Source: Naegleria gruberi
Lineage: Eukaryota
Length of the DNA stretch: 64,000 nt
Assembly (NCBI GenBank): GCA_000004985.1
Contig: GG738907.1
Strand: one strand, 5' to 3'
The notes beneath the pieces are model-generated. The model made no database searches, was not told where the DNA came from, and saw only the letters and a program-made list of their open reading frames with translations. This document shows, one piece after another, positions 1-64,000 of this stretch; positions within the stretch are counted from its first letter, which is position 1, and each line of letters begins with the position of its first letter. Position numbers and translations under genes: made by a program.

Positions 1-205
1 GTAAGATCATTGGATAATACTCATTTGGTATTTTAGTTCTAGAAAATATACCAGAGCCAGAATGTGAAAATACTATAGAGTTGGTACAATTAACAGAAGG
101 TGTATCCAACGCAATGTTAATACCAGGAAAACCCGCTCCTGCGCAGTAAGAAGCTTGTATTCTGTAATTGAAACGAAATGTTGCACCAAAATTTTCACAT
201 TCTTG

Positions 206-487
206 TTATGTGCCCAAGTAATAGAGAGGTTTTGATAAGAAAGTAATTTTGTACCTATAATCTGTCATACCAACTTTACTATTAATCCATCTTCTCGACG
301 AATCAAAACCAATATTAAAAAGATTTGTTGCTTTGTTGTTTGGTATGACAATAGTGATAGGTTTATCGCCTGCAGTATAAATAACAGCGTCATTTGGCAA
401 ATTACCAGTGTTAATCAATAATTCTTCACAGTGTGTGAAAGCCAATAAAGCAAGCATAAAAAAAACAAAAATCGTGAATTTGGCCAT
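206..487 (-). CDS. small secreted protein (N-terminal signal peptide), function unknown
   Basis: 93-aa ORF with a hydrophobic N-terminus (MAKFTIFVFFMLALLAFTHC). The start context is AATAAATTAAAAAAATGGCC, an A-rich Kozak-like sequence. Confidence 0.45.
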   Translation of the reverse strand: MAKFTIFVFFMLALLAFTHCEELLINTGNLPNDAVIYTAGDKPITIVIPNNKATNLFNIGFDSSRRWINSKVGMTDYRYKITFLSKPLYYLGT

Positions 488-971
488 TTTTTTAATTTAT
501 TTTTCTGACAGCAAGTCAATTCCGTCTCCTCAACAGAATTTCAATGACGAAATTACAATAGAAAAGTGTACTATCGAAGTCCATACAATCAACTCGCACA
601 CGTTCATGCACTCACATGCTTTATCCAAGAATAAATGCAAAGCTGTATTGTTGTTGCATAGATAAACATGTTCTTGGCTTGTTATCATGTTGGCAGTTGA
701 CTTTAGGTTGTTTTTGATTTGTGTTAAGGAATTCTCTTCGGTTTAGGTGTGAACCTGGTAAAAATGGTCACTAAGAACGCGACATGGTTTTATAAACAGC
801 TCAAAACACAAGCTATTGTGCATCTATGCATTAACGATAATATGGGAAGAGTAGATTGGACCAAGATTTTCCTAATTAAAGTTAAAACGAGTATTAATTG
901 ATCATGTTCTGATCAATTCTTTTATTAAATGTACAATGTTTTTAAATGTTAGAGATATCTAGCATTGAAAA

Positions 972-2489
972 TTAATTAAACTTGGCAAGAATATTCTTCT
1001 TCAATAATTGGTATTCATCCTTATCAATGAGTCCCTTCTCAAAAAGAGCACCAACTCTCTCAAGCTCACCAATGGCACCACCACCACCACCATTTGAAGA
1101 TGTTGATGGAACTGAAACCTTATTAGCAGATTGAATTCTACTAGATTCCACACTCTTAAATTGATTATCAGGAACTTGATTTACAGAATTGTAACCCATT
1201 CTACTTGCAATTGAATTTCCAGTATTTGTTGCTCTTTCAATGGCTTCATCAGCTTCATCTTCCTGACTGTAGGTTCTTGATGGCTTATTTGGAGGTGGAG
1301 GAGTATTCATACTTGGTTTAGTTGGAATAGAAGGAGGAGGTGTTGATTTTCCAACACTGCTTCCACCATAAGGTGATGAGCTAGTAGTAGTTGTTGAATT
1401 TCCAAATGTTCTTGGACTTGGTTTAGTTGGAACGTTTGGTTGTGAAGATGGTGAAACCATTGGAACATCCAATCCAGGTGGTGGTTGCACAAGTGGTTTT
1501 GCTGTAATTGCAGGTCTAGAACCAACTTGTGGAGGAGGAGTATAACTTGATCCAAATGATGGTTGACTTCTAACAGGTGGTGGTGAATTATCAACAGATG
1601 GAGGAGATGTACTCTGTGGTTTTCCTGGAATTGGTGGAGGAACACCACGAGATGATGGAATTGGTGGAGCATTTCCTCTACTACTGTTACTATTAAATCC
1701 TGAAGATGTGGATGATGAATATGATGATGTAGATGAAGGAGGAGGTGTATCCATAGATGGTGGTGATGAATTATTATTCATTCCTCTAGATGGAATTGGT
1801 GGAGCATTTCCCTTTGGAGGTGGAACACTTGGTTTACTACCGAAAGATGGAAGTGATGGAGGTGGTTGTGGAGATTCTTCTTGTTGATCTCTTCTGGATG
1901 GAATTGGAGGAGCTGTACTGCCACCACCACCACCGAAACCACCACGAGGTTGTGGAACACTTGGTGGTTGTGGACGAGAGGAAGGTACAACTGGTGGTTG
2001 TGGTTTCGAACCGAAACCTCCACCACTACTGGTGCTGCTACCACCAAAGGATGGTTTTGGAGGAGGTGATTGAGAAGATGGAGAGGATTGTGGAGTACTG
2101 CTGCCTCCGCCTCCTCCTGCTTTCATTTGTCTCTTCTTCATCATTTCGTCCAACATTGGATTACCAGTTGGGACGAAACCACCTCCACCTCCCATACCAC
2201 CACCACCACTACTACCACCACCATATGATGATCCACCACCACCTGAAGTAGGAGGACGTGCTGATCCACCACCACCACCTCCAGAACCACCACCACCACC
2301 TCCTTTTGGAGCATCTAACAAGGCACCATCACGAATTTTCTTTTCACTTTCTGGGACTTTCTTCAATCTGGCTCCCTTGTTAATATCACTTAAAAGATTG
2401 GCTCTACCTGCAGATGGAGCTTTTACTTGAACTGTTGAGGTTGGTGGAGGAGGTGGAGAGACACCAACTGGCGGAGGAGGAACTGGCAT
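972..2489 (-). CDS. verprolin/WIP-like actin-binding protein with N-terminal WH2 motif, proline- and glycine-rich
   Basis: 505-aa ORF. A WH2 motif (LLSDINKGARLKKV) follows the N-terminal polyproline stretch, and APPIPSR-type proline motifs and long poly-Gly runs recur, as in verprolin/WIP. Confidence 0.75.
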   Translation of the reverse strand: MPVPPPPVGVSPPPPPTSTVQVKAPSAGRANLLSDINKGARLKKVPESEKKIRDGALLDAPKGGGGGGSGGGGGGSARPPTSGGGGSSYGGGSSGGGGMGGGGGFVPTGNPMLDEMMKKRQMKAGGGGGSSTPQSSPSSQSPPPKPSFGGSSTSSGGGFGSKPQPPVVPSSRPQPPSVPQPRGGFGGGGGSTAPPIPSRRDQQEESPQPPPSLPSFGSKPSVPPPKGNAPPIPSRGMNNNSSPPSMDTPPPSSTSSYSSSTSSGFNSNSSRGNAPPIPSSRGVPPPIPGKPQSTSPPSVDNSPPPVRSQPSFGSSYTPPPQVGSRPAITAKPLVQPPPGLDVPMVSPSSQPNVPTKPSPRTFGNSTTTTSSSPYGGSSVGKSTPPPSIPTKPSMNTPPPPNKPSRTYSQEDEADEAIERATNTGNSIASRMGYNSVNQVPDNQFKSVESSRIQSANKVSVPSTSSNGGGGGAIGELERVGALFEKGLIDKDEYQLLKKNILAKFN

Positions 2490-2791
2490 TGTAAAAAATT
2501 GTGTTAATTGTTAACAATTGTTATTGAAAATATTTTGCAAATGGATTTTGGATTATTATTCACTTGATTGTTGTGATCACCCTGTGTGGANNNNNNNNNN
2601 NNNNNNNNNNNNNNNNNNNNNNNNNNNNNNNNNNNNNNNNTTTAAAAGATCTAGAATTGTAAGTGCTCTTTTTTGAAACATCACATTTCATAGGAGTTTG
2701 ACGCGACGTAAAATCCAAAGTGAGATTAAATGGGTTTACAAAGACTTATTTAATTAATTTAATAAAGTGAAATCAAATTGTAAAGTTGTTT

Positions 2792-4591
2792 TTAAGGTTT
2801 TGGGTCTTCAGGTTCATCTCTTGCTTTTGTATTGTCTCTTGTTTGAAGAGTATCTTCATCTTCTTCAATGATTACAATTTCCTCCTCATTGGAAAGGATA
2901 ATTCTTTGAGAGTTATTTTCTTGTGAAATTTGCAATTCCTGCTGGGTAGCCTCTTCTTCTTGTTTAAGTACTATTCTAACTGATTCTGGTTCTGTAGATG
3001 TACTAGATTTAGGGTCTGCTGGTTCTGTTTGAACAAGTAAAAGAGGATCTGGTTTTGTGACCACATCAGGAGAGATCTTTCCCAAAATTTTTTGCCATTC
3101 ATCATGCCACGATCTATAGGATCTGATCTTTTTCAAATCGTCAACAGGTCTTTTAAAGTAGAGACTGTCTACAAGCTTCGAGTGGTCCGCCTTCTTCTTT
3201 CCCTTATCTGTTAAATGGTTAAGAACTTGAATAAATCCATCCCGATAGATTTTTGTTCTCTTCCTCCAAATCATCTTGAAAATAAAGTCTGAATTGAGTG
3301 GTAAACCTAAATCAAAATAGGTCATTTGGCAATATCTAGTTTTACCTTCATGAGTTCTAGTAAAGATGTGATAGAACAAGCCAGGAGCTTCTACATAGTT
3401 TTCTGTTTTCTTATTTTCCTCTTCTGATAGATATTTTGATGTAATAGATGGGTCCACAGATTTACCAACATTAATAAATGCATCCAAACCATCATCCCAG
3501 ACAGTACAGTAAATGTAATCATAAACTCTCTTTTTCAGCAAAGGCATAGACAAGTCAATAACTGTTCTTCCATAAGTTTTTCCAAAATAGTTACTACCAT
3601 CTTCTTGCACTTGTGGTGATGGTGGTGTATAATGTACAAAAGTATTTTCACTGAACGACAGAGGATCATAAATTTTGTGGAAATCTCCATGCCAAAACAT
3701 TGCCCAACAATCTTCAAGTGCATAAGGGAGAAGCATTACTGTCTTTGCTAATTTCATTCCCTTCATTTTCTGTGGATCGAAAGAATAAGTCTCTTTCGAA
3801 AGATAGCATTGTGTATTGTTTTCATCAAAAAAAAGTTCCCAATCAGGTGTATCCTCTGCTAGTGTGAAACCAAAGTAAATATCACTGTCTGTTACCACAT
3901 CCTTCCTCAAATCTTGAGGCTTAAATCTCAAATCTACTTTATACCCTTTAGAAATATCAAAGGCCATTTGCCTCATAAACTGTTCTCCCTTTCTCTTAAA
4001 GAAAGTTTTACAAGCGTTTGAACGAACAAATCTTGGAAATTGGTCCATCTTTAAATCCAAATGAACCTTTTCAATAACATCACGGAATAAATTAACAGGA
4101 TGTAACCTTGTTATCAAATCTGAAAGAGCTTGTAAATCTTCAACCTCCTCAGATTTTCCAATTAGATTTTCAAACTGTTTGTGAATACTCTCCCAATTCG
4201 CCAAGATTTTTGCCTTATTCCATCCCAAATTGAGTTGGTAGCTTGAGTTTGGTTTTAAAAAGTGATCATATATCGCACCTGCTGAATGTTTAAGCTTTGT
4301 CAAGTCTGAAATAACTCGGGAGAGATTAGAATGTGAATTTGAGCTAGTGGTAGGAATGGTGGTACTTGCGACACATACTACACCACCTAAGGTACCCAGA
4401 GTAGATCTAATCAGAGGAGCCAGACATCCAGTTTGATCTCTCCTAGTAGTAGTGGAGGTGTTACTGTTAGCAATATTGTTTGGAGTTGTGTTTTGTATGT
4501 TTGGCTTTGAGCTTGGTGAGGCTGGAGAAGTTACCATTTCAGCTGGGTGTTGTGTAGTGTCGCTTGTGAGAACCATTTGTGGGAGTGTCAT
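2792..4591 (-). CDS. RGS-domain protein, C-terminal ~600 aa (probably the same gene as 4633..5325)
   Basis: 599-aa ORF. Its reading frame stays open upstream to ~4714, overlapping the RGS-bearing ORF in another frame, which points to a single gene with one frameshift in the poly-N/T-coding repeat. Confidence 0.7.
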   Translation of the reverse strand: MTLPQMVLTSDTTQHPAEMVTSPASPSSKPNIQNTTPNNIANSNTSTTTRRDQTGCLAPLIRSTLGTLGGVVCVASTTIPTTSSNSHSNLSRVISDLTKLKHSAGAIYDHFLKPNSSYQLNLGWNKAKILANWESIHKQFENLIGKSEEVEDLQALSDLITRLHPVNLFRDVIEKVHLDLKMDQFPRFVRSNACKTFFKRKGEQFMRQMAFDISKGYKVDLRFKPQDLRKDVVTDSDIYFGFTLAEDTPDWELFFDENNTQCYLSKETYSFDPQKMKGMKLAKTVMLLPYALEDCWAMFWHGDFHKIYDPLSFSENTFVHYTPPSPQVQEDGSNYFGKTYGRTVIDLSMPLLKKRVYDYIYCTVWDDGLDAFINVGKSVDPSITSKYLSEEENKKTENYVEAPGLFYHIFTRTHEGKTRYCQMTYFDLGLPLNSDFIFKMIWRKRTKIYRDGFIQVLNHLTDKGKKKADHSKLVDSLYFKRPVDDLKKIRSYRSWHDEWQKILGKISPDVVTKPDPLLLVQTEPADPKSSTSTEPESVRIVLKQEEEATQQELQISQENNSQRIILSNEEEIVIIEEDEDTLQTRDNTKARDEPEDPKP

Positions 4592-4632
4592 GGTGTTATT
4601 ATCATTCGCGATAATAATACCTGTATTGGCAA

Positions 4633-5325
4633 TTATTGTTGTATTGTTATTAGTGTTAGCATTTGCAGTGATTGTAGTGGCATTATTATTATTATTGTTA
4701 TTTGTTGAATAGTGGTGCTAGCACTCGTTGCCCCACTAGTGGTGATAGATACATTGTCAGCAATAGTACCAATTTGACTGCTGGTGGTGTTAACACTGCT
4801 TGATAGGGATGATGGTTGTTGTTGATTGGTAGGTGTGGATGAATTATTATTCTGAATATTATTATTATTGCTCGTACTGCTATTGGATGAGGTAGTTGTC
4901 GTTGTTGCTGTGGAGGGATTAGTAGAGGAAGTAGAAGTAGAATTTCCAGAAGAAAAGACCGCTTGAAACTCCTTTCTACTATGCATGCTCTGATAACTGG
5001 CAACATATTCATCGGTCATCTTTAAAAACTCAAAAGGTTCTTCACTACATTCTCCTGATTGTACTTTGCGGAAAAGGCTTCTAAATTCTGGGTTTTTGAT
5101 TGCCTCTTCATAAATAATTTCATAATTATCAGGATGAAAAGCCTTTTTGTTTGAATTAGTTGGAACTGATGGAACAACAGTAACAACATCCGATTCAGTC
5201 ATGGTATCTGTGTGTGCAGTTGTATCATTTTGAACACCATCACTTTCTGATGAAGTATTGGTGCTCGAGAAGGTATTCAAACTATCATCGGACATGAATG
5301 TGTGATTAGATGTTATTGTTGACAA
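4633..5325 (-). CDS. RGS-domain protein, N-terminal part
   Basis: 230-aa ORF with an RGS-like block (EAIKNPEFRSLFRKVQSGECSEEPFEFLKMTDEY). It sits in a different frame from 2792..4591. Confidence 0.65.
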   Translation of the reverse strand: MSTITSNHTFMSDDSLNTFSSTNTSSESDGVQNDTTAHTDTMTESDVVTVVPSVPTNSNKKAFHPDNYEIIYEEAIKNPEFRSLFRKVQSGECSEEPFEFLKMTDEYVASYQSMHSRKEFQAVFSSGNSTSTSSTNPSTATTTTTSSNSSTSNNNNIQNNNSSTPTNQQQPSSLSSSVNTTSSQIGTIADNVSITTSGATSASTTIQQITIIIIMPLQSLQMLTLITIQQ

Positions 5326-6800
5326 GTATTTTTTTGTGAATTTTTAAAGAGCCATCCTGTTGAAGTGGACATGATGAACGCATTAACGAATATGAATTCT
5401 TCATCATCATGTTTTGTTATTTATACTATGTTCATTACTAGTTGATGATGATGAAAATAAGCATGTGGAAATTCAATGAGCAAATTGTGTGTAAATTCCC
5501 AACGTCCGATTATTGAATAAAAATATTTTTGCCAATTAATTTTTACATCTCCACTAATTTGTGAAAATTTTCATTTTCAACATCTTTGGTAATAGTGTTG
5601 TTGATGTGAAGACATACGCAATTTTAGTTGCACAACAATAATGTAGGGAACACATGTGAATGTTCAACAACATATGAATGTGAATGATGGATGTAAAATT
5701 ACAGGTCAATAATATGATGAAGAGTTTCAATGAATATGCACATGGCACATGCAATTTTCAATGTTTGATGTAGAAAATAGTAGATGTACATGTGCAAGTC
5801 ATCTATCTAGCATTCACAAACACTACATTGTGTATGCCCAATTCTGATTTTCAAAGATTACATGTTGCACTTGTTGATGTTTGTTGGTGGTGAGCTTTGC
5901 AATTTTTGTTTCTGTTGATTATGGAGAAGATACAACAACGTTTGACGTTGTTGATTGGTCACTAGCTGTACTGTTATTTCTTCTTGGTGTTGTTGTATTT
6001 GTTTTCTATCCAAAAAAGGTAAAGTAAGGAACCCTCGTTAAATTTCAACAAACTTGTTCATCAAACATTTGATGCAGGCTGCTGCTGTTCATGGTTGTAT
6101 ACTTCCCTTTTTTCAACCATTCCTAAAGGTAATGTTCATAATTGGATACTCCTTAATTCAGATGAATTGTAGAAAAGCTTTACACATGCTGTGGAGTTGT
6201 TGAACTTTGTTGGGAAGAGACGAAACTTTGTGTGAATTTTTTTAAGGACGACAATTTCGTTTGTTTTGATGAGGTTTACTTGTGTGTTGTGTTATTTTGT
6301 TTGGTTGTTGTTGAGGTGTGGTGCGAAATTTATGGCCCATATTACACAATGCACATTAAAAGCAACTGCTGCTTTAATAACATCACACAAATAGATTGAA
6401 GATGACAACAACACTGTACTCAACGACAAATAGGCACAATACAACTCTATCCAAACAGTTTTAATGTGATATCAAGATGCTTCCGTACACATGATGATCA
6501 AGGTTCTTGTTTGTAGAAAATGTACATTTAAAGAAAATGTATATCTCTTCAATTGTAATGTGTGGTCTCACTTTAAATAGAAGCCATATCAATATGCGAT
6601 TTCTCGATACAATTAATATACAACCATGAGGAGAGATTCATTCATATTATACAAGGGTTTTATATTATCAATCTCCTCAGCTATAGATGATTGAGGAGGA
6701 GTTTTATTATAGTGAAGAGATTGAATCACAAAGCTCTTTTAAATTGATTTGTTCCTTATCTATTAGAGAAGAATATCGCCCTTAATCCAAGCAACAGTCA

Positions 6801-8546
6801 CTATCCTTTATTGAGGTAGAATGAGCAAGGAGATGAGCTATCAAACCAACCATCGCCATTAACACAAGCTCCATCGAAATGATTGGCAGAAACTCGGTAA
6901 TTTCTCGAATGATAATCCTCAGTGAATGAATCAAAATTTAACAAGTTTCTGCATGAGAACAATGGAACGGCTCCATCGTGTGTCCACTGATTCATTATTG
7001 GACTGAGTGCAGCCAAGGCCAAATTAAGAGGAGTAAATGGGTTCAATCCAGAACTTTTAGTTCCACACATGTATCCAGTAACATATTTGGAGATTAATGG
7101 TGAAATTTCATTCTTCAAAACATCCGAAGTGGTGAGAGATTGCAAAGCACTTGTTGGTTTACCATACTCCTCACACAACCCAATATCCACAGCATAACTT
7201 GAAAATCCACCCAGTGAGCACACCCTCACTCCAAAATCAGCCAATGGTGATCCAAGTATTGGTCCCATGATATTGTACCAGCTGGTTGACTTGACATCAA
7301 TTTCAATAAGTCCTCTGCTAATTGCTGCAGCAACCATGAGATTTCCCATAGAGTGAGCAAAGATGATGGTATTTCTAACAGTGTTGGTCTTGTTGGAAAT
7401 GAAATCTGGAACTAGAATTTTGCTGACTGCTAATTGTAAATCAAAATTGTCCCAACCTCTTGAGTTGGATTCTTCTCTCATGAAAATTCTCTCTGAACAG
7501 TAGGGTGTGTAATGGTCAATTTGACCCCAATACTCGCCATTTCTGAAAGCATTTGAAGAGTAAACTGGAAGACCTGAATGTTCTCTGCTCGTTCCGTATC
7601 TGTGAGTGATTTGCATTGAGGAATAGAAATTTCGAATAGTACTTACCCATGGAGAAACACGCATCTCTTCAAAGAATTTGTATTTCGTTTTGATTGGGTA
7701 GGTTGAGTTTTTACAATTGGACCCCTTCAACCATGGTAGAATGCAAGCATGTGAATCTTGATTAAGAAAATAAGCTGTGTGATGAGAAGTTTCTTTTAGA
7801 ATTCTTGTTGCTTTTCCAACAGTTTTAGAAACCTTATTTTTTGGAAACTTGTGATATTCATCCTTGAAAGATTCCACAATGGATTCTTTCATTCTTGCTG
7901 GAGCCAATTCATCAACCTTAGCTATGAATTCTCTTCCAACAATAAATCTTAAAGAACTAATATCTCTCTTTCCCTTTTTAATACAAAGTAGATAGTGCTG
8001 TTCATGAAAAGAGGAAACAACCAAATCATTTTCATGAAAATTACACAAATCATCAACAACTCTATCATAAATCTTGGTGTGATTCTTAATTATAAAGGAT
8101 TTGTTTTCATACGAGTTCATGATTAGATGGAAAGGAATGTCCATATCGATTTCTGGTAATGCTGAACAAGATTGTGAGTCTTTAAGACATGATTCGGAAG
8201 TGAATCGTTCCTTTGATGAATCGAAATAATGAGAAATTGTCATGTTCAACTTTTGGTCTCGAACTGTTGCTTTGGAATATATTTGATAAATATTGGAATC
8301 GTTTCTGATGATAAATCCATTCATAAAAACATTCATTCTGATTCCATGATTTCTTGGTTGTATTGAAAGTCTGAAATTTGAGAATTGAGGAAAATTCAAC
8401 CAATTTCCTTTGAGAGGAATAAAATCACCATCATTTCCAAATTTGTTAATATTTGGATTGGTAAGTTTTAATTCAAGACTTGAAACTGAATAACAGAGCA
8501 ATACAAGAAGAATAGTAACAAGACTGAAGGATAGATATTGATTCAT
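6801..8546 (-). CDS. secreted alpha/beta-hydrolase (lipase/acyltransferase-like, AHSMG nucleophile elbow)
   Basis: 581-aa ORF with an N-terminal signal peptide and a GxSxG-type motif (IIFAHSMGNLMVAAAI). An AAAAAAATG start context is present. Confidence 0.7.
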   Translation of the reverse strand: MNQYLSFSLVTILLVLLCYSVSSLELKLTNPNINKFGNDGDFIPLKGNWLNFPQFSNFRLSIQPRNHGIRMNVFMNGFIIRNDSNIYQIYSKATVRDQKLNMTISHYFDSSKERFTSESCLKDSQSCSALPEIDMDIPFHLIMNSYENKSFIIKNHTKIYDRVVDDLCNFHENDLVVSSFHEQHYLLCIKKGKRDISSLRFIVGREFIAKVDELAPARMKESIVESFKDEYHKFPKNKVSKTVGKATRILKETSHHTAYFLNQDSHACILPWLKGSNCKNSTYPIKTKYKFFEEMRVSPWVSTIRNFYSSMQITHRYGTSREHSGLPVYSSNAFRNGEYWGQIDHYTPYCSERIFMREESNSRGWDNFDLQLAVSKILVPDFISNKTNTVRNTIIFAHSMGNLMVAAAISRGLIEIDVKSTSWYNIMGPILGSPLADFGVRVCSLGGFSSYAVDIGLCEEYGKPTSALQSLTTSDVLKNEISPLISKYVTGYMCGTKSSGLNPFTPLNLALAALSPIMNQWTHDGAVPLFSCRNLLNFDSFTEDYHSRNYRVSANHFDGACVNGDGWFDSSSPCSFYLNKG

Positions 8547-8781
8547 TTTTTTCTAACATCTAATGATTATGTGCTCACTCAACAAACATGATTCAGAAAA
8601 TGAAATTTCCAATTATATCAAGTTTACTTTCTTGTCCAGAAAAATAAAAATCTCCAATGCGCTTTCATCTCTCTATCACACCATCGATATGGGAAACATA
8701 CTGCGAGAGTTTAGACTAAACATGAAAGCTCAATAAAAATTGAATTGTGAAATTATTTACAATATTTTTACATCAAATGTT

Positions 8782-9834
8782 TTATTTACTTGATGGATCA
8801 TTAATACCATCATTATAAATACCAAAGTTGCATTCACCTTCGGGCAGTGATGGAGAATCATAAATCTTACAAACTCTTTCTTCACCTTTACCTTTTCTTA
8901 AGAATAAACGAGTTGTTGCCATGTGAGCCATAATGTGACCACCAATTGGTTTCATTTGAACTGCACCTGCAAAAGTAGCACCATCAACAGTAGCAACTAC
9001 TTGATTTGTAACAACTACAGCAACATGGAATTCATCAGCAAGTTTCAATAAACTCTTTAAGAAAGCAGAAAGTCTAATTTGTCTAGCATTCAATTCACCA
9101 CGTCCAGAAAATTCAGAACGATATAAACCAGTAACACTGTCAACAATAATAACTGCATAGTGACTTTCTGAAAGTAATTTTGGAGCTTCACTCAATAATT
9201 TTTCTTGGTGATCACTTGAATAAGCTCTAGCAAATGTAACATTATCTAAAACTTCGGAATATTTAAGACCAAAACGATCTGCAATTGGTTCTAAACGTTC
9301 AGGACGGAAAGTACCTTCTGTATCAATATAAAGTGCTTTACCTTCACCACCACCACTTTCAAGAGGTAATTGACAAGTTACACAAAGTGTATGACAAATT
9401 TGTGTTTTACCAGTTCTAAATTCACCAAACATTTCTGTTAATGAATTTGATTCAATACCTCCACCTAATAATTTATCTAATTCCTTTGATCCTGTTGAAA
9501 CTTTGATTACTTTCTTTCTAACTTCTTGATATTGTGTTGCTGATGAAAATCCTGATGGAAAAAGTTTTTGTGCTGCTTCTATAATTTTATCAGCTTTTTG
9601 TTCACTGATACCTTTAACATTGATAATAACTTTCTTTGGAGTCATGATGAGTGATTGAACAGTATGGAAATTACCTGCTACAAGTTTTTTAACGTCAGTA
9701 GCAGAAATACCATGGTTTTCTAATTCTTGAATAGGAATAAAAGATTCTCCTACTTCTACAGCTTCGGATGTTTCTTCAGCAACTTCTTCTTCTTCTTCAA
9801 CTTCTTCTACGACTTTAGATTTGGCTCTTGGCAT
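8782..9834 (-). CDS. rad51: DNA repair/recombination protein Rad51 (RecA family)
   Basis: 350-aa single ORF with Walker A (GEFRTGKTQ), Walker B (AVIIVDS) and C-terminal blocks typical of Rad51, plus an acidic N-terminal extension. Confidence 0.93.
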
Positions 9835-10188
9835 TTTGATGAATAAATTTGCTTAGGGTTTTTGTACAATTAGTTGTTTTGATTATTTTTTAGCTTGTTG
9901 TTTTCTGATGATGAAAAGTTCCAGCGTATTTTATTTAAAAATGCGCAGCAAGTTAATTTCTTGTGAAAATTGGAAGAGAGTAAAAACTGGAACTTGAGAA
10001 TCAAAAACCGCCAAAACAAAAAATACATGATAAAGTAGAAGAAGAAACAAATTGAATTTAATAAGAGGGATATGTGATAATATACTTTGAGATGGTTATT
10101 GGTTGGATTGAATTTAAAATGATATCAAAAAATGCAAAGACATCATCAACAGCTTGTTGATTCAGAAGTAAAATCATCAACAGCAGTG

Positions 10189-10255
10189 ATGAAGCCTTCT
10201 CTTTTATCGGAGCATGTTAGAACATCTTCTTCAACAAGAAATGATTATATTGATA
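10189..10255 (+). CDS. divergent TCP-1/CCT-like group II chaperonin paralog, exon 1
   Basis: ATG followed by a GTATGT donor at 10256. The spliced product continues RNDYIDN|IQACIDVGEKLKSLLGPKALENLIVD, which resembles the CCT N-terminus. Confidence 0.6.
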
Positions 10256-10309
10256 GTATGTTTTCAATGATGATAGAGGAATAATAGAAAATTATTATCC
10301 ATTAAATAG

Positions 10310-10446
10310 ATATTCAAGCCTGTATTGATGTTGGAGAAAAATTGAAAAGTCTTCTTGGTCCTAAAGCTTTGGAAAATTTAATTGTGGATAGGGAGAGTGG
10401 AGAAATAATTATTACTAATGATGGTGCAACAGCTATTGAATATATG
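10310..10446 (+). CDS. CCT-like chaperonin, exon 2
   Basis: Bounded by acceptor AAATAG and donor GTAAGG. It encodes LGPKALENLIVDRESGEIIITNDGATAIEYM, matching the CCT equatorial-domain motif LGPKG...TNDGATIL. Confidence 0.7.
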
Positions 10447-10492
10447 GTAAGGATTAAAGTTCGAATTGCTATTATAATTTATGGATTCATAG

Positions 10493-10596
10493 AAATTTAA
10501 TAATCCTCTTGCACAATTATTTATTGAATTGAGTCAATCAGTGGATGATCAGATAGGTGATGGTACTACATCTGTGGTTGTATTGGCGTCTTCAAT
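10493..10596 (+). CDS. CCT-like chaperonin, exon 3
   Basis: Encodes KFNNPLAQLFIELSQSVDDQIGDGTTSVVVLASS, containing the GDGTTSVV ATP-binding motif. A GTATGT donor follows. Confidence 0.7.
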
Positions 10597-10636
10597 GTAT
10601 GTTGTAAAATTGTTGATTGGATTCTAATGATAATAG

Positions 10637-10796
10637 GTTGGAGCAATCTTTGAAACTCATTAGAGAAGGTGTTCATCCAATGAAAATTGTGAAATACTAT
10701 TCGATTTTTAATGACATTATTGAAAAACATTTGACTGAATATCAAGCATTAAAATTAGAATTGAACAATGAATCCAGTAAATCATATATAACACAG
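10637..10796 (+). CDS. CCT-like chaperonin, exon 4
   Basis: Encodes LEQSLKLIREGVHPMKIV..., matching the CCT GIHP block. A GTAAAT donor follows. Confidence 0.65.
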
Positions 10797-10842
10797 GTAA
10801 ATATTTCAATAATTTTGGATATTAATATATTGGATGACAAAG

Positions 10843-12117
10843 CTGGTCAAGACTACATTAAATTCTAAATTTTCTAGCACTTCGATTCCAAATCTATCCC
10901 ATATTGCTGTGGATTCAATGTATATAACAAAGGGAGAACGAAGATTTATCAAAATTATTAAGAGTGGAAAAGCAGAAAACTCTATAACTTTCAGAGGATC
11001 AAGTACGAATGAAACAAAAATTATATCTAATGAAATAATTGTAAATACCAATTTTATACACGAGAATATGAAGGAAAATGTAAATTTAAAGAATCAAAAA
11101 TTAGCACTTGTACTATTTGAGCTTGATAAGCCAAAAGCTCACAAGTCAAGGTTGGATGACATCAACTCTATTGATAATTCCCAAATTGATAGACTTATCA
11201 AAGAGGAAGAATCATATATTAAGAAAATAGTTGTTCAACTGAAAAAGCTAGGAGTAGGCTTGATTTGTGTTCAAGAAAATCTCTCTGCAGGGTTTCATGC
11301 AGGCGTTTCGGATACAGCAAAATTTTGGCTCCAAAAATCAAAAATCAATTGTATGATACCCATCTCAAAAGATGAAATGAATTTAATTGCAGATGCATTT
11401 CAGTTACATGCCATATCATCTATTGATCAGCTCAGTAATTTGGTAGAAAGTGGAACCACAGAAGAAAAAGGTAAATTTGTTCAATCAATAGAATATGTGA
11501 AGCATCTTAGTATTGGAAGACAATCATTTATATCGTTTGGACAAACCGCAGAACAATACCAAAATTATCCATGTGCAACTATTGTACTGAGTGCTCCAAC
11601 TCAAGTGGCTGTAGATGAGGTAGAGAGAGCACTACATGATGCACTTAGAGTAGTGGAAGTTTGTTTCAAACATCCTTCACTTGTACCTGGAGGTGGTGCA
11701 TGTGAAATGTCACTCTCGGCCTACATTCATTGTAATTTTCTTAATAGTACCACAAATAGTAATAAGTGCTCTCCCTTAGAAAAACTGATAATGGCTAGTT
11801 TTTCTAATGCTATTGAGGAAGTACCTCACATACTCAGTCAAGGATGTCAAAATCATGTTCCATCAGCACTTTTGAATGAATTGAGACATATTTATACAGA
11901 GTCAATATATCACAACCAACCAAGCCCAAATGTTGGCATCTATCTAAGCAATCAACAAGAGGAAACCCTTCACCCCATCCAAGACATGAAAGAACGGAAA
12001 GTTTTCGAATTACTTCACAGCAAAATCTCACAAATGAAAATGGCTCTGCAAACAGTTCAACGAATCCTCAAGATTAGAAAAGTTTTCATTTCCACTCCTC
12101 CAACCACTAATAAATAA
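10843..12117 (+). CDS. CCT-like chaperonin, exon 5 (to stop)
   Basis: Contains the chaperonin VPGGGACE motif. Exon phases are consistent across four introns of 40-54 nt. Confidence 0.7.
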   Translation: MVKTTLNSKFSSTSIPNLSHIAVDSMYITKGERRFIKIIKSGKAENSITFRGSSTNETKIISNEIIVNTNFIHENMKENVNLKNQKLALVLFELDKPKAHKSRLDDINSIDNSQIDRLIKEEESYIKKIVVQLKKLGVGLICVQENLSAGFHAGVSDTAKFWLQKSKINCMIPISKDEMNLIADAFQLHAISSIDQLSNLVESGTTEEKGKFVQSIEYVKHLSIGRQSFISFGQTAEQYQNYPCATIVLSAPTQVAVDEVERALHDALRVVEVCFKHPSLVPGGGACEMSLSAYIHCNFLNSTTNSNKCSPLEKLIMASFSNAIEEVPHILSQGCQNHVPSALLNELRHIYTESIYHNQPSPNVGIYLSNQQEETLHPIQDMKERKVFELLHSKISQMKMALQTVQRILKIRKVFISTPPTTNK

Positions 12118-12281
12118 TAATCTTAATAATATTTTACATCATTGTACATTTAAATTCTCATACTTTTCTTGCAATTTAAACCAAGAAGAAATTGATTTTG
12201 CTATGAAGCAGCATTCAATCAAATTGTTTCAAAAAGAAAAATAAATTAAAAAATAATTGAAAAAAATATTCATCATCACAA

Positions 12282-12557
12282 ATGGGCCTCCGTCAACTTC
12301 TCAGCAAGATTCCAATCGTTAAATACTTTGTTCCATCGGATAATGTCATGGAAAAGTCATATGATTGGGTTAAATATTTTGGAAACTTTGGATTTTCTGC
12401 TCTTTCAACTTTGATGGTTATTTATATTCCATTGATGATTGCTAACGATCTTGAAAAGCAATCACTCCATAAGATAGTGAGTGCTTCTTATGGTGTTAAA
12501 TTGGAAAACAGAAATTCATACCCTCCATCCCAAAGTAGTAACGTTAATGTTCTCTAA
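12282..12557 (+). CDS. hypothetical small hydrophobic protein
   Basis: 91-aa ORF with no recognisable domain. It may be an exon of a larger gene. Confidence 0.25.
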   Translation: MGLRQLLSKIPIVKYFVPSDNVMEKSYDWVKYFGNFGFSALSTLMVIYIPLMIANDLEKQSLHKIVSASYGVKLENRNSYPPSQSSNVNVL

Positions 12558-12724
12558 AAAGCTTCCTTTTCCACAACATTACGAATTATATCGAATGATG
12601 ACTCACCTTTTAACTTTTTCCGAACAACATACCACCCCATTCTCACTTCCCGTTTCTTTTAATTAAAAACAAAAAATCCTTTAAATCCTTTTGTTATTAT
12701 TTATTATATTTATGTAATATTACA

Positions 12725-13290
12725 TTACTCAAATCGATGGTCATAAATTAAAGTTCTAATAGAGTGAGGAGGAATAACCATTTCTGCAGCATAATCAATG
12801 CCAATACTCATATCAATCAATTTGAAAATTTGGCTTGTTTGTTCTTGATTCATGACAATAACAACCATCTTATTTTCTGGTGTGATAAAGCTGGTAACAA
12901 GTAAGGTATCGAGGGTATTTTCATGAGCAATTCTTACAGAACCTTCAGTCAAATACTTTGAAAAGTGACCCATGTAGTAATACATTGGTTGCAAATAGAT
13001 GGATTGAGTCTTATTGTTGGCAACAATGGCAGCATCACACCAATTTTGCATATGAGTTGGTCCACCAATTGGATCGAGAATGCAATTCCAATCAGTCCAA
13101 CCTTGAGCATAATTTTCCAAATCATTAATAATGTCAAATCCATAACTTTCACCTCTTCCCCAATCTCCAAAAGCAACACGGGGTCCTTGAGTTGCCTCAG
13201 TGCCAAGCAGAATCTTTTCAGGAGCAATATCATGGGCCATTGTCAAGTGTTCATATTGTCCATTGACATACCAGTGGAATGCAGTTCCAG
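12725..13290 (-). CDS. GH30 glucosylceramidase, exon 3 (to stop)
   Basis: Encodes GTAFHWYV...GWTDWNCILDPIGGP (GBA: IAVHWYLD...GWTDWNLALNPEGGP). Acceptor is GAAACAG. Confidence 0.75.
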
Positions 13291-13364
13291 CTGTTTCAAT
13301 AATGAGAAAAATTGTAAAACAATTATTTATATTAAGAGAAATTGAATAGAACATAACTACATAC

Positions 13365-13567
13365 CAACATATTTAGATGCTTCCTTATCAGCATAAATAA
13401 TCTCAGCCCACAAATGAACATGATCTCTATTGTGGTCATATATTAAAATGTTAACTTCTGGATGGTCCTGCTTAATTCTTGGTCCAAGATGTCTCTTAAT
13501 AAAATCTCTTTGGAATTCCGCAGTATAAACACAACTGTTATCCATTGAGAATATATTCCAATAAAAA
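13365..13567 (-). CDS. GH30 glucosylceramidase, exon 2
   Basis: Encodes YTAEFQRDFIKRHLGP (GBA: FTPEHQRDFIARDLGP). Bounded by acceptor TTTGAAG and donor GTATGT; the phases fit. Confidence 0.7.
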
Positions 13568-13645
13568 CTTCAAATTGAAATCAAAACTTACGCTTCATAT
13601 GGGCTTTAAATTGACAATTAATAAGAAAATTATTGAAATACTTAC

Positions 13646-14505
13646 GCAGCAAATTCAGGTTCATTTTGAACAGTCAATCCCCAGAATGGAACACCTAAAT
13701 TCTTATAAGCAGTAATATATTTTGAATAGTATAAGGCCCATGAATCCAAAATTCTAGTTTCATTAATCAATCCAATTGGTGTTGAACTTCCATTCATGTC
13801 ATTATTAATTTTCATCCATGCAGGAGGACTCCAAGGAGAAAGGAATAATTTCAATGGTTTTCCATTAAAAGTTCTAGTATTATTTACCACTCTAGAAACC
13901 AATGGATATTTGAATAATTTATCTCTATTAATATTGAAATATTTCAAATCATAATCTCCATTCACATCATCACAACTATAAGTTCCCAATGAAAAATCAC
14001 ATGAATTCATAGGAATTCTTCCAACAGTATAATTTAATCCCTTTGGTGACCAATACAAATCAAGTATTTGTCTCTTTACATCTTCATTCATTGTTGAAAA
14101 GACAAATGATGAAGCCTCAGTCATGGCACAACCAAATCCAATAATCTTTTGCTTTTTATCTTTAGGATTCAACAAGACAAGATTATCATTCATATTGGGA
14201 ATAGTCTTTTTAAAGGAAATTGAATCAATTGGTGTCAAACGATCATTGGTATTTTGTGCAGTTTGAATCACTTGAATAATTGGAAGGCTTTCTTGTTGTT
14301 TTTTAAAGATGGGAGAGGAAGCATGAATCAATGCTCCTCCTCCGTTCTTCTCCATCAGAGGAAATATATTGCTGGTGATTATCATGATGACCATCAGCAG
14401 CGTCATCATCATGTATCTATTTGAATGAATGCCTCTTTGGAGTGACAACATTTTTTTCTGTTGTTTTATTTCATGAATTGGTGCTAATAATAATCGGGTT
14501 ATCAT
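13646..14505 (-). CDS. glucosylceramidase-like glycoside hydrolase family 30, exon 1
   Basis: Contains GFGCAMTEASS (GBA: GFGGAMTDAA) and VQNEPEF (GBA: AENEPSAG). A GTAAGT donor follows. The true start may be the internal AAAAAAATG at ~14452. Confidence 0.75.
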
Positions 14506-14737
14506 TGGTAACTCCTAAATGTTAAATAAGGAAATATTATGGAATACATTTTACAATGAAACCATTCTTCTTGTTTATTAAGGAGAAAATGAAGGAGCTA
14601 TTAATGAGCCTACTTGATATGAAGCAGTACTTGTCATTGAATAGTGATGCCTTATATTTCATCCATTTTCAAAGAATTTCAATAAAACACGGTTTTTGTA
14701 AACCTTCCGTAGTACTTATTTTGCTTCCAAACATGAA

Positions 14738-16441
14738 TTATCTTAAATGTTTTTGTCTCATTTCAACAAGTTCATCAAGTAAAACGTTGAATGACCACAT
14801 GAATGAAGGAATTTCAATTCTCAAATAATCACCAGAATTATTAACCTCTAGTGCTCGAAAATCCTGATTAGTCCACAAGTGATATGCATTTCCTTTCCAT
14901 CTTGTTATTTGTTCGAAACATCTCCAACTCTCTAACCTTGGAGAGTTCCATATTTCCAACAAAGCTGATGTTCCTTCAGGTAAAAAGAAAGTATGTGTCA
15001 AACCAGCTCCATGAAATCCTATCAGAAAATCTGAATTATGAACCAATTCTATTTGCTCTTTCAAACTGTAGTGTACAAAATCAACCTTTTTCACTTCAAA
15101 TTCTTTAGAACGAGAATGTTTTTTAATGGCATTGACCACATCATCTTCATTTGTGATTTGTCTGGCCATGTATTGATGATCCACTCCATCCTTCTGGTAT
15201 GGTTTTCTACTGATAAACAATATTTTGATCAAATCACCTTGTTGTGCTCTTCTCTTCTTGATATTCAATCCAGATAGAATCATATCTGCAAAAGAACGAA
15301 TCAGTTCAACTTGAGAATGACATGTATGCTGATTAATGGCAAAATCTTTGAGACTTGAAAACAATGGTGTGGCGTAACCACTTGATGCAAACAATGCATT
15401 CTCAAATCTAACTGGTCTTCCTTTGAAATGAGAAGCTTTGACCACTGGCCTAGAAACTGAGAGAGTGTGATTCCACAAAAAATCCACAAAACCCTCATAA
15501 TGTTCATCCATCAGAACAACCTGGAGTTTTTGGTTCTTGGTTTGGAACATCTCCAAGATCAAGTAACCTGCATAAAAGTCAGAAATGGCGTGGAACAAGT
15601 TGACATGTTCGTCTTGTTCCCTAAAAATGAAAAGTGTAGTTCCTGTAACTATTTCCACATCATTATGTGAGATTCTCAGTTTTTCGTTTGGTGATAAATC
15701 ATCTACAGATCGAAAACTTGAGAAAATGTCCTTACCGAAATCCTTTGAAAAGTAATCTAAATTAAACCTTGAATCGTGAAATTTACAATTGCCAATTAAT
15801 GCCCCTCTATTATAATTGTAATATGTTGGCTTTTTACAAAAGTAATTAGGTCTATATCGAAGACACTCAGCATGTACAAGTTTTGAAAAGTCTATAATCA
15901 AATTCTGAGATTTACAAACTGTATGTGGTTTGGTTCCACCTGGCAAGTGTTTGTTATTGAAATTGTAACAAACCAAGTTGGATTTATAATCCCCTTTTCC
16001 ACTCGAACGCCAAATATTCTTAAACAGTTGGAATTTCGATTTTGGTGGTTCTGTAATGGTTTCTTCCTCTCCACAAAATATGAGTGGTTTCTCTTTCCAT
16101 TTCCTTAATAATCCACAATCATATTCATCGTAACAAACTCTATCTTGACTCCTCTCAAACAGTGAGCTATTCTTCATATTCTGTTCTGAACAGATCAGTT
16201 GTGGAAGTTTCCTCCACATGGTTTGCTGCTGATTGGTTTGTGAGAGAGGAATACTACTTCTCAGAGAGACTAAAGAAGGCATCCTTAGCGAGCTAACATC
16301 CACTCTAAATCTATGACTACTATGTACAATCAGGATAAGAATCATCAACACAGAACAAATGGCAAGATAGATTTGAAATATTTTCACGAGATTCATGTGT
16401 TGTTTGCTGCTTGAGTTTATCTTCATTTTTTCATGTAACAC
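14738..16441 (-). CDS. GT61/DUF563 glycosyltransferase (EOGT-like), type II membrane protein
   Basis: 567-aa ORF with an N-terminal signal anchor and the FHGAGLTHTFFLPEGTSALLEIWN motif typical of GT61/EOGT (HGAGLTN...E). Confidence 0.75.
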   Translation of the reverse strand: MLHEKMKINSSSKQHMNLVKIFQIYLAICSVLMILILIVHSSHRFRVDVSSLRMPSLVSLRSSIPLSQTNQQQTMWRKLPQLICSEQNMKNSSLFERSQDRVCYDEYDCGLLRKWKEKPLIFCGEEETITEPPKSKFQLFKNIWRSSGKGDYKSNLVCYNFNNKHLPGGTKPHTVCKSQNLIIDFSKLVHAECLRYRPNYFCKKPTYYNYNRGALIGNCKFHDSRFNLDYFSKDFGKDIFSSFRSVDDLSPNEKLRISHNDVEIVTGTTLFIFREQDEHVNLFHAISDFYAGYLILEMFQTKNQKLQVVLMDEHYEGFVDFLWNHTLSVSRPVVKASHFKGRPVRFENALFASSGYATPLFSSLKDFAINQHTCHSQVELIRSFADMILSGLNIKKRRAQQGDLIKILFISRKPYQKDGVDHQYMARQITNEDDVVNAIKKHSRSKEFEVKKVDFVHYSLKEQIELVHNSDFLIGFHGAGLTHTFFLPEGTSALLEIWNSPRLESWRCFEQITRWKGNAYHLWTNQDFRALEVNNSGDYLRIEIPSFMWSFNVLLDELVEMRQKHLR

Positions 16442-17089
16442 AGTACGTTTAAAACATCACCACACCATATGGGATTGTTTATGAGGTCGTTTGGTGTTGT
16501 GGCGTCGGTGAGTTTCCCTAAATGATCATGTGTTTTTGTGTGCCCTTAATATTCGTGCTCTCAATCTTTTTTATATTTGCTTTAATTGGTGAACCGTATT
16601 GAATGGCAGGAGATTTGGCAACACAAAACAATCCCATTCGATTTTAAGAAGCTCCTTTTTCATTCAATGTATTGGAACCTACATTTTTAATGAGTGGCAA
16701 TGAATGTTAACTTGTATCTGTGATATTATACAAATGTTTGATTCAGGCATGAGGGAATGTTCTTAATACATTATTTTCTAATGCTAACCATCCTCTATTT
16801 CCAATGATTAGAGAGATAATCTTGTTCACTGTTCTCTTCTTTGAATTTCCTTAGTAAAAAATTGTCTACTGACAACATGACGATGATGATCTGTTTTTGT
16901 AGCGTCATTTTACAAGAAGGTAATTTGTCCACCTCTGCCTCATGTAAAGCAATTCCTCTTTCATGTCTAGTACGATTGACCGTTGCACAATCCTTTAAAT
17001 CCATAATGCCGAAAAGAAGGTTCTAACATTGTTCTGATGTTGCGAACTGTCCAAACAACCAAGAATGAAACAAAGTAATAGAAAAAAAT

Positions 17090-17657
17090 ATGCAAAGACT
17101 ACTGATTCATAGTACTTCACCTCTACCTGATGACGAGGAGTCTCAGGTGATGATGAATTCACCATCGTCAAAGATTCTATCAAATAATCTTTGTCATTCT
17201 GCAGCTCAATCACTAACTAATAATACCTCACCTATATTACTGACAGACAAACTTAAACCAACAATATCCAATGGACAGAAACAAGCCATAGAATGCTCAA
17301 CCAAGCTGCTGTTCATTCTCTCTTTAGTAAGCCTTTTAGCAATGCTCTGTTTAACCATCCTGAGTACATCATCTTCATCATCAACCTCAGTGGCCAGCAC
17401 TAAATTATCTGTAAATGTAATGCACAGTGGTGAATTTATCAGTGTGGATGAATCATTTGTTGTGAAGGCAAGAGTCTTTCCAGTCACTTATCTGGATGTA
17501 GATTTTTCCAATCCAGAAAATCTAAAACTGAATAGGGTGAGAGGTATTTGCAAAATTTATCTATCTACCTACTTTATGTTTAATTATAATGAAAGAAGAT
17601 CATCCTATAATCCTCCTACTGTTATTGGTGCCGATGGTTTGGGAGAGACTCCATACA
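17090..17657 (+). CDS. type II membrane protein, putative glycosyltransferase-like, exon 1
   Basis: Signal-anchor segment (LLFILSLVSLLAMLCLTIL) and a GTAAGT donor at 17658. Confidence 0.6.
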
Positions 17658-17707
17658 GTAAGTAATAATCTCATTATACTTTTCATCACATGTTAATAAT
17701 TTGATAG

Positions 17708-17979
17708 CACATTGGAAGAAAATAGAGAGAACACTTCAATTCCTAACAGGAGAGGAATCAAATTATATAAGTGATAACGATATCGTTGTGTTTAGTGATT
17801 CAACGGATGTGTTTTTCATTAATAATATTGAGGAAATAAGAAATGTCTATGAAAATTACTATGTGAAGGAATTAGCTAAAATTGATTTGGAAGCAGATGC
17901 AGAGAAGGATTGGCCATTAGTATTCATTGCCGAGAAGAATAAGTGGCCTCCAAATGAGTATATTCAAAACATGTTCGAG
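17708..17979 (+). CDS. putative glycosyltransferase-like protein, exon 2
   Basis: Bounded by acceptor TTGATAG and donor GTAAGT. Contains the VVFSDSTDVFFI DxD-like motif. Confidence 0.55.
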
Positions 17980-18035
17980 GTAAGTGCAATGCATTCAAAT
18001 CACATCTTAACATTCCTTAATAATTATTCATTTAG

Positions 18036-18641
18036 AAAACACAAGAGGAAACGGAAATGGTGAAAAAACACTATTACAACAAGGATGGATATCATGTTTA
18101 TAATAATTGTGATAGATCCAATCAGAGAATTTATCTGAATAGTGGTCTCTATGTAGGAAGAAAACGTGACATTAGAAAGGCCCTCACCATTGGAATTAAT
18201 ATCAAGAGAGCAGAGCCAAAGGAAAGATTGGGAGATCAAGCCGTCTATCAGTACATTTACACAACCAAAAAGTATCCAATTCTTATGGATTGCGAGTACA
18301 AAATGTTCTTCAGTCCATTCTCTGTTTGCCATACTGTTGTTAGTAATCCTGCAAGCAAGTGGTCATGTTCAATTAATGAAAATAATAAGCCAACACCAAA
18401 TACTGTTGTAGCTCTGCACTCTAATGGAGGATTTTGTCCCTCATTGTGTAATTGTTTCAGCTCGATGAAACAAAAGGGTTCCTTCAAGAAGATGCTCACT
18501 CAATACAAGGACACTATGAGTTTCAAATCCTATGATATCAACACAAAGAAGGTGACTGATGTGTTGATGGACTATGCTTGTGGACGCTTTGTTGAAGAGA
18601 ATTTCCCACAAAAATCCTGCAATGTTCAACCTGGCAAGTAA
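18036..18641 (+). CDS. putative glycosyltransferase-like protein, exon 3 (to stop)
   Basis: Acceptor TTTAG is followed by a continuous 202-codon frame, and phases are consistent with exons 1-2. Confidence 0.55.
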   Translation, partial: KTQEETEMVKKHYYNKDGYHVYNNCDRSNQRIYLNSGLYVGRKRDIRKALTIGINIKRAEPKERLGDQAVYQYIYTTKKYPILMDCEYKMFFSPFSVCHTVVSNPASKWSCSINENNKPTPNTVVALHSNGGFCPSLCNCFSSMKQKGSFKKMLTQYKDTMSFKSYDINTKKVTDVLMDYACGRFVEENFPQKSCNVQPGK

Positions 18642-18903
18642 TGAGCTCAGTAAATGGTAAATAATTCTCCTTTTGGATGCGTTGAATCCAAACCATGTTC
18701 TAATATAGAATTAAACATATTAGCACCTTCAACAGTATTATACCAACCAAATTATAATTTATTGAGATGCAAAATAAATAGTTTTAGTCATCAAGTATCG
18801 ATCCTAAAGATACAGTAATGTTACAGCGTATGGTTGTCCTCAAAACCGAGGGTGAAAGACTAATCAAGTTATCTCCAAAAAATCAACAAGCACATCCCAT
18901 AGA

Positions 18904-19293
18904 TTACTCCTTTCCTCGTAGGTCCTCATCCATAATGTCCTCATCTTCATTGATTTCATCCTCTCTGTCCTCTCTTATTTTCCTCATTCTTTCCAATGAT
19001 TGATTGTATTCGTATTGTGTTTTTGCGTGAATAGTGAGGGCATGTAAACCATCCCGAAATTCATCAGAAATAGCCTTATGAATCATTCGATGTCTCTTAA
19101 CCATTGTTTGTCCTTCAAAATTATCGGACACAATAGTGATCCGAAGATGTGACTCTCCACCAGCTTGTTTGAAAATATCATTGTGTGCTCCATCATTTTC
19201 ATAGGGTTTGGAAATGTTTTTAATTGATAATTTAATAGGAGAGAATTGATTGGTGAGTGTTTTAATAATCCGAGAGGAACGTGTGGCTGACAT
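18904..19293 (-). CDS. BolA-family protein
   Basis: 129-aa ORF with BolA blocks (ESHLRITIVSDNFEGQTMVKRHRMIHKAISDEFRDGLHALTIHAKT). Confidence 0.8.
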   Translation of the reverse strand: MSATRSSRIIKTLTNQFSPIKLSIKNISKPYENDGAHNDIFKQAGGESHLRITIVSDNFEGQTMVKRHRMIHKAISDEFRDGLHALTIHAKTQYEYNQSLERMRKIREDREDEINEDEDIMDEDLRGKE

Positions 19294-19403
19294 TTTTTAT
19301 AATTCATTTGTTATAAAAACTTCCATTTTGAAAACACTTGCCATAATATTCATATATATATATGAATGCAATTGTTATACTCAATGTTGAGTGAGCAAGA
19401 AAT

Positions 19404-19750
19404 TTATTCATCATCCTCTTCGTCTTGGTTTTCATTGTCTTCATCTTCATAATCTTTGATTGGATATTTGCTTTCCAATAAATTATTCTCATCTCTCTCA
19501 CCAAGATATACATGAATTTTAATGTACTTATTCAAATAGGTCAATGAATGTTCTGGATATCCACAAATACTGTTCGAAAGTCTTTGAATCCACATTATTA
19601 AATCCAAATCAACAAAAACTCCATTATTATTTGGTAAATGTTCAGAAACGAAGAAGCATCCTTCTGAACTATAGGCTAATGCCTTTTCATCATTTTCTAA
19701 ATGAACACTTCCATATGAATTACTACAGGGAACTTCAACAATTTTGTAAA
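19404..19750 (-). CDS. F-box-like protein, exon 2 (acidic C-terminus)
   Basis: Acceptor GAAATAG with correct phase. The exon ends with a D/E-rich tail and a stop. Confidence 0.5.
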
Positions 19751-19796
19751 CTATTTCACATATAATTACAATAAAAATATTTCAAAAATTACAAAC

Positions 19797-20379
19797 CTTG
19801 ATTTGTCAACTCATTCTTAACTCTTGTCAAGAGTAAACTTCCATATCCTGCACATTCTTCCTTAAAAAAGTAAGCATACTTATTTTCACATTCAGTTGAA
19901 TCATCTGAACCACCATCAAACCAACTACTTGCCAATTGTTTCATTTCCAAAGTTGGTTCAAAGTTTTCATCGCCATCTTTATAGGAACATTCGTCTACTT
20001 CACCAACGAATAGTTTAGAATACTTTTTGTAGATATTTTCATGTGAAAGAATGGTCAACTTGGAGAAACTTTTCTTTAGGGCAAAGTGTGCCTTGTGAAT
20101 GGATGAAAATTTACTTTTCACACTTTCGAATACTTGACCACCAACCACAGGATCTTGTTCATTAATCAGCCTATCGTAATAAACTTGTTGAAATTGTTTC
20201 TTCCATTGTGAATCATCATTTAACACATATGCAAAATCTTGGTTGACCAAAATGGCACTCAAAATATCTGGAACAGTAAGAAACTGGGCAATACAATCCA
20301 CTACTGTACTGGACCATGGAGAAGTGCAATTTGTGCGCTTATTGGGTGTTGTGGATTCTTCCAGAGATCGTTTAGACAT
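19797..20379 (-). CDS. F-box-like protein, exon 1
   Basis: F-box-like N-terminus (VDCIAQFLTVPDILSAILVNQDFAYVLNDDSQW). Donor GTTTGT at 19796. Confidence 0.55.
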
Positions 20380-20697
20380 TTTTTTTGGTTGTGACTTGAT
20401 TTCCGGCGGGAATAGGAAAGATTACAAGATTTGCACCAAGATATCTTTGTCACTTTGTAAACTACAAATGTTCTTTATATTCTAAACATTTGTCTGCTCA
20501 TCATAAATTAACATTAAATGGTCAATTGAAACTGTTGTGGTATCTACAGGTATCTATCCGTGATTTGAAATAATATTCTTAAAGTTGGTTTAACCACAAT
20601 AATCAAAACAATGAATTTCCAAGTAAAAGATAAAGGTCAGAGAGTGAAAAGTAAGTTAAATATGTAATATTCAAAATAATTAAAAAATTAATAAAAA

Positions 20698-20735
20698 ATG
20701 CCAAAAAGTGCCGAACAACAAATTGAAGAACAAAG
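20698..20735 (+). CDS. small coiled-coil protein, exon 1
   Basis: AAAAAATG start encoding MPKSAEQQIEEQR, followed by a GTAAGA donor. Confidence 0.45.
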
Positions 20736-20815
20736 GTAAGAAGAAATTTCTTGATGATGGATTTATTTATAAACATAATGAACGCGTGATGTTGGATTTA
20801 ATATCGGAACAATAG

Positions 20816-21134
20816 TCAAATTCAAGAAATTATTCAAAATATTCTTATTGACCAAGAACAAATTAATCAACTCAGAACAAAACAAAAGCAAGCTACTCTT
20901 GCTGAATCGAGCATAGATAAATTAAAGGATGATGAAAAAGTGTGGTCTTGCGGAATTGGAGGATTTTTCATTCAAGTTGACGCAAAGGAAATGAGAGAAA
21001 TGATTAGAGAGGAGAAGAAAGTTTGCAAATCGGAACAAAGTCAAATTTCAAATCAAATTGAAGAAAGTCAAAAATTATTGACGAGTATTGATCCTACTGA
21101 TGTTTATAAATTGCAACAATTATACTTGAAATAA
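20816..21134 (+). CDS. small coiled-coil protein, exon 2
   Basis: Acceptor AACAATAG, then a coiled-coil-like sequence running to the stop. Confidence 0.45.
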
Positions 21135-21365
21135 TCATCATCATCCAATGGAAAATAATTATTTGGTAACCTATCAAACAACACAATCGAAAAAAGCATT
21201 CCAAGAAATAGATGAACAAGAATGAAGTGACTTGTATAACTCTCGAAATAAACTATTCAATGCAATCTGTTTATTTGTAACGAGCCTATTTTTGATTATT
21301 TGTTGATTAATGCAATATTAGAGTAAATATTAAAATTGCATTAATTTACAAATAACTTTAAAAAA

Positions 21366-22274
21366 ATGAAGAGAAGTCACGAAGGCGAAATTCCACCACT
21401 CGATGTTTCTGCTACAACATCTGATGCAACACCAAAAACCAATGATATGACTGATGAATCACCACGATCGACAACATCCGAAGGAGGTTACAGAGAAAAT
21501 TACAATAATAGAGGAGGTGGAGGTTACAGAGGAAGAGGAAGAGGTGGAGGAGGTTATCGATCAAATCAACCTAAAAAGCCTAGACAATACAAACATGCTG
21601 TAGAAAAATTATTTGATGATTATTCAAATTCATTGGATGACTCTAATAATAGAAAGGAAAGAATTTATAAAGCTACCAGAGATGTGACAATTGAAGCAAA
21701 ACAAATAATATTTAATCTTCATAGATATGATCCAAAGCAGGGAAATAAGGAGGAAATTTTGAAGGAAGCCAAAGAAAAAATTGATTCCATTGTAAATGAA
21801 CATTTATCGATTGTAAAAAAGGAAATTGATGAAAAATTTAGTGAATACTTTTGGAAATATGCTAGATCTTATTCATTTGGATTGCAAGAATTGATTGAAG
21901 CCATTTCTTTCTATTACTATATCAAGGATGGAAGTTTAGTAACTTGTGAAAATATTGAAAAGGATACAAATTTCCCAGTTAGTAGATTGGATTATTTGCT
22001 TGGTATTTCTGATTTAACAGGTGAATTAATGAGATTTGCCACTAATCATTTTACAGTGGAAACTATTCCTCCATCAGTTAAGGATTTTATGAGTGAGCTA
22101 TTCTCCCATTTCCAAAACCTACTTGTTACCTGCAAGGGTCTTTCACCTTATGAAGAAAAAGATCTCAAAAACAAGATTGAAATTATGGAAACCTCATTGT
22201 CCAAAGTTGAAAAACTCTGTTACAATATCACTCTCCAAAAGAATGACAAATATGTGAATTATAAATTAATTTAA
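21366..22274 (+). CDS. translin-associated factor X (TRAX)/translin-family protein
   Basis: 302-aa ORF with translin-family blocks (RLDYLLGISDLTGELMRFATNHF) and an N-terminal RGG-rich region. Confidence 0.8.
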   Translation: MKRSHEGEIPPLDVSATTSDATPKTNDMTDESPRSTTSEGGYRENYNNRGGGGYRGRGRGGGGYRSNQPKKPRQYKHAVEKLFDDYSNSLDDSNNRKERIYKATRDVTIEAKQIIFNLHRYDPKQGNKEEILKEAKEKIDSIVNEHLSIVKKEIDEKFSEYFWKYARSYSFGLQELIEAISFYYYIKDGSLVTCENIEKDTNFPVSRLDYLLGISDLTGELMRFATNHFTVETIPPSVKDFMSELFSHFQNLLVTCKGLSPYEEKDLKNKIEIMETSLSKVEKLCYNITLQKNDKYVNYKLI

Positions 22275-22447
22275 TTTTAATATTAATATTCAACTATCAC
22301 TTATCATTACAAAATTGAGAAGATCCAAAGAAAAAACTCAATCATGAAATGCTTCATTTGCCATGATGATCAAGACCCCATTAAACAGTGTTCAATCCCA
22401 TCATTACATTGAATGTTTAATTTAAATATTGAATTGTCGATAAAAAA

Positions 22448-22628
22448 ATGAAATTATGGGAATTAGAGTCCTTTTTGCAGGATCACATTCAAAACTTCCA
22501 AAAACCGAAAATTAAATTGGAGCAATACATAACAACTCCACACTTGGCCTCTCATACATTGTACACTGCTCAATTTTCTTTTGATGATATTGAAGGAAAG
22601 GAAGTTTTGGATTTGGGAATCGGAACAG
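22448..22628 (+). CDS. METTL5-like rRNA N6-adenine methyltransferase, exon 1
   Basis: Encodes MKLWELESFLQDHIQNFQKPKIKLEQYITTPHLASHTLYTAQFSFDDIEGKEVLDLGIGTG, close to the METTL5 N-terminus. Donor GTAATT. Confidence 0.8.
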
Positions 22629-22676
22629 GTAATTTATCAAAATTTAAATTAATCATCAATTTGTGATGATGAAAAG

Positions 22677-23059
22677 GAATGCTTGGATTGGGAGCTTGTT
22701 TACTTGAAGCAAAACATGTGACTGGAGTTGATATTGATGAAGATGCATTGAATATTTGTCGTGAAAATGTTAAAAGTATTATTGATGATGTTGATGAAGA
22801 AATGGCTCAACATTTTACTTATCGTCTTGATCTAATTCAAAGTGATGTTTTGCAATTTGAAAGAATGATAAAGAATAGAGCTCAGAAATTAAAGGACAAG
22901 TATAAAAAAATTGAGGATGGATATAGATTATTCGATACTGTATTATTAAATCCACCTTTTGGAACAAGAATTAAGGGTGCTGATATGATGTTTTTGAAAG
23001 TGGCGTCTGAGTTGACAAGAAATGCTGTCTACAGTCTTCATAAAACAAGTACAAGAGAT
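22677..23059 (+). CDS. METTL5-like methyltransferase, exon 2
   Basis: Contains GVDIDEDAL, the NPPFGT catalytic motif and AVYSLHKTSTRD. Donor GTAAGT. Confidence 0.8.
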
Positions 23060-23126
23060 GTAAGTAATCACAAGTGAGATATTTCAATTAATTTTGATTT
23101 ATTATGTCAATGTCAATGAATAATAG

Positions 23127-23273
<147 letters not shown>

Positions 23274-23502
23274 GGTAACATTGTGTCTACCCTTCTGGAA
23301 CTATTCCAATAAACAACATTAAATTATTATCTTTTAAATTTCCTTTTAAATTAATTCCAATAATTATTTAATTATTTTACACTAAAATACAATTTATTAC
23401 ACTTAGCGGGGGTGTGTAAATGTAATATAATCAATGATGACTAGTTATGATATTGTTTTTTGTGATCTTTCATCACCATCAATCATTTTCACATTCACAA
23501 AA

Positions 23503-24402
23503 TTATTGTTGAGCACCTGTTGATTGAGTAGTAACAGTATTAGCAGTATTTCTTGGTTGTCCTCTTCCTCCTCTATTTCCACCACGTCCACCTCTTCCTC
23601 TACCTCTTCCACGAGGTCTGCTCATACCTCTTTGAGCAGCACCACCAGTTTGTGCAGCACCTGAAGTTTGAGCAGTACCACCAGTTTGTTGTTGTTGTTG
23701 AGCAGTTTCAGGATTTCTTTGACGTGGTTGACGAGTAGTAGCAGTGGTAGTAGTAGTTGCTGTTGTAGTAGTAGTTGCTTCTCCACCAGTTTGTTGTTGT
23801 TGTTGTTGTTTACGAGTAGCACCACTTCTGAATCTTCTTCTTCTCTTTCCAGCAGCAGCACCTTCACCTCCAGCACCAACAGGAACCTTCTTAGTAGAGA
23901 TGATTTGTGGAGCAGTGACTTGATCAGCTGGAATTGGTGGTTGATAACCCAAGTCAGAAGTATCCAAAGCCTTCTTTGACAATTTAATAACAATAGAACT
24001 GACAGTACGCTTCTTGGTAACAACATCCATACCTTCTTCCTTTGGTTCGTATTGATCTTCAATTTCTTGTGATTCGATGGAAGTAATTTGATGCAAGCCA
24101 GCAACTCTTCTCTTCAAAACCTCAGCAATGGTAACAGCCTTTTGAATAGCCTTGCCCATAGCCTTCAATACAACAGTATCGAATGGTTCGGATGGAGTTT
24201 GGACATCTTTTTCTTCCTTTTGCAAGAGAGTTGGATCTAACAAACCAACAGCATAGGAAATGTAATTTCTACTTCTACCTTGAGCGGTAATTCTAATTTC
24301 ATTCTTTTGAATTTCATTGTTGTTGTTATTGGAAACACCACTACCACCAGTAGCACTTGAAGCCTTGTTGCCAACCTTCTTATAGACGTTTGATGAGGAC
24401 AT
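23503..24402 (-). CDS. Alba-like nucleic-acid-binding protein with RGG/Q-rich C-terminus
   Basis: Alba fold blocks (NEIRITAQGRSRNYISYAVGLL...VVLKAMGKAIQKAVTIAEVLKRR) and a C-terminal RGRGRGRGGRGGNRGGRG tail. Confidence 0.75.
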   Translation of the reverse strand: MSSSNVYKKVGNKASSATGGSGVSNNNNNEIQKNEIRITAQGRSRNYISYAVGLLDPTLLQKEEKDVQTPSEPFDTVVLKAMGKAIQKAVTIAEVLKRRVAGLHQITSIESQEIEDQYEPKEEGMDVVTKKRTVSSIVIKLSKKALDTSDLGYQPPIPADQVTAPQIISTKKVPVGAGGEGAAAGKRRRRFRSGATRKQQQQQQTGGEATTTTTATTTTTATTRQPRQRNPETAQQQQQTGGTAQTSGAAQTGGAAQRGMSRPRGRGRGRGGRGGNRGGRGQPRNTANTVTTQSTGAQQ

Positions 24403-24751
24403 TGGTCACTTTGTATTATATTATTGATATATTTTTTTCACACACCTGTTTGTATTAAAAATAGATTGATCGGAATATTTATTACAAAGTTTCAAAAGCA
24501 CAACTGTTGTTTATTCCGATTTTATTATTTTAACAAGAAGAATTAATGTTTTATTAGAAGAAATATGTAGGTGAATGAAGAAATGAATAATTAGATGACT
24601 TTCTCTGCAATCTTGTTATTCAACTTGTCAATCTTGAATAATTTCTCTCAAGAAGGGAATTGAAAAATAAATTACAGACATACCTATTCATCTATTAAGT
24701 GATATTGAACTGTGAGAGTTAAGAGTTCAGTTGAACTTTATATAAAAAAAA

Positions 24752-25558
24752 ATGAACAACATTGTTACGAGAATCCTTCTTCTCTATCACATCATCTTCT
24801 TTTCATATCTTATCTCTCTATCAATACAACAAACAATGATATCGATTGAACCGAGACAGAATTATGCTCTTTCATCAAAGGCCTTTCGATACGGATACTT
24901 TTATATGAGTTATGAAAAATTGGCATCCTCACAGGCTGGATTTAGAGTTTCCAAGAATGTAAACAATCCCACTTCGTTGAATTTGGATTATTTACCAACA
25001 GGTGATGGATACAATTCAAATTTTGATGATAGCACGGCTGTTGTTAGCTCTATAATCAAGTTGATACAATTTTCAAATCCGATTGATTATTATTTTGTCC
25101 TGTTTAATCCATCATTGAGTGAGACTAGTAATGTGACGATTCATTCAAAAATTGTGGAGACCTATAGACCTTTTTCATTGTCGAGCATGTATTTTACGTA
25201 TTTGCAAAAAGGAGAAATTGAAAAGACATCATGTCCTTCAACTATTTCTCCGTGCATTGATATTACTAATTCAAAGTTTTATATTTCTGTTAATCCATCT
25301 GATATTTCATCAGCTCAGTACAAGAATAATTATCCAGTTAATTTGGAAATTTATGTGCAATATTCAGCAAGTGCTGTTAATTCAAATGGTGAATTGATTT
25401 TAGATGCCACTTCACCTTTTACCACTATCTCTTTGAAATCATCACAAGATTCTGCATCTATCACTGTACCAGTTCCACAAGGAGTTTTACAAGTTACAAA
25501 TGCAAAAGATGTAAAGCCGTACTTGTGGTTTAAATGTTTAGATGCTAATTATATGTAG
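24752..25558 (+). CDS. transmembrane Ser/Thr protein kinase, extracellular domain (signal peptide plus ~240 aa)
   Basis: Signal peptide plus an ectodomain ORF ending at TAG 25556-25558, immediately before a TM segment encoded in the +1 frame. Confidence 0.55.
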   Translation: MNNIVTRILLLYHIIFFSYLISLSIQQTMISIEPRQNYALSSKAFRYGYFYMSYEKLASSQAGFRVSKNVNNPTSLNLDYLPTGDGYNSNFDDSTAVVSSIIKLIQFSNPIDYYFVLFNPSLSETSNVTIHSKIVETYRPFSLSSMYFTYLQKGEIEKTSCPSTISPCIDITNSKFYISVNPSDISSAQYKNNYPVNLEIYVQYSASAVNSNGELILDATSPFTTISLKSSQDSASITVPVPQGVLQVTNAKDVKPYLWFKCLDANYM

Positions 25559-25560
25559 AG

Positions 25561-26544
25561 GCACCATGTTCTTTCGGATATACCATTACTAATACTCCTG
25601 CCACTGATTCGTCTAATTCATCAGCTGTTATTGGAATTATTGTTGGCATTGTAGCTGCCTTAATAGTATTGATTGTAATTCTCATTCTAATAGTTTTTGC
25701 TTTCTTTATGTATAGAGTTAAGAAGGCCAAGATTGGAAATAAGAAAGTTACAGATCCAAACGCAAACAATCATCAAACATTACAGCCTATTCAGCAAGTT
25801 GATCCTATAATTCAAAATAGACCTGTTATTAATATTGATTCAATTCCATCATACAAGTCAGATAATAGGTCAGATAATGGAGCACCCATTGCCTCCTATG
25901 TTCCTCTATCTAATACGGATTCGAAAACCTCAACCTTAACTGGACTCACCAATAGTTTCAATTCACCAATGGATTCAACACCAACCCCCACTCAGCCTCA
26001 AAGTGAACAAGGTGATTTATTGAATATGAGATACAAACCTATTGAAAAGATTGGAAATGGATCTTTTGGAATTTGTTTCCTTTGTCAAGACACAAAGAGA
26101 AATAATCAGCTAGTCGCTATTAAGGGGATTAATTTAGAAAGCAACGATCAAGAGAAGATTATTTCAGAACTTTCAAAATCGGCTACCATTCAACACCAAA
26201 GAATTGTGGAAGTTTATGAATTCTTTGTTTCCAAACAAATGAATGCATTCTGTCTTGTGATGAAATATTATAGTGGAGATTTGGAAAGATGTGTGTTGAA
26301 ATATGGAAAAATAATGCCAGAAATTGTTGTCATTCAGCTTTTGAAACAATTAGGAGAAGGTTTCGATTATCTTCACAGAGTAAAGCAAGTAGTTCATAGA
26401 GATGTGAAACCGAGAAATATATTTGTAAATAATTTTGATGAGCTGAATAATCAAATATCAGTTGTTATTGGAGATTTGGGTGAATCCAAAGAACTGTTTG
26501 TTCAAGAAAACACGATGAGAGGTACAGTTCTTTACATGGCTCCA
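25561..26544 (+). CDS. transmembrane Ser/Thr protein kinase, TM plus kinase domain exon
   Basis: TM segment (IIGIIVGIVAALIVLIVILILIVFAFF) followed by kinase motifs GNGSFG, VAIK, HRDVKPRNIF, DLGES and MAP. Donor GTAAGT at 26545. Confidence 0.7.
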
Positions 26545-26589
26545 GTAAGTATATTCTTAATTGATTTACATATTAAGCAATTTGTTTAG

Positions 26590-26871
26590 GAAGTATTTAT
26601 TGGAAAGTATGGATTCCCTGCTGATATTTTCTCATTGGGTGTCAGTCTTTATCATGTCATGGTTGGAATGAAAAACCTAAATGTGCCAATTGGTCAGCAA
26701 ATGCTAGCCAGCTCTGAACAGGAAATTAGTTCCAGAATGAGGGAAGAAATGCTGAAATTAGGATACAGTGATAAGCTTGTTGATTTTGTAATCTCCATGA
26801 TTCGTGTTAATCCTAATGATAGACCAACAGCAGAGCAAGTCAAAGCATTCACACCACTCGATTTGGCGTAA
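26590..26871 (+). CDS. transmembrane Ser/Thr protein kinase, last exon
   Basis: Acceptor TTTAG. Splicing restores the APE motif (MAP|EVFIGKYGFPADIFSLG) and subdomains IX-XI. Confidence 0.7.
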   Translation, partial: EVFIGKYGFPADIFSLGVSLYHVMVGMKNLNVPIGQQMLASSEQEISSRMREEMLKLGYSDKLVDFVISMIRVNPNDRPTAEQVKAFTPLDLA

Positions 26872-26946
26872 TGAAATGCAACAACAAGGATAGTTTTAAA
26901 TTATTTCAAATTTTTATTTCTGAAAAAAATTGAATCTTAGGTGATT

Positions 26947-28347
26947 TTACAAAACAGCAATCTTACCAACAAGAACTGCTGAATTGGTTGGTTCGTGGTG
27001 CAAAATAAAAGCAAATGGTCTATCCAAAACAAAATTAGAATCATCTTGTTCTCTTTCTTCAACAAGTTTGGCATTTTCTGGTGTGATTTCACCTTCAACA
27101 GTTCCTAATTCACTGAATTCAATAACAGTCTTGTGGAAAAACTCGTTTAATCTCCAGAATTCAGGGACTGTTGTTTCAGTTTGAGTTGGTGGTACTTCAA
27201 CAGGAGCAGTTTCATTGGTTTGAGTAGAGTTGACCTTCTTCTTCTTTGGTTCAACCTTTGGGAACAAGGAAGGTGCAGAAAATGTCTTGGCTCTCAATAA
27301 TCCAGAAATCTTGGACTTGGATTCAACTCTGAATTTTGGAATTGAAATCTTCTTGAAAAACTTTTCCTTAGTTGGGAATGAGCATGAAATACATCCAGAA
27401 TCCAATTGACGATTAACAAATCTATTAAATCTTTCTTCAGAATCACCATAAAGACTGAGAGCATCCTTTGGAACAATGAAAAGCATAGAATATGGAGCAT
27501 CCTTATATTTCAACTTGATCCATTGGAAGTTCTTTTGTTCTCCATGTTCAAATGATGAATTGTGTTGATTCATCATTTCAATTTCAATATATTCCACAAC
27601 ATCTTCATCAGCAGAGGAAATTACTCTGAACAATTCAATAGAAGTATCATTCAAATCGAATGGCTTTTCCCATTTTCCAACAAATAAACCAGTATCAGCA
27701 TAGATAGCTTGAGTAGCATTAGTAATAAAACCAGTTCCAATAAATGCAGTTGTTGTTTCATTATTCTTTTCAGAAATAATTCTATTCATCATCTTTCTAC
27801 TCTCATTAGCAGCTTCATCAGTTGTAAAATTACATGATTGAATAAGAAGATTCTTCATATAGAGATTATCCTTCTTAAAACCAGTCTTGGCAAGGAATTC
27901 CTCAGAGGCAAACAATGCAGGAGTCAAAATCAAACGTGCCTTTTCATCATTTAACATGTCAGTTTCATGTGAAAATTCAACAATTGATTGCATTGAATTC
28001 TTCAATTCACCCAAATTAAACTTGCTCAACAAGGTAGTCAATTCTCCTCTCTTTGGATCATCTTTTTCACATGCTTCCAAAATAACAGACAATGAATAAC
28101 CAAGTGAAATCGGAGAAAACATTACATTTTGAAAATGATCCATGATTGAATTGGTTATTAAATTACGCATAATTTTACCAGAAAGTTTAACATTTTCACT
28201 TCCAATTATTCTAGTTGGAGTTTCTAGATTTTCCACAATTGGAATGTTTGATTGTAAATTAATGTCAGCTTGAGATTTGATGCCAACAATTATACAACAA
28301 CAACATAGGAGGAAAAATGAGAGTTTGAGAGTAAATGATGTTGCCAT
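26947..28347 (-). CDS. serpin (serine protease inhibitor), secreted
   Basis: 466-aa ORF with a signal peptide and a reactive-centre-loop region, ending in the serpin signature FVLDRPFAFILHHEPTNSAVLVGKI. Confidence 0.8.
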   Translation of the reverse strand: MATSFTLKLSFFLLCCCCIIVGIKSQADINLQSNIPIVENLETPTRIIGSENVKLSGKIMRNLITNSIMDHFQNVMFSPISLGYSLSVILEACEKDDPKRGELTTLLSKFNLGELKNSMQSIVEFSHETDMLNDEKARLILTPALFASEEFLAKTGFKKDNLYMKNLLIQSCNFTTDEAANESRKMMNRIISEKNNETTTAFIGTGFITNATQAIYADTGLFVGKWEKPFDLNDTSIELFRVISSADEDVVEYIEIEMMNQHNSSFEHGEQKNFQWIKLKYKDAPYSMLFIVPKDALSLYGDSEERFNRFVNRQLDSGCISCSFPTKEKFFKKISIPKFRVESKSKISGLLRAKTFSAPSLFPKVEPKKKKVNSTQTNETAPVEVPPTQTETTVPEFWRLNEFFHKTVIEFSELGTVEGEITPENAKLVEEREQDDSNFVLDRPFAFILHHEPTNSAVLVGKIAVL

Positions 28348-28534
28348 TTTTTTTCGTAATCTTGTTAAAATTGATTCCGAATCATCATCTTTTTGATTAC
28401 ATCAAGTCACTAATCAAATTTCAATACCCATTAATTGGAAACAAAGTAAGATATTGTAGATACTTATCAACTACAATACTATATTAAACATTGACTGATA
28501 TGTTATGACAAATTTATTCAAAACATTAATGTAA

Positions 28535-28617
28535 CCGATGATAGCTCAGCTGGTAGAGCATGGGACTGTAGCAAGAAAAACTGTCATCCTGTGGCGGTTC
28601 GATTCCGTCTCATCGGA
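28535..28617 (+). tRNA. tRNA-Tyr(GUA)-like gene with ~10-14 nt intron; anticodon-arm/variable-loop geometry irregular
   Basis: Acceptor CCGATGA/TCATCGG, D-arm GCTCAGCTGGTAGAGC, anticodon loop CTGTAG followed by extra sequence, and T-arm GGCGGTTCGATTCCGTC. A downstream T-run is present. Closely resembles eukaryotic pre-tRNA-Tyr. Confidence 0.65.
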
Positions 28618-28643
28618 TCTTTTTAATGTTTTTGGTAATTTTC

Positions 28644-29135
28644 CTATTCCATTTTATTCTCTTCAGAGTTTCCAATAAGCAGAAATCCAATTCTAAAGAA
28701 CATGCAAATGAAAGTGAGTGGAATTTGCAATCCCAAACTTGTAAATAAGGCTCCCTCCGTTATTAAAACACAAGAAACATGCAAAAAGTCTCCAATCAAT
28801 AACATTCGCATAGTAACCTTAAACAAATGACAATTTGACCATTTTTTATCTTCTTGACTCTGTCTCAATTGATCACAACCACACAGGAGAAGATAATGAA
28901 TACCACCAAATGCTATCATCAACATTCCGATAAATCTCATCAGAAATGAAGTGCCAACCCGGATTGATGAATCTTTCAATACTTGCTCTAATAATTGTTG
29001 GTTGACAAAGGAATTTAATAAGAGTGGATTGGTTGGGAATAGGAAGAGTAATAGTCCGAAGAAAACTTCGAACAGGAAGGGTTCGGTCCAGATGAACATG
29101 ATAAACCACTTCATAAACAAACTATCTTTGGCCAT
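28644..29135 (-). CDS. small multi-pass membrane protein, function unknown
   Basis: 163-aa ORF with ~4 hydrophobic segments and an AAAAAAATGGCC start context. Confidence 0.5.
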   Translation of the reverse strand: MAKDSLFMKWFIMFIWTEPFLFEVFFGLLLFLFPTNPLLLNSFVNQQLLEQVLKDSSIRVGTSFLMRFIGMLMIAFGGIHYLLLCGCDQLRQSQEDKKWSNCHLFKVTMRMLLIGDFLHVSCVLITEGALFTSLGLQIPLTFICMFFRIGFLLIGNSEENKME

Positions 29136-29207
29136 TTTTTTAATTTATTAGAATAATAAAAATTAATATTATAATATTGTAATATTAAATATTTAAATTA
29201 CAAAAAA

Positions 29208-29528
29208 ATGAGTAAACGAGCAAGGCTTTATAATTTAGTAAATCATGATGATGATTTATCCACCTGCTCATCAAAAAACAATTATTATTATTCGGAGGAG
29301 AATCAATTGGATAGTAGATGTGTAAATTATTCATTAGATATTGGTAATGCATCGGAAGAGGAGTGTGATGGTAGTGCTACTGAAGATGATCACAATCCAT
29401 ATTTGGATAGTGATGATAATGAACAGGAGGAGGAGGAACAAGATTTGGAATATGACATTCCGTTAGCTTTAAGATGTGATATTCATATTTGTCAGGAAGA
29501 GGAGAAGAAACATTTGAATCATCATTGA
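29208..29528 (+). CDS. acidic N-terminal region, probably the 5' part of the Cys-rich repeat protein (joined via a frameshift) or an upstream ORF
   Basis: Strong AAAAAAATG start. The ORF overlaps the next one by 40 nt in another frame, and no GT-AG intron can join them. Confidence 0.35.
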   Translation: MSKRARLYNLVNHDDDLSTCSSKNNYYYSEENQLDSRCVNYSLDIGNASEEECDGSATEDDHNPYLDSDDNEQEEEEQDLEYDIPLALRCDIHICQEEEKKHLNHH

Positions 29529-30766
29529 AAAAACAGAAATTTAATCATAACAATTCTACTCTAAATATTTCAATTGATCATTTTAATAATAATTGCACTG
29601 ATCACTTTAGTGACAGTAGTGATAATTCAATTAATATAGAGGAGATTCAATATTCATATTTTAAGAAAACAGGAATTTATTTGAAAGAGACTAGACCTAG
29701 ACTGTATGCCATAAAACTTGGATCAATAATTGTAATGGAAAAAATTAATGGAAAACTTTATAATTGTGAGGAGAATTATATGGTGGCAAAAATTGGATCG
29801 ACAGAACAATTGAATGATAAAAGGATAGACAAATTAATTGGTGGATTAGATACTTTGGGTCTTGGCCCTGAGCTTATTGACACTAAAATTATTTTCCCAA
29901 AAGGCATATCTTTAGCAAAATGGGAAGGTGATTGGAGGAGAGAATTAGCTCTATACACATTCTCAAAAGAAGATATGTTAGAATTAGGATTGAATGATCG
30001 TCTTGGTCCTTCTGAATATATATTAACCTATAGAGATATCAATACTGATGTAACTATTCAGAAACCCAAAAGAGAATTACATTTATTCAAGTCAACTCAA
30101 CAGGGGAAAATTTTATGGAAAACTACAAAAAACAATCGACACCACAGAAGCAAATTGGTAGAACCTGAACGATCATGCTCTCAATGCAATGAACTAGTGC
30201 CCAATAGTCATTTAGTTAGATGTCACTCATGCTGCCAAACATTGTGCAATAAGTGCTGTCTTCAATGTGATTGTTGTGATAATTTTTTCTGCATTAATTC
30301 ATCATGCAGTACCAAATGCGACATATGTGATATTTTGTATTGTAGTAATTGTGTTCCAAAATGTGAAGTATGCCATGAATTTTGCTGCTCTGAACACTGT
30401 TCAAACATTCTACCATGTGAATGCGGATATATTTGCAAAGATTGTGATGTGAAAAAACCAAAATACTGTCAAGAATGTCAAATTCCACTCTGTTCCAAAT
30501 GCTCAGTAAGATGTAGTGGATGTAAGGCTCTAGGATGTAAGGATTGTATAGCTAAATGCTCAAAATGTTTGGAAAGATTCTGCCCCAACTGTGGTATTGA
30601 ATCCTGTTACATTTGTGGAAGGGAAGTTTGTAAACACAATTGTTCTGAAATGATTTCAGAATGTCATTCTTGTGGTAATGAATGTTGCCATGATTGCACA
30701 AGCAAATACATCAAAAAGACACGATCCAATAAGATGGAAAGAACATGTACTGAATGTAAAAGCTAG
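29489..30766 (+). CDS. cysteine-rich protein with ~9 tandem CxxC...CxxC repeats, function unknown
   Basis: 425-aa ORF. The C-terminal ~200 aa is a dense array of C-x2-C pairs (CSQC...CHSCC...CNKCC...CDIC...CSNC...CEVC...CKDC...CQEC...CSKC...CSGC...CKDC...CSKC...CPNC...CYIC...CHSC...CHDC...CTEC). Confidence 0.6.
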   Translation: MSGRGEETFESSLKKQKFNHNNSTLNISIDHFNNNCTDHFSDSSDNSINIEEIQYSYFKKTGIYLKETRPRLYAIKLGSIIVMEKINGKLYNCEENYMVAKIGSTEQLNDKRIDKLIGGLDTLGLGPELIDTKIIFPKGISLAKWEGDWRRELALYTFSKEDMLELGLNDRLGPSEYILTYRDINTDVTIQKPKRELHLFKSTQQGKILWKTTKNNRHHRSKLVEPERSCSQCNELVPNSHLVRCHSCCQTLCNKCCLQCDCCDNFFCINSSCSTKCDICDILYCSNCVPKCEVCHEFCCSEHCSNILPCECGYICKDCDVKKPKYCQECQIPLCSKCSVRCSGCKALGCKDCIAKCSKCLERFCPNCGIESCYICGREVCKHNCSEMISECHSCGNECCHDCTSKYIKKTRSNKMERTCTECKS

Positions 30767-31344
30767 GATCTGTATTTAACTAGAGTGAGCCTTTCGCACT
30801 CTCTGATACCAAGATATGTTTTACAACTAACTGTACATGGGAATATATTAGGGTCATTCCTCCAACCAAATAGCTCAGCTCCAAGTTACTGCTTTCAATT
30901 TGCCTACCACAGCATTGTTTTACAACAATCATATAAGGTGTTACTATTATTCATGTAAGTGCAACAATTCAGTTCATTGGATGGACCATTCACACTACCT
31001 ACCGGAGTAGATGGCATAAGAAATGCAATTGAATTTTGATTGGAGGAGGATCAGGTTGCCACTATGTTGAAACCTCATCCACCACCTAACCAAGAAGAGG
31101 TGCATACAGGGGAGAATACGTTTCCACTTTGAAAAAAACATTCAACAGGAAAATCTGCACCTGTCGCTCTATTTCATCACCATTTTTGCCTGGCAGGAGA
31201 TTTTTTAAAGCAAGGCACCATCATCCTCTATGATGAGAGTAGAGAGAATTGTCAACAAAGATAATATCAATCAATTAATAATAACATCAATACACACGAA
31301 TAACAATTACTAGTATATTCAAACAATTTTGAGAGATTTGAAAA

Positions 31345-31515
31345 ATGTTTGGAACAAAAACAAAGGAGGAGGAAGAACAAGGTAGTAGTAGCATTACGAG
31401 CAAATTGTCATCATTGGCTAAAAAGATAAAGAAGAATGCTCTGTATAGAAAGTTGGTACCCAAGATACCAATGAGAGAAGAATTAAAATTGAGTGCGTGG
31501 GATAAATTCATCAAG
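31345..31515 (+). CDS. mcln: mucolipin (TRPML) cation channel, exon 1
   Basis: Encodes MFGTK...REELKLSAWDKFIK. Donor GTTTGT. Confidence 0.75.
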
Positions 31516-31569
31516 GTTTGTACTTATTTCATAGTATTGTATTTATTGTATTTGAAATGCATTTCATAG

Positions 31570-34188
31570 TATCGTCGTTTCCCTTTCAAATTTTGTACTC
31601 ACATCATTTTGTTAGCATTGGTTACTGCCCAATTGTTCCTTTTTGCAGGTAATAGAGAAGATTACTTATCCAATGCTGGTAAAATTATTGCTAACAATTT
31701 CCTTCCTGAAGGATATCTATCAAGCAAGGATGCAAAGAATGGTTATAATACTTTTTATTTTGATAATTGTGCAGACATTGTTACACATATTGCTTGGACT
31801 GTTGGACAATATTATAGGTTGAAAGACAAGGCACCAACATATTTGGAATTAACAGGAAGAGATGGTCATGGTTCGTATTCTCTAAAACCACACGGAAATA
31901 CACCATTCATGACTGACAGAAAATCTAACAAATTCGGAGTGCAAAAATTATCAATTGGTCCAAGTGATAAACAACAATTACAGAATAGTATTAAGAAGCA
32001 ACTCTACTTGCAGGAGATTTTCGAAAAGAAGAAACTTGGAAGTGAGAGTGATGAGGACACTGCAGAAGTACCTGCAACTTTATCTCATGATGCAATTCCT
32101 AATCCTGTTGAAATGTTAATTTCACGTTATACTAATATGAGTTTACCAATTCAAAATTTCCAAAAGAAGCTTAATAAGGACACTACTAGTGATACCTTCT
32201 TTTTATCAGTCAATGATACATTTGGACCATTTACTCCATTTGTTGACCCAGACCAACCAAAGATTATTTCAGATCAAGAAGATGTCAAAATAATTGATCC
32301 AGAAGGTCTACAAAAGTACATACTCACATTCACAGAAATTACTCTCAAATTTACGTATAAGAATATTTTCACTCAAGGTACATTCCCAGAACTTTTAATT
32401 TGGGATATTGCTCTCAGTTATGATTTTTCAACAGGAGCTGGTGTCATTCCTGTAACTTTGAGATATGATGTTGGATTAGGTCTTGAAAATGAACAAGATT
32501 TTAATGCTGCTAACGTGTTATCCTCACCTCTAACTTGGATTTCAATCCTCATTATTGTCTTTGCTTTATTTTCACTTTTCTTGATATTCCGTGCCATTTA
32601 CAGATCCTTCAGATTTATTAAGAAGGCTATGAAAAAGGACAGAAGCATTTTCCAAATGATGCTTATGGAAAGCACTGACGATATGGATGAAACTGAACAA
32701 AAATCAGTCGATCTTCACAACAGTAGTGTTTTATCTGAAAGTACACCTCTTGTAGGCATTAATAATTCTTCTCCACAAACCAAACCAGTTGCAGTTAAGA
32801 ATGCTAAGAAGAGATTTGATGAAGAAATGAACGAAAGTTATGGAAGTGCTATTAGTGGTATGACTTTCACAAGTCAATACTATCAACATGTACTGGATAA
32901 GCACCAATCTGAATTACATCAATTACAAACACAAAAGGAGGAAGAAGAAGATTTTACACCATCAAAGAAAGTACATTTGCCAGGAATACCATTCAGAATT
33001 GTTACTGGAGAAATTGGAGTCCCAACCCCAGAACATATCATTGCAGCAAAGGCAGAACTCAGTCCTAACTTTACACCAAAACTCAAACACAAACTCAAAT
33101 TCTTCAATCCATGGCACGTACTTGGTATTATTTCAAATCTGTTTTGTATTGTTTCCAGTTGCATGGTTTTCACAAACGTTACCTATCAGTATTTCTCCTT
33201 GGATGCTACTAATATTTTGTTAGGTTTGAGTGCCATTTTCATGTGGGCCAATATTGTTCAATATCTCTCTCACAGTCCAAAGTTCTACGTTTTGATCAAG
33301 TCTTTGAGAAAGGGTCTTCCAAATATTGGTAGATTCATTATTGGTGCTGCACCATTGTTGATTGGTTATGCTCTTTGTGGTATGGTTTTGTTTGGTTCTT
33401 ACACTGAAAGTTTCCAAGGTTTCCAAAATTCTCTTATCACACTCTTCAGTGCTGCAAATGGTGACGCTTTGATTGATACTTTTAACTCATTATTTGGACA
33501 AAACTCAGTTATTGCCTACTTTTCAAGAATTTATCTTGTTACCTTTGTATGCCTCTTCACATACAGTGTTATTAACATCTTTATTCTTATCATGGAAGAC
33601 GCTTACTTTAGTGTTAAGGAAGCAAATATTAAGAAGGAAGCTGCAGAGGCTGCTGCTCAAGCCATCGAAGAATTCAAGAAGGGAGGAAAGGGAGGAGCAG
33701 GTTCTCAAAATCAACAAGGTGGAAATGAAAATGATACTCGTTCAGATTCTATGTTCAATGATGCTGGTTCATGGAAGAAAGGTGGTCAAAACGATGAGGA
33801 TGATGATGTTGAAAGATTACAGGATGAACGTTCCAAGATTGACGTCCTTATTAATTTACTCAGTGAATTGAGATCAGGACAATTATTAGGTGAAGGTGAA
33901 GAGCAAGATCCTCAAAATACTATCCAACAAAAGAATTTGAGTGAAAAACTTACAAGACTCTTGGTTAATAGAAACTTGAAGAAAATTAGAAGAAAGAAGA
34001 GTGACCCTTATATGAAGAGTGCTCTGAGTAGCTCTTTCAAAAAGTTTGAAGTTGGTAGCTTTGGAGAAAAGAAAAAGAAGGAAACTAAATTCAATTTGGA
34101 TCTCAATGAATCAATTGATGATGGCACTCTCATTGAAGTCTATGATGAAGATGATGAGATGGCATCTCCAACTCCTCCAAATCTCTAA
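31570..34188 (+). CDS. mcln: mucolipin (TRPML) cation channel, exon 2 (to stop)
   Basis: Acceptor TTCATAG. The exon encodes the pre-TM1 region, a large first luminal loop, and the TRPML pore/TM6 signature (FSAANGDALIDTF...IYLVTFVCLFTYSVINIFILIMEDAYF). Confidence 0.8.
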   Translation, partial: YRRFPFKFCTHIILLALVTAQLFLFAGNREDYLSNAGKIIANNFLPEGYLSSKDAKNGYNTFYFDNCADIVTHIAWTVGQYYRLKDKAPTYLELTGRDGHGSYSLKPHGNTPFMTDRKSNKFGVQKLSIGPSDKQQLQNSIKKQLYLQEIFEKKKLGSESDEDTAEVPATLSHDAIPNPVEMLISRYTNMSLPIQNFQKKLNKDTTSDTFFLSVNDTFGPFTPFVDPDQPKIISDQEDVKIIDPEGLQKYILTFTEITLKFTYKNIFTQGTFPELLIWDIALSYDFSTGAGVIPVTLRYDVGLGLENEQDFNAANVLSSPLTWISILIIVFALFSLFLIFRAIYRSFRFIKKAMKKDRSIFQMMLMESTDDMDETEQKSVDLHNSSVLSESTPLVGINNSSPQTKPVAVKNAKKRFDEEMNESYGSAISGMTFTSQYYQHVLDKHQSELHQLQTQKEEEEDFTPSKKVHLPGIPFRIVTGEIGVPTPEHIIAAKAELSPNFTPKLKHKLKFFNPWHVLGIISNLFCIVSSCMVFTNVTYQYFSLDATNILLGLSAIFMWANIVQYLSHSPKFYVLIKSLRKGLPNIGRFIIGAAPLLIGYALCGMVLFGSYTESFQGFQNSLITLFSAANGDALIDTFNSLFGQNSVIAYFSRIYLVTFVCLFTYSVINIFILIMEDAYFSVKEANIKKEAAEAAAQAIEEFKKGGKGGAGSQNQQGGNENDTRSDSMFNDAGSWKKGGQNDEDDDVERLQDERSKIDVLINLLSELRSGQLLGEGEEQDPQNTIQQKNLSEKLTRLLVNRNLKKIRRKKSDPYMKSALSSSFKKFEVGSFGEKKKKETKFNLDLNESIDDGTLIEVYDEDDEMASPTPPNL

Positions 34189-34340
34189 ATAATTTATTAT
34201 TAAAATACTTTTCTATTTACACATGTTGGAATACTTGTTTGTAGGTTTTTCCACTCAACTACTACCGAAATATTGTAGGTTGTATTTCTTGTGAAAAGTA
34301 AATCTTAAAATAAAATATAAAAAAATACACTAGATCGAAA

Positions 34341-34497
34341 ATGAGTATTACCCTTGATCGTTTGGACCAACTCCTCTCTGAAACCCCTAAGTCCTCATCT
34401 ACTACAACTAGTACCACAACCTCCACTACTCAAAAAAAGAATAACAAGAATAACAATAACGACAATGGAAAGAAGGAAAAGAAATTCGTAAAGAAGG
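34341..34497 (+). CDS. basic low-complexity (N/K/T-rich) protein, exon 1
   Basis: ATG ORF, then a GTATGT donor at 34498 with the likely acceptor GATGATAG at 34547; the alternative is a short separate ORF. Confidence 0.4.
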
Positions 34498-34547
34498 GTA
34501 TGTTAAAAAATAATAACAATTTATTCTGATCGTGCATATGATGATAG

Positions 34548-35293
34548 ATAATAATACAACACAAAAGAAGCCTTTCAACAAGCAAAACAAAAATAATAAT
34601 AATTACAAAAAGAAGAACCCAGCTCCTGAAGACTTGGTTTTCCAAATTACTGTACCAAAATCTCACGGAAAGAAGGATGATGATAAAACATCGTTCAATT
34701 ACAAACAAAACAAAGTTCAAAAGAATCAAAAGAAAACACAAAATACTAAACCTAAGAAATCAAGAAATTATTCATCCGATGAAGAGGATCACAAAAAGCC
34801 AAAGAAATCAAACAATAACAACAATAACAACAATAATAACAATAATACTGAAAATATTGCGGATATTGTAAGACAAGTCCTCAAGGAAACTCTTTCACAA
34901 CAACCTTCAACACAACAAACTCCAACATATACACCAATTTCTATACCAATCGGTAATCCAGGAGCTTATTGGCCTCAATATCCAGGCAATAATCCTACAA
35001 CAATTGTATTACAAACACCAACACCACAAGTATCAACAAATCAACAATCTGAACCATCAAGAAAGAAAAAGTCTAGACATAGCGATAGTGAGGAATCTGA
35101 TAATGATAGAAGAAATGATAGACGTCAAAATAATAAGAAAAATCCAAGAGATGAAAGACGTATCAATCAATCCAATAATAGAGAACAAAAGCAAGATAAG
35201 AAAGATGATAAGTATAACAAATTTAATGACTTCCGTATTGTGAGTGAAAGAGGAGAACGTAAGGTAACTAAGATCAATAAGACACGTAGATAA
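34548..35293 (+). CDS. basic low-complexity protein with poly-N tract, exon 2
   Basis: Continuous frame with a poly-Asn run and a K/R-rich C-terminus. No recognisable domain. Confidence 0.4.
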
Positions 35294-35461
35294 ATAAGCT
35301 TAATAAAATAACTAAGTTCACCAAGATTCCAAATTTTCTGTTGTGTTTTCTAATAGAACAAGTTTATTTTAAGATTAATCCTCATCAAACAGACAATTTA
35401 CCGCCAAAAAACTACACATTTTTGTACGAAGAAAAATAAACGGTTCCTTAGATTAAAAAAA

Positions 35462-38400
35462 ATGAGTGAAGACGGGGATGTCTTTCATCCCATAGCCGAC
35501 GATAATGGTTATTCGAGGCCTCTTTCATCGGCCAGTGATACATCCTCGGCTCGTCGAACAAAGATGAAGAAACAAAAAGTAGTAAAAAAGATGGATGAAA
35601 ATGGGGAATTAAGATACTACAACCCAAACACTGGAGAGGATGTCACGGAAAAAGTACTTAGACAAAAGAAGAAGAAGAAAACATCCACTGCTGAAAATGT
35701 GGTTGAGACTGAAATGAAGGAAGTACAAAGACCATCAATTACTCCTCCACCAACTGTCAGAAACCATTCCCCTATTCAACCTTCTGTACCAGATCAACCA
35801 ACACATCAGCTAACAACTCAACCAACACAATTAGATGAAACTGAATCGGATTATAAATCACCTGAAGAGGATGAAACAAAAACTGGTCGGAAATATTCCC
35901 CTCCTTCGCATCACTCACAACATTCACAACAGAGTGAAACAAAGGAAGTGCCGAGACACACTATTACTCCTCCACCAACTGTCAGGAACCATTCTACTAT
36001 TCAACCTTCTGTTTCAAATCAGCCAACAGATAAATCAGAAAAATTGGATGAAACTGATTTGGATTATAATCAAGAAGATGAAACCAATAGTGGTAGGAAA
36101 CATTCTCCTCCAGTTGCAGAAGAGAGCCAAGATGACTCAGGAGAGTCCTCAGTTACTGAACCATCTGAAAACGGTTTGGTCAAGGAATCTCCAATGGATG
36201 ATCTCTATAAGGAATCTAATCAACCAGCTGCAGCATTAACTAGTGGAGCAGGTGGATTATCTGCAATCAGTCATAATATTCAAAGCCAGTCAAATAACTT
36301 GTGGTCAATGAGTGGAATTTCGAAACTGTACCGAAGAGGATTGAATTTTGTGAGGACATTCTCTTTTGTTGACCCTCAACAGGTGCCAGACATTAAATCA
36401 ACTAAACATGCGCTTTTTGATTCCAGTAAGAGAAATGATACAGAGAAGATGACAAGGCCGATTTTATCTCTGCACATCAAAGGTGCTGATATGTTGACAT
36501 TGGATGAACATTTAGTTCACCCATCTGTAAAAGTCTCAGTTTGTGATATTACAACTGGTCAATACCTAAGAACAGCAACCCTAAATGATAAATCCACTGA
36601 GGTGGTACTTCCACAAATGACCCTTCCTTTCAATATGAAGAAAACCAAAAGCTTAGTTCCAGTTTGGAATGACATTATGTATTTTGACACGTTATACAAT
36701 CACTTCCTGAAAGATAATGTTGTTTTTATATTTGAGCTAATTGATTTTAGTTTTGAGAAGGGTGAGTACCAGATAGCGTGGGGGTTCCTTCGACCTGTAA
36801 GCACAAGTGGAAGATCAAACTCAGAGAAGAATCTAAGAATAAGACTTTTCAAATATCCTAGAAAGTTACAGCAAATTGACTGGTCAAAATTGTTTTCTAG
36901 ACCTAACCAACAAAACACAGCAACTCAACCAAAAGTACCTACCATTGAAGCTTTTCAACTTTATCAATCAAGAGATAAGGTTAAACTTTATCCATCAACT
37001 CTGTATATAGAAATGAAGGCAATTCAAAGACCTCCAAAGAGAAAAGTCGCCTACCCTAATCGCCCTCAGAAACCTAATGAAATTGAAATAGGACGTCTAA
37101 CATTGACCGAGCTTCTTGAAAGCAACAATGAAGAGGTTGTAAATATTGTTCAGTCTGAAGAAATTAAAGAGAAAAAGAAGGAACAATCCCTGCAAAGGTT
37201 GAAAGTTAAAAGAGAGATTAATGAACCTTGTGAAATACCAACAAAGTTGCTACATCAATTTGACTCTGGTGACAAGGGATGTCTCTGTATGGAATTTTCA
37301 AAATCAGGTCAATACTTAGCTTGTGGATGTCATTCCACTGATGGAATTGGAATTCTCAAGATATTCGATATTTATGAAGGGTCAATTATGGATGTACTCA
37401 ATGCTCACGTAGAGTTGATATACAGTATTGATTGGAACAATGATGATTCTGAATTGATCACCGCCTCATCCGATGGTACAGTGAAAGTATGGAATGTGGA
37501 GTATGACAAGAAGAAGAGCTCAGCAAGAAAGCCAAAATTACTGGCCACCTTTCAACATCCTTCATTTGTTTATTGTGCAAAATTTCATCCAACTTGCAAG
37601 AAGCTGATAATCACTGGAAGTTATGATAAGAGAATTAGAGTTTTCAACAGAGAAACTAATAAGATTGTCAAAGAATTAGAAGGTCATACCTCAAGAATTA
37701 GTAGTGTGTCCTTTGATGTAGCAGGTACAAGAATGTACTCAGCAAGTGGTGATGGTGTTATTAAAATTTGGAGTTGTAGACTTCGAGAAGACTCCTCAGT
37801 TGAGGATATAACTAACTCGTTTGCTTGTATGAGAACAATACAGGATAATGACCTTACCAAATCAGCTGTTACTTGCATTAGATCAGATCCTAAATATTCC
37901 CAGGAAAGAATATTTGTGCATTCACAAGACAACATGCTTAGACGACTTGACACTGGTCTTAAGAACGTTAGAAACAGATATCATGGTGTAAAATGTTTCA
38001 TCAATTCTCAAAAGTCCAACATTAGTCCCGATGGAAAATACCTGATATCAGGCTCAGATATTGGAAAAGTCTATCTGTGGAATGTTGAAACTGAGGAATT
38101 AATATTTAAAGAAGGAAAAGATTATGGTTTTGAAGAATCACCTGTATACGACATTGCTTGGAGCTCTAAAGAACACGTTATTGCATTGTGTTCATTTGAT
38201 GGAAACCAACCAATAAGAGTATATTGTTTTGAAAAACCAGTTGACCAATCAGCAGAAAAAGAAAATCATTCACAAGTGCCAAAAACTTCAATGCCTGGAG
38301 TAGCTATTAAAACAGACAAACCAGAACTAAACAATCCCAACCTTACTGCAACTAATACATCTAACCAAACTGTAAATAGAAATAATTCACTATTCCCTTT

Positions 38401-38512
38401 CTCATTTGGAAGGGCAAAAACTCCAGACCCATTTAAACTCAATCTTCCAACCCCTAATAATAGTTTAGCTAGACCTAAGACATCAATGATTCTTAAAAGT
38501 GCAAAACCATAG
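35462..38512 (+). CDS. WD40-repeat protein with N-terminal tandem repeats and a putative C2-like domain
   Basis: 1016-aa ORF. The C-terminal ~400 aa carries WD40 repeats (ASSDGTVKVWNV, SASGDGVIKIWS, SGSDIGKVYLWN). Two ~55-aa N-terminal repeat units are near-identical at the DNA level. Confidence 0.8.
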   Translation: MSEDGDVFHPIADDNGYSRPLSSASDTSSARRTKMKKQKVVKKMDENGELRYYNPNTGEDVTEKVLRQKKKKKTSTAENVVETEMKEVQRPSITPPPTVRNHSPIQPSVPDQPTHQLTTQPTQLDETESDYKSPEEDETKTGRKYSPPSHHSQHSQQSETKEVPRHTITPPPTVRNHSTIQPSVSNQPTDKSEKLDETDLDYNQEDETNSGRKHSPPVAEESQDDSGESSVTEPSENGLVKESPMDDLYKESNQPAAALTSGAGGLSAISHNIQSQSNNLWSMSGISKLYRRGLNFVRTFSFVDPQQVPDIKSTKHALFDSSKRNDTEKMTRPILSLHIKGADMLTLDEHLVHPSVKVSVCDITTGQYLRTATLNDKSTEVVLPQMTLPFNMKKTKSLVPVWNDIMYFDTLYNHFLKDNVVFIFELIDFSFEKGEYQIAWGFLRPVSTSGRSNSEKNLRIRLFKYPRKLQQIDWSKLFSRPNQQNTATQPKVPTIEAFQLYQSRDKVKLYPSTLYIEMKAIQRPPKRKVAYPNRPQKPNEIEIGRLTLTELLESNNEEVVNIVQSEEIKEKKKEQSLQRLKVKREINEPCEIPTKLLHQFDSGDKGCLCMEFSKSGQYLACGCHSTDGIGILKIFDIYEGSIMDVLNAHVELIYSIDWNNDDSELITASSDGTVKVWNVEYDKKKSSARKPKLLATFQHPSFVYCAKFHPTCKKLIITGSYDKRIRVFNRETNKIVKELEGHTSRISSVSFDVAGTRMYSASGDGVIKIWSCRLREDSSVEDITNSFACMRTIQDNDLTKSAVTCIRSDPKYSQERIFVHSQDNMLRRLDTGLKNVRNRYHGVKCFINSQKSNISPDGKYLISGSDIGKVYLWNVETEELIFKEGKDYGFEESPVYDIAWSSKEHVIALCSFDGNQPIRVYCFEKPVDQSAEKENHSQVPKTSMPGVAIKTDKPELNNPNLTATNTSNQTVNRNNSLFPFSFGRAKTPDPFKLNLPTPNNSLARPKTSMILKSAKP
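35738..36113 (+). repeat. intragenic tandem duplication (two units encoding ITPPPTVRNHS.IQPSV..QPT...LDET..DY..EDET..GRK.SPP)
   Basis: Directly visible DNA-level identity between ATTACTCCTCCACCAACTGTCAGAAACCATTCCCCTATTCAACCTTCTGT and ATTACTCCTCCACCAACTGTCAGGAACCATTCTACTATTCAACCTTCTGT. Confidence 0.7.
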
Positions 38513-38562
38513 TCCACAAATAAATTATTTATTCTCTAGAAATGGATTTAATACTCTCAAAA

Positions 38563-39162
38563 TTATTTAGTTCTTTTAAGGAATCCTTTTGTACAATTTT
38601 CAAAATAATTTACAAAATTATTTAATCCTTCATTTGAACTGTATTTTATCCTAACTTTGGCAGTTCTAGTTTCATTAATTGTAGTTTCTATCAAATAAGT
38701 AATATTATTGGTGCTCTCACAATAATTATAAAATGTAATAGAATTAACATTTACACCAGAAGCAAGTGTATATATATGAAAAGACTCTAATAAATTATCC
38801 AAATCAGACTTGATTTGATCGTTTTCTGCACTTTTGTCCAAAACAGAATATTCCAAAGTAACGTGCATATCTCCGAATTGTTTCCACAATGTTTTGTATT
38901 CCTCTGTAGAATATTCCTTGACATTTTGATTCATTCTAATTTGCGATATTAACTCTATCGATTTTTCTTCATCTTCCGAATGATGAAAAGATTCCCCGTG
39001 TTTTTGTTGATTTGTATAATATAAAGCCTGTGAAGATTCCATAAATTCATCAGTATCAATTTCATCCTTTGGTGATGTGTGTTTACTCCAAGATTTTTCA
39101 CCACCACCATTATTTGTGGCTGATGAATCACCACCAAAACAGCAGCACAACATTCGCTTCAT
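38563..39162 (-). CDS. hypothetical protein with N-terminal Cys cluster (MKRMLCCCFGG, possible palmitoylation)
   Basis: 199-aa ORF with an A-rich start context and no recognisable domain. Confidence 0.45.
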   Translation of the reverse strand: MKRMLCCCFGGDSSATNNGGGEKSWSKHTSPKDEIDTDEFMESSQALYYTNQQKHGESFHHSEDEEKSIELISQIRMNQNVKEYSTEEYKTLWKQFGDMHVTLEYSVLDKSAENDQIKSDLDNLLESFHIYTLASGVNVNSITFYNYCESTNNITYLIETTINETRTAKVRIKYSSNEGLNNFVNYFENCTKGFLKRTK

Positions 39163-39380
39163 TTTTTTTCAATGTATTTGTTATCCGTCACTCAATCTCG
39201 AAGAAAGGAATTAGAAGCAATTACAATGATTATCTTTGATGTAAAATAATGATATATATTGAACTTTTTACTGCATGTAATTGGAATAAGGATAAATTTT
39301 GTAAAATGATTAAGGAAAATTTTTGTAAAATTTATTCACACATGATGGAACATATTGATTCAGGTTGATTGGGTTGTGAA

Positions 39381-40235
39381 CTAGAATGTAATGACAATTA
39401 TTTTAGAATCTCTAACAAATCCATAATTCATTAACCTTTCCTTGTCATCCAACAATCGGCCGAAAGCAACCATTTTAGAGGTGTCTGGAAATGGTCGTTC
39501 AATATTTAATAAATTTCTTAATTCCCCAACCGTGTAAAGCTGGCTCACTTTGTTTGTTTTAAATCTGATTGGTGTTTTTGCTCCATTTCTACTTATTGAA
39601 TCAACTATAATTGAAAATCCACCATCAATATTAACAATTTGATCGAAAGATTGATTATTATCTTTGAGATGTTGAGAGAGGTAACTTCTTAATGAGACTT
39701 GTTCAATATCAATATGAATTTTCTCATACTTGTGAGCATGATCAAGTTCCTTCACTCTTAGACAATCCTTCAAATGGATTTCTTTCAAGTCATGCAACTG
39801 ATTTGTAATGTCCTTCAATAAATTGCTATCCATCATGAAAAATCCGTTCAAATTCAATTCTTTGACTCTCAAAAAACATTTCCCAATATTATTTCTCAAA
39901 CCCTCTCCAATTCTCCTCATCTTTTCAAAATCCAATTTAAGGCTCTCTTTCTTCATCAAATCTGCCTCCGAGGGATCATCCAATCGGAAGTAAAACCTCT
40001 TTTCCATGCCAAAACTAATAGTTCCCTCTTTCTTTATCCTCTCCAGAATTGATTTAAAAAGAGGAGACAAATCAACCACAGAGCAGCCATACATAATTCC
40101 GTGATGAATTAGAGAGGATTCACTCCTCCATTTCATCCACTGTTTTAATATTGTGAGGGTGCAGGTGCAGCCATCACCAAATGGCTCAACAAAGGACAGT
40201 ATATAGGCCCAAACCTCTCTCGGAATTTCCATCAC
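39381..40235 (-). CDS. F-box-like protein with C-terminal ubiquitin-like fold
   Basis: N-terminal F-box-like segment (IPREVWAYILSFV) and a C-terminal UBL-like segment (TVGELRNLLNIERPF...LMNYGFVRDSKIIVI). Confidence 0.5.
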   Translation of the reverse strand: MMEIPREVWAYILSFVEPFGDGCTCTLTILKQWMKWRSESSLIHHGIMYGCSVVDLSPLFKSILERIKKEGTISFGMEKRFYFRLDDPSEADLMKKESLKLDFEKMRRIGEGLRNNIGKCFLRVKELNLNGFFMMDSNLLKDITNQLHDLKEIHLKDCLRVKELDHAHKYEKIHIDIEQVSLRSYLSQHLKDNNQSFDQIVNIDGGFSIIVDSISRNGAKTPIRFKTNKVSQLYTVGELRNLLNIERPFPDTSKMVAFGRLLDDKERLMNYGFVRDSKIIVITF

Positions 40236-40239
40236 ACAA

Positions 40240-41025
40240 TTGATGATTTATTGGATATTTTTTTTTATTGTAAAATTGTTCATCGATTTGAATTATTTCA
40301 AAATCCACAAATTCGTTACAAAGTATTGTTCATTTGAAAAATTGACCAGTTTACAAAAAGAGAACTTTGGAACTAATATTCAAGATTCTTTTAAAATTCA
40401 ATCAAAAAAAATGTTTAAACAACTTGGATCTCTTCTCAGTAGGAAGAGGGTGAGGCTGAACAAATCATCAATAAATTCCCTCTTCCATTTTGATAACTGT
40501 CAACAATCAAAAGGTTTGCCAAATTATCATGATCGGAAATTTTCAACAATTTTCAACAAACAATTTAACAAGGATGAAAATAATACCGAACCTGATTTTT
40601 ATACAACACAAGTTACTAAAGAACAGCTTGTCAAAATAATTGATCTCAAAGTAGTGCTTTCTTCCCCTGCATTTGATAAAACTAGACTTGATCAACTTGA
40701 CCAGAAAATCAAAAAGAATCAAAGAGAATTCCCTGAGAAAGCTCTTCCTTCTGAAATTTTGGGCGAATTGGTGAAAGGTATCATGGACTTTTCCATATTT
40801 ATGTTTGTAAATCGTTCAATGGAACAAGATAAATACGAGCTAATTGAGAATTTAGATGAGATGAAGAGACAGGCCGTTTATTTAATGTTGAAATTCTCAA
40901 CTTTTAATTGTTTATTGATTAAGGGAGTTTATCAAGAGTGGTTTAGTTTTGAAGATTTGAAAAATATGTATCCTCCTGTTTCGCATGGAATAGATATTGA
41001 GGGAAAGGATATTGTAACAATATGA
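40240..41025 (+). CDS. hypothetical protein (possible mitochondrial presequence; real start may be the ATG at 40408)
   Basis: 261-aa ORF. The segment MFKQLGSLLSRKRVRLNKSS behind an AAAAAAAATG looks like a targeting peptide. Confidence 0.4.
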   Translation: MMIYWIFFFIVKLFIDLNYFKIHKFVTKYCSFEKLTSLQKENFGTNIQDSFKIQSKKMFKQLGSLLSRKRVRLNKSSINSLFHFDNCQQSKGLPNYHDRKFSTIFNKQFNKDENNTEPDFYTTQVTKEQLVKIIDLKVVLSSPAFDKTRLDQLDQKIKKNQREFPEKALPSEILGELVKGIMDFSIFMFVNRSMEQDKYELIENLDEMKRQAVYLMLKFSTFNCLLIKGVYQEWFSFEDLKNMYPPVSHGIDIEGKDIVTI

Positions 41026-41220
41026 TCAAGTGAATTATTATTCAGTATTGACTGAACTAATACTGATCGACTTTGTAAATGTCGAACAAGTGACAACAAG
41101 AGAAAAACTCATGTGCATGGTTAGTTTAATCTGTTTGGAAATTCAAAAGAAGGTACAATTACAATATACAACAGATGATTGATACATAGATTTATTGAAT
41201 TGTATCCAGTTGTGAAACAA

Positions 41221-42009
41221 ATGTATTCCACACCATCTGAAGGAGATATCGACAAGTCATGGACAGATATTTTAGAGAGGGTCTATTCTGAGGATGAATT
41301 TGATTGGTACCACGATTTGGAAACAGATCTTCCAATACATTTAGGTGGCATGTATAACATCTTTAAAGAGTTTATTAGAAATTCTCAAGACGGTTCAATG
41401 TTAAGGGTATTAGAAGAAGAGAGTAAGAGAGCTCCTAATAATCCATATATTCCCTATATCAAACTGATCGTCACTAATGACATCTCTTGTACTGATCAAT
41501 GTTTGAATATCTTGGCAAATGCTTACTCTCCTTCAAGAGTGGAAGATTTGAAGCGTATTGAATTGTTCGAAATTTTCAAGAATAAGAAACCACACTTAAG
41601 AATCAAGGATTTCAAATTTTTCCCTCAATTACTGCCCAGAGTTAAATATCAAAGCCGCAATGAAGCTCCTGATATATTGGATTCAACAGTGTTATTAGAT
41701 CAATTGGAGTACTATTCAAGAATACCATCTCATGTTGACCTTATTGTTGTAAAGTTTTTGGTTCATCTCAAAGCTGGACGATTTGAAGAGGCCTTACAAA
41801 ATTATCAATTTCTCTCCTATTTTGAAAAATCATTAACCAATGAATTGTTGTTCCTAACAACTAGGGCTGTTAGAGCAATGCTTATTTTGGGCTATCACAT
41901 TGAGGCTATTGAGCTAGTTGAAAAATTTAAGGATAAGTATGGGGATAAATATCCAGCTTGGGAAAAATTACTGCAAGAACAAAAGAATGTAGTAAATATA
42001 AAGAAATAA
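41221..42009 (+). CDS. hypothetical helical protein (start at the first ATG of the 41179 frame)
   Basis: The open frame 41179..42009 has its first true ATG at 41221. No clean splice to the upstream ORF could be built. Confidence 0.4.
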   Translation: MYSTPSEGDIDKSWTDILERVYSEDEFDWYHDLETDLPIHLGGMYNIFKEFIRNSQDGSMLRVLEEESKRAPNNPYIPYIKLIVTNDISCTDQCLNILANAYSPSRVEDLKRIELFEIFKNKKPHLRIKDFKFFPQLLPRVKYQSRNEAPDILDSTVLLDQLEYYSRIPSHVDLIVVKFLVHLKAGRFEEALQNYQFLSYFEKSLTNELLFLTTRAVRAMLILGYHIEAIELVEKFKDKYGDKYPAWEKLLQEQKNVVNIKK

Positions 42010-42014
42010 AAAAA

Positions 42015-42095
42015 CGTTGAGGATGGGATTCGAACCCACGCGGATTTCTCCACCAACTTAGCAGGCTGGCGCCTTAACCACTCGGCCACCTCAAC
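42015..42095 (-). tRNA. tRNA-Ser(GCU)
   Basis: Reverse complement reads GTTGAGGTGGCCGAGTGGTTAAGGCGCCAGCCTGCTAAGTTGGTGGAGAAATCCGCGTGGGTTCGAATCCCATCCTCAAC. Anticodon loop is CTGCTAA with a long variable arm; a downstream T-run is present. Confidence 0.85.
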
Positions 42096-42199
42096 TTCAC
42101 ATTATCGTGAATTCATTTTTTATGATCCTGATTTTCTTAATTTTGATTCATCAGCAATTATATGACTTGGAGAACAATGTGGAATTTTTAATTAGATAT

Positions 42200-45100
42200 T
42201 TAAAGTGGGAGTTCTTTTAACGAGTTGATAATAGTCTGGAAAGAAAACTTGTTTAAGGGAATGGAGAGCAAAATCAATTCCAAGACACGACACGACACAC
42301 AACAAGTGAATAAACCAGAATAGTGGAGATTTGGCAGATTCAAACCAAATCTGAAATAAAGGTGAAGTTTCACTAGCATATATCCAATTGAATCCATAGA
42401 AAGTGCCCAGACAAACAAGAACTGCAAAAAAGTGAAATGGTGTAACCTAACAAATTGAAACTCTAAAAAACTCTTCAAGTGCACCACAAGGAATGAGCAT
42501 GAGGTGACTAATACAACCTTAACCCAAAATCCATCATCTTTCCCATTGGTGAATAAACATGAATCAGTAGAATACATGCAAAGGAAGAAAATTATGGTCA
42601 TGTGAAGCATTCCACCACCAATCCACTTGACAAATGTGTACAGGTTAAAGATATTTTCCTTCCTCAGGAGTTTGTAGAGAATTGGTCCATGTTTTGCATC
42701 TTCCAAATACTTTTCTGAGATATCCTTCTCAAAAATTCCAAAAGACAGAGGATTCAATTGCATAAAGAATAGAGTTGAAAGAATGGTTACAAAATCCTCA
42801 TTCAATGATTGACCTGAAAATTGAACAAAGAATGCATAAATAATTTGAATGAAAACAATTCCTAAATTGATATAAATGTAATAATGAATGAAATCGGCAA
42901 TTCTTTTGTATGAATATCTTCCATGGACAACTAGTAACCTTTTAAGCATTCTAAATTTTGGAATGGCAAAGTCAGATGACATTTTGGCTTGATTACCTTC
43001 CTTTCCAATTATTCCAACTCCAACATTCGCTTGCTGAATCATTGGTACATCATTAATACCATCTCCAATAGAAAGAATTCTCTTTCCAAGTTTGATTTTT
43101 GCAAAATGTACAAGTTGTGATTTTTGCTTTGGTGTTGATCTGCAAAAAACAACTGTTTTGCACTTTGACACCAAGGATTCAAAGTTTCGGCTAGATGAAC
43201 AAAATGTAAATGCATGTCCATCTAAAACAAGTACAATCTCCTTTTGGTTTTCTGAAGAGAGACTTTGAATCAATGTTAAAATCTCACAAACTTTCACATC
43301 ACCCTCTTCGTTACTTGTTATGGAACCTAAATCTCCATCAAGAGTGAATACTTGAGAATGTTCATGTATTAAACCTGCAATACCAGCTATTTTAAATGCA
43401 GTCTCTCTTTTGTCTCCTGTCAACATCCAAACATGAATTCCTGCCTCAATTAAAAAGGATATTGTCTCTGGAACTTGATCTTGAAGTGTGTCTTCTACAG
43501 CAGTACAACCAACGATTTCCAGATCTTTTTCTAATTGGCTTTCGCAATTTTCAATAGCTTCTTTTCTAGATTTTGAAATGAATGACTGAACTGAATTGTA
43601 ATTGGTCAACCAATTGATGGCCTCATTGGAATCCACAAATTTGAAACAAAATAAGAGAGTTCTCAAACCCTCGCTTGCAAATTGTGAAGATTGCACATTA
43701 ATCTTTTCATAATTTTCCTCAAAGTTTTTGGTTGCAAGCAATGGATATAAAAATGAATCGGCACCTTTCGAAAAGCAAATAACAAGTTGACCACTTTCGT
43801 CTGGAGCTATCCCATATTTCTCAGTTGCAATATGATAATATATTGGGAAATCATTTAAAAACTCTAATGATAATTTAAAGAGTGTTGACATTCGTTTCCT
43901 CTTTGGTGAGAATGGAATTTCTGCAATTCTTTCAAAAGAATATTCCTTTCCAAAAATGGAGAGAATAGTTTTCTTTTCTGAGAAGTATTTCAACTCAAAC
44001 TGGTTGTTCATTGCCCCCAATACAAGAGCCACCTCATCAATACTCTCTCCCTCATAAAAAACCTCATCCTCATTATCTTTCCTTATCTTCCTCAATGAAA
44101 CATTGTGACACAAACTCATCGAAAGCAGAGTGTTCATTACCAAGAATAATTGATCTTGATAGCTGTTTTGTAGATTGTTTCTGACCCACTCACCAATACT
44201 TCCTCTTTCGAGCATGTCATCAAATATTAAATCTAATCCTGCACAACACTTTTTGAAAATCATTGAATTTTCAGTGAGCGTTCCTGTCTTGTCAGAGAAG
44301 ATCATGTCAATTTTTGCAAGATCACAATTCAAATCACTGGAAATGGCTACTGAAGAAACTAATTGTTTCTTTTCAGGTTCCTCAATCAGGTTTGAAAATG
44401 CAACTAGTTCATTATCCATTGAAATAAACCAAGCTTGAACCATTTTTACCAACTCGAACGAAACCAATAAAGAAACTGGAATCAAATGGGCAAACATAAT
44501 AATGTGAGATAAGAATGCCAACACAACAAAGGATCCATCCGATATTGTCCTCTCTCTATTTCCCAAATAAAATTCTGTTCGTTCCCTGAATTCATAATAA
44601 GATTTAACAGCAGTAAATGAGAGGCAACAAATCATTTGAATACCAAACATGATTCCCACCATAATGTTCAACATTTTGTTCACAAGACTGAATTTAACAC
44701 TAGTCCTATTCATATTTTTCAATGATTTTGTGTCCTTTCCAGTATAGATTACAATTCCATAGGCAATCTCTGTGGAGAGCTTACATCCTTTCAAGAGAAG
44801 ATTCTGATGAAAAAGTGGAACTTGTTCATGACCATCCACAGTAATTGATCCAATAAATTTGTTCAGAGATTCATTTGGTTCTTGACACTTAATAATGCCA
44901 CCCAACCCCTTCAAACTTGCCACATTATTAAAAAGTTTTGAGAGTGTTGGAGGAAATCTTGATTTGAGAGATGTTTCACCATCCAAATTAGAGGTCTCTA
45001 TTTTACAACATGAATCTTCCTGACTTGAACCAATGAGAATCAAGTCTGCTGGGAATATTTGTCCTTGATCAACTTGAACAATGTCACCAACTCTTACTTT

Positions 45101-45373
45101 ACCAGTTTCTATTTTAACAAATTGTTCTTCTCTCAAAACCAATGTGTTGGCTTGGTTGACCTTTCTATCATTTAAAAATCTGAGAAAATCTTCACCTCCC
45201 TCTCTCAGCATATTCACACATATAATGAAAATGACAGGGAGAACAATTAATGCAGGTGGAATTGAGGTCACTCCTGGAATTAGTGAAATAATCATTTGAA
45301 AAATAAAGTACAATGTTCCAACTCTTCTACATTGATGAAATAGGTTAAGAAATGGGAAATTCCACCACGTGTA
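42200..45373 (-). CDS. P4-type ATPase (phospholipid flippase), exon 2 (to stop)
   Basis: Carries SNLDGETSLK, DKTGTLTEN, TGDKRETAFKIA and GDGINDVPMIQQANVGVGI. The in-frame extension upstream of the listed ORF encodes YTWWNFPFLNLF. Confidence 0.85.
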   Translation of the reverse strand, partial: YTWWNFPFLNLFHQCRRVGTLYFIFQMIISLIPGVTSIPPALIVLPVIFIICVNMLREGGEDFLRFLNDRKVNQANTLVLREEQFVKIETGKVRVGDIVQVDQGQIFPADLILIGSSQEDSCCKIETSNLDGETSLKSRFPPTLSKLFNNVASLKGLGGIIKCQEPNESLNKFIGSITVDGHEQVPLFHQNLLLKGCKLSTEIAYGIVIYTGKDTKSLKNMNRTSVKFSLVNKMLNIMVGIMFGIQMICCLSFTAVKSYYEFRERTEFYLGNRERTISDGSFVVLAFLSHIIMFAHLIPVSLLVSFELVKMVQAWFISMDNELVAFSNLIEEPEKKQLVSSVAISSDLNCDLAKIDMIFSDKTGTLTENSMIFKKCCAGLDLIFDDMLERGSIGEWVRNNLQNSYQDQLFLVMNTLLSMSLCHNVSLRKIRKDNEDEVFYEGESIDEVALVLGAMNNQFELKYFSEKKTILSIFGKEYSFERIAEIPFSPKRKRMSTLFKLSLEFLNDFPIYYHIATEKYGIAPDESGQLVICFSKGADSFLYPLLATKNFEENYEKINVQSSQFASEGLRTLLFCFKFVDSNEAINWLTNYNSVQSFISKSRKEAIENCESQLEKDLEIVGCTAVEDTLQDQVPETISFLIEAGIHVWMLTGDKRETAFKIAGIAGLIHEHSQVFTLDGDLGSITSNEEGDVKVCEILTLIQSLSSENQKEIVLVLDGHAFTFCSSSRNFESLVSKCKTVVFCRSTPKQKSQLVHFAKIKLGKRILSIGDGINDVPMIQQANVGVGIIGKEGNQAKMSSDFAIPKFRMLKRLLVVHGRYSYKRIADFIHYYIYINLGIVFIQIIYAFFVQFSGQSLNEDFVTILSTLFFMQLNPLSFGIFEKDISEKYLEDAKHGPILYKLLRKENIFNLYTFVKWIGGGMLHMTIIFFLCMYSTDSCLFTNGKDDGFWVKVVLVTSCSFLVVHLKSFLEFQFVRLHHFTFLQFLFVWALSMDSIGYMLVKLHLYFRFGLNLPNLHYSGLFTCCVSCRVLELILLSIPLNKFSFQTIINSLKELPL

Positions 45374-45412
45374 CTTTGGTTCTGTTAGTGAAATTAACCT
45401 AATTTAACTTAC

Positions 45413-45706
45413 CTTTGTTGTTGAGATGTAATTGGATGGAAATCTGCTAGTTCTAATTCCACATAACCACGGTTTAGTTTGTTTTCTATTCCATTCCCAA
45501 TCATTGATCTTTACAATGTGGGTAGTATTCGAATCTTGTTCCTCTAATGCATTCCTTGTTGAAATGTTGGTCGAAATTAGCTCAATTGAAGAGGAGGTTG
45601 TCAAAGAGACATCTGAACGGTTAACAAGTGAATGATTAAATGATTGATAAAGTGGAAATGTTGCAGTTGAAATACTTGAGTTTTGTTTCTGGTTTTTTGT
45701 TGACAT
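45413..45706 (-). CDS. P4-type ATPase (flippase), exon 1
   Basis: Encodes an N-terminus ending ...GIRTSRFPSNYISTTK. A GTAAGT donor and a 39-nt intron to acceptor CCAAAG restore the conserved STTKY|TWWNF junction. Confidence 0.65.
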
Positions 45707-46055
45707 TTTTTTGTGGTTGTTTAGTTCTAGTACATGAAATTGCCAAACAGTTTACAATGAGATCATAAATCTCACACAACTGAAAAAATGAAAGGAGATA
45801 ACTTCAAATCTCCTTAGTGGAATCATTGTCAAATAAGTTAAGATAAAGGACCTTGTAACTTAACGGAAATAATATTTTTGAAATTTTTTGAGTATTTTTT
45901 AAGGATAAACACACATGTCACTAACCTGAGGCTATTTTCTCAATAGTTTCTAATTATCAGAAAGAAAAAAATGAGCATGTGTTAGATTGGATGCAATACT
46001 ACTTTGTAGTCAAACTGTAAATATGTAAAAAGAAAGGACTGAGTAAAAAATTTAT

Positions 46056-46126
46056 CTCGAGTGCCGGGAATTGAACCCGGGTCGCCAGAGTGACAGTCTG
46101 GAATGCTACCACTATACCACACCCGA
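46056..46126 (-). tRNA. tRNA-Asp(GUC)
   Basis: Reverse complement reads TCGGGTGTGGTATAGTGGTAGCATTCCAGACTGTCACTCTGGCGACCCGGGTTCAATTCCCGGCACTCGA(G). A downstream T-run is present. Confidence 0.85.
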
Positions 46127-46633
46127 TTTCACATGTTCTAAATAGGAAGTGTGATCCTAATCTAGTATTTTCCAACAGGTGGTAGCTTTTTGAAAATGTT
46201 AGTAATTAACCAATATCGAGTGAAATTGAAGGAACTTTTTGAAGTTATTTTGAATAAGTGATCTAGTGGTAGTCTTGTGATGTGTTTAATTTCTTAAAAT
46301 TTTTATTTTTGAGATTAATGCCTTGCTTAATGTATTAGAAACAAGTTCGTCCCAAATATTTAAATTTTACATGGGGAGTAGAATTTAATTCGTTCACGAA
46401 TCAATTTACTTGAGTAAAAACATGTAAATAGGAAAATTACATTAATATTGTAAATATTATTTGGATACTCATTTGGCTAAAATTGTTGTTGGATGAATTC
46501 AATCAACCACCAACAATAGTTTCAAATTAGACTTTCCTTTTTAAAAAATATCCGTAAATGGAGCGAGGAAAATAGCGCTCCAAAGTTTCCTTTTTTATCC
46601 TCATTCAATAACTCAATCACACCATTAAAAAAA

Positions 46634-47437
46634 ATGTCTCGAACAATTTCAGTGTTTTTCATTCTATTCCTTTGCTGCACCTCTTCATTCAATCAATTAG
46701 TGCACGCAAACACAATTGACCTCAACAATCTCCACAAACAATTTGACTTGGTCATGACTTCAATCATGCCAAATTCAATTATGACCTTCCACCCAAAGTT
46801 TAAACAAGTTTATACTGTTGGAAATTCGAATAGTGTTGGTCCATCCTCATTGGATTATTGTTGTTTACCTCCAAAAGTTTCGATTAAATCACGAGTTTTC
46901 CAATTGGCTGTTCTTCATAATACTAGTAGTAGCACTTATTATTCTGATTGGGTTTTGATGAATGATTTGGAAAACTTTAGAGCTCGTTCAGATGTGCTCA
47001 ATACTAATGCTGGTTCGAATACTTCAGTTTATTCCTATAGAAATGAATTGGATGGGTTGACCTATAATTATGTTCACATGTGGAATCAAGAATGTTTCTG
47101 TACCAAGACAAGTAAGGCAGATTGGAAGAAAGGTTTCTGTACTCCACCTGGTAAATTACTTGAAGAATCGAATATTGCAATGAGAATTGCTAGAAAGTAT
47201 GGGACTGAACGAAAGGAAACGAATGCAAATTATTCAGGAGCCTATGCATGGACACAATCTGTTGAGGGATTAAATAAGGAATATTGTTGGTTCATTGGTG
47301 ACTATGTTTTTGAAGTGAATATTTATGGAACTGTTTCAAAAACTACTCAATTTTATGACATGTCATTAAATGTTGACGAAAAGGCATTTGACATTCCAAT
47401 GGTTTGTCCTCCACCATCCTCATGTCGATTGGTTTAA
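46634..47437 (+). CDS. secreted Cys-containing protein, function unknown
   Basis: 267-aa ORF with a signal peptide (MSRTISVFFILFLCCTSSFNQLVHA). Confidence 0.5.
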   Translation: MSRTISVFFILFLCCTSSFNQLVHANTIDLNNLHKQFDLVMTSIMPNSIMTFHPKFKQVYTVGNSNSVGPSSLDYCCLPPKVSIKSRVFQLAVLHNTSSSTYYSDWVLMNDLENFRARSDVLNTNAGSNTSVYSYRNELDGLTYNYVHMWNQECFCTKTSKADWKKGFCTPPGKLLEESNIAMRIARKYGTERKETNANYSGAYAWTQSVEGLNKEYCWFIGDYVFEVNIYGTVSKTTQFYDMSLNVDEKAFDIPMVCPPPSSCRLV

Positions 47438-47616
47438 TATTTCTTTTATATAAATCAAATTATCTCAAGTTCTTAATTACAATTTCACCCCCCAAACCTT
47501 TCACAATTATCATCTTTCTTAATATTTTAAAACATTAGAAAGAATTTCAAGTTGTTTTACAACTATATATATGACAATAACAATTAAATTGTAATGAAGA
47601 TGATTTTTCAATTAAG

Positions 47617-48336
47617 TTGCTTTTGAAAAAACTCAAAAAAATGTTCAAACAATTAGTGACTGTTAGGAAACAATTAAATTTTCATTCAATCAAGAACCTA
47701 CAAAATTATTATTACGGAATAAAATCATTTAGTACCAATTGTGTGATAAAATCATCCTCGGAGCAAGCAAATAACAATAATGATGAAGTGAATAATAATA
47801 ATATTAATTTAAAAATTGAAGAAAATAATTCGGAACAATTCAATGATGTAAATAATAATAACAATTCAAAAAGAACAATTGGAGAAAAACAAAATAGAAA
47901 TATGAGCAAATTATTCAGAAAGAGAGACCAAACATTGGAGACTGCCAAAAAATTCAAAGATTTGAATAGAAAGTTTACTCCTTCAAATGTTGAAGAGCCA
48001 AAGAAAAAGAAAGCTTCACCTGACTTGAAAAAGGCAATTAAATTATTGAAATTTATGGATGTAATGGAAAAGGCTAGTCAAGGAATTGATTTTGATCAAG
48101 AACAGGAATTTTCAAAATATGATAATGACGATGATCCAAGAATGCCAGAAAAGAAGTCAAAAGTTGCAAAGACTAGAAGAACAATGGATATTCATTTGGA
48201 TGAAAGAAACTTTAACTTACAAAAACCTGTTCCAAAAACAATTCTGAAAGGACAATTAAAAGAAATTAAGAGAGCTAGAAAGATAATTGATGATGACGAA
48301 AAGCATTTGAAAGATAAAAAACCATTCAAGTTCTAA
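47617..48336 (+). CDS. hypothetical basic protein (N-rich, possible organellar targeting)
   Basis: 239-aa ORF with a K/R-rich N-terminus. Confidence 0.45.
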   Translation: MLLKKLKKMFKQLVTVRKQLNFHSIKNLQNYYYGIKSFSTNCVIKSSSEQANNNNDEVNNNNINLKIEENNSEQFNDVNNNNNSKRTIGEKQNRNMSKLFRKRDQTLETAKKFKDLNRKFTPSNVEEPKKKKASPDLKKAIKLLKFMDVMEKASQGIDFDQEQEFSKYDNDDDPRMPEKKSKVAKTRRTMDIHLDERNFNLQKPVPKTILKGQLKEIKRARKIIDDDEKHLKDKKPFKF

Positions 48337-48358
48337 ATCAATAATGATTTATTGTGAA

Positions 48359-50614
48359 CTAGTTGTGTGAATTAGGATCATTGAGACTTTGTAAGAATGA
48401 GCCTTGCATTATTCCAAAATCTAGTTGGGTTTCGTCCTCACTTTCTTTTTGTCTGTAATAATTATTGTAATCATTTGTTGGTTCATTAATTATGGGTATT
48501 TCATTAAGTATACCCATCATGGAGCCTGTGATTTGAGATGGATTTACTTGAGAAACTGCAGGTTGATTATTTCTATCCTCAGAAGAGTCTGAATCGTTAT
48601 CATTGTTTGCATTAGCATACGAAGATGGTTTTCTATTACTCTTAATAAGTGCTCTAACTTCCTTGATTTGTATTAATGTTTCTGCATCAACACCAAATTT
48701 TGAAAGAACTGGAGCAAGGATTTGGTTCAACTTTTTTCTCTTCTTACTTGAACATAATTGTTTAACTGGCTTGTGAATTGTTGACATTAGGACTGTATAT
48801 TGCCTTGTAGTTTCATTATAGAGTCTTAGAGAATAAACACCTTCATCATTCTCTTCTGAAAGTTTCTTAATAAGATCATCTCTAATTTCTACAAAATCAG
48901 ACTCTGAAGCACTAGCACCTTGATTAGAGCCTGCATTAGAACCTCCTCTTTTTCTCTTCTTTTGAGAATTTTGAGTTGAGCTTGTTCCTCCGGGGGAAAG
49001 AGATGGTGATCCATCTTGGAAAGATTGCCATCCTTGTTGATTTGGTGAGAGTTGTTGAGAGTAAGATGGAGAAACGTTATTGCTAAAGGATGAAGCAGAG
49101 AGGTAACTAGTTTGTGGTTGAGGCTCTATGTATGGTTGGAAAATATTACCTTGTTGTTGAGGTTGGAGAGGAGAGTTTGGATTATTAGGTATTATAATTT
49201 TGGTATATTGTTGAGGTTGTTGATTTTGTTGTTGATTTGGAGATATTGGAGCAGAAACTAGTAATGAAGGAGAAATTGCATTCATTCCTCTTGTTTGATG
49301 TGCTTGATTTGGATCCAGAACACGTCCTCCTGGAGAAGTACTTCTATTATTTGTATTTGTGATGATAATTTGTTGTTGTGATTGTTGATTAGGATTTGTA
49401 TTGAATGGATAACCAACATTTTGGGAACCCATTGGTTGCATTCCAAATGTTCCTGGGGCAATTTGTACAAGTTGTTGTTTTGGAGAAGTAGGATAGTTAT
49501 TTTGTGGACTGAGCCTATTCATAACATTGAATAATTGTTGTTGTTGAAGAGCGGAATTGTTTTGTTGAGGAATTACTATGGTAGGAATACTGTTGGAACT
49601 ATTATTACTCTTTGGTGAGAGTGGTGCTTGACTCATTGATGAAACTTGTTGTAAATTCATTCCATTGATCATATTTAACATATTGGCTGCTTGATATTGT
49701 TGAAGGAAGGAAGCATTATTGTTAGAAGGGTTTGATGCTGGATTTGGCATAATAACAAATGTTGGAGCTCCAACATTATTCGGTACGTTCATCACATTAT
49801 TATTTGGCATCATATTATTTTGATTAAACTGTGATGGATTTCCAAGGATGACGCGAGGTTTCGACTGTTGATTATTTTGTTGATTGTTGATAGTGATGGA
49901 TCCATTTGATTGAGTATCATTTCTATTTTCTTGTTTTGTGTTGTTGGAAATGGCTGCACCATCGTAGGCTAAACTCACTATTGCACCAGAGAGTGGAAGC
50001 ACATTATTGAGTCCTTGGGAAATGTTTTGTGTTTGGGCAACAGTATTAGAAGTAATATTGGTAGAAGTTGTAGATTGGGTTGTGGAGGCTCCAGAAGGTG
50101 CACACTTGTTTAAATGTCTCGTATACTTTGGTCCTGAAACTAACTTGTGACATTCATCACAATTCACATATTTTGGAGCTCTCTTATTATTCTTGTGATG
50201 ATCCAGTTCGTAACACCAAATTCCTCCTTGTGATTTATGGTTATTCTCTTCACATTCTAGACATATAGAATTTTCATATTTGATTTTTCTACCTCTTCTA
50301 ACTTTCATGTCTTGACGACTTTGTCTCAATTTTGCAAGAGCTTCATCTGACATGCCCGGATGTTCTTCCATTTCATAACTGTCATCAGAGGCATTGTCAT
50401 GAACATGTGTACCACTATTATTATTATCTTCTTCAAAAGTCTGTTGATCAAAAACTTGATATCTGGATGAATCTTCTTGTTGTTGATGAGATGATTGGTT
50501 TCCTACTACATATTCGTCATTTTGAAAATCGTTAAAAGTGCCAGGTGAAGTTAAACCGTTAATAATATTTGTAAAGTTATTGAAGTCATTTGAGTTATGA
50601 TTATTAGAACTCAT
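48359..50614 (-). CDS. Q/N-rich nuclear protein with Sgf11/ataxin-7-type C2HC zinc finger
   Basis: 751-aa low-complexity ORF. N-terminal CLECEENNH...WCYELDHH and VNCDECHKLVSGPKYTRHLNKC segments match the Sgf11-type pattern C-x2-C-x11-H-x3-C. Confidence 0.6.
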   Translation of the reverse strand: MSSNNHNSNDFNNFTNIINGLTSPGTFNDFQNDEYVVGNQSSHQQQEDSSRYQVFDQQTFEEDNNNSGTHVHDNASDDSYEMEEHPGMSDEALAKLRQSRQDMKVRRGRKIKYENSICLECEENNHKSQGGIWCYELDHHKNNKRAPKYVNCDECHKLVSGPKYTRHLNKCAPSGASTTQSTTSTNITSNTVAQTQNISQGLNNVLPLSGAIVSLAYDGAAISNNTKQENRNDTQSNGSITINNQQNNQQSKPRVILGNPSQFNQNNMMPNNNVMNVPNNVGAPTFVIMPNPASNPSNNNASFLQQYQAANMLNMINGMNLQQVSSMSQAPLSPKSNNSSNSIPTIVIPQQNNSALQQQQLFNVMNRLSPQNNYPTSPKQQLVQIAPGTFGMQPMGSQNVGYPFNTNPNQQSQQQIIITNTNNRSTSPGGRVLDPNQAHQTRGMNAISPSLLVSAPISPNQQQNQQPQQYTKIIIPNNPNSPLQPQQQGNIFQPYIEPQPQTSYLSASSFSNNVSPSYSQQLSPNQQGWQSFQDGSPSLSPGGTSSTQNSQKKRKRGGSNAGSNQGASASESDFVEIRDDLIKKLSEENDEGVYSLRLYNETTRQYTVLMSTIHKPVKQLCSSKKRKKLNQILAPVLSKFGVDAETLIQIKEVRALIKSNRKPSSYANANNDNDSDSSEDRNNQPAVSQVNPSQITGSMMGILNEIPIINEPTNDYNNYYRQKESEDETQLDFGIMQGSFLQSLNDPNSHN

Positions 50615-51674
50615 ATTTATCTTGTTTATATTTGAAATACTGTATCTTGTGTAAATTTACAACTAGTTGATGATAAAGGGATGAAGATTGACAAGAAGGA
50701 GTGAAAAAGATCTACCGGAATATAAAGGAATAAGAGAAAGGATGATAAATTGATGAGAAATGATGATGGTTTGTTGTTAATAATTATTCAAACGACAACA
50801 ACAGGTTTTCGTACGAAGGCTTTTCAAATTCTTGTTGCGGAAGAATAACTTATTCTCGAGTGGGTAATTAATTAATTTTTTTTTGATGAAGTTTTTTTAA
50901 CCAGAGTTTGATGGACCACAAGCAAAGCCTCTCCCATGGAGAGCCTTTTGTGCTATTCACCAAATCTTATTGGAAAAAAACGAGCAAAACGAACAAGAGC
51001 ACTGTTTCCCTAATCTGACCTTAATTACAGTGAAGAAAAAGAGCGATGGTTGTTTTTACAGAAGAGTCAGGCAACTTGGCCACCCTTTTTTCATTAAGCA
51101 ATCTGAGAGGCTGTTATTGGGTTGATTTCTTCTGTGGGAAATTGTTTGGACCTTATTAAATAATAGTAGTACAATTTTCAATATTGGTATGCCCCTTCCG
51201 TGTGTGGTTGGATACAACCAGATGGAATTGTTCATTTTCTTGTTTCATTTTGGAATCGCTTATTTTGAGATTCTAATGGCTCAGGATAACCAACAGTTCT
51301 GGCTGGCTGATTTCTACAATTCAGCCTTCCAACTTGGGATGAGTTTATGACCAAATTGAATCAAGTGTTATAAGGTGTACAATAATAATTCGCGGAATTT
51401 TAAAATAGAGGGACTTGTATATTTATTAAGGCGTTGAAGATTGTAATTCTGTTGACAATTATGATCTTGTCCACTTGGAAATATATTTCTCACTGTATTC
51501 ATCCACACTTAAAGAGCGAAGATTCCCCATATTTTTTAAAGAAGCAAGATATGATTCAAGATACCCTTTAACAAAGAAGATGAAGGACCAAATTCTCTTT
51601 TACTTCATCCTGAGGAAGCTTGCTTAAAAATGCGATTTTTCTTGTCATTGTAAATTGCACAAAAATTTAAAAAA

Positions 51675-51803
51675 ATGGGCGCAAAGGAAATTATTAGTAG
51701 TTTGAGCAAGGTTGTTGCTGCTTCTCCTGTTGGAAAATATGCTAAATATTTGAATCCATACACTCCAGCTAAGATCTGGGCTGAAAACGGAAAGAAGGAA
51801 TAT
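51675..51803 (+). CDS. small single-TM protein (possibly a respiratory-chain/ATP-synthase accessory subunit), exon 1
   Basis: AAAAAATG start encoding MGAKEIISSLSKVVAASPVGKYAKYLNPYTPAKIWAENGKKEY, followed by a GTACGT donor. Confidence 0.45.
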
Positions 51804-51914
51804 GTACGTACTCATAAAATTACCAAAAAATTAATTTTTATCATCATCCGATGACCATCACGAATTTTTAATTATTACTATTTTATTATTTTAATGGAAA
51901 TTATCATCAAATAG

Positions 51915-51998
51915 GCTATCATTTACTTCTTCTCTTGGTACGTCCTTGCCGGTCTCTACTTTGCCAACAAGCCAAAGAAGGTCGAACAACAAAACTAA
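51915..51998 (+). CDS. small single-TM protein, exon 2
   Basis: Acceptor CAAATAG after a 111-nt AT-rich intron. Encodes AIIYFFSWYVLAGLYFANKPKKVEQQN. Confidence 0.45.
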   Translation, partial: AIIYFFSWYVLAGLYFANKPKKVEQQN

Positions 51999-52577
51999 AT
52001 TATTTTTGGAGAATTAAAGATTGAATTTTATCATTACACAATAACATTCTTTTGAAAGAATCCCTACTAGATATTAAAGGGTTTTAAATAAACGTCCAAG
52101 TGGGACCTTTAGTAATAATAATAATAATTATTAATATAATCTACAGTACAACATTATTGATGTGGAGCGATTTGATGAGACTTGATTTTTGTAGAGTGAT
52201 GATGAAGGGTAGTTGATTAATGTTATTACACTACATTTCAGGGGAATAATATTAATCTGGAATATTGATGATAATCCGAGTTGTATTCAAAACAAACATG
52301 AATAAGGATACAACCGAGCCATTCCAAGTATCTCTCATGATAACACATGATGACAAGACGTGACTTTTCTACAAAAGAAGAACAATTATGAAATTAGTAG
52401 CTACTCTCTCCCAAGTGAAACAACTTCCTAAAAACAAACGAATAATCAAATACATCAAGCAACTTCCAAAATCAAAGCATGCCAAGTTGTATGTTGATTG
52501 TATCATTGAGCATCATATCTCAATAATTGATTCATTCATATAATTGATTCGTAAATGAGAATTTGGAATGAAAATAT

Positions 52578-53903
52578 TTAATTGTCAACTTGTTGACTTT
52601 TAACAAAATTGTAAAACTCGATAGTAAATATGGAAACTCTCCAAGCATGTTTCTTCTCTGAATTTGATCGATTGAAATTTTCTTTAAAGAGAGCTTTGTA
52701 ATCTTCATTACAGAGAACCAATTTACAACTCTTTTCTGGATACTTGTTCTGGAAGAGTGGCACGAAATAATTCAAAATCTGAGTTCGATTCTTGAATGCA
52801 TCAATCAAGACATAAGTTTTACCTTTCCACTTGACAGAGAAATCGTCCAAATCACCAACTGGTTTCTGAGACTTGGTATGATCTTTTTCTGATTCATCCA
52901 CAATGGAGAATGAAGTACCATTTGAGGAAGAAACACTTGTTTGTTTGCTGCTAAGTTTTGAAGACTTGCTTGGTTTCTCATAGGATGAGCCATTCGAAAC
53001 TGGAGATGAAACATTGTATTCATGTGTTGGTGATTCTCTTCTCTTCTTTACAACATTATTTCTTGCTCTGGTTTTGATTGGTTCTGGATTTGGTGGAAGA
53101 TCAGCACATGCATTCGAATGCAAAACATGACTATTAGAAACTGCACTGTTTAACCTCTTTTCAGATTCATTAATTTGATACCTCAGTGAATTATTTTCTC
53201 TTTCCAAATCGATTATCATTACAGATTGCCTTTCCAGCTGTTTCTCCAACTGAGAAATTCTTTCGAATAGAGGGGAAAGATTTTGATCTGCTACTATTGT
53301 TGGTGTATGTGGAGCATGTTGATATTGTGGACGTGAGTTATTTCTAGAGTTTGTGGATGATTGTAAACATGCAAAGAATCCATTTGGTGAATCTACTGCA
53401 GTTCTACATGGATATGATACAGTATTCGAATAAGTTTCGTACTTTCGTTGAGACGAAATGTGAGAAACATTATCATCAGAAACTTGTCTTTGATTTGAAT
53501 GCATTGATACATGTGGAGTTGCTGTGTTGTTCTGGGTATTAGTATGAGATGGATATGAAGAATAAGTTTCCTGTAAAAATTCTTTCAAATTTGGCAAAAC
53601 AGAAACTGGAGAAGCAGAAAGCAGTTTTCTATTATTGGAAAACATGTTAGAATCCTGACTAAACCCATCCATTTGATGTGCTGCTCTATTCATCATCATA
53701 TCTGAATTAGTAGTAGCCAACAGTTGGTTTGAAGTATTTGAATTAAAATATTTAAAACTTGCTGGTGGTGGCAGTTGACTTGTAGTGGACATGGGTGATG
53801 TTGAGGATGTTAGAGCCGGAAGAGTCATGTTACTGGAGTTGTATCTTTCAGGTATAGTGGTGGTATTACTAGAAGTAGTTGTTGAGGAAGTTGTTAGTGA
53901 CAT
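52578..53903 (-). CDS. hypothetical S/T/N-rich protein with coiled-coil segment
   Basis: 441-aa ORF with a coiled-coil stretch (ISQLEKQLERQSVMIIDLERENNSLRYQ). No recognisable catalytic domain. Confidence 0.5.
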   Translation of the reverse strand: MSLTTSSTTTSSNTTTIPERYNSSNMTLPALTSSTSPMSTTSQLPPPASFKYFNSNTSNQLLATTNSDMMMNRAAHQMDGFSQDSNMFSNNRKLLSASPVSVLPNLKEFLQETYSSYPSHTNTQNNTATPHVSMHSNQRQVSDDNVSHISSQRKYETYSNTVSYPCRTAVDSPNGFFACLQSSTNSRNNSRPQYQHAPHTPTIVADQNLSPLFERISQLEKQLERQSVMIIDLERENNSLRYQINESEKRLNSAVSNSHVLHSNACADLPPNPEPIKTRARNNVVKKRRESPTHEYNVSSPVSNGSSYEKPSKSSKLSSKQTSVSSSNGTSFSIVDESEKDHTKSQKPVGDLDDFSVKWKGKTYVLIDAFKNRTQILNYFVPLFQNKYPEKSCKLVLCNEDYKALFKENFNRSNSEKKHAWRVSIFTIEFYNFVKSQQVDN

Positions 53904-56073
53904 TTTGTTTTGTTTGTGTTGCTGTGTTGGAAACTATCTGAAAGTCTGTCATAAAGGTTTTTATGTGTCGGCCTGTGTGTTGTCGCAATGTTGTTGCTGT
54001 GTTGGATGTTACTTGATAAACAATCGTCGTAATCTTTGTTTAAATGGTCTATGAAATGTCAAACTGCAATACCAATCAAGGAGTGCAAATGTCATGATAG
54101 GTTGCGCAATAGGATATAATCGCATAATGAATAACGTTATCAGAGCATGCAGTTAAAGACAAGTGGAACCTTGTTTTTGGCTAATTGTCATGTTTGTAGA
54201 AAGTTAGTCCATCTTTGTTGGAAACTAATTTAACGAAGGTTCCAAACTGAATGCTCGCATTGCATAAAAAGTTGTAACTCTCTTGAGGGACAGTGTTGTT
54301 TTAGTAGATAATGTGCACATCTGACACAATTATTACATCCTCATTGGATTTTTATCTTTTGTTATGTTGGTTGGACATTGTCCACGTGGTAATTGTTTCG
54401 GTTAAAGTTATTGGAAAGGTTGGTTTCAAGATGAATTTAAAGAATAAACATAAAATAAACATGAAATAACATAATGAACAGAAGAATAGATGTGAAACTG
54501 TGTTGTATTATGTTGGAGGTGGTCAAATTGACTGGTTGTGATAAAACATGCTCTTCCAGTAACTGTATGCGTGATACTTGTCATCTCTGTTTGATAAATA
54601 AAAAGCAACTTTCATAGGTCCCATCGCATATAATCTTGCGCAAGGTTTGAATTTCTTAATTGTTGTGCGATTTGAAGGGTTCACTTGGTCAATTTGGGAT
54701 GTTGTTTACTTTGATAGAACTGATCCGAATTAAAGTATTTCCTTTTGAAAATCTTATTGTTGTTTTGTAACCTCAAGCTAATTCCAGTACAGAAAGATCT
54801 CATCCAATACATGTAATAATTGTTACATGTTTAATATCAAGTCAATGTGAAATTCCAATGAAATAGTTTGGCACTTGACAGTAAGAAGATAAGATATGCA
54901 GTTGGTTGTGCTAACAGTTCACGCGTTTGCAGTTATTCTTCCTATCGGCTTTTTAACAAACATTTACAATTAGGGATGGAACGAAATTGGATTTAAAATG
55001 ATTAGTTTCGTCTTGGTTACTGTAGTTGAGGATATAGGAAGATGATTGAGATTACAATCTAGATGATTTGCCGTGGATATTTATTAGAAACCTTATCTGA
55101 AAACTTTAAAGTACTTGCCGAAAGGAAAGACTGTGAGAAGCAATGTTACATTTTAGGCAAGAAATTCTTGAATGTTTTTTACAATTAAATTGGATTTACA
55201 GTTAATACAACATTTATCTTGAAAAAACAGTAAATGATTGTAAAGCGAATGGTCCAATTGACTTGACCAAACTAATGATGAGCTACCAAGTCAGCTCAAA
55301 AATGGATACGCACAAATAATAAGTTAACACTTATTACCTAGTAGAATACTCTGAAAAATCCGAAAGATGTTTAGGAGCTTGTTATCCAAACAAAGTTGCC
55401 TCACCAAAGCACGCAACTCATCTTACAAGATGATAATAGAAAGTATTACAATAGGATTCGTTGTCGACGACTTACTATTGTATAAGAACTGCATTATCTA
55501 CAGAGAGAGGTAGGTAGGTAGGTAACTGCAAGGTTGTTGAAAATTAACTGTAAATTGATAAAGGGTTGGTGAATTTTGTTAGTGGCAGTTATTAGAAATG
55601 ATAAAGTTCAGAAATGATGAAAGAATCTGGGCATTCTTGCATTTTGGCATCTTGCTTAACAGAAGTTGTACTACTGGATTCTGAACTTTGTTCAATTGAA
55701 AAGTAAGCTTGGCAAAATTCTTACTGAATCTTTTCATGACCGAAAGGAGCTCTTTTCTCCCCTCATTATAACAATGTGGAATATTCAATTCCATACCAAG
55801 AACTTGTGTGAATCTCCAATTTGGTCCCAAGATTACGATACCAATGAGAGGATGACTGGTTGAAGACCAACTTGTAATTTTTTCAAGGCAAAAGTTCATC
55901 TATGCTGCTGTAGATTGAATCTCCACACACAAGTATGTGAAAAAAACAAGTAAATAAAAACGAGACAAACAAACGAACACTCAAGTGCAGACGTTTTCAT
56001 TGCAAACTTTTCATCATTAAAATCATTAAAATCATTTAATTATTTACTTATTAAATTCGCCAAGTTACAAATC

Positions 56074-56964
56074 ATGTGTTGGTCTCAAAGTACATCCGGA
56101 TGGTTTGCACTCATTGGAGCCTTGATGAGTGCCGATCAGTTTAGAAGATTCTACAAATTGTATTCTACTAATCAAGTTGGATCCACAAGAATGTTCTCTC
56201 AATTTCTCTTATATTTCACATATACATTGATGGAACTTTTGCAACATATTCAATATAGAGTTGGATTGGAAAATATGGAGGGAACTGAGGGTAGATGTGT
56301 ACAGTCCTTGTTGGAAAGCCCAAATGTTTTCTTCTCTTTAGTTGCCCATTTTCTTGTGTGGCTTCAACCTGTTGTTCACAATTACTGGATTTTGCATAAT
56401 TCTAAAAAAGGGAAATTGGCTTTCAAGTTGAGTTTGACATTGGCTTGGATCACTTTGATTGTTGCTACCATTTCTTTGGTTATGGGGTATAATAACATGT
56501 TTGGATTTGGTAAACCAGAGATAGCTCACAATCATACGCCTGTAGATCCTGCCATTATTTTCGGAGTTCATGTCCACAATGTTGATTCCAAATTGTGTAG
56601 TTATCAAGGTCCAAATCATTTATTTTGGATGTTCCCTTATCATCCAATGTGGAATTATTCCTCTGCCAATTGGTTCGTTTGGTTGGCCATTACAATTATT
56701 CCACATTTCTTTAGAAGATCAATTGGTTTTCGTGATTTCTTGGGAAATAACATTGTGGTTGGTTGTGGAGTTTTCTCAGGTTGGATTGCTTCGGTTGTGG
56801 TAACCTTAACTGTAGGAAATGGTTATCAACATGAAATTCCATCATATTGGTGTTTAATATCAATGCCATTCCTCATTCTTCCATATTTAGTGGCATTGAT
56901 TTTCAAACCAAAGAGATTTAATTTTGATGAAACATTATATCTGAAGAATAAGAAGGTTGACTAA
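56074..56964 (+). CDS. polytopic (approx. 7-TM) membrane protein, function unknown
   Basis: 296-aa ORF with about seven hydrophobic helices. Confidence 0.55.
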   Translation: MCWSQSTSGWFALIGALMSADQFRRFYKLYSTNQVGSTRMFSQFLLYFTYTLMELLQHIQYRVGLENMEGTEGRCVQSLLESPNVFFSLVAHFLVWLQPVVHNYWILHNSKKGKLAFKLSLTLAWITLIVATISLVMGYNNMFGFGKPEIAHNHTPVDPAIIFGVHVHNVDSKLCSYQGPNHLFWMFPYHPMWNYSSANWFVWLAITIIPHFFRRSIGFRDFLGNNIVVGCGVFSGWIASVVVTLTVGNGYQHEIPSYWCLISMPFLILPYLVALIFKPKRFNFDETLYLKNKKVD

Positions 56965-57049
56965 GGAATTAGTATTTCGCATCATTAAGACATCTACATA
57001 TGTGTTAAATTAGATTTTATTAAACTCTTCAAAATTGAAATATTTACAA

Positions 57050-58059
57050 TTATTGCAAAACTTCCATGGTAGCTTCGACATCTCCATGTTCATTGGAGAA
57101 CAACATTTGTCTTTCGGCCAAATTCTTATAGATACCATGTTCAATGGCCATCAATTCAGCATGGGTACCAGTTTCTTTCAAAATACCCTTAGCCAAGACG
57201 CAAATCTTGTCAGAATTTCTAACAGTGGACAATCTGTGAGCAATACAAATAGTTGTTCTTCCCTTCATCAACAAGTCCAAAGCAGCTTGAACGAGAGCTT
57301 CAGATTCAGTATCCAATGCAGATGTGGCTTCATCCAACAAGAGAAGCTTTGGATCTTGCAACAAGGCACGAGCAATACAGACACGTTGCTTTTGACCACC
57401 TGAGAGTGAGACACCACGTTCACCCAATAAAGTATTGTATCCATCTGGCAAGTCCATAATGAAACTGTGACAGTTGGCAGATTTGGCAGCTTCAATAACC
57501 TTTTCCATTGTAGTATTTTCTTCACCAATAGCATATGCAATATTCTTGTAAATGCTGGTAGCAAACAATACAGGTTCTTGAGTGACAATACCAATATTCT
57601 TGTGGAGCCACATTGGATCGATTTCGGCAATATCAACACCATCAAGATAAACCTTACCCTTAGCTGGATCGTAGAATCTTTCCAATAAACCAACAATTGT
57701 TGATTTACCTGAACCAGATGGACCAACCAAAGCAACAGCTTGACCGGCCTTAATATCCAAACTGAATTCCTTCAAGACAGTAACATTTGGACGTGATGGA
57801 TAAATAAAGTCAACATTTTCAAATCTGACATTACCAATGATACTATCAAGAGTTTTACCTCCCTTGAAAATAATAGCTGGCTTTCTCTTCAACAACTTCA
57901 AGACAGTCTTTTGAGAAACCATGGCCTTACCATAATCAGGGAAGAATGAACCAGCTTGTGAAATACCAATAATAGCAAACAAGGTTAAACCGAAAACCTT
58001 GAGCATAGATCCGATATTCATGGTTCCTTCAACAACAAGACCTCCACCATACCAGAAAG
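57050..58059 (-). CDS. ABCB-type half transporter, exon 3 (NBD, to stop)
   Basis: Walker A (GPSGSGKST), ABC signature (LSGGQKQR), Walker B (LLLLDEATSALD) and H-loop. Confidence 0.85.
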
Positions 58060-58105
58060 CTAAAATAAAATTATTGAGCTAATTTGAAATAATTAAAAAA
58101 CATAC

Positions 58106-58803
58106 CCAAAGCAGTAGTACCCCACAAGATACCAACCAAAATACCAAAAGTAGAACCTTGAGCAACAGCTTTACCAATACCAGCCAAATACATCTTGGTC
58201 AAGTCCTTCTTGTATCTGACTCTTTCCTTTTCTTCTCCGGCCATTGATCTTACAGTTCTCATAGCTCCCATCACTTCAGTAGCAATGGAGGCACTATGAT
58301 CGTTGGCCTTATTAATTGCCAAAGTTAACTTTCTGATAATACCCCCGAGGAACACTACACCTAGAATCATCAATGGTGTAGTACTCATCATGACAAGGGC
58401 CATTTGCCATCCTGATGTCAAGGCAAGAATGACACCAATCAAAAATTGTGCCAAGTTTTGAAGTAAAGTAGCCATTTTGACAGAATAAATTTCTTGAATA
58501 CGAGTGATATCTTCTGAAAGTGTAATGGTCAATGCACCAACCTTCTTAATATCAAAGAAGCCCATCTCTTGAACTGTCAATGAATCAAAGTAAGCACTTC
58601 TAATAGCAACACCAATTCTTTCACTGGCCCAGTTCAAGAAGAATTGAGACATGAAATTGGCAATGCAAGCAGCAGCTGCAATAATGGCAAAGTATGAAGC
58701 ATAGACTCCAATTTCGGCCTTTTGTTGCTCTGGAGTAACAGTTGATCCATCTGCACGTGTTGGTGAAAAGACATTGATTAAATCTCCCATAACAAATTGG
58801 AAA
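58106..58803 (-). CDS. ABCB-type half transporter, exon 2 (TMD)
   Basis: Bounded by acceptor CTAATAG and donor GTATGT. Encodes TM helices ending ...LWGTTAL|AFWYGG, a conserved ABCB junction. Confidence 0.8.
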
Positions 58804-58853
58804 CTATTAGATTCAACAATATTAACAATCGGAATGTTAGTATAATTACATAC

Positions 58854-59143
58854 CTAATTGGAATCACACCAGTACCCATAGCTCCGATGCTTCCCAAGAA
58901 TACTAATATCCAATTCCATCCTATAATTTTATAAATTGTAAAACCGTCTTTAAATGTAAGATTTGGTTCTCTTTCATCAGGAATTTCCTCGGAATCTTTC
59001 TTTTCTTCTTCTTGTTTCTTCTTTCTCTTGAAAGGATTTCTTGATTTTCTTTCCGTTTGTGGTTGTTTCTTATCTTCCTTAATTTCTTGTTGTTGTGCTT
59101 TAACTTCCACCACATCAACAACTAATTCATTGTTTGCCGACAT
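58854..59143 (-). CDS. ABCB-type half transporter, exon 1
   Basis: True ATG at 59143 (the ORF tool used an upstream GTG). Basic/acidic N-terminus, then the start of TM1 (GWNWILVFLGSIGAMGTGVIP). Donor GTATGT. Confidence 0.7.
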
Positions 59144-59608
59144 GTTGTGTTCTATATACAAAGATGATTGTGTATTATCCACTATTATTATTCAAATTTC
59201 AAATTGATAGGAAGACCTAAAAGTTGAGTGGATAACAATTCGCTTGTTTTTTTCTGTTGTGTTTTTAATTTTAGTGGAGAGAATCTCAAGCACGTACAAT
59301 TTTCTTCCATCTAGAAGAGATTCAATTGCGACTGCAAGTCATTTGATGTTGTGACTATCATTGAAATGGTGGCGCACTTGTGGGTGTTGGTATTCAATAG
59401 TGCGGTAGGCACGCTTATAGCGAAATTGTTCAACGCTTATAGCGCCAATGTGTCTAACGGTAAGAAAAAACCCGCTCTTTAGTTGAGACTTTAGAGAGGG
59501 AGCATGAGATTTTTGAGTGAGGATAAATCCTATACTATTAATACAATACAATTACACAGTGTTAAGATTATCAATATTCTTTAGATTCATTGTTTTAGGG
59601 TTATGAAT

Positions 59609-59727
59609 GGCTACGGCCATATCACGATGAATGCACCTCATCCCGTCCGATTTGAGAAGTTAAGCATCGTCGAGCCACATCAGTACTGAGGTTGGAGACA
59701 ACTTGGGAACCTGTGGTGCTGTAGTCT
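59609..59727 (+). rRNA. 5S ribosomal RNA gene
   Basis: GGCTACGGCCATATCACGATGAATGCACCTCATCCCGTCCGATTTGAGAAGTTAAGCATCGTCGAGCCACATCAGTACTGAGGTTGGAGACAACTTGGGAACCTGTGGTGCTGTAGTC aligns block-by-block to eukaryotic 5S. A terminal T6 run is present. Confidence 0.8.
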
Positions 59728-59733
59728 TTTTTG
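59727..59733 (+). terminator. Pol III terminator (T-run) of the 5S gene
   Basis: TCTTTTTTGC immediately 3' of the 5S end. Confidence 0.6.
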
Positions 59734-60062
59734 CTTTTACCACACATTTTCTATTTAGAGACATTTTCATTACAAGATTCAAAGGTTGAGGTGGAAATCA
59801 AGGACGTTCTTTCCAGTCACTGGAAGACAGTGTCTATTATCCTCAATCTAAATCTCACAAGCTCATCAAATCTACAGAGATCTAAAGAGAAAAAGTCCTA
59901 AATATTCAACACTGGATTTTTAAGAAGCAATTAGTGGTAGTTGTCACCATTGCTAATTATCTTTTTAAATAGAAGAAATGAGAGAGGGATTTTTTCGTAT
60001 CGTAAACTTAACATATGAGGTAAAATATTTCAGTTGAAAAATAAGGTAATGGCAGTAAGGGA

Positions 60063-60132
60063 AAAGAAAAAGAAGTAAAATCTGCAGAAGGTGGGATTTG
60101 AACCCACGAAGCTTGCGCAGTAGAACTTGAGT
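60063..60132 (-). tRNA. 5'-truncated tRNA-Leu(CAA)-like sequence (D-loop through 3' acceptor strand), possible pseudogene or tRNA-derived element
   Basis: Reverse complement reads AAAGTGGTCAAAGGGGGTAGACTCAAGTTCTACTGCGCAAGCTTCGTGGGTTCAAATCCCACCTTCTGCA, with an intact anticodon stem-loop (CAA), long variable arm, T-arm and 3' acceptor strand. No matching 5' acceptor/D-stem was found. Confidence 0.5.
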
Positions 60133-60207
60133 CTACCCCCTTTGACCACTTTCAATGTGGCAAACACTAACATACCTACTGCGCAACCCCTGCTTCACAT
60201 TAAGGTA
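60133..60207. repeat. perfect 25-bp inverted repeat with 25-nt loop (75-bp hairpin) abutting the truncated tRNA-Leu-like sequence
   Basis: CAATGTGGCAAACACTAACATACCT ... AGGTATGTTAGTGTTTGCCACATTG, exact reverse complements. Confidence 0.85.
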
Positions 60208-60577
60208 TGTTAGTGTTTGCCACATTGAAAAATGCGACATTCCCCTTTTTGTTGGTTGAGTAGTATCTTATAGTAGATCAACAATGTTTCTAGAGCAGTG
60301 TTAGAGTGCAAATGTACTATCGTACTGACAAAAACTATTAGTGGTTCATTTGGATCATAAACTTTAACCTCATAAGAGTAGTATCGTACCTTCTCTAGAA
60401 GACTGATAAAAATGATTGATGGAGTGAACATGCGGATTTGTACCTTAATTTTTATGAATAAATGAAAAAACGAAAGTAATTCAAACTTTACCCCGTATAT
60501 TTAAACATTGAGGGAGGGTCATATGACCTTAATTAAATGAAGTCAAACCAAAAGTTTTGTCACAATATAAAACAGAA

Positions 60578-60649
60578 GGGGACCAGTGGGAATCGAACCC
60601 ACGGCCTCTCGCACCCAAAGCTATAATCATACCACTAGACCATGGTCCC
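60578..60649 (-). tRNA. tRNA-Pro(UGG)-like (anticodon stem has two A-G mismatches; possibly a pseudogene)
   Basis: Reverse complement reads GGGACCATGGTCTAGTGGTATGATTATAGCTTTGGGTGCGAGAGGCCGTGGGTTCGATTCCCACTGGTCCCC. It is near-identical to eukaryotic tRNA-Pro(UGG) except that 27-31 is ATAGC where the human tRNA-Pro(UGG) sequence, recalled from memory, has CUCGC. Confidence 0.6.
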
Positions 60650-61020
60650 TTACATGAAATATGAAGAATTTATTTCTCAATGTAGTATTATATCCTTATT
60701 TTTGATACCTTATCTCTTTAGATATTTATTGCAAGTCTTGTTGTCAACCCAAATATTCAACTTGTTTGTCATTGAGGATGAGACGATTGCAGCATTTCTG
60801 CTCTCATTCCTTAATTGATTAATTAGTGTGAAAAATCGAATGGACAAAGAAGCTATATTTTGAACATGACTAATCAAAAGTAAGTGTCGGTTTGACTAGC
60901 ACCGTACTTTCGTATTCACTACAGAACTTAATCATCAAAACTCGTGAACCTCAAGAAATTAAACCTGATATTATTGCGCATCAATCTATTGCATATTTAA
61001 TACTATTTTATTTTACAATT

Positions 61021-62148
61021 TTAATCGTCGAAGACTATTGATACATCAACTAGCTTTGAATTTCTGGCACTTTCGATTAATTTCTCCTTTGTTCTTGAAT
61101 GTTTGGTCATTGTCTTGTGCGAATTGTGGAAAAAACAGCATTGCCATCCACTGTTCAAAACATCATTAAATTTCAATGGGCCAACTCCAGCAAGTGAGCT
61201 CAATTCATCTAAATTAAACTTCTGTACGAATGGAAATTTTGGAAATGGTTTTTCAGGAAAATCAGCAAACATTTCACCAATACAAAATACATCATTCTTA
61301 CTATTGAGAAAATACTCTCCTCTTGAAAATCCTCCTATTTCAATAACTTCTCCTAAATCTAGAGGGCATTCAGTTAAATTATTATGATCTGAACTATCCT
61401 CCTTCAATCCAAATGTTGCTTGATGCATATTGTCATAACCACAACAAAATATCTTGTTCTCTTTGGTTCTAAGTATAACATGATAGTAACCTCCTTTAAC
61501 TTTGTCTATTGTGTGTTTTTTTTCTAGGAAAGTTGATAAATGGTTCAAATTGGAGTCATAATCTGAATAACCTAATCCTGATCTAATGTGATTGCCCAGA
61601 TCTTGAGCGTAAATCTTATTCTCTCTATCAACAATTAAAAATCCACCATTCCAACAACCTCCACATCTAATAACAGTATCATTTGGTATCTCAATTTTCA
61701 CAGGAGTTTCTTTTTTGCTCAATTCCCACAATTCGTTCCTGTCGTTGATAATTAAAAATTGATTTGCCAGAGGTCCACTCATTACTTCCTTAATCCTAAT
61801 GTTTAATTGATACATATGGCCCTCTGGATTCTCGGCAGAATCAATTCTCAAAACTCTTGTTCCATTTACATCAACTATATAAATTGAATCAACATTTCTA
61901 TAATATTCATTTGGTATAAAATCTGGATGGTGCTTTTTGAAATTAATTTTCAAAAGTTTCAAGGACACGGTTTTTTCAGCAATCAATTGATTATTGCCAG
62001 TCAATCGTGATAATTCCAATTTACAACAATCACCTTCGCCATGCCCAAAATAAACAATATCATTATTCTGATCTACAAAATAAATATACCTCTCTCCTCC
62101 GAACATTGTTTTAAATTGAAAATTAGTAAATTGGCAATAAAACAACAT
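61021..62148 (-). CDS. RCC1-repeat (beta-propeller) protein
   Basis: 375-aa ORF with RCC1-like blades (VKGGYYHVILRTKENKIFCCGYDNMHQATFG, IRCGGCWNGGFLIVDRENKIYAQDLG). A possible short 5' exon lies at ~62270-62291 (MLLALIL, donor GTGTATGT, acceptor TTATTGCAG). Confidence 0.6.
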   Translation of the reverse strand: MLFYCQFTNFQFKTMFGGERYIYFVDQNNDIVYFGHGEGDCCKLELSRLTGNNQLIAEKTVSLKLLKINFKKHHPDFIPNEYYRNVDSIYIVDVNGTRVLRIDSAENPEGHMYQLNIRIKEVMSGPLANQFLIINDRNELWELSKKETPVKIEIPNDTVIRCGGCWNGGFLIVDRENKIYAQDLGNHIRSGLGYSDYDSNLNHLSTFLEKKHTIDKVKGGYYHVILRTKENKIFCCGYDNMHQATFGLKEDSSDHNNLTECPLDLGEVIEIGGFSRGEYFLNSKNDVFCIGEMFADFPEKPFPKFPFVQKFNLDELSSLAGVGPLKFNDVLNSGWQCCFFHNSHKTMTKHSRTKEKLIESARNSKLVDVSIVFDD

Positions 62149-62421
62149 AGTACCAGAGGAATTGAGTGGTAAATCTGCAATAATAATTTTAGTATTTTGA
62201 TGAAGAATATTTCATGATGATGATTATGATGATTGCGATCAAATATTTTGATCACGAAAATACATACACTCAGAATCAAAGCTAGCAGCATGGAAAAAGC
62301 TGTTTGATAGTTCAGTGTTCATTTTTTTTTTGATTTTTTTGAAAAGTTCATTATTGTTGTAATCGGAATAATTATTAAATGTTTAATAATTTAATATTAT
62401 TTAATATAATCCAATTAAAGG

Positions 62422-63036
62422 TTAAAGGTTTAATTTAATGACCAGAAAGATAGGTGAATCTTTCAGAAATGAATATTCTGATAATCGTTTATCATTTTCC
62501 AAATGCATTCCAACATAAATTAGCATTTGCTGCTCAATTCGATAACCCTCCTTCTCGAAAATTATTTCCTTTACTCTTCTAATCGATTCATCCCGATCCA
62601 TTTCAATACTAATCGCTTTTCCAGTCAAAGTTCTTACAAAAAATTGAATAATGCATTTATGTTGGCAACTTAATAAGGAATTTGGTTCGATATTGTAATC
62701 GGTTATAGTTTTTGTATTTTCCAACAATCGACCATCATGAAATAATTTAATTTGATCGGAGGAGGAAATATTTGGTTTCAGCTGCTGATGAACAATTTTT
62801 TCCTTAATACTTTGAATGGAATCTTGCATCTCAACTTGAAGAGTAATTAAATAGTTAGATATTTGAACATTGAGTGGTTGCATTTGATAGGGAGTTGAAT
62901 TGAAATTGTTGGAAATATATAGGGAGATGACGATTAGGAAGAATTTGAATTGTTTTCTATTTTTTTGAGTAAGAAATGAACTTCTTGGAGATATTTCATA
63001 TTTTTTGAAACTTAATAAACAAGGAAATATTAACAT
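62422..63036 (-). CDS. protein with two tandem ubiquitin-like domains
   Basis: The C-terminal domain IIQFFVRTLTGKAISIEMDRDESIRRVKEIIFEKEGYRIEQQMLIYVGMHLENDKRLSEYSF closely follows the ubiquitin fold (MQIFVKTLTGK...). A more divergent upstream copy is present. Confidence 0.6.
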   Translation of the reverse strand: MLIFPCLLSFKKYEISPRSSFLTQKNRKQFKFFLIVISLYISNNFNSTPYQMQPLNVQISNYLITLQVEMQDSIQSIKEKIVHQQLKPNISSSDQIKLFHDGRLLENTKTITDYNIEPNSLLSCQHKCIIQFFVRTLTGKAISIEMDRDESIRRVKEIIFEKEGYRIEQQMLIYVGMHLENDKRLSEYSFLKDSPIFLVIKLNL

Positions 63037-63427
63037 GATTTAATGTAGTTGGAGATAAAAGATAATATTCAATATTTTGTAATGTTCATCTTGCAGTGTT
63101 TGTTGAATGTGAAAAATGGCTTTCCATAAAGCAATGGTGTTGAATACACATTCAATGAATTTCCCTTTCAAACAACTACTTTATCACCACCTCTAAACTC
63201 TGACTTAACAATTACTCAACAAGACATCTCCATGAAGTCCAATTAGATATGAAACACTTGAAAATAATTCACTTTGTTTTCTTCCACTGCAACCCTTATT
63301 CAACAGAAAATTAGAAACTAATCAGAAAGCATATTTAAAAAACAGGGTAAAAGTTCAAACTTCCTTCTTTAATTATCCGTGTTGATGGCTATTGGCCACA
63401 TTGTTTCGAATAACAATAAACTTAAAA

Positions 63428-64000
63428 AATGATAGCAAATCAACCAACCACAACTACATCCTCCTCTTTAGAAGACACCAACTCAACAATTGATATTGTT
63501 GTTGTTGGTGCTGGTCCAGTCGGATTGTGGACTAGTTGTCAAATTAAACTTTTAAATCCCAAGTTAAATATTCGAATCTTGGAGAAACATGAAGAATATA
63601 AAAGAAGTCATGTGGTTGTTTTGCATCATAAATCTTTGGAAGGACATGTTGCTCATCCTACTTTAAACAATTTCAGAAAAGAAGTTACTGAAAATACGAA
63701 AATTAGGACGAATAGAATTGAGCAAACTTTGTCGAATCTTTGTAAAGAATTGAATATTGAAATTTTTAAAAATTTCAATGTGAATGACATGAAATCTATT
63801 GAAAGCATGTTTCCTAATGCAAGATTTATTATTGGGGCTGATGGTTCTCATAGTACAGTGAGAGGGGCTGTTTGTGGAGGCGAATTGGAGTATACGAAAC
63901 ATTTCCACACTCTCGTTGAGGTGAAATATGAAGCCATTGGGCAAACCAAATCTCTAAATACAGTCATGTTCGGCTACCCAACCATGAAACTGATTGGATT
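63428..64000 (+). CDS. FAD-dependent monooxygenase (partial; continues beyond window end)
   Basis: Encodes MIANQ...DIVVVGAGPVGLW (Rossmann dinucleotide-binding motif) and IIGADGSHSTVR (flavin-monooxygenase GADGxxSxVR motif). The frame is open to the last base of the window. Confidence 0.7.

Follow-up and report, generated by a model that had tools for sequence, protein, structure and literature searches.

The TRiC/CCT chaperonin is usually regarded as a machine whose eight subunits form a fixed set, inherited from the last eukaryotic common ancestor. To our knowledge, the extra CCT paralogues recognised so far are few, i.e. CCT6B, CCT8L and the ATPase-degenerate proteins BBS6, BBS10 and BBS12 of animals. 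An orphan chaperonin of Dictyostelium discoideum, DDB_G0268902, belongs to no CCT family, finds its best BLAST matches outside Dictyostelia among thermosomes and was grouped with animal BBS12 as its sister, with caution urged (Ewerling et al. 2023, PMC10074162). All canonical CCT families are reported to be present in Dictyostelium besides this protein (PMC10074162), and Dictyostelium is the only organism for which the literature documents a full canonical set alongside a protein of the kind described here. The gene investigated in this study is located in a window of 64,000 nucleotides from Naegleria gruberi (assembly GCA_000004985.1, contig GG738907.1). It is assigned to an unnamed group of chaperonins which is catalytically intact as judged by its motifs, probably delta-derived, and spread over three deep eukaryotic lineages.

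Joining of exons 10189-10255, 10310-10446, 10493-10596, 10637-10796 and 10843-12117 yielded an ORF of 1743 nt, encoding 580 aa plus a stop codon. The splicing and the four introns of 40-54 nt predicted in the initial annotation, all of the form GT...AG, were confirmed by comparison with the orthologue of N. lovaniensis (59% identity). The splice model is independently supported because this orthologue also has four introns at matching codon positions and phases, and exons 2-4 measure 137, 104 and 160 nt in both species; the protein alignment is free of gaps over all four splice junctions. The predicted start codon had to be corrected. The ATG at 10189 is preceded by another in the same frame at 10132; this first one, used in the NCBI model, is the likelier translation start, since N. 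lovaniensis carries a His at the position of N. gruberi Met20 and the similarity extends upstream of Met20. The spliced product is identical (100%, full length) to the NCBI/UniRef entry 'predicted protein [Naegleria gruberi]' (P0001, 599 aa). Homologues from Vermamoeba, Gefionella and Ceratiomyxa derive from transcriptome assemblies, and the locus is by all these signs a real, spliced gene. The coordinates of all features are listed in the table. The intergenic region towards the Rad51 gene presumably contains the promoters of both divergently transcribed genes. That Rad51 adjoins the chaperonin gene had been noted before and is correct, but in N. lovaniensis the upstream neighbour of the orthologue is a DUF747 gene; as the adjacency is not conserved there, it was dropped as a functional clue.

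Table. Features of the chaperonin locus of N. gruberi; positions refer to the 64,000-nucleotide window.
Feature	Position	Strand	Remarks
Rad51 gene	8782-9834	-	PF08423, E=6e-121; head to head with the chaperonin gene
Intergenic region Rad51/chaperonin	9835-10131		297 bp, 27% G+C
Whole chaperonin gene	10132-12117	+	5 exons and 4 introns, start to stop codon, 599 aa
Intron 1	10256-10309	+	54 nt, GTATGT...TAG, phase 1; in-frame stop inside; same position and phase in N. lovaniensis
Equatorial stem-loop region LLGPKALENL ... ITNDGATAI	10351-10437	+	aa 56-84; includes the nucleotide-binding NDG aspartate
Intron 2	10447-10492	+	46 nt, GTAAGG...TAG, phase 0; equivalent in N. lovaniensis
Phosphate-binding loop GDGTTSVV	10556-10579	+	aa 109-116
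Intron 3	10597-10636	+	40 nt, GTATGT...TAG, phase 2; equivalent in N. lovaniensis
Intron 4	10797-10842	+	46 nt, GTAAAT...AAG, phase 0; equivalent in N. lovaniensis
Nucleotide-sensing loop TTLNSK	10852-10869	+	aa 179-184; Lys184 invariant
Apical built-in lid (helical protrusion) and next helix, LDKPK...QIDRLIKEEESYIKKIVVQLKKLG	11122-11253	+	aa 269-312
Segment with the CCT4-type insertion, GVGLICVQENLSAGFHAGVSD	11251-11313	+	21 aa in N. gruberi; directly before helix H11
Apical helix H11, SDTAKFWLQKSKI	11308-11346	+	aa 331-343; clade-specific residues
VERALHDALRVV (catalytic Asp441) and VPGGGACE	11620-11706	+	aa 435-463

Residues 33-570 of the protein matched Pfam PF00118 at full length (profile positions 4-485 of 490; E=8.3e-86; 289 bits, cut-off 34). 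The scores against the CCT1-8 models (equivalogs TIGR02340-02347) all remained below the cut-offs, given here in parentheses: epsilon 231 bits (710), delta 213 (695; TIGR02342), alpha 208 (800), gamma 196 (553), eta 191 (669), theta 169 (456), beta 147 (522) and zeta 120 (587). The delta and epsilon proteins used as controls (P0027, P0051) exceeded the cut-offs of their own models; the delta protein of Cryptosporidium reached 716 bits with the delta model. None of the thermosome models was passed either (NF041082, 235 bits, cut-off 450; TIGR02339, 233, cut-off 671; NF041083, 220, cut-off 400). The best PDB match was CCT epsilon with 170 bits. Identity to human CCT4 and to human CCT5 was 28%; canonical CCT4 proteins of fungi, plants and apicomplexans are 56-67% identical to human CCT4. 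The highly divergent TCP-1/CCT-family paralogue that the initial annotation had proposed was thus borne out by the full-length match and by scores below all CCT-model cut-offs, and no canonical CCT subunit aligned end to end at high identity. On these sequence criteria the protein is a highly divergent paralogue within the group II chaperonins (TCP-1/CCT family) and none of the eight canonical CCT subunits. An AF2 model (pLDDT 81, pTM 0.79) predicted the equatorial-intermediate-apical fold with a built-in helical lid. With Foldseek, it came closest to chains of human CCT5/CCT4, yeast CCT and archaeal chaperonins in the closed state (TM scores of 0.69-0.85 over approximately 560 columns). The reference sequences used throughout (human CCT1-8, MKKS, BBS10 and BBS12; yeast CCT3, CCT6 and CCT8) were each validated as exact matches to entries of the PDB or of the protein collection.

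Approximately 16 full-length relatives form one group with the N. gruberi protein, here named clade X. It comprises Heterolobosea (Naegleria, Willaertia, Acrasis), Amoebozoa (seven dictyostelids, Vermamoeba and, as a partial sequence, Ceratiomyxa) and the malawimonad flagellate Gefionella; the earlier suggestion of a lineage-specific gene is not supported by this distribution. When 1.84 billion cluster representatives were searched exhaustively with a profile, only about a dozen clusters of the clade X type rose above the canonical background. The top non-clade match of this profile, P0273 (570 bits), at first resembled a distinct relative from archaea, but it consists of two thermosome units in tandem whose scores add up. 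Members of clade X are inconsistently named in databases, e.g. as 'predicted protein', 'CCT-eta', 'TCPD' or 'Coatamer protein'.

All hallmark motifs quoted in the initial annotation were found in the translation, and the same elements are preserved across clade X. GDGTTS, NDG, the sensor Lys, the catalytic Asp of 'HDA' and GGGxxE are all kept, invariant or nearly so; every member covering the region retains GDGTTSV, which is degenerate in MKKS, BBS10 and BBS12. Residues E434, R437, D441, G458, G459 and E463 are invariant in the clade X alignment. Every residue class for ATP binding and hydrolysis is, as far as motifs can tell, present in the clade. The LNSK form of the sensing loop occurs in most clade X members and in several canonical CCT4 proteins (LSSK in the other CCT4) and is absent in the other subunits shown. 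The most strongly conserved clade X-specific stretch is the lid with the following helix (aa 269-312), modelled as a loop at 266-286 and a helix at 287-310; the aligned lid segment is about as long as in CCT4. Clade-specific residues are also found in H11, the main substrate-contact helix in group II chaperonins according to work on TRiC. Directly before H11, a segment of 16-22 aa is present in 16/16 clade X members and one of 18 aa in 14/14 CCT4 proteins; its length is 13 aa in all thermosomes, in CCT1, 2, 3, 5, 7 and 8 and in the three BBS proteins. That the locus is a pseudogene in decay, or a thermosome gene taken up recently from archaea, is barely credible given these data. The thermosome models do score about as high as the CCT models, but even the best of them falls well short of its cut-off. 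This reading is already contradicted by the catalytic residues that are invariant across distant taxa, by the intact ORF, by spliceosomal introns kept at their positions in two species, and by the eukaryotic, delta-type insertion.

Distance-based NJ trees, in which branches were long, placed clade X as sister to CCT4, with bootstrap support of 87-92% without the BBS proteins and 42-57% with them. Clade X branched outside the CCT4 clade, which was itself monophyletic in 74-100% of bootstraps. With hhalign, CCT4 ranked first for the whole of clade X as well as for each subgroup alone. It is highly unlikely that the gene is nothing more than Naegleria's own canonical CCT4 in an unusually diverged form, with no extra gene involved. 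The sister position would be compatible with this, as would the name 'TCPD' of the Acrasis member, and no canonical Naegleria CCT4 was found in the literature on Naegleria CCT subunits. The delta model is, however, missed by a wide margin, while the Cryptosporidium protein passes it, and sequences just 34-41% identical to human CCT4 still group within the CCT4 clade, whereas clade X does not. Even eukaryotes that are highly reduced keep, as far as is known, the full set of eight canonical subunits, which likewise counts against a single diverged CCT4. The complete canonical set reported for Dictyostelium in addition to its orphan chaperonin (PMC10074162) points in the same direction.

Clade X was monophyletic in 82-100% of NJ bootstraps. 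An origin from independent CCT4 duplications in Heterolobosea and Amoebozoa, followed by fast divergence, would make the clade a long-branch artefact; we regard this as unlikely, with evidence on both sides. Identity across supergroups inside clade X (30-32%) is no higher than that to CCT4 (28-30%), and each subgroup alone is closest to CCT4. A dictyostelid query scored Naegleria with 209 bits, no higher than canonical delta and epsilon matches (196-230 bits), because of which long-branch attraction between independently diverged copies has to be considered; with an amoebozoan-only profile, human CCT4 and N. gruberi scored nearly alike (389 and 379 bits, respectively). This corresponds to a ratio of N. 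gruberi to human CCT4 of 0.97, but the ratio was only 0.50-0.59 on CCT1, CCT5, CCT7 and thermosome profiles. The N. gruberi query, for its part, ranked the dictyostelids (193-210 bits) above every canonical subunit (≤175 bits), and a heterolobosean-only profile gave amoebozoan members 300-360 bits vs 274 for human CCT4. At columns with a clear ancestral state, Heterolobosea and dictyostelids were both derived in nine cases (2.5 expected by chance), with the same residue in 6/9; a strict count of exact-residue synapomorphies gave four columns vs one in the control, too few to be informative. Several changes are shared throughout the clade, which also argues against separate origins. All members shown have a hydrophobic residue before LGP in the stem-loop, M, V or I for the conserved Q of 'xQD', and A for S in ER[SA], where thermosomes carry A or S. 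Those covering the site after LGPK have Ser or Ala in place of the Gly found in canonical subunits other than CCT3.

A relationship to the BBS chaperonins, the second suggestion of the initial annotation ('BBS/MKKS-like'), found no support. In its explicit form, this would be a BBS12/BBS6-like protein aiding BBSome assembly in the flagellate stage of Naegleria, which we judge to be very improbable. Naegleria forms flagella, the Dictyostelium protein was placed with animal BBS12 (PMC10074162), and 17-19% of bootstraps had BBS proteins as the group closest to clade X; but the rise in support for the CCT4 pairing once the long BBS branches were removed is the behaviour expected from long-branch attraction. 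The clade X profile, compared with human BBS sequences only, gave 69 bits for MKKS, 69 for BBS10 and 24 for BBS12, none above the score of the same protein with CCT4, CCT5 or thermosome profiles (26-34 bits in the case of BBS12), and BBS proteins were absent among the top 150 matches. MKKS, BBS10 and BBS12 also lack the CCT4-type insertion. As clade X keeps ATP-site residues that the BBS proteins have lost, the proposed likeness is not supported, and the N. gruberi product does not appear to be an ATPase-dead assembly factor of the BBS type.

The best explanation, which we consider probable, is that the gene codes for an additional subunit of the group II chaperonins, one that evolves fast, arose from the CCT-delta (CCT4) lineage and belongs to the small, unnamed clade X. 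The protein is most likely an ATP-driven subunit with clients of its own. As with thermosome and CCT subunits, ATP would drive it through open and lid-closed states, within an oligomer in which it might either take or join the delta position of TRiC or form a homo-oligomeric ring of its own. Recombinant human CCT4 and CCT5 are able to form such homo-oligomeric rings. The fast rate of clade X is hard to square with a set place in TRiC, where CCT1 and CCT2 are the neighbours of delta. The apical surface (H11 and the lid helix), diverged yet conserved within the clade, could serve a client set unlike that of canonical CCT4. A more far-reaching interpretation, which we put forward tentatively and consider somewhat unlikely, is that clade X represents a ninth CCT-type paralogue, generated by a delta duplication no later than the last eukaryotic common ancestor, surviving in only a handful of lineages, most of them amoeboid, to either side of the proposed eukaryotic root (Discoba, Amoebozoa, malawimonads) and ATP-active as a homo-oligomeric ring or an alternative TRiC. 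If this were true, the eight-subunit TRiC would be neither universal nor the sole cytosolic group II arrangement in eukaryotes. The clade raises the questions of whether a further chaperonin, or TRiC in a variant form, operates in some eukaryotes, which clients would depend on it and how old the duplication is; Dictyostelium is genetically tractable, so that this can be tested there directly.

Compared with known systems, clade X shares with MKKS/BBS6, BBS10 and BBS12 that all are fast-evolving additional group II members outside the eight canonical subunits. The BBS proteins differ in their degenerate P-loop, NDG and catalytic motifs and in large insertions of their own which are absent in clade X. 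They are tied to cilia, whereas clade X is also present in dictyostelids and Vermamoeba, which have no cilia. The orphan chaperonin DDB_G0268902 is probably a member of clade X: its published description fits the dictyostelid branch, a match by description and not by sequence, and it was not found by name among the matches listed in a homologue search with the D. purpureum member. The BBS12 affinity proposed for it (PMC10074162) is not supported here, which would correct the published proposal of BBS12 orthology for the member from Dictyostelium; that study draws no link to Heterolobosea or malawimonads. Archaeal thermosomes (TIGR02339, NF041082/3) resemble the N. gruberi protein in fold and ATP site and give scores similar to those against CCT4 and CCT5, but the N. 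gruberi gene has spliceosomal introns and an insertion seen otherwise, among the groups compared here, only in CCT4. With CCT4 (TIGR02342), clade X has in common the insertion before H11, the motif forms LNSK, Q[IM]DR[ILV][IL][KR]EE and K.KI, the fold, the lid length and identical ATP-site residues. It differs from CCT4 in evolving much faster, in being confined to few lineages and in branching outside all sampled canonical CCT4 proteins, and short insertions at the surface add about 40 residues to the N. gruberi member.

Joining of the five exons of the chaperonin gene, which lies in an AT-rich window (31-37% G+C), yielded an open frame of 580 codons, and the four introns (54, 46, 40 and 46 nt) were all of the GT...AG type. 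The spliced product was 100% identical to the NCBI/UniRef entry 'predicted protein [Naegleria gruberi]' and contained every motif quoted in the initial annotation. The NCBI model starts further upstream, at an in-frame ATG (10132) that lengthens the protein by 19 residues. Since N. lovaniensis has a histidine at the methionine from which the frame had initially been read (10189), and since similarity extends upstream of it, the ATG at 10132 is probably the true start. In the N. lovaniensis locus (L001), introns were placed by threading the protein through the DNA. The first four of its five introns were located at the same codons and in the same phases as those of N. gruberi, and the two species agreed in the lengths of exons 2-4 (137, 104 and 160 nt), which supports the N. 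gruberi splice model. The fifth intron (53 nt, after codon 407) was absent from N. gruberi, indicating a gain or loss between the two Naegleria species. The Rad51 gene and the chaperonin gene are arranged head to head and transcribed divergently from a spacer of 297 bp (27% G+C). The adjacency to Rad51 noted earlier is thus present in N. gruberi, but it carries no functional weight, because the upstream neighbour in N. lovaniensis is a DUF747 gene.

Coordinates of the chaperonin gene, its neighbours and related loci
Feature	Sequence	Position	Strand	Remarks
Rad51 gene	window	8782-9834	-	single exon, 350 aa; PF08423, E=6e-121; HHH_5 domain at N-terminus
N-terminal extension from upstream ATG	window	10132-10188	+	
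Chaperonin exon 1	window	10189-10255	+	
Chaperonin exon 2	window	10310-10446	+	
Chaperonin exon 3	window	10493-10596	+	
Chaperonin exon 4	window	10637-10796	+	
Chaperonin exon 5	window	10843-12117	+	
Glycoside hydrolase family 30 gene	window	12725-13545	-	glucosylceramidase-like, multi-exon
First ORF of family 30 gene	window	12725-13354	-	matches PF02055 and PF17189
Second ORF of family 30 gene	window	13357-13545	-	upstream of first ORF
Fifth intron, N. lovaniensis orthologue	L001	7460-7512		
P0006, close relative of heterolobosean members	L003 (run SRR25266748)	2848-4794		intronless; compact contig
P0017, canonical CCT4	L002 (run SRR33927573)	4421-6013		intronless; compact contig

The protein matched the Pfam chaperonin family PF00118 from end to end (E=8e-86). 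With the NCBIfam models it scored 120-235 bits on all eight CCT-subunit equivalogs and on the thermosomes, where cut-offs are 400-800, while a delta subunit from Cryptosporidium and an epsilon subunit from a metagenome, taken as controls, exceeded the cut-offs of their own models. It is therefore classed, on its sequence, as a group II chaperonin outside every canonical CCT subunit family, and its reading as a divergent CCT-family paralogue with four short introns was upheld in outline. The best matches among solved structures were CCT epsilon (170 bits), a reconstructed group II ancestor, a thermosome and CCT delta, with scores far below orthologue level. An AlphaFold2 model built with 12 homologues as input (pLDDT 81, pTM 0.79) showed the full three-domain architecture and superposed best on closed-state chains of CCT5, CCT4, other CCT subunits and archaeal chaperonins (TM 0.69-0.85, 21-26% identity).

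A first homologue search yielded orthologues in N. lovaniensis (59% identity), N. fowleri (58%) and Willaertia magna (46%), one further relative at 34%, and 'hypothetical' proteins of 29-33% identity from dictyostelids and EukProt transcriptomes. The latter scored 193-229 bits, whereas all canonical CCT and thermosome matches remained at or below 175. When a 12-sequence profile was run exhaustively against 1.84 billion cluster representatives, just a handful of additional clusters rose above the canonical background. Cluster look-up named Vermamoeba vermiformis, Tieghemostelium lacteum, Cavenderia fasciculata, Acrasis kona, Ceratiomyxa fruticulosa (a partial sequence) and the malawimonad Gefionella okellyi, the least diverged of all, as members of this group, here called clade X. 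The possibility raised earlier, that the gene is lineage-specific, is thus not borne out. Database names within clade X were inconsistent, ranging from 'predicted protein' to 'CCT-eta', 'TCPD' (the Acrasis entry) and 'Coatamer protein'. In Dictyostelium firmibasis (P0014, 761 aa) and C. fasciculata (P0420, 709 aa) the member was annotated as a single protein with an N-terminal Ras/Arf-type small GTPase. The cause may be a merging of gene models at a conserved adjacency or a genuine fusion of the two genes. The Heterostelium member (P0013), merged with ribosomal protein S28e and a mitochondrial carrier, is surely a product of faulty annotation. Intergenic gaps on the contigs of P0006 and P0017 were 35-142 bp. 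The profile search also returned two archaeal tandem fusions with two complete group II chaperonin units per polypeptide, P0273 (1057 aa, MDO8079144.1, Candidatus Freyarchaeota) and P0277 (1047 aa), whose halves were 38% and 29% identical, respectively. Neither half of P0273, from an Asgard archaeon, contained an exact GDGT[TS] or NDG[ANV]T motif. Such a fusion may constitute a covalently linked thermosome dimer.

For the trees, a MAFFT alignment of 82 sequences, 511 columns long after trimming, was analysed with ML distances (Gonnet-derived model, gamma rates), neighbour joining and 100 bootstraps. The references (human CCT1-8, MKKS, BBS10 and BBS12; yeast CCT3/6/8) were validated exactly against PDB or the protein collection. 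With all sequences, clade X (16 sequences) was monophyletic in 86% and canonical CCT4 in 80% of replicates, and the group nearest to clade X was CCT4 alone in 50% and the BBS proteins alone in 17%. After removal of the three very long BBS branches, these values rose to 100% for clade X and 98-100% for CCT4, and the two were joined in 87-92%; these percentages held when the gamma shape was changed and when the most variable 30% of columns were left out. In these trees the protein fell outside canonical CCT4, and CCT4 was the group most often nearest to its clade. The unity of clade X is the weakest point of the analysis. Identity between supergroups within it was 30-32%, no higher than to CCT4, and a dictyostelid query did not prefer Naegleria over canonical subunits, both of which speak for independent origins of the heterolobosean and amoebozoan members. 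Such separate origins are nevertheless unlikely: a heterolobosean-only profile gave amoebozoan members scores higher than that of human CCT4 by 25-90 bits, and the score ratio of N. gruberi to human CCT4 was 0.97 on the amoebozoan profile, compared with only 0.50-0.59 on unrelated profiles. Also, the ancestral state was clear at 77 columns, and both halves had departed from it at 9 of these (2.5 expected by chance), at six with the same residue. In motifs that are otherwise highly conserved, the members had several substitutions in common.

The evidence points to a delta origin. In profile-profile comparison CCT4 was the top match of clade X as a whole and of either half taken by itself. Counted from the conserved glycine ending the long apical helix to the aspartate starting helix H11, the segment comprised 13 residues in 15 thermosomes, all CCT1/2/3/5/7/8, MKKS, BBS10 and BBS12, 18 in canonical CCT4 (14/14) and 16-22 in clade X (16/16); CCT6 has a separate insertion further upstream within that segment. 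The indel shared with CCT4 links clade X with the delta lineage and sets it apart from the BBS proteins. Clade X and CCT4 also had in common the sensor-loop form LNSK, the lid-helix form Q[IM]DR..[KR]EE and, following H11, K.KI, forms absent from the other human subunits in the alignment. Ewerling et al. 2023 (PMC10074162) described the Dictyostelium orphan chaperonin DDB_G0268902 as lying outside all CCT families, with thermosomes as best outside matches, and proposed with caution a sister relationship to animal BBS12. A protein so described is probably clade X's representative in D. discoideum, and its BBS12 affinity is probably a long-branch effect. No paper found in a literature search links it to the proteins of Naegleria, Acrasis, Vermamoeba or Gefionella. 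Human MKKS and BBS10 scored highest on the thermosome or CCT4 profile and not on that of CCT8, their origin proposed in the literature; as the CCT8 profile held only two sequences, this is only a hint.

H11 is the main substrate-contact helix in TRiC, and in clade X its sequence followed a conserved pattern of its own, SDxAKxW. Of the clade-specific stretches, the lid helix (Q[IL]DR[IL][IL]KEEExYxK) was the best conserved. Every member kept GDGTTS and GGGxxE, the aspartate of NDG, the lysine of the sensor loop and, within ERAxHDA, the catalytic aspartate. The protein is most economically read as a chaperonin subunit that is driven by ATP, closes a lid and offers clients a different surface. 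It may replace delta in TRiC, form its own ring or act alone; a fixed hetero-oligomeric slot is somewhat disfavoured, since clade X evolves fast. The initially suggested BBS/MKKS-like identity conflicts both with the 13-residue segment of the BBS proteins and with their loss, seen in the alignment and in reviews, of most of the ATP motifs that clade X retains in full. The clade X lid is about as long as that of CCT4, from which the clade otherwise differs by short surface insertions.

Follow-up and report, generated by a model that had tools for sequence, protein, structure and literature searches.

A receptor-like kinase gene divided between two frames

The window analysed here, 64,000 nucleotides of contig GG738907.1 from Naegleria gruberi (assembly GCA_000004985.1), is AT-rich and eukaryotic, with a GC content of about 0.31-0.37. 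On its + strand lie the parts of a membrane kinase gene, divided between two reading frames. The first frame opens at ATG 24752 with a signal-peptide-like N-terminus (MNNIVTRILLLYHIIFFSYLISLSIQQT; 24752..24835), which has a likewise hydrophobic counterpart in the N. fowleri ortholog discussed below, and forms a 268-aa ORF (24752-25558). The ectodomain coding sequence within it spans 267 sense codons (24752..25555), places cysteines at TSCPS, SPCID and FKCLD, and is terminated by a premature TAG (25556..25558). This much of the first-pass annotation, a signal peptide and a 268-aa ectodomain ORF ending at that TAG, is borne out by the sequence. The second frame is open from 25549, immediately behind a TAA at 25546-25548, and encodes APCSFGYTITN and all that follows. 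It contributes the juxtamembrane remainder of the ectodomain (VEAPCSFGYTITNTPATDSSNSS; 25555..25623), which holds the fourth conserved cysteine, and then, at about 25624..25713 as judged from the translation and the ortholog alignment, the transmembrane (TM) helix (AVIGIIVGIVAALIVLIVILILIVFAFFMY), behind which comes a basic stop-transfer sequence, RVKKAK. A linker and the kinase domain complete this frame, which ends at a natural TAA (26869..26871); the C-terminus aligns with that of the ortholog.

The Ser/Thr protein kinase domain (26032..26844) displays GNGSFG, VAIK, HRDVKPRN, DLG and APE, and is split by a 45-nt spliceosomal intron, GTAAGT...TTTAG (26545..26589; GC 0.20), between YMAP and E, whose excision restores YMAPE. 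Once this intron is removed, Pfam Pkinase (PF00069) aligns in one piece over profile positions 1-258 of 263 (E=6.6e-45), and the score of 154 bits lies above the gathering score (cutoff 31.7); the catalytic motifs were read from the translation. The locus encodes a eukaryotic protein kinase of family PF00069. The domain had been described as complete at the outset, which holds for the full Pkinase match, but only after this separate intron has been excised. Together with the TM helix and the signal-peptide-like N-terminus, the kinase match also upholds the label of receptor-like TM Ser/Thr kinase. The signal peptide and TM helix were called by eye, the latter also from a helix at residues 259-301 of a weak AlphaFold model. 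That AlphaFold2 model, of the repaired ectodomain plus TM region from a two-sequence alignment, is poor (mean pLDDT 50.7, pTM 0.40); it places strands over KPYLWFKCL and GYTI in addition to the TM helix.

Single-pass receptor-like kinases of protists and plants, such as the Entamoeba TMKs and plant RLKs, combine a signal peptide, an extracellular domain, one TM helix and a cytoplasmic eukaryotic protein kinase domain. The parts of the N. gruberi gene are predicted to follow a matching topology. Whereas the ectodomains of Entamoeba TMKs and plant RLKs typically carry CXXC or LRR repeats, none were noticed by eye here. The nearest solved structures for the kinase domain are CDPK/CAMK and STE20/MST kinases (E about 1e-23), with no receptor-type kinase among those matches; the likeness is thus to CAMK/CDPK and STE20-type structures, and we claim no membership in the TMK or RLK families.

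Relatives of the whole protein are few. The best match of the spliced product is the N. gruberi entry XP_002671174 / EFC38430 (NAEGRDRAFT_73730, "predicted protein"), which differs only in its exon model; beyond this entry and N. fowleri FDP41_009771, the remaining matches are generic kinase-domain matches. The ectodomain was assigned to no family in a Pfam search, and HMMER returned 0 matches for the 268-aa ORF against 1.84 billion representatives. When metagenome loci were searched with the two-species alignment, 191 pattern matches came up and none was confirmed; the N. fowleri ectodomain as query found solely itself. From these searches, relatives of the ectodomain appear to be confined to Naegleria, FDP41_009771 being the sole one found. 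A separate word-indexed alignment search returned no matches and missed even the two input proteins; it has no bearing on ectodomain relatives.

Judged by its sequence, this is a single-copy gene, specific to Naegleria, for a type-I receptor-like Ser/Thr kinase that would ancestrally have been encoded as one polypeptide. The predicted order of parts would be a signal peptide, a four-cysteine ectodomain of ~290 aa, a TM helix, a long linker rich in Ser, Thr, Asn and Gln, and the kinase domain. Signal peptide, TM helix and C-terminal kinase are all present and collinear with the ortholog, but here they are divided between two frames.

Position and phase of the frame break

The two frames overlap by 10 nt (TTATATGTAG; 25549..25558, +), over which both are open. 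The lesion must sit within this interval, because the TAA at 25546-48 closes the kinase frame upstream and the TAG at 25556-58 closes the ectodomain frame. Codons start at 2 mod 3 upstream of the break and at 1 mod 3 downstream, so the kinase frame is -1/+2 relative to the ectodomain frame. The TM helix and kinase do continue in another frame from 25549, as first reported, but not by a +1 shift. Nor does the break fall exactly at the boundary between ectodomain and TM helix: it lies ~22 codons upstream of the helix, within a conserved Cys-loop. The smallest repairs are the addition of one base or the loss of one TA from TATAT (25550-25554), and a trans-frame peptide across the break would contain stretches such as CLDANYVEAPCSF or CLDANY(x)VEAPCSFGYTITNTPATDSSNSSAVIG. 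The gene shows no lesion besides this one: downstream of it, 342 + 93 codons can be read without interruption, and all catalytic motifs, the 45-nt intron and the natural stop are retained.

Coding homology with the N. fowleri ortholog

Besides the N. gruberi entry itself, one full-length relative was found, N. fowleri FDP41_009771 (XP_044556790 / KAF0972075; CAG4709585), at 31% identity and 98% coverage. It is an uninterrupted ORF of 2172 nt in two independent assemblies (GCA_008403515.1 and Logan SRR29240419). The two genes share a collinear layout of hydrophobic N-terminus, four-cysteine ectodomain, TM helix, low-complexity linker and kinase, whereas the N. gruberi gene has both a frame break and an intron at YM(A/S)P|E, and the N. 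fowleri gene has neither. The immediate neighbours show no synteny (Kelch and AMP-binding proteins in N. fowleri, Alba and serpin in N. gruberi), so that the assignment of orthology rests on the collinear full-length match.

Homology runs through the break. The N. fowleri stretch YMAVKCLNPSGTVCNFAFSVSN pairs with N. gruberi YLWFKCLDANY|VEAPCSFGYTITN across it, and both MAFFT and BLASTP align N. fowleri AKSM--YMAVKCLNPSG---TVCNFAFSVSN with N. gruberi AKDVKPYLWFKCLDANYxVEAPCSFGYTITN, passing from the ectodomain frame into the kinase frame. A single BLASTP HSP spans the break with 33.5 bits (E=1e-6), and falls to 29.3 bits once the 50 nt from 25511 to 25560 are removed; the global alignment score is 74 with this segment and 65 without it. 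Controls seldom scored as high: 74 was reached by 9 of 3000 stop-free 15-mers taken at random from this window and by 34 of 2000 shuffles. The test thus compares one orthologous species over a 15-residue segment (VKPYLWFKCLDANY), with an empirical p of about 0.003-0.02 and a gain of about 4 bits. The cysteines point in the same direction. Both mature ectodomains contain four, all of them aligned (C-x6-7-C, then KCL...C-x-F), and the four-of-four correspondence holds only if the 50 nt are coding; their excision loses the third and leaves three.

Because the alignment and the cysteines run through the segment, 25511-25560 appears to descend from coding sequence, and the break to be a small indel. 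We regard it as probable that the segment was ancestrally coding and that a very small indel within 25549-25558 broke the frame of a gene intact in all other respects. Our confidence goes no higher because the comparison has one orthologous species and a short segment behind it.

Annotated and candidate introns across the break

The gene is represented among deposited models by NCBI/JGI NAEGRDRAFT_73730 (N. gruberi NEG-M), which is identical in sequence over the shared exons. This model bridges the break by means of a 158-nt "intron", 25536..25693, which removes most of the TM helix, and it begins at Met29, leaving out the signal peptide. Were it right, splicing from GT 25536 to AG 25693 would join ...YLWFK to FFAFFMYRVKK in a 610-aa protein. 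The junction is GT-AG and restores the frame, but it deletes the TM helix together with the third and fourth cysteines that the N. fowleri ortholog keeps. The stretch removed is an open frame homologous to the TM region of the ortholog, its GC of 0.34 is exon-like, and the donor, GTTTAG, is weak; the Met29 start costs the signal peptide as well. Both the 158-nt intron and the Met29 start conflict with the ortholog, and we consider the annotated structure highly improbable.

The first-pass annotation had instead proposed a 50-nt non-AT-rich intron, GTAAAG...TAGAG (25511..25560, +), as the only GT-AG solution. It is not the only one. Donors at 25466, 25472, 25484 and 25493 restore the frame when paired with AG 25560, and the donor at 25536 does so with AG 25624, 25654 or 25693, the last being the pair used by the deposited model. 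Excision of 25511-25560 does join both frames: the 674-aa translation is open and its Pkinase match is complete. If the segment is truly spliced, whether it is an old intron or coding sequence that recently became one by way of cryptic GTAAAG/AG sites, the cell would make a receptor kinase of 674 aa with 17 ectodomain residues fewer.

A comparison with short introns elsewhere in the window bears on this possibility. Reference introns were taken as junctions where two long ORFs must join; a first scan required GTA[AT]G donors, and a second, in which any GT donor was allowed, added the GTTTGT case. Besides the kinase intron at 26545-26589, they comprise ORF-joining junctions at 17658-17707 (50 nt), 17980-18035 (56 nt) and 19751-19796 (46 nt, - strand), and two within an ABC half-transporter on the - strand, at 58804-58853 (50 nt) and 58060-58105 (46 nt). 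With both of its introns spliced, the half-transporter reads through with ABC_membrane and ABC_tran domains. The six junctions are 45-56 nt long, with GC of 0.15-0.27, donors GTAAGT, GTATGT or GTTTGT and TAG acceptors; the set is small, most of its members come from the scan that demanded G at +5, and for three of the six, those of the kinase and of the ABC transporter, domain or ORF continuity provides a check.

Set beside these, the candidate is alike in its GT-AG ends, in its length of 50 nt, which fits the local 45-56-nt class and is typical for N. gruberi short introns, and in a CTAAT branch-like motif near its 3' end (25545-25549, 11-12 nt ahead of the AG). The same gene, moreover, already has one N. 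gruberi intron (26545-26589) that is missing from N. fowleri. The candidate differs in its composition, its splice signals and its coding content. Its GC of 0.32 shows no AT enrichment, being equal to that of exons of the gene (0.33-0.39) and not to that of the reference introns. Its donor, GTAAAG, lacks the +5 G and +6 T of the GT[AT][AT]GT donors at all other junctions (most of which, again, were found by demanding +5 G), and its acceptor, GAG rather than TAG, lies 2 nt past a TAG whose use as acceptor would keep the dead frame. Read in frame, the segment encodes VKPYLWFKCLDANYM, homologous to MYMAVKCLNPSG in the coding sequence of the intronless ortholog, and includes one of the four conserved cysteines.

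Frame restoration itself carries little weight here. Among 2100 random one-base deletions simulated in 14 other long ORFs of the window, 99% acquired a frame-restoring GT-AG pair of 35-120 nt, 82% were rescued by a GT-AG segment of 40-60 nt, and 39% by a segment with a GTAA donor; a GTAA donor and a length of 40-60 nt together, a solution as good as the candidate, arose by chance in 15%. Since 82-99% of simulated frameshifts obtain one, a frame-restoring 50-nt GT-AG segment is not above chance. On the coding homology, the conserved cysteine, the composition and the splice signals we reject the candidate as an ancestral intron, and we think it unlikely that the segment is spliced at all. GC-AG introns or very short introns between KCL and CSF were also considered and rejected; the only GT...AG pairs there are 4-6 nt apart.

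Recoding and split-gene readings

Programmed frameshifting or readthrough had been offered as a further account of the break. Readthrough or reassignment of the TAG would not change the frame, and transcriptional slippage is rejected for an overlap devoid of homopolymers. Programmed recoding, by a -1 shift or by a +2 hop of tRNA-Tyr from UAU 25550-52 to UAU 25552-54 ahead of the UAG, would yield the full receptor kinase from an unedited mRNA. The arrangement has some of the outward features of such a site: the frames overlap by 10 nt, the overlap ends in a stop codon, UAUAU permits tRNA-Tyr to re-pair at +2, and the remainder of the gene is intact. The overlap nevertheless contains neither an X XXY YYZ slippery heptamer nor a homopolymer, and a +1 shift at AUG-UAG gives the wrong frame. 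RNA from 25540 to 25660 folds no better than its shuffles (MFE -18.8 kcal/mol, z = +1.33; 183 of 200 shuffles at least as stable), which speaks against a stimulatory structure. There is also no conservation of the break, the gene of the one ortholog being a plainly continuous ORF. The sole conceivable recoding event is the +2 re-pairing on UAUAU, for which we see no supporting signal. To our knowledge, programmed frameshifting has not been described in Heterolobosea, and we find a recoded receptor kinase scarcely credible.

The break could also be functional by design, so that a 267-aa ectodomain protein is secreted and the kinase, initiated independently, is a product of its own. The upstream ORF forms a complete unit from signal peptide to stop, and the kinase frame has an ATG at the end of the TM helix (FAFFMYRVKK). 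Against such a division, the break falls inside the conserved Cys-loop and would leave an unpaired cysteine, the TM helix would be untranslated or orphaned, the overlap of the frames leaves no intergenic spacer or room for a promoter, and in the N. fowleri ortholog both parts belong to one fused protein. The prospect of two purpose-built products is accordingly very slim.

Origin of the lesion

The interruption is real but ordinary, that of a frameshifted or mis-assembled gene; the unusual intron and recoding readings are unsupported. Starting from the frame break, the coding homology of the segment and the intronless ortholog, we infer cause and consequence as follows. The ancestral coding sequence would have run straight through 25511-25560, and a very small indel within TTATATGTAG, through the loss of one base or the gain of one TA in TATAT, would have left the TM and kinase parts in a different frame from the ectodomain. 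Because the lesion is single, and the downstream frame, motifs and C-terminus are intact, it should be artefactual or very young. The same single lesion, intact motifs and conserved natural stop speak against an old, decayed pseudogene. Of the alternatives listed at the outset, then, a sequencing indel or a pseudogene is favoured by the coding homology and the intronless ortholog, with the proviso that any pseudogene would be recent.

The indel may have originated as a consensus error or single-allele artefact of a draft assembly, or as a frameshift mutation, perhaps heterozygous, that the sequenced strain acquired very recently. The NEG-M reference is presumably a Sanger whole-genome shotgun draft. 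We lean slightly toward a consensus or allele artefact over a real mutation. The site is not a homopolymer, the commonest place for consensus errors, and this counts against the error reading. The window contains one other frame switch, on the - strand at 4591-4633, which falls in an (AAT)n run. Exact look-up of the 268-aa ORF and of XP_002671174 in a contig index gave no match, as did a 29-nt exact DNA search in metagenome contigs, and the literature on N. gruberi splice-site statistics, kinome and heterozygosity held nothing specific to this gene. Naegleria has been described as mainly heterozygous diploid (PMC9928731), so a heterozygous frameshift allele may have been caught by the consensus.

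If the lesion is real, translation would stop at TAG 25556-58 and produce a truncated secreted ectodomain of roughly 27 kDa that lacks the fourth cysteine; the membrane kinase, about 75 kDa at full length, would not be made. Such a mutation would show only that the receptor is dispensable in an axenic laboratory strain. It is also conceivable, albeit decidedly improbable, that the cell rescues a real frameshift by splicing the cryptic 50-nt GTAAAG...AG segment or, less likely still, by the +2 tRNA-Tyr hop on UAUAU. Rescue by splicing would amount to intronization caught in the act, with a frameshift prompting the change of conserved coding sequence into an intron, and the receptor kinase would be 17 residues shorter, with one ectodomain cysteine unpaired.

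Implications for annotation

An artefactual or very young indel in an otherwise intact receptor kinase gene matters mainly for annotation. Around a random frameshift in an AT-rich genome with short introns, a GT-AG "solution" of suitable length is nearly always available, and such solutions therefore need transcript or comparative support before an intron is called. The deposited NAEGRDRAFT_73730 model is wrong at both ends of the ectodomain: the signal peptide is missing at one, and at the other the TM helix is spliced away and the frame break hidden. A better description of the protein is that of a type-I receptor-like Ser/Thr kinase specific to Naegleria, with N. fowleri FDP41_009771 as its ortholog.

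Deposited model of the kinase gene

The deposited model of the N. gruberi receptor-like transmembrane kinase, NAEGRDRAFT_73730 (XP_002671174), starts at Met29, with the result that the signal peptide, encoded at window 24752-24835, is lost. Further downstream, the same model treats as an intron a 158-nt segment (25536-25693, GTTTAG...AATAG) whose GC content is exon-like, and whose removal takes out the TM helix together with two conserved cysteines.

Intron difference and flanking genes

Within the kinase domain, a phase-0 intron of 45 nt (26545-26589) is placed between YMAP and E of the YMAPE stretch. In contrast, the N. fowleri ortholog (L001 3001-5172) is a single ORF without this intron, which is a presence/absence difference between N. 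gruberi and N. fowleri. The kinase gene is flanked by an Alba-domain protein with a long C-terminal tail, Gln/Thr-rich and RGG-rich (23503-24402, minus strand), and by a serpin of 466 aa (26947-28347, minus strand) whose N-terminus is hydrophobic and signal-like; for neither of these genes is there synteny with the N. fowleri locus.

Other split genes and a second frame switch

Two tiny introns split the gene for an ABC half-transporter (ABC_membrane and ABC_tran; 57050-59182, minus strand): one of 50 nt (58804-58853, GTATGT...AATAG, with TACTAAC inside) and another of 46 nt (58060-58105), both on the minus strand. Once both are spliced out, the product reads through in one continuous frame. 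On the plus strand, the gene at 17090-18641 consists of three consecutive ORFs with a short intron at each of the two joins (17658-17707 and 17980-18035); its first and third ORFs gave no match in a Pfam scan.

A frame change also separates two long minus-strand ORFs, 4633..5325 and 2792..4591, the downstream of which (2792..4591) carries a weak RGS-domain match. This change (4591-4633, minus strand) sits in an (AAT)n/poly-Asn low-complexity run, where no canonical short AT-rich intron was found, the only donors being GTGGGG or GTGCTA. The site may represent another small indel, or another disturbance of the frame, within the window, and could help in gauging the indel error rate of the assembly.

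Follow-up and report, generated by a model that had tools for sequence, protein, structure and literature searches.

What kind of protein is encoded by a Naegleria gruberi locus in which a globular N-terminal part is followed by a dense run of C-x2-C motifs, and does this reading frame belong to one larger gene? The locus lies in a 64,000-nucleotide stretch of contig GG738907.1; this whole stretch is referred to below as the window.

A Naegleria gene with a globular domain and a cysteine array

The main open reading frame (ORF) runs from 29489 to 30766 on the plus strand, in frame 2, and contains 425 open codons, the first of which is TTG; the earliest in-frame ATG, at 29735, corresponds to residue 83. 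The original prediction of an N-terminal domain followed by a CxxC array in this interval is confirmed by the open frame and by the motif count. The main parts of the ORF are the following:

29489..29665 (+), N/S/D-rich low-complexity linker in frame 2, ORF residues 1-59, without an ATG
29666..30088 (+), conserved N-terminal globular domain (N-domain), ORF residues 60-200, delimited by N. fowleri homology
30176..30757 (+), Cys-rich array, ORF residues 230-423, with 49 Cys, 7 His and 19 C-x2-C motifs
30764..30766 (+), stop codon TAG, end of the main ORF

Using a HMMER scan of 1.84 billion proteins, we found one relative with the full architecture, in N. fowleri, where the N-domain is followed by a shorter array with 22 Cys (phmmer, 1.84e9 proteins, E 7e-11). 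The N-domains of the two proteins share 33% identity over 141 aa (BLASTP, E 5e-18), their arrays show a weak mutual alignment (E 0.002) and the linker aligns loosely with the N-terminal region of the N. fowleri protein. The codon usage of the downstream 425-codon frame is gene-like, all 49 Cys codons are intact, and the frame that encodes the cysteines is the conserved one, the alternative frame of the N. fowleri annotation being closed in N. gruberi. In N. fowleri, incorrect splicing puts the models FDP41_009129, FDP41_009152 and FDP41_001436 in the wrong frame, so that they lack the whole Cys array. Conservation of the 425-codon ORF in N. fowleri, where the N-domain again precedes a Cys array, leads us to conclude on sequence grounds that this is a real protein-coding gene of N. 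gruberi.

A word-indexed search recovered only the N. gruberi protein itself, a search seeded with the N. fowleri homologue recovered N. fowleri only, and N-domain alignments, run against viral contigs in two scans and against metagenomes in one, gave no relatives. In these searches the gene thus appears, so far, to occur only in the genus Naegleria; N. gruberi belongs to the Heterolobosea, within the Discoba, so the earlier advice to search for homologues in Amoebozoa pointed to a group that does not include the host. We found no paralogues within the window, no synteny with N. fowleri around the gene and no flanking terminal repeats that would indicate a mobile-element context. In the literature, the locus tags and accessions are unmentioned and nothing relevant was found on Naegleria CXXC cysteine-rich proteins.

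The N-terminal domain and its possible likeness to T5orf172 nucleases

Neither the N-domain nor the array gave anything significant against Pfam (E up to 10), PHROGs, NCBIfam, PADLOC or PDB sequences, in agreement with the first description of the N-domain as unassigned. Its most conserved segment nevertheless offers a lead:

29780..29839 (+), most conserved N-domain motif, MVAKIGSTEQLNDKRIDKLI, like the KIGxT-x5-R-x3-L core of T5orf172/GIY-YIG

Here the T5orf172 profile aligns through its KIGxT…R core with VAKIGSTEQ-x4-KR-x3-L, and KIGxT-x5-R is conserved in both Naegleria species. T5orf172 profiles of 13 and 27 sequences were assembled from Pfam-verified, phage and giant-virus members. With hhalign, the 13-sequence profile scored 21.2 (P 0.0039, probability 8.6%), a value reached by none of 200 column shuffles, and the 27-sequence profile brought no gain (probability 6.0%). 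In unfiltered hmmsearch, our own 27-sequence HMM gave 9.0 bits for N. gruberi, equalled by none of 500 shuffles, and 4.8 bits for N. fowleri, equalled by 7 of 500. At the level of hhalign and hmmsearch the alignment covers the short KIGxT motif only; a permissive alignment extends colinearly and places a conserved E-x3-[R] opposite the E-x3-H of T5orf172. Compared with the T5orf172 core, the N-domain has E-x3-R for E-x3-H and EY for EFF, and 28-29 aa separate its Tyr strand from the KIG motif, against about 12 in the family. The Pfam models for T5orf172/MUG113 (PF10544, PF13455) and GIY-YIG did not match the N-domain of either species at E up to 10, and neither did T5orf172-type PHROGs (16524, 8430, 36333 and others). 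Since the hhalign probability is 6-9%, we treat the possible link to T5orf172/GIY-YIG nucleases as a lead only. Two other candidates were set aside: phrog_12508, matched by the N. fowleri N-domain at E 0.019, is not matched by true T5orf172 proteins and so provides no transitive link, and the match to SIRV1 gp29/AcrIII-1 (2x4i, 6scf; E 0.064) concerns the non-conserved N. fowleri N-terminus only, has no Pfam support and is ascribed to chance.

If the lead were followed to its end, the protein would be a GIY-YIG/T5orf172-type nuclease with a variable zinc-finger targeting array, the N-domain cleaving nucleic acid and the array selecting the target, and the gene would then be selfish or defensive and possibly viral in origin. 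Within GIY-YIG, T5orf172 forms a subfamily in which repeated Zn-finger DNA-binding domains are a regular feature of the phage members, and the phage T5orf172 homing endonucleases, with CapR, DUF723 or DUF4397 repeats, likewise combine a small α/β domain with Cys-module repeats of variable copy number (PMC10448857). This resemblance in layout, the motif matches that beat the shuffles in N. gruberi, the colinear extension to the conserved E-x3-[R], the lack of synteny around the gene and the unequal array lengths of the two species all speak for such a nuclease. It is opposed by the hhalign probability, unimproved by the larger profile, by the N. fowleri score that shuffles do reach, by the silent Pfam and PHROG models, by a distance from the first Tyr strand to KIG about twice the family norm, by the shortness of the motif match, by viral-contig scans without relatives and by the lack of basic character in the array, whose net charge is +2 in one species and -2 in the other. 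The host also differs, being eukaryotic, and the array is unrelated in sequence to the CapR and DUF723 repeats as far as tested (no Pfam match).

A layout parallel exists in eukaryotes as well. SLX1 carries an N-terminal GIY-YIG domain and then a C-terminal RING/PHD-type finger, that is, a GIY-YIG-type domain before a cross-brace zinc module; it is, however, detected readily by the Pfam GIY-YIG model, whereas the Naegleria protein is not, and it is pan-eukaryotic with one finger, where the Naegleria protein would have about a dozen and is found in Naegleria only. Overall, we regard a GIY-YIG/T5orf172-type nuclease as rather unlikely. The most developed form of this reading, a nuclear gene for a highly divergent GIY-YIG/T5orf172-type nuclease with an expandable, fast-evolving array of about a dozen fingers that would be the eukaryotic counterpart of the phage homing endonucleases, selfish or antiviral in role and with an array that may form a new continuous cross-brace poly-zinc fold, seems to us a long shot.

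The 5' end of the gene

The main ORF matches the 'predicted protein' NAEGRDRAFT_73733 (343 aa), which is annotated from Met83. The features that bear on the true start are these:

29208..29509 (+), probable 5' coding part, an acidic region in frame 0 from ATG 29208, about 100 aa, net charge -21
29337..29504 (+), 27-nt direct repeat in three copies (29337-29363, 29409-29435 and 29478-29504), found by repeat search
29505..29525 (+), presumed zone of the switch from frame 0 to frame 2, too short to hold an intron
29735..29737 (+), ATG taken as start by the database model NAEGRDRAFT_73733 (MEKINGKL, ORF residue 83)

Homology with N. fowleri begins at ORF residue 59-60, upstream of Met83, in a region without an in-frame ATG, and a start at Met83 removes the conserved strand 'P-R-LYAIKLGSIIV', the counterpart of 'P-K-LYIIKISSLEV' in N. 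fowleri. Because the homology begins before Met83, a 5' truncation of NAEGRDRAFT_73733 is strongly indicated by the comparison, and ATG 29735 is probably not its true start.

As had been reported, an acidic ORF lies upstream and overlaps in another frame: it spans 29208..29528 (+) in frame 0 (106 codons, net charge -21, DNA with 31% GC) and shares 40 nt with the main ORF in frame 2. The 'perfect Kozak' context attributed to its ATG was overstated, for the leader is A-rich and position -3 is an A, but position +4 is an A and not a G. The codon-usage score of the acidic ORF is 0.02-0.35 in frame 0 and -0.5 to -1.4 in the other frames; on this scale, real genes of the window reach 0.35±0.18 when read in frame, as opposed to -0.44±0.31 off frame. 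The 27-nt repeats, the third of which falls inside the overlap of the two frames, are spaced by 72 and 69 nt, so that each copy starts on a codon boundary of frame 0; they encode the acidic peptides DIGNASEEE, SDDNEQEEE and DIHICQEEE. Since codon usage is gene-like and the repeats are in frame, the acidic ORF is probably coding. The N. fowleri homologue likewise begins with an acidic/Ser-rich tail, its ATG exon encoding MSDSSDDHD and being followed by a 51-nt GT-AG intron.

Frame 0 ends at the TGA at 29526-29528, frame 2 is open from 29480, and from about 29480 on codon usage favours frame 2. Adding one base, for example in the A3 run at 29507-29509, yields a single ORF of 519 aa (repaired translation). 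The earlier suggestion of one larger gene with a frameshift thus gains support from the homology before Met83, the frame-0 codon usage, the in-frame repeats and the acidic tail of the N. fowleri protein. A single larger gene, with ATG 29208 as its start and the acidic ORF as its 5' part, is most likely, and the simplest reading of the sequence would be one gene with a 1-nt indel within 29505-29525, whether this arose in assembly or is a true mutation of the sequenced strain.

Other ways of joining the frames were considered. A GT-AG intron, such as 29344-29495 or 29410-29495, could do so; many GT-AG pairs are possible and none is compelling, the best acceptor (CAG 29495, with donor 29344 or 29410) would remove coding-like sequence, and a 20-nt GT…AG at 29476-29495 introduces a stop codon. 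Programmed -1 frameshifting was rejected as there is no slippery heptamer before the frame-0 stop. The frameshift region had no match in a scan of metagenome DNA.

Were the frameshift real, the locus might be a pseudogene recently inactivated in the sequenced N. gruberi strain and yield no full-length protein. The frame difference between the two parts, which no good short intron would bridge, the absence of an in-frame ATG before residue 83 and the behaviour of the family, fast-evolving and absent outside Naegleria in our searches, would all agree with this. We nevertheless consider inactivation improbable: the downstream 425 codons, with their 49 Cys codons, are fully intact and gene-like in codon usage, and one homopolymer miscall accounts for the frame shift equally well.

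Architecture of the cysteine array

Cysteine makes up 25% of the 196 aa of the array. Counted with overlap, there are 19 C-x2-C motifs, namely the 17 of the original list, all of them present, plus CLQC and CDCC. After residue shuffling, 11.8±2.6 motifs are obtained for the N. gruberi array (p=0.007) and 4.9±1.7 for that of N. fowleri, which has 9 (p=0.019); C-x2-C pairing is therefore moderately above that expected from Cys richness. Two sub-regions call for separate mention:

30467..30592 (+), most regular core, ORF residues 327-368, six C-x2-C pairs with spacers of 4, 3, 4, 3 and 4 residues
30605..30757 (+), C-terminal module, ORF residues 373-423, with FYVE/RING-type cross-brace spacing

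The array is as dense as first described, with one correction to the period given then (one pair per 8-12 residues): in residues 327-376, where spacers between C-x2-C pairs alternate between 4 and 3 residues, a pair occurs every 7-8 residues. A repeat unit of about 15 aa, C-x2-C-x3-Φ-C-x2-C-x3, in which the residue preceding the third Cys is hydrophobic, is found seven times in N. gruberi and three times in N. fowleri; no tandem repeat was found at the DNA level under the array. Adjacent CC pairs are also numerous in the array, and CxC motifs occur in places. Its first module (residues 230-256), C-x2-C-x11-C-x2-C-x4-C-x2-C, has ordinary cross-brace spacing, and the last reads C-x2-C-x15-C-x2-C-x4-C-x2-C-x16-C-x2-C (C373, C376, C392, C395, C400, C403, C420, C423).

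The array had been said not to match B-box, RING, PHD or zinc-ribbon spacing in any obvious way; no family profile matches it, DnaJ-CR and B-box included, but its first and last modules are cross-brace-spaced, and 'novel' therefore denotes an unclassified family and not a new kind of metal site. Taken as a whole, the original interpretation retains its unassigned domains and its single gene, and loses the link to Amoebozoa and the full extent of its claim on spacing.

Two unnamed Cys-array proteins from Logan assemblies, P0005 (322 aa) and P0006 (103 aa), match the array by BLASTP (E 4e-13 and 4e-11), with the 15-aa unit in register over 80-170 residues. They too have no significant Pfam match (best Siva, E 0.001, and FYVE_2, E 0.03). 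Unlike the Naegleria protein, they are without the conserved N-terminal domain, and P0005 has more His ligands and a three-unit super-repeat. A further candidate relative, P0004 (Dreissena), was judged spurious, a 17-aa coincidence repeated seven times.

Comparison with known cysteine-rich families

Searched as a whole against the PDB, the protein matched only the EEA1 FYVE domain (1hyi, E 0.8, residues 368-423). The sub-threshold matches of the whole protein and of the repeat-unit profile (E 0.3-7) are all cross-brace zinc fingers, among them the NSD1 PHD, the TFIIH p44 C4C4 finger, several RINGs and the FYVE-type fingers of EEA1, WDFY3 and Slp4 (1hyi, 6w9n, 5x6t, 1z60, 2naa, 8ieg, 2ecj, 2djb, 2ecy, 5jw7). 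With FYVE, RING, PHD, B-box1 and TFIIH p44 C4C4 fingers the array has in common the central C-x2-C-x3-Φ-C-x2-C, and the eight-ligand spacing of its first and last modules fits two interleaved Zn sites. It differs from these families in that no family HMM is significant, in its roughly 24 ligand pairs placed head to tail, most of them without the long loops between pairs 1-2 and 3-4 of canonical fingers, and in the near absence of His ligands.

Taken family by family, the last module has the eight-Cys cross-brace spacing of FYVE (PF01363) and aligns with the EEA1 ligands, but the PI3P motifs WxxD, R(R/K)HHCR and RVC are absent from it, with SECHSCG where FYVE has RRHHCRxCG and ERTCTEC where FYVE has RVCxxC, and there is no Pfam match. 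The first module fits the first six ligands of the B-box (PF00643, C-x2-[CH]-x7-12-C-x2-C-x4-C-x2-[CH]-x3-4-H-x4-9-H) without the two terminal His, with no Pfam match at E up to 10. RING models (C3HC4/C4C4, C-x2-C-x9-39-C-x1-3-H-x2-3-C-x2-C-x4-48-C-x2-C) gave no Pfam match and RING structures matched below threshold (E 0.5-7); nothing in the array points to E2 binding. The DnaJ Cys-rich domain has four CxxCxGxG motifs, but the array shows no xGxG after any of its 19 C-x2-C motifs, and Pfam gave no match. Because pairing is above chance, the 15-aa unit is regular and the PDB matches are all cross-brace fingers, the array is most likely, on these comparisons, a chain of zinc fingers.

A metallothionein-like store or buffer, in which the array would sequester Zn, Cu or Cd without discrete fingers, could draw on the Cys content, the CC and CxC motifs and the unequal array lengths of the two species, with 49 Cys in N. 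gruberi but 22 in N. fowleri. We judge it very unlikely, in view of the regular unit with conserved hydrophobic/aromatic positions and ordinary residue diversity, the length of 196 aa, the C-terminal cross-brace module, the fusion to a conserved globular domain and the absence of a family match. A high density of CxxC motifs is typical of surface proteins in protists, yet a disulfide-rich repeat protein that is secreted or displayed at the surface, of the sort represented by Giardia VSPs, ciliate surface antigens or furin-like repeats, is the most improbable reading of all. Both species have acidic N-termini and neither a signal peptide nor a transmembrane segment, no match was obtained at E up to 10 with the Pfam models VSP, furin-like, GCC2_GCC3, EGF and Paramecium_SA, and the third Cys is preceded by a hydrophobic residue, as it is in zinc fingers.

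A proposed modular zinc-finger protein

The reading that we put forward is an intracellular, modular Naegleria protein with a poly-zinc finger-chain scaffold, encoded by a gene that starts at ATG 29208; as a complete explanation we consider it evenly balanced between right and wrong. The protein would consist of an acidic N-terminal tail, a conserved globular domain of about 140 aa and a C-terminal poly-zinc module, and its intracellular location is suggested because both species have acidic tails and no hydrophobic N-terminal signal. About 24 ligand pairs of the array (C-x2-C or C-x2-H) would chelate about a dozen Zn(II), in a chain of interleaved cross-brace, treble-clef fingers of RING/FYVE/PHD/B-box type closed by a C4C4 module of FYVE/RING-like spacing. 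Such a chain may form a rigid, zinc-stabilised rod and serve as a binding scaffold, for proteins more likely than for nucleic acid because the net charge of the array is close to zero. At a guess, the rod would position the N-domain, the conserved and presumably effector part.

To be set against the scaffold are the lack of a significant zinc-finger HMM, the E-values of the PDB matches (0.3-7) and the weak alignment of the Naegleria arrays with each other. The AF2 models have a mean pLDDT of 33.9 for the N-domain (3-sequence alignment) and 33.6 for the array (2-sequence alignment), the C-terminal module being the sole array region in which pLDDT rises, to 42-48.

Significance

At present the practical value of this analysis lies mainly in annotation and in the generation of hypotheses. 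Two database gene models are corrected, NAEGRDRAFT_73733 for its 5' truncation and the N. fowleri FDP41 models for their wrong frame, and a small Naegleria-restricted family is defined, whose CxxC array is unclassified and unusual in its density and regularity. Should this array consist of uninterrupted interleaved zinc sites, it would be a useful structural example of concatenated cross-brace fingers. If the N-domain is a GIY-YIG-type nuclease, the protein would be one of the few eukaryotic analogues of the homing endonucleases of phages, and its gene would also serve as a marker specific to the genus and present in the pathogen N. fowleri.

Genomic context of the main ORF

The DNA of the window is eukaryotic (31-37% GC) and densely packed with genes; the features considered here are the following.

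26947-28347, minus strand: serpin gene (Pfam E 1e-34), immediate upstream neighbour
28644-29135, minus strand: hydrophobic ORF of 163 aa without family match, immediate upstream neighbour
29208-29528, plus strand: acidic ORF in frame 0, ATG start, 106 aa, net charge -21, overlapping the main ORF
29337-29504, plus strand: 27-nt direct repeat, three copies starting at 29337, 29409 and 29478 (spacings 72 and 69 nt)
29489-30766, plus strand: main ORF in frame 2, open for 425 codons, TTG at its start
31609-34188, plus strand: ORF of 859 aa with polycystin/ion-transport channel domains (PKD_channel E 1e-10)
42015-42095, minus strand: tRNA Ser-GCT
46056-46126, minus strand: tRNA Asp-GTC
60578-60649, minus strand: tRNA Pro-TGG

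As the channel ORF begins with a TTG codon, its 5' exon probably lies upstream of 31609. The main ORF is 100% identical to NAEGRDRAFT_73733 / XP_002671176 ('predicted protein', Naegleria gruberi), a 343-aa model that starts at Met83, the earliest in-frame ATG (29735).

Relatives and the Naegleria fowleri locus

Using an exhaustive phmmer search of 1.84 billion representative proteins, we obtained six matches, the protein itself among them. Two are from N. fowleri: P0002 (293 aa, E 7e-11), which matches query residues 59-316, and P0003 (E 4e-6), the match of which is limited to the N-domain. The unnamed cysteine-array proteins P0005 and P0006, both from Logan assemblies, gave E-values of 1e-4 and 8e-4, and a 677-aa protein of the mussel Dreissena polymorpha, made of seven repeats of ~85 aa nearly identical to one another, matched over 17 residues of the N-domain motif region (CEENYMTARKGSSDQ, 65% identity), which looks coincidental and was taken as spurious. 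Additional sequence searches gave no further relatives, and the locus is mentioned in no paper of the literature. The original prediction had looked to Amoebozoa for relatives, which is the wrong taxon, Naegleria being a heterolobosean within Discoba.

P0003 (272 aa) corresponds to FDP41_009129, FDP41_009152 and FDP41_001436 in the N. fowleri annotation, and P0002 is an uninterrupted ORF of the same locus, which at 6001-7072 of contig L004 (VFQX01000066.1) is organised as follows.

6001-6029: exon 1, encoding MSDSSDDHD
6030-6080: first intron, 51 nt, GTATGG…AATAG
up to 6981: following exon (unspliced ORF 6100-6981)

The first intron, of GT-AG type, looks genuine, and in its 309 aa the N. fowleri protein has an acidic/Ser-rich tail followed by the conserved N-domain and then by an array of 91 aa that contains 22 Cys. 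Public models place a second intron at about 6560-6762, thereby shifting into a Val-rich alternative frame and losing the whole Cys array; that frame is closed in N. gruberi, which indicates that the Cys frame of the unspliced ORF is the conserved one. The N-domains of the two species share 33% identity over 141 aa (E 5e-18), and the Cys arrays, about two-fold apart in length, align weakly (E 0.002). This gene alone is common to a 13-kb N. fowleri locus and the 64-kb window, so synteny is lacking. On two N. fowleri contigs, L003 and L004, it is flanked by identical neighbours (OTU, mitochondrial carrier, RhoGAP, Abhydrolase_3, WS_DGAT_C, kinase), a picture that fits uncollapsed haplotigs or a segmental duplication better than transposition.

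Gene model and frame switch

Homology with N. fowleri runs from residue 59-60 of the ORF onwards, taking in a conserved strand, P-[RK]-LY-x-IK-x-x-S, that precedes Met83, and no ATG is present in frame 2 between 29480 and 29735; together, these observations indicate that the database start is wrong. The codon usage of the acidic ORF in frame 0 is gene-like (score 0.35 for 29344-29495; real genes of the window score 0.35±0.18 in frame and -0.44±0.31 off frame), and frame 2 outscores frame 0 from about 29480 onward. All three copies of the 27-nt repeat are codon-aligned in frame 0, where they encode an acidic peptide repeat, the third copy lying inside the overlap of the two frames. Upstream homology, codon usage and in-frame repeats together restrict the frame switch to about 29505-29525, and make probable the larger gene with a frame problem that had been proposed originally.

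The favoured explanation is an indel of 1 nt, due to an assembly error or to a real mutation, as this zone is below intron size and adding one base, for instance within the A3 run at 29507-29509, restores a single ORF of 519 aa. No slippery heptamer was found ahead of the frame-0 stop. GT-AG introns joining both frames are possible on paper but would remove sequence with coding character.

The cysteine array

Within residues 230-423 we counted 49 Cys and 7 His; overlapping C-x2-C motifs number 19, comprising all 17 listed originally plus CLQC and CDCC. Shuffling the residues of the region gave 11.8±2.6 such motifs (p=0.007). Pairing thus exceeds, though not dramatically, what Cys richness alone yields. 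In the most regular part of the array (aa 327-376), the spacers between C-x2-C pairs alternate between 4 and 3 residues, and a unit of ~15 aa, C-x2-C-x3-Φ-C-x2-C-x3, occurs seven times in the N. gruberi array; no tandem repeat underlies the array at the nucleotide level.

The array had been described as unlike known fingers in spacing. This is in part incorrect. HMM library searches assigned the array to no family. The first module, C-x2-C-x11-C-x2-C-x4-C-x2-C, has spacing of cross-brace type, and aa 368-423 gave the sole match of a whole-protein PDB search, the EEA1 FYVE domain (E 0.8), four C-x2-C pairs matching its eight ligands although the PI3P-binding motifs are missing. A 30-aa double-unit profile, built from the N. 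gruberi, N. fowleri, P0005 and P0006 sequences, gave sub-threshold PDB matches alone (E 0.3-7), all 11 of them cross-brace fingers, including the following.

PHD-type finger: NSD1
C4C4 finger: TFIIH p44
RINGs: BRE1, TRIM39, PCGF6, TRAF3, TRIM56
FYVE-type fingers: EEA1, WDFY3, Slp4

Neither Naegleria protein has a signal peptide or hydrophobic segment, which argues for Cys acting as metal ligands in a reducing intracellular environment. Because of this setting, the module spacing and the exclusively cross-brace PDB matches, the array would form interleaved zinc sites arranged in a chain, in which about 12 Zn are held by some 24 ligand pairs. Its net charge is near zero (+2 and -2), which would fit protein binding better than nucleic-acid binding. 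AlphaFold2 gave no usable model of the array (pLDDT 33.6).

The N. gruberi array is closer to P0005 (E 4e-13) and P0006 (E 4e-11) than to that of N. fowleri, which indicates that this array type is not unique to Naegleria. P0005 has a super-repeat of three units, with units of the form C-x2-C-x3-F-C-x2-H, and matches Siva weakly (E 0.001).

The N-domain

The order of motifs in the N-domain, LYAIKLG…MVAKIGSTEQLNDKRIDKL…E-x-D-W-R-x-x-L…SEY, resembles that of T5orf172/GIY-YIG. Starting from P0009, a Pfam-verified T5orf172/MUG113 protein retrieved with a consensus-like query, we gathered 12 relatives from phages and giant viruses, followed by a further 14. Against the first profile, hhalign scored the Naegleria pair at 21.2 (P 0.004, probability 8.6%), a score reached by none of 200 column shuffles, and paired VAKIGSTEQ…KR with KIGxT…R; the richer profile brought no gain (19.6, 6%). 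Unfiltered hmmsearch with T5orf172 gave 9.0 bits for N. gruberi (0/500 shuffles as high) and 4.8 bits for N. fowleri (7/500). The N-domain was undetected by Pfam and T5orf172-type PHROGs, and AlphaFold2 gave no usable model of it (pLDDT 33.9). Given the low hhalign probability, the weak bit scores and the lack of Pfam or PHROG matches, the likeness is a short motif of nominal significance and falls short of showing membership. It is worth keeping because tandem Zn-finger repeats that bind DNA are a typical feature of phage T5orf172 homing endonucleases (PMC10448857), a layout that the Naegleria N-domain and array parallel.

A weak profile match of SIRV1 gp29 / DUF1874 (PDB 2x4i, 6scf; E 0.064) to aa 2-62 of the N. 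fowleri homologue (L004 ~6100-6285), ending at the KLY-x-x-x-IS strand, is probably due to chance, the region not being conserved in N. gruberi and having no Pfam support.

Nature of the protein

The original observation is confirmed: the gene is real, limited to Naegleria as far as seen, and mis-annotated in both N. gruberi and N. fowleri. As originally proposed, the N-domain and the array are unassigned; neither has a significant HMM library or PDB match. The protein is best described as a conserved domain without family joined to an unclassified, cross-brace-like, putative poly-zinc array of variable length, best seen as of tandem zinc-finger type. We consider it improbable that the gene encodes a eukaryotic nuclease of GIY-YIG/T5orf172-like type whose zinc-finger array serves for targeting; if true, this would be of considerably greater interest.

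What the first reader, a model, noticed from the sequence alone, without database searches (positions are those of the whole stretch)
45374..45412. 39-nt spliceosomal intron in the flippase gene; generally tiny introns (39-56 nt common) across the window
Removing GTAAGT...CCAAAG (39 nt) restores the universally conserved P4-ATPase junction ...STTKY|TWWNF. Reading through gives a stop after 3 codons. Other well-supported introns here are 40, 45, 46, 46, 48, 50, 54 and 56 nt. This is a distinctive genome feature that helps place the organism and will mislead gene finders trained on longer introns.
Basis: partly seen in the sequence, partly recalled or inferred. Interest (0 to 1): 0.5.

Follow-up and report, generated by a model that had tools for sequence, protein, structure and literature searches.

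The report
Unannotated 39-nt intron, Naegleria flippase
The 39-base segment is an ordinary but very short spliceosomal intron in a lipid-flippase gene of the amoeba Naegleria gruberi; its only news value is that the public gene model misses it and so lacks the first 124 amino acids.

Summary
Confirmed, and ordinary. The window is Naegleria gruberi NEG-M: five proteins encoded here are 100% identical to NCBI entries.

The intron:
- It lies at 45374-45412 on the minus strand, with GTAAGT at the 5' end, a CTAAC branch motif 11 nt from the 3' end, and a terminal AG.
- If retained, it puts a TAA in frame at its third codon.
- Removing it joins exon 1 (45706-45413) to the long ORF and restores the invariant block TTK|YTWWNF.
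- That block aligns without gaps to solved human and yeast P4-ATPases and lies inside the Pfam N-terminal flippase domain.
- N. lovaniensis (65 nt), N. fowleri (57 nt) and Willaertia magna (49 nt) have an intron at the same phase-0 K|Y boundary, with unrelated sequence.

The general claim also holds. I found 16 introns of 39-74 nt (median 49) in seven genes. Ten are reproduced exactly by public N. gruberi protein models, so short introns are already part of the annotation.

The public flippase model XP_002671248.1 (NAEGRDRAFT_73741) does miss this intron. It starts at an internal Met inside TM1 and also reads through a 5-nt frameshift near the C-terminus.

No RNA evidence was available. This is a gene-model correction, not new biology.

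The parts
45413..45706 (-). Flippase exon 1: ATG at 45706 to AAG (Lys98). Encodes MSTKNQ...FPSNYISTTK. Missing from the public model XP_002671248.1.
   Evidence: ORF list and translation. Pfam PF16209 covers aa 67-139 across the junction. Colinear with the N. lovaniensis orthologue P0002.
45374..45412 (-). 39-nt phase-0 GT-AG intron. 5' splice site GTAAGT at 45412-45407. CTAAC branch motif at 45388-45384, with the putative branch A at 45385, 11 nt from the 3' end. Unused AG at 45383-45382, only 2-3 nt after the branch A. 3' AG at 45375-45374. In-frame TAA at 45406-45404.
   Evidence: Sequence. Gapless alignment across K|Y to ATP11C and other solved P4-ATPases. 13-residue insert into an invariant block if unspliced. 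Intron at the same position in N. lovaniensis, N. fowleri and Willaertia magna.
42200..45373 (-). Flippase exon 2 as it reads in the assembly, starting YTWWNF... and including the stop codon. The public model starts at the internal Met at about 45295 (MIISLIPG).
   Evidence: Pfam E1-E2_ATPase, Cation_ATPase, Hydrolase and PhoLip_ATPase_C.
42442..42451 (-). GTTAG|GTTAC, an apparent 5-nt tandem duplication. Here the homologous reading frame shifts. Deleting GTTAG gives a 1156-aa product colinear with the orthologue, ending with a TAA whose last base is at 42192.
   Evidence: tblastn of P0002, P0003 and P0004 changes frame here. Sequence and frames. Corrected product aligns to P0002 residues 17-1183.
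10256..10309 (+). 54-nt intron in the CCT-like chaperonin gene NAEGRDRAFT_73721.
   Evidence: Spliced 599-aa product is exactly XP_002671169.1.
10447..10492 (+). 46-nt intron in the same gene.
10597..10636 (+). 40-nt intron in the same gene.
10797..10842 (+). 46-nt intron in the same gene.
   Evidence: Pfam Cpn60_TCP1 spans the junction.
13604..13645 (-). 42-nt intron in the GH30 glucosylceramidase-like gene, upstream of the micro-exon.
   Evidence: Pfam Glyco_hydro_30 matches positions 1-348 of 348 in one stretch. Human GBA alignment. Orthologue sequences.
13592..13603 (-). 12-nt micro-exon CCCATATGAAGC, encoding (A)PYE(A).
   Evidence: Orthologues read AAPYEAC, AAPYESC and AAPWDAC at this point. 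Human GBA aligns PFQ here.
13535..13591 (-). 57-nt intron in the GH30 gene.
13291..13364 (-). 74-nt intron in the GH30 gene.
17658..17707 (+). 50-nt intron in NAEGRDRAFT_73724.
   Evidence: Spliced 481-aa product is exactly XP_002671170.1.
17980..18035 (+). 56-nt intron in NAEGRDRAFT_73724.
22629..22676 (+). 48-nt intron in the METTL5-like methyltransferase gene NAEGRDRAFT_73728. It splits the motif LDLGIGT|G|MLG.
   Evidence: Spliced 236-aa product is exactly XP_002671173.1. Pfam methyltransferase matches span the junction.
23060..23126 (+). 67-nt intron in the same gene.
25511..25560 (+). 50-nt candidate intron (GTAAAG...AG) joining the extracellular and kinase parts of a receptor-like kinase. 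Weakly supported.
   Evidence: It is the best of five GT-AG options (50-95 nt, all ending at 25560) that join the two ORFs in phase 0 here. There is no homology across the junction, and the exact product is not in the public collection.
26545..26589 (+). 45-nt intron in the kinase domain, at GTVLYMAP|EVF.
   Evidence: Pfam Pkinase matches positions 1-258 of 263 in one stretch across the junction.
58804..58853 (-). 50-nt intron in the ABCB half-transporter gene NAEGRDRAFT_81599.
   Evidence: Spliced 665-aa product is exactly XP_002671251.1.
58060..58105 (-). 46-nt intron in the same gene.

Best explanation
The segment 45374-45412 on the minus strand is a constitutive U2-type GT-AG spliceosomal intron. 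It is phase 0, lies between Lys98 and Tyr99, and is the only intron in a P4-ATPase (phospholipid flippase) gene of Naegleria gruberi, locus NAEGRDRAFT_73741.

Inferred mechanism: U1 and U6 snRNA pair with GTAAGT, and U2 pairs with CACTAAC. The AG that follows the branch A by only 2-3 nt is too close to be used, so the next AG, 11 nt downstream, serves as the 3' splice site.

Shown here: splicing joins a 98-codon first exon to the 1057-codon second exon. This produces the complete N-terminal flippase domain and the start of TM1.

The intron belongs to a population of very short, AT-rich introns (39-74 nt, median 49) in this window. The public gene model misses exon 1 and this intron, and starts translation at an internal Met.
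For: Splice signals and the in-frame TAA at the third codon are read directly from the sequence.

The spliced product has PF16209 (PhoLip_ATPase_N) over aa 67-139, E = 4.5e-17, spanning the junction.

The junction region aligns without gaps to human ATP11C (SRFPSNYISTTKYTWWNF against [18 protein letters not shown]). Stretches covering the same region also match ATP8B1, ATP8A1 and Drs2.

In an alignment with five heterolobosean homologues, TTKYTWWNF is invariant, and the unspliced form inserts 13 residues in its middle.

An intron sits at exactly the same codon boundary in three relatives. N. lovaniensis has an annotated 65-nt intron. Willaertia magna has an annotated 49-nt intron. N. fowleri has a 57-nt intron inferred here. 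The intron sequences are unrelated apart from the splice signals.

The organism and the public model were identified by 100% identity and exact look-ups.

Ten other introns of 40-67 nt in the window are reproduced exactly by public protein models.
Against: There is no transcript evidence. The protein collections held no N. gruberi product that crosses the junction, and no RNA-seq could be searched.

The same gene carries an apparent 5-nt frameshift near its C-terminus. The locus could therefore be a recent pseudogene or carry an assembly error, and its expression is not shown.

The assignments of branch point and 3' splice site are inferred from consensus rules only.
Confidence: 0.94

Rival explanations
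1. The public model is right. Transcription or translation starts downstream, the protein begins at MIISLIPG (1031 aa), and the upstream ORF with the 39-nt segment is 5' leader or an unrelated short ORF.
For: The NCBI, UniProt and EukProt entries all carry this 1031-aa model. The spliced 1155-aa protein is not in the public collection.
Against: By comparison with the solved P4-ATPases, that model would start inside TM1, and it lacks PF16209, which the homologues with full-length models carry. The upstream ORF is 70-75% identical to the orthologue N-termini across the aligned 110-residue junction region and continues in frame after a canonical intron. The intron position is conserved in three other species.
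Confidence: 0.03
2. The segment is an intron, but it is frequently retained as a regulated event. Retention brings in the TAA and gives a transcript that is either a target of nonsense-mediated decay or yields only the truncated protein.
For: The intron length is a multiple of 3 and the TAA lies at the third codon. Intron retention events are reported for N. gruberi: 122 introns in 113 genes (PMC6142364, supplementary table).
Against: The 5' splice site and branch motif are consensus-strength. Nothing specific points to regulation. An in-frame stop is expected by chance in an intron this AT-rich; all six 3n introns in the window have one.
Confidence: 0.1
3. The locus is a decaying pseudogene or contains assembly errors, and the 39-nt segment is an insertion or artefact rather than a functional intron.
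For: A 5-nt GTTAG/GTTAC duplication shifts the frame 83 codons before the end of the ORF.
Against: There is otherwise a 1057-codon ORF with no stops, and all catalytic motifs are present (DKTGT, DGET, TGDKRET, GDGINDVPMIQ). The segment has complete splice signals and lies exactly where three other species have an intron. A random insertion would not do that.
Confidence: 0.02

Closest known systems
Orthologous intron in the Naegleria lovaniensis flippase gene C9374_003842 (P0002; L001 1768-1832)
   Same: Same gene and same phase-0 boundary, TTK|YTWWNF. GT-AG, AT-rich and short.
   Different: It is 65 nt rather than 39 nt, has a GTTTGT donor and shares no sequence otherwise. The N. lovaniensis gene has two further introns (41 and 44 nt) that N. 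gruberi lacks. It is annotated, whereas the N. gruberi intron is not.
Annotated short introns of N. gruberi NEG-M (JGI/NCBI models, e.g. NAEGRDRAFT_73721, 73724, 73728 and 81599 in this window)
   Same: Same size class (40-67 nt), low GC (15-27%), GTAAGT/GTATGT-type donors, YTRAY branch-like motifs in most and a terminal AG.
   Different: At 39 nt this is the shortest in the window, and it is missing from the public model. Its CTAAC branch motif matches the consensus better than most of its neighbours do.
Short-intron classes of other eukaryotes: fission yeast and other fungi at about 40-60 nt, Paramecium at about 25 nt, Stentor at about 15 nt (own knowledge, not tested here)
   Same: A narrow distribution of short lengths, AT-rich, with strong splice signals. 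Introns whose length is a multiple of 3 carry in-frame stops.
   Different: Naegleria introns are not at the extreme end. Introns of 39-74 nt are within what a conventional spliceosome handles. The published mean for the N. gruberi annotation is 203 bp (PMC8296547), which implies a long tail that I did not see in this window.
P4-ATPase lipid flippases with solved structures (ATP11C 7bsp, ATP8B1 8ox4, ATP8A1 6k7g, Drs2 6roh)
   Same: The host gene has the N- and C-terminal flippase domains and the DKTGT, DGET and GDGxNDxxM motifs.
   Different: It is only about 33-35% identical to animal flippases. In the assembly its last two transmembrane segments are out of frame.

Membership tests
U2-type GT-AG spliceosomal intron | GT at the 5' end and AG at the 3' end | tested here: met
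   GTAAGT...AAAG.
U2-type GT-AG spliceosomal intron | Extended 5' splice-site consensus (GTAAGT / GTRWGT) | tested here: met
   6 of 6 match to GTAAGT. Seven of the 16 GTAAGT occurrences in the window (both strands) are at the donor sites identified here.
U2-type GT-AG spliceosomal intron | Branch-point motif (YTRAY, ideally CTAAC) a short distance upstream of the 3' AG | tested here: met
   CACTAAC, with the branch A 11 nt from the 3' end. Actual use as a branch point is inferred.
U2-type GT-AG spliceosomal intron | Removal restores a continuous reading frame and homology; retention disrupts it | tested here: met
U2-type GT-AG spliceosomal intron | Position shared with introns in orthologues while the sequence and length are free to vary | tested here: met
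   65 nt, 57 nt and 49 nt at the same K|Y boundary.
U2-type GT-AG spliceosomal intron | Excised from the mature mRNA | not testable with these tools
   No RNA-seq or cDNA was available. N. gruberi RNA-seq exists under PRJEB23822 (PMC6142364).
P4-ATPase (phospholipid flippase), host gene | P-type phosphorylation motif DKTGT, the P4-specific DGET motif in the A domain, and the TGDK and GDGxND motifs | tested here: met
   FSDKTGTLT, NLDGETSLK, LTGDKRETA and IGDGINDVPMIQ are in the translation.
P4-ATPase (phospholipid flippase), host gene | PhoLip_ATPase_N and PhoLip_ATPase_C domains | tested here: met
   PF16209 at 62 bits and PF16212 at 159.7 bits, both above the curated cut-offs. PF16209 is present only when the intron is removed.
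P4-ATPase (phospholipid flippase), host gene | Ten transmembrane segments, including an intact TM9-TM10 C-terminus | tested here: inconclusive
   The homologous frame changes at 42442-42451. It is intact only if 5 nt are removed.

The most novel reading that the evidence does not exclude
The real intron-length distribution of N. gruberi may be a tight peak at about 40-57 nt with a floor near 39 nt. In that case the published mean of 203 bp would come largely from mis-modelled long introns. A sizeable share of public NEG-M models would then be truncated or missing because tiny introns and micro-exons were overlooked. In this window that is 2-3 of 7 intron-containing genes: the flippase, the GH30 gene with its 12-nt micro-exon, and possibly the kinase.
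Probability: 0.4. Interest if true: 0.25.

Novelty: already known. Interest (0 to 1): 0.1.

Why it matters
The practical value is a corrected gene model for NAEGRDRAFT_73741 (UniProt D2VXG7). The real protein most likely has 124 more N-terminal residues, covering the cytosolic N-terminus and the start of TM1, and a different C-terminal 83 residues.

The finding also gives a small calibrated sample for re-annotating Naegleria genomes: 16 introns of 39-74 nt and one 12-nt micro-exon. That matters for comparative work that treats N. gruberi as a stand-in for ancestral eukaryotic gene content and intron positions.

It does not change what is known about splicing or about flippases.

Tried and rejected
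1. I searched the 5.8-billion-protein collection with the spliced N-terminal 203 aa, hoping for transcript-derived fragments that cross the junction. Nothing scored, probably because of the word prefilter. This is uninformative.

2. I tried to fetch N. gruberi genomic context for P0001 and the paralogue P0004. They are not on record in the contig index, so I could not check the paralogue's intron or the official exon table.

3. I compared counts of GTWWGT...YTRAY...AG and of GTAAGT with 100 first-order Markov simulations. There is no enrichment: 35 observed against 48 +/- 7 expected, and GTAAGT 16 against 23. Consensus counting cannot establish introns here.

4. All six 3n introns carry an in-frame stop when retained. 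I do not count this as evidence of selection, because at about 20% GC a stop is likely by chance in 13-19 codons.

5. I searched the literature for a median or mode of Naegleria intron length. I found only the mean (203 bp for N. gruberi, 126-144 bp for N. fowleri), a 30-bp minimum used for read mapping (PMC8296547), and a total of 10,688 introns in 15,709 genes (PMC6142364 supplement). The 2010 genome paper is not held.

6. I looked for longer introns by scanning Pfam matches on 20 other long ORFs for domains cut off at ORF ends. None were found.

7. I considered a 5-nt 'GTTAG intron' at the C-terminal frameshift and rejected it. No spliceosome is known to remove 5 nt.

8. Several alternative models are not in the public collection: the kinase without its first exon, the GH30 gene without the micro-exon, and the GH30 gene with a different start. 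I could not establish how the public annotation treats those two genes.

Full report
**What is at the coordinates.** On the minus strand, 45412 to 45374 reads GTAAGTTAAATTAGGTTAATTTCACTAACAGAACCAAAG, 39 nt. Upstream, an ORF runs from the ATG at 45706 and ends ...RFPSNYISTTK. Downstream, a 1057-codon ORF begins YTWWNFPFLNLFHQCRR.... Because 39 is a multiple of 3, both are in the same frame. Reading through gives Val, Ser, then TAA. The gene is on the minus strand. The junction is K|Y rather than Y|T. The stop is the third codon.

**Organism.** The spliced product's best hit is a Naegleria gruberi 'predicted protein' at 100% identity. Exact look-ups place five proteins encoded in the window on one 275,174-bp NCBI contig of N. 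gruberi NEG-M: NAEGRDRAFT_73741, 73724, 81599, 73721 and 73728. The window's GC content of 31-37% fits the published 33% (PMC8296547).

**Is it an intron?** Four lines of evidence agree.

1. Signals. The donor is GTAAGT. The branch-like motif CACTAAC has its A 11 nt from the 3' end, and the segment ends in AG. The AG directly after the branch motif (45383-45382) is only 2-3 nt from the branch A, and using it would shift the frame. That the next AG is used is an inference from general splicing rules.

2. Domain content. Only the spliced product has the PhoLip_ATPase_N domain: PF16209, aa 67-139, E = 4.5e-17, spanning the junction at residues 98/99.

3. Homology. The junction region aligns without a gap to solved P4-ATPases, for example human ATP11C (...[24 protein letters not shown]...). 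With five heterolobosean homologues, the block T-T-K-Y-T-W-W-N-F is invariant, and the unspliced version inserts 13 residues in its middle.

4. Comparative position. The N. lovaniensis orthologue has an annotated 65-nt intron exactly between AAG (K) and TAC (Y) of KTTK|YTWWNF (L001 1768-1832). Willaertia magna has an annotated 49-nt intron at STTK|YTWWNF (L003 1298-1346). N. fowleri has a 57-nt GT...AG segment with in-frame stops at the same place (L002 2353-2409). The position and phase are conserved, while length and sequence are not. That is the signature of a real, old intron.

No transcript data could be consulted, so excision itself remains inferred.

**The public model.** XP_002671248.1 (UniProt D2VXG7, 1031 aa) begins MIISLIPGV..., an internal Met 124 residues into the spliced protein. 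It lacks PF16209. The spliced 1155-aa sequence is not in the public collection.

**Tiny introns across the window.** I joined adjacent same-strand ORFs through GT...AG segments of 200 nt or less and then tested the joins. This gave 16 introns in seven genes. Their lengths are 39, 40, 42, 45, 46, 46, 46, 48, 50, 50, 50, 54, 56, 57, 67 and 74 nt. The median is 49, the mean 50.6, and GC is 15-32%.

- Ten are validated in the strongest way available. The spliced products are residue-for-residue identical to public N. gruberi proteins: a CCT-like chaperonin with four introns, and NAEGRDRAFT_73724, a METTL5-like methyltransferase and an ABCB half-transporter with two each.
- Four more, besides the flippase intron itself, rest on single uninterrupted Pfam matches across the junctions. 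These are Pkinase positions 1-258 of 263 and Glyco_hydro_30 positions 1-348 of 348. For the GH30 gene there are also alignments to human glucocerebrosidase and to orthologues.
- One, at 25511-25560, is weak.

Twenty other long ORFs show complete Pfam domains or none, and none shows a domain cut off at an ORF end. This fits the low intron density of the species, 10,688 introns in 15,709 genes (PMC6142364 supplement).

The published mean for the N. gruberi annotation is 203 bp (PMC8296547), so a long tail exists in the public models. Whether that tail is real could not be tested. The same paper set a 30-bp minimum intron length for N. fowleri read mapping, so the field already works with short Naegleria introns.

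**Mechanism.** This is conventional U2-type splicing of a near-minimal intron. The signals are shown. The pairing of snRNAs and the choice of branch point and acceptor are inferred. If the intron is retained, translation stops after two extra residues, and only a downstream re-start could yield the truncated protein. All six introns whose length is a multiple of 3 carry an in-frame stop. With introns this AT-rich that is expected by chance, so I draw no conclusion from it.

**Comparison and novelty.** The feature is an ordinary member of a known class. Its orthologue is already annotated in N. lovaniensis, and introns of the same size are annotated throughout this window. The only new content is a correction to one public gene model, plus side observations. 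Interest is low.

**Side observations.**

- The flippase's homologous frame changes at GTTAG|GTTAC (42451-42442). Removing five bases gives a 1156-aa product that is colinear with the orthologue almost to its last residue. The public model instead reads 83 codons in the shifted frame.
- The GH30 gene contains a 12-nt micro-exon that orthologues strongly support. No 100%-identical N. gruberi entry appeared among its homologues.
- The N. fowleri flippase model is also truncated at the N-terminus.

Noticed in passing
window 42442-42451 (minus strand): An apparent 5-nt tandem duplication, GTTAG|GTTAC, shifts the flippase reading frame. Homologues align in frame -1 up to about 42434 and in frame -3 from about 42446 to 42213. 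Deleting GTTAG restores ...LEFQFVTPFHFF..., colinear with N. lovaniensis. The public model reads on in the wrong frame for 83 codons. That frame being open so long is unlikely by chance (off-frame stop density is 75 per 1057 codons, P about 0.002). Real allele, recent pseudogenisation or assembly error: undecided.
   Followed up: partly
window 13592-13603 (minus strand), flanked by introns 13604-13645 and 13535-13591: A 12-nt micro-exon (CCCATATGAAGC, encoding PYE plus split Ala codons) in a GH30 glucosylceramidase-like gene. Orthologues read EYAAPYEACVYT (N. lovaniensis), EYAAPYESCVYT (Willaertia) and EFAAPWDACCYT (N. fowleri). Human GBA aligns PFQ here.
   Followed up: yes
window 12725-14451 (minus strand): No 100%-identical N. 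gruberi NCBI protein appeared among the 120 best homologues of the GH30 gene. The only near-identical hit is an ENA fragment covering exon 1. The gene seems to be missing or badly modelled in the public N. gruberi protein set.
   Followed up: partly
L002 2146-3399 (N. fowleri VFQX01000009.1): The N. fowleri orthologue model FDP41_011364 (854 aa) also lacks its N-terminus. Homologous coding sequence lies upstream of the called start, but the frame changes at about 2596 and about 3040. These could be long-read indel errors or further introns.
   Followed up: partly
L001 1883-1923 and 4323-4366 (N. lovaniensis): The N. lovaniensis orthologue has two further introns, 41 nt after QCRR and 44 nt within GANDVPMIQ, that are absent from N. 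gruberi. The QCRR intron is also absent from N. fowleri. An ENA metagenomic homologue (P0003) appears to have an in-frame read-through at the GxND|VPMIQ position (...NDGKFILEYFLNHETVPMIQ...).
   Followed up: no
window 42015-42095, 46056-46126 and 60578-60649 (all minus strand): Three tRNA genes: Ser-GCT, Asp-GTC and Pro-TGG. The first lies about 100 nt downstream of the flippase stop, and the second about 350 nt upstream of its ATG. The arrangement is very compact.
   Followed up: no
window 10132-12117 (plus strand): A divergent CCT/TCP-1-like chaperonin (599 aa, NAEGRDRAFT_73721) carries four tiny introns within its first 710 nt. It is the most intron-dense gene in the window.
   Followed up: partly

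Follow-up and report, generated by a model that had tools for sequence, protein, structure and literature searches.

The locus described here lies in a 64-kb stretch of DNA from Naegleria gruberi, referred to below as the window. Three Pol III elements, a 5S rRNA gene, a tRNA-Leu-like sequence and a tRNA-Pro gene, are found together in one intergenic stretch of 1877 bp (59144-61020) between two protein genes encoded on the minus strand (Table 1). The 5S gene is located 465 bp upstream of an ABC-transporter gene, whose start codon occupies 59143-59141. Both tRNA genes are found downstream of the 5S gene, on the opposite strand and convergent with it. Counted from the end of the 5S gene, the distance is 355 bp to the tRNA-Leu-like sequence and 850 bp to the tRNA-Pro, and the two tRNAs are arranged in parallel with a spacing of 384 bp. 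An earlier note on this DNA had placed all three elements, and the distances from the 5S gene, essentially where Rfam and ARAGORN place them.

Table 1. Features of the intergenic stretch and its flanking genes, with the basis of each assignment.
Feature	Position	Strand	Basis
ABC-transporter gene, multi-exon	57050..59143	-	ORFs; PF00664 and PF00005 on homologues
5S rRNA gene, full length	59609..59727	+	RF00001
Six-T run at the 5S 3' end, Pol III terminator type	59727..59732	+	Sequence inspection
TTTT, from 3 nt past the tRNA-Leu-like 3' end	60077..60080	-	Sequence inspection
tRNA-Leu(CAA), D-loop interrupted, probable pseudogene	60083..60193	-	RF00005; ARAGORN after in silico deletion
Second perfect inverted repeat, 11 nt	60113..60123, partner 60176-60186	.	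Inverted repeat I22
D-loop insert, 28 nt, exact reverse complement of 60203-60230	60150..60177	-	Inverted repeat I1
Upstream arm, -10 to -37 from the tRNA-Leu 5' end, presumed source of the inverted copy	60203..60230	-	
tRNA-Pro(UGG)	60578..60649	-	RF00005; ARAGORN Pro(tgg)
RCC1-repeat gene	61021..62148	-	PF13540 and PF25390

The ORF of the RCC1-repeat gene (61021-62148) is 100% identical to an NCBI entry, 'predicted protein [Naegleria gruberi]', and this identity rules out a dictyostelid origin of the DNA. The host is a heterolobosean, not a dictyostelid. The G+C content of the window, 31-37%, agrees with published values for Naegleria. Two other features of the intergenic stretch were inspected. 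A 73-aa ORF at 60210-60431 was rejected as a gene, having neither a homologue nor a record, and a GC-richer patch at 59355-59515 containing a 19-nt direct repeat gave no match in Rfam and no significant fold (z = -1.5 and -1.2).

The 5S gene matches RF00001 over model positions 1-120 with 105.4 bits (E = 4e-22), far above the gathering score of 38, which is the outcome of the threshold check that the earlier note had proposed. No non-canonical pair is flagged in its helices in the cmscan alignment. A run of T residues is the Pol III termination signal, and such a run is found at the 3' end of the gene. Judged from its sequence this copy is apparently intact, and it would presumably be transcribed on its own, from its own unit terminated by the T run. 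No tRNA-like sequence was seen upstream of it.

The linkage of the 5S gene to its neighbour is supported by an independent metagenome contig from ENA (L003), which is 99.1% identical to positions 57798-59636 of the window. The contig runs out after the first 28 nt of this 5S gene, among them a U at position 24 that the window copy shares. As it joins the same 5S gene to the same ABC-transporter gene, the junction is not an accident of assembly. The second check that had been proposed, whether the 5S gene belongs to a collapsed rDNA fragment, also came out in favour of a genuine chromosomal gene. SSU, LSU and 5.8S sequences gave no match anywhere in the 64-kb window, even at E-values up to 0.5; the only rRNA in the window is thus 5S, its flanks are unique protein genes and the metagenome contig backs the junction. 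A collapsed rDNA fragment is thereby ruled out.

A search with the 5S sequence pattern returned one metagenome locus, on a JGI contig (L004), and zero matches in the prokaryote-genome and viral collections. The 5S gene on this contig is identical to the window copy at 118 of 119 positions, and the similarity between the two sequences ends within about 3 nt of the gene borders. Since the similarity is confined to the gene, the 5S copies appear as bare genes in unrelated contexts. The nearest 538 nt on one side of the L004 gene and 1307 nt on the other are without a tRNA. No 5S locus other than this one was seen besides that of the window.

Contigs with homologues of the ABC-transporter gene were also compared. 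One of them (L001), from a related Naegleria whose ABC gene is 74% identical at the nucleotide level, has other neighbours on either side of the orthologue and lacks a Pol III gene. The contig from N. fowleri ends inside exon 1 of the ABC gene, and five further contigs with ABC-transporter homologues (44 kb) contain neither 5S nor tRNA genes. None of these has any bearing on gain or loss of the cluster.

In Dictyostelium discoideum the 5S gene is part of the extrachromosomal rDNA palindrome. Naegleria resembles Dictyostelium in having its large rRNA genes on an extrachromosomal element, but unlike that of Dictyostelium the Naegleria plasmid has no 5S gene. It encodes 18S, 5.8S and 28S rRNA only (PMC12482156), and the 5S genes must therefore be chromosomal. 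A total of 279 putative 5S genes have been reported from the N. gruberi assembly (Feng et al. 2012, PMC3369914), and Table S1 of that study lists them as spread over the scaffolds, mostly single, sometimes a few kb apart and never together with rDNA. Furthermore, the number of tRNA loci in N. gruberi has been given as 924 (Bermudez-Santana et al. 2010, PMC2888827). With dispersed 5S genes and abundant tRNA loci both published, tRNA genes in the neighbourhood of a chromosomal 5S gene are to be expected. The copy in the window shows no difference in kind from the published dispersed set of the same organism (PMC3369914): like these it is about 119 nt long, unlinked to rDNA and located singly between protein genes. 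The locus is thus of an already published kind, the dispersal of 5S genes in N. gruberi being known. The suggestion of the earlier note that a chromosomal 5S gene linked to tRNAs would be organisationally unusual does not hold for a species with 279 putative 5S genes already listed as dispersed, in a genus whose plasmid lacks one. It was argued from a dictyostelid, whereas the host is N. gruberi.

The proximity of the three elements could still be meaningful in itself. Six Pol III genes are found in the window, those for tRNA-Tyr, tRNA-Ser, tRNA-Asp, 5S rRNA, the tRNA-Leu-like sequence and tRNA-Pro, and the clustering of three of them is statistically marginal only (P about 0.015-0.06). The probability of finding three of the six within 1041 bp is 0.015 if they are placed uniformly, and climbs to 0.05-0.06 if only DNA outside long ORFs is allowed. 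The genome of N. gruberi is about 41 Mb, and with around 924 tRNA and 279 5S genes, or about 1200 Pol III genes in all, chance alone should produce a few neighbourhoods of this kind. The closeness is probably due to how densely Pol III genes occur in this genome and how little intergenic DNA is available to them, and not to a functional unit. The earlier observation of three Pol III elements within approximately 1 kb therefore stands, being reproduced by Rfam and ARAGORN; the unusual organisation read into it does not.

A functional role for the arrangement can nevertheless be formulated. TFIIIA was not found in N. gruberi by either BLAST or PSI-BLAST (PMC3369914), and a 5S gene without TFIIIA might rely on TFIIIC/TFIIIB recruited by the adjacent tRNA genes, which would make the cluster a functional Pol III unit. 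In its favour, the B boxes of both tRNAs are intact, and the P value under uniform placement is low. Several observations make such a unit very unlikely. The tRNAs are located downstream of the 5S gene at the distances given above and on the opposite strand, so that co-transcription is impossible, and the near-identical 5S gene of L004 has no tRNA in the 538 and 1307 nt that flank it. In addition, the rise in P when placement is restricted to non-ORF DNA and the number of chance neighbourhoods expected genome-wide both weigh against it, and an internal control region and a TATA box have been reported in the 5S genes of N. gruberi (PMC3369914). A broader version, in which N. gruberi 5S genes preferentially settle beside tRNA genes and use their B-box-recruited TFIIIC/TFIIIB and open chromatin, we regard as very improbable. 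If it were true, the present locus, including a dead tRNA-Leu with an intact B box, would be one case of a genome-wide TFIIIA-independent expression of 5S rRNA.

The closest precedent for a unit of this kind, and a loose one, is found in Yarrowia, where scattered 5S genes are likewise close to tRNA genes and dependence on TFIIIA is in question (2008, PMC2566860). There, the tRNA directly precedes the 5S gene on one strand and the two are co-transcribed, whereas the tRNAs considered here are downstream, convergent and hundreds of bp away. A dicistronic tRNA-5S gene of the Yarrowia type is ruled out by the position of both tRNAs downstream on the opposite strand.

The two tRNAs by themselves are more readily compared with the small heterogeneous tRNA clusters of eukaryotes. 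In eukaryotes it is common for a tRNA gene to have another less than 1 kb away, such neighbours turn over fast, and tRNA clusters have been tied to replication fork stalling and instability (PMC2888827). The tRNA-Leu-like and tRNA-Pro sequences, 384 bp apart and parallel with one degenerate member, are of this type, and the degenerate member fits the rapid turnover described. That survey left 5S genes out, and the adjacency of 5S and tRNA genes in Naegleria is not explicitly documented there.

Of the two, tRNA-Pro is the better preserved. It matches RF00005 with 50.6 bits, against a gathering score of 29, and is independently called as Pro(tgg) by ARAGORN. Its acceptor and T stems are perfect, and a TTTT is found beside it on the minus strand (60569-60572). 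The acceptor, D and T arms resemble those of a standard eukaryotic tRNA-Pro(UGG) such as the human one. In the anticodon stem, AUAGC/GCGAG, two pairs are mismatched in the Rfam alignment (A27/G43 and A29/G41). The stem thus appears weakened, and whether the tRNA functions is uncertain on sequence grounds. Both tRNA-like genes had earlier been described as structurally aberrant, which is true of tRNA-Leu with its 30-nt insertion and of tRNA-Pro only mildly, on account of these two mismatches.

The tRNA-Leu-like sequence is matched end to end by RF00005, with a score of 26.7 bits that falls under the gathering score of 29, and ARAGORN in default mode makes no call at 60083-60193. Most of a tRNA can nonetheless be recognised. 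The acceptor stem is GCAGGGG/CUUCUGC, the anticodon arm GUAGA-CUCAAGU-UCUAC has the anticodon CAA (loop CUCAAGU at 60131-60125), a variable region is present, and the T arm is perfect and includes a B box. The D arm and the A box are not continuous, being split by an insertion of 30 nt. As neither acceptor strand is missing and the anticodon arm, variable region and T arm can all be seen, the gene is interrupted, and not truncated as had first been thought. Run with introns allowed and relaxed settings, ARAGORN reports a 'tRNA-Gly(gcc) with a 22-nt intron' at the same position; this call appears beside a dozen spurious ones and was rejected as a threshold artefact. The sequence upstream of the hairpin described below was also inspected for another tRNA 5' half, such as a split or permuted gene would have, and none was seen.

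The insertion is located between tRNA positions 16 and 17 and consists of 28 nt and a following GT, flanked by a direct repeat of AGT. In silico deletion of 27-31 nt is sufficient for ARAGORN in default mode to call a tRNA-Leu(CAA). Furthermore, a MAFFT alignment with the tRNA-Ser(GCU) of the window, also a class II tRNA, runs end to end with a single gap of 30 columns and AGT on both sides. The 28 nt are repeated in inverted orientation in the upstream flank of the gene: the two arms (60150-60177 and 60203-60230) are 100% complementary over 28 nt and separated by a spacer of 25 nt, and the loop of the resulting hairpin holds the first 16 nt of the tRNA-Leu. The hairpin noticed earlier is thus real, with 28 of 28 positions complementary and no comparable inverted repeat in 100 shuffles. 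It is the sole perfect inverted repeat of at least 18 nt in the window, and as single-stranded DNA it folds with -33 kcal/mol (z = -10.3).

Two further oddities are seen in the same gene. The D stem still pairs poorly when the insert is removed (GCG versus GGG), and either further mutations have occurred or the tRNA-Leu of Naegleria is unusual. In addition, a second perfect inverted repeat (I22) pairs tRNA positions 8-16 and the first two nucleotides of the insert with the 3' part of the anticodon stem and the variable region (9 nt plus 2), and in the RNA fold it swaps the D arm and the anticodon arm for one long helix. This complementarity of 9-11 nt between the D region and the variable region is not explained by one event. 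Earlier decay, or a second quasipalindrome correction, may account for both oddities. The earlier note took the locus for a graveyard or birthplace of Pol III elements. The word graveyard is apt for tRNA-Leu, a disrupted gene and probable pseudogene; it does not apply to the 5S gene, which looks intact, and for tRNA-Pro it is possible and unproven.

Restoration of a detectable tRNA-Leu(CAA) upon removal of the insert is also what would be seen if the 30 nt in the D-loop were a non-canonical intron, spliced out to give a working tRNA. By inspection, the 3' junction can be drawn with a helix of 4 bp (CAGU/AUUG) and, after it, a bulge of three nucleotides (AAA). A bulge-helix-bulge consists of two 3-nt bulges with a 4-bp helix between them and flanking helices at the exon-intron junctions, and the full motif is absent here, as no flanking helices are possible and the minimum-energy fold has another structure. 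The tRNA-Tyr gene in the window has an ordinary intron in the anticodon loop, and the D stem of tRNA-Leu is defective even after removal of the insert. Moreover, an intron would have no reason to be the reverse complement, at 28 of 28 positions, of the upstream flank of its own gene. Apart from those of a red alga and of nucleomorphs, no nuclear D-loop introns are known to us, which also counts against this reading, and we give it hardly any credence.

The perfect 28-bp stem with its 25-nt loop could alternatively be taken as a functional or nascent precursor of a miRNA- or siRNA-like RNA, born inside a Pol III gene. In support of this, the RNA fold is stable (-70.7 kcal/mol, z = -7.9), generic models of miRNA precursors match with 37-46 bits, and new miRNA hairpins have been reported to arise by template switching (bioRxiv 10.1101/2023.04.19.537475). 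All of these miRNA matches are, however, far under the gathering scores of 80-90 and indicate shape, not homology; those to mir-633, mir-2011 and mir-5583 were rejected on this ground as reflecting a generic hairpin only. If the A box sets the Pol III start, transcription would begin at approximately the inner edge of the upstream arm, which would leave that arm untranscribed, and the arm sequence is found nowhere else in the window. A small-RNA function thus seems extremely unlikely.

A trivial origin of the inverted duplication, in cloning, sequencing or assembly, has also to be considered, as a second assembly of 59637-61020 was not found and L003 breaks off within the 5S gene. The whole feature would fit into one Sanger read, so that mis-joining of reads should not be able to produce it, and its flanks are otherwise collinear and gene-like. 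Palindromes tend to be lost in cloning, not created, which likewise speaks against an artefact, and we consider this explanation very unlikely. A MITE or foldback transposon was rejected as well, the arm being present at one locus only in the window, the loop holding the 5' end of the tRNA itself, and no duplication being found outside the arms.

The best reading is that a recent short-range template-switch mutation made both the pseudogene and the perfect 28-bp hairpin. As expected from such an event, the insert is an exact reverse complement (28/28) of a sequence 25 nt away. From these relationships, which can be read directly in the DNA, we infer the following course. DNA synthesis, while copying the D-loop, would have switched to a template 10-37 nt upstream of the tRNA-Leu, added an inverted copy of 28 nt from there and resumed on the gene at the AGT that forms tRNA positions 14-16. 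The outcome would be an insertion of 30 nt with a repeated AGT, a split A box and D arm and a perfect hairpin of 28 bp, and the tRNA-Leu has probably lost its function as a result. At the first switch point there is no microhomology. The perfect identity of the arms suggests that the event was recent.

Perfect hairpins are known to arise by short-range template switching (PMC5453318, PMC8794818). The published template-switch and quasipalindrome cases (Loytynoja and Goldman 2017, PMC5453318; Monttinen and Loytynoja 2022, PMC8794818) resemble the present one in having an exact reverse complement nearby and a hairpin formed in one step. The tRNA-Leu differs from these in that the change is a net insertion of 30 nt inside a tRNA gene. 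A search for an insert-free allele, strain or outgroup covering 59637-61020 found none, so that the ancestral state is one that we infer, and the metagenome, prokaryote-genome and viral collections gave no match to an intact tRNA-Leu(CAA) paralogue.

Taken together, the locus is best regarded as ordinary intergenic DNA of N. gruberi, holding three independent Pol III genes of which the tRNA-Leu was inactivated by a template switch; we put the probability of this reading at roughly 0.78. The apparent anomaly of its organisation arose from assigning the window to the wrong organism, and the locus in itself matters little. The tRNA-Leu opens no new question; it is a clean natural example of a hairpin apparently formed in a single step, by copying the upstream flank of the gene itself in reverse. 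It is found in a tRNA gene, a type of locus known to stall replication forks, and could serve to illustrate template-switch mutagenesis.

The 64-kb window carries five tRNA loci (Tyr, Ser, Asp, the Leu-like gene and Pro), against about 1.4 expected for that length, according to our own estimate of 924 loci in a genome that we take to be about 41 Mb. Counting the 5S rRNA gene, the window holds six 5S and tRNA genes, whereas some 63 kb from seven contigs with homologues of the neighbouring ABC-transporter gene (L001, L002 and L005-L009) yielded neither type of gene. The density of Pol III genes is therefore either uneven or species-dependent.

The ENA metagenome ERZ929261, the source of both L003 and L001, contains two Naegleria lineages. 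The first (L003) shares 99% identity with the N. gruberi window; in the second (L001) the ABC-transporter gene is about 74% identical and the neighbouring genes differ. The N. fowleri contig VFQX01000026.1 (L002) terminates within exon 1 of its ABC-transporter orthologue (L002 1-600). Furthermore, the annotated N. fowleri gene model appears to have the N-terminal exons of this orthologue split off as a separate small gene.

The other tRNA genes of the window and the small repeats at the locus are listed in the table.

Other tRNA genes and small repeats of the window
Feature	Window position	Strand	Remarks
tRNA-Tyr(GUA), intron-containing	28535-28617	+	ARAGORN intron mode; Rfam 43.9 bits
tRNA-Ser(GCU), intact	42015-42095	-	62.4 bits
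tRNA-Asp(GUC), intact	46056-46126	-	57.1 bits
19-nt direct repeat (ACGCTTATAGCG...)	59411-59451	+	84% identical, 22-nt spacing
11-nt inverted repeat in the tRNA-Leu-like gene	60113-60123 / 60176-60186		perfect
Imperfect palindrome, centre GGTCATATGACC	60506-60539		

In the Rfam alignment of tRNA-Tyr(GUA) the anticodon loop carries an insertion of 15 nt, which shows that canonical anticodon-loop introns exist in N. gruberi. Within the tRNA-Leu-like gene, the arms of the 11-nt repeat pair the 5' side of the D-arm with the 3' anticodon-stem/variable region, and in the RNA fold this repeat turns the molecule into a single long helix plus the T arm.

The direct repeat lies upstream of the 5S gene within a slightly GC-richer patch, which had no match in Rfam and no significant fold. 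The palindrome is found 40-70 bp downstream of tRNA-Pro.

The 5S gene itself recurs in an unrelated context. Positions 536-659 of the JGI metagenome contig L004 and 59607-59730 of the window contain Naegleria 5S genes that are 99% identical, and the similarity ends about 3 nt or less from the gene ends. It follows from this confinement to the gene that the 5S copies are either spread or homogenised as bare genes.
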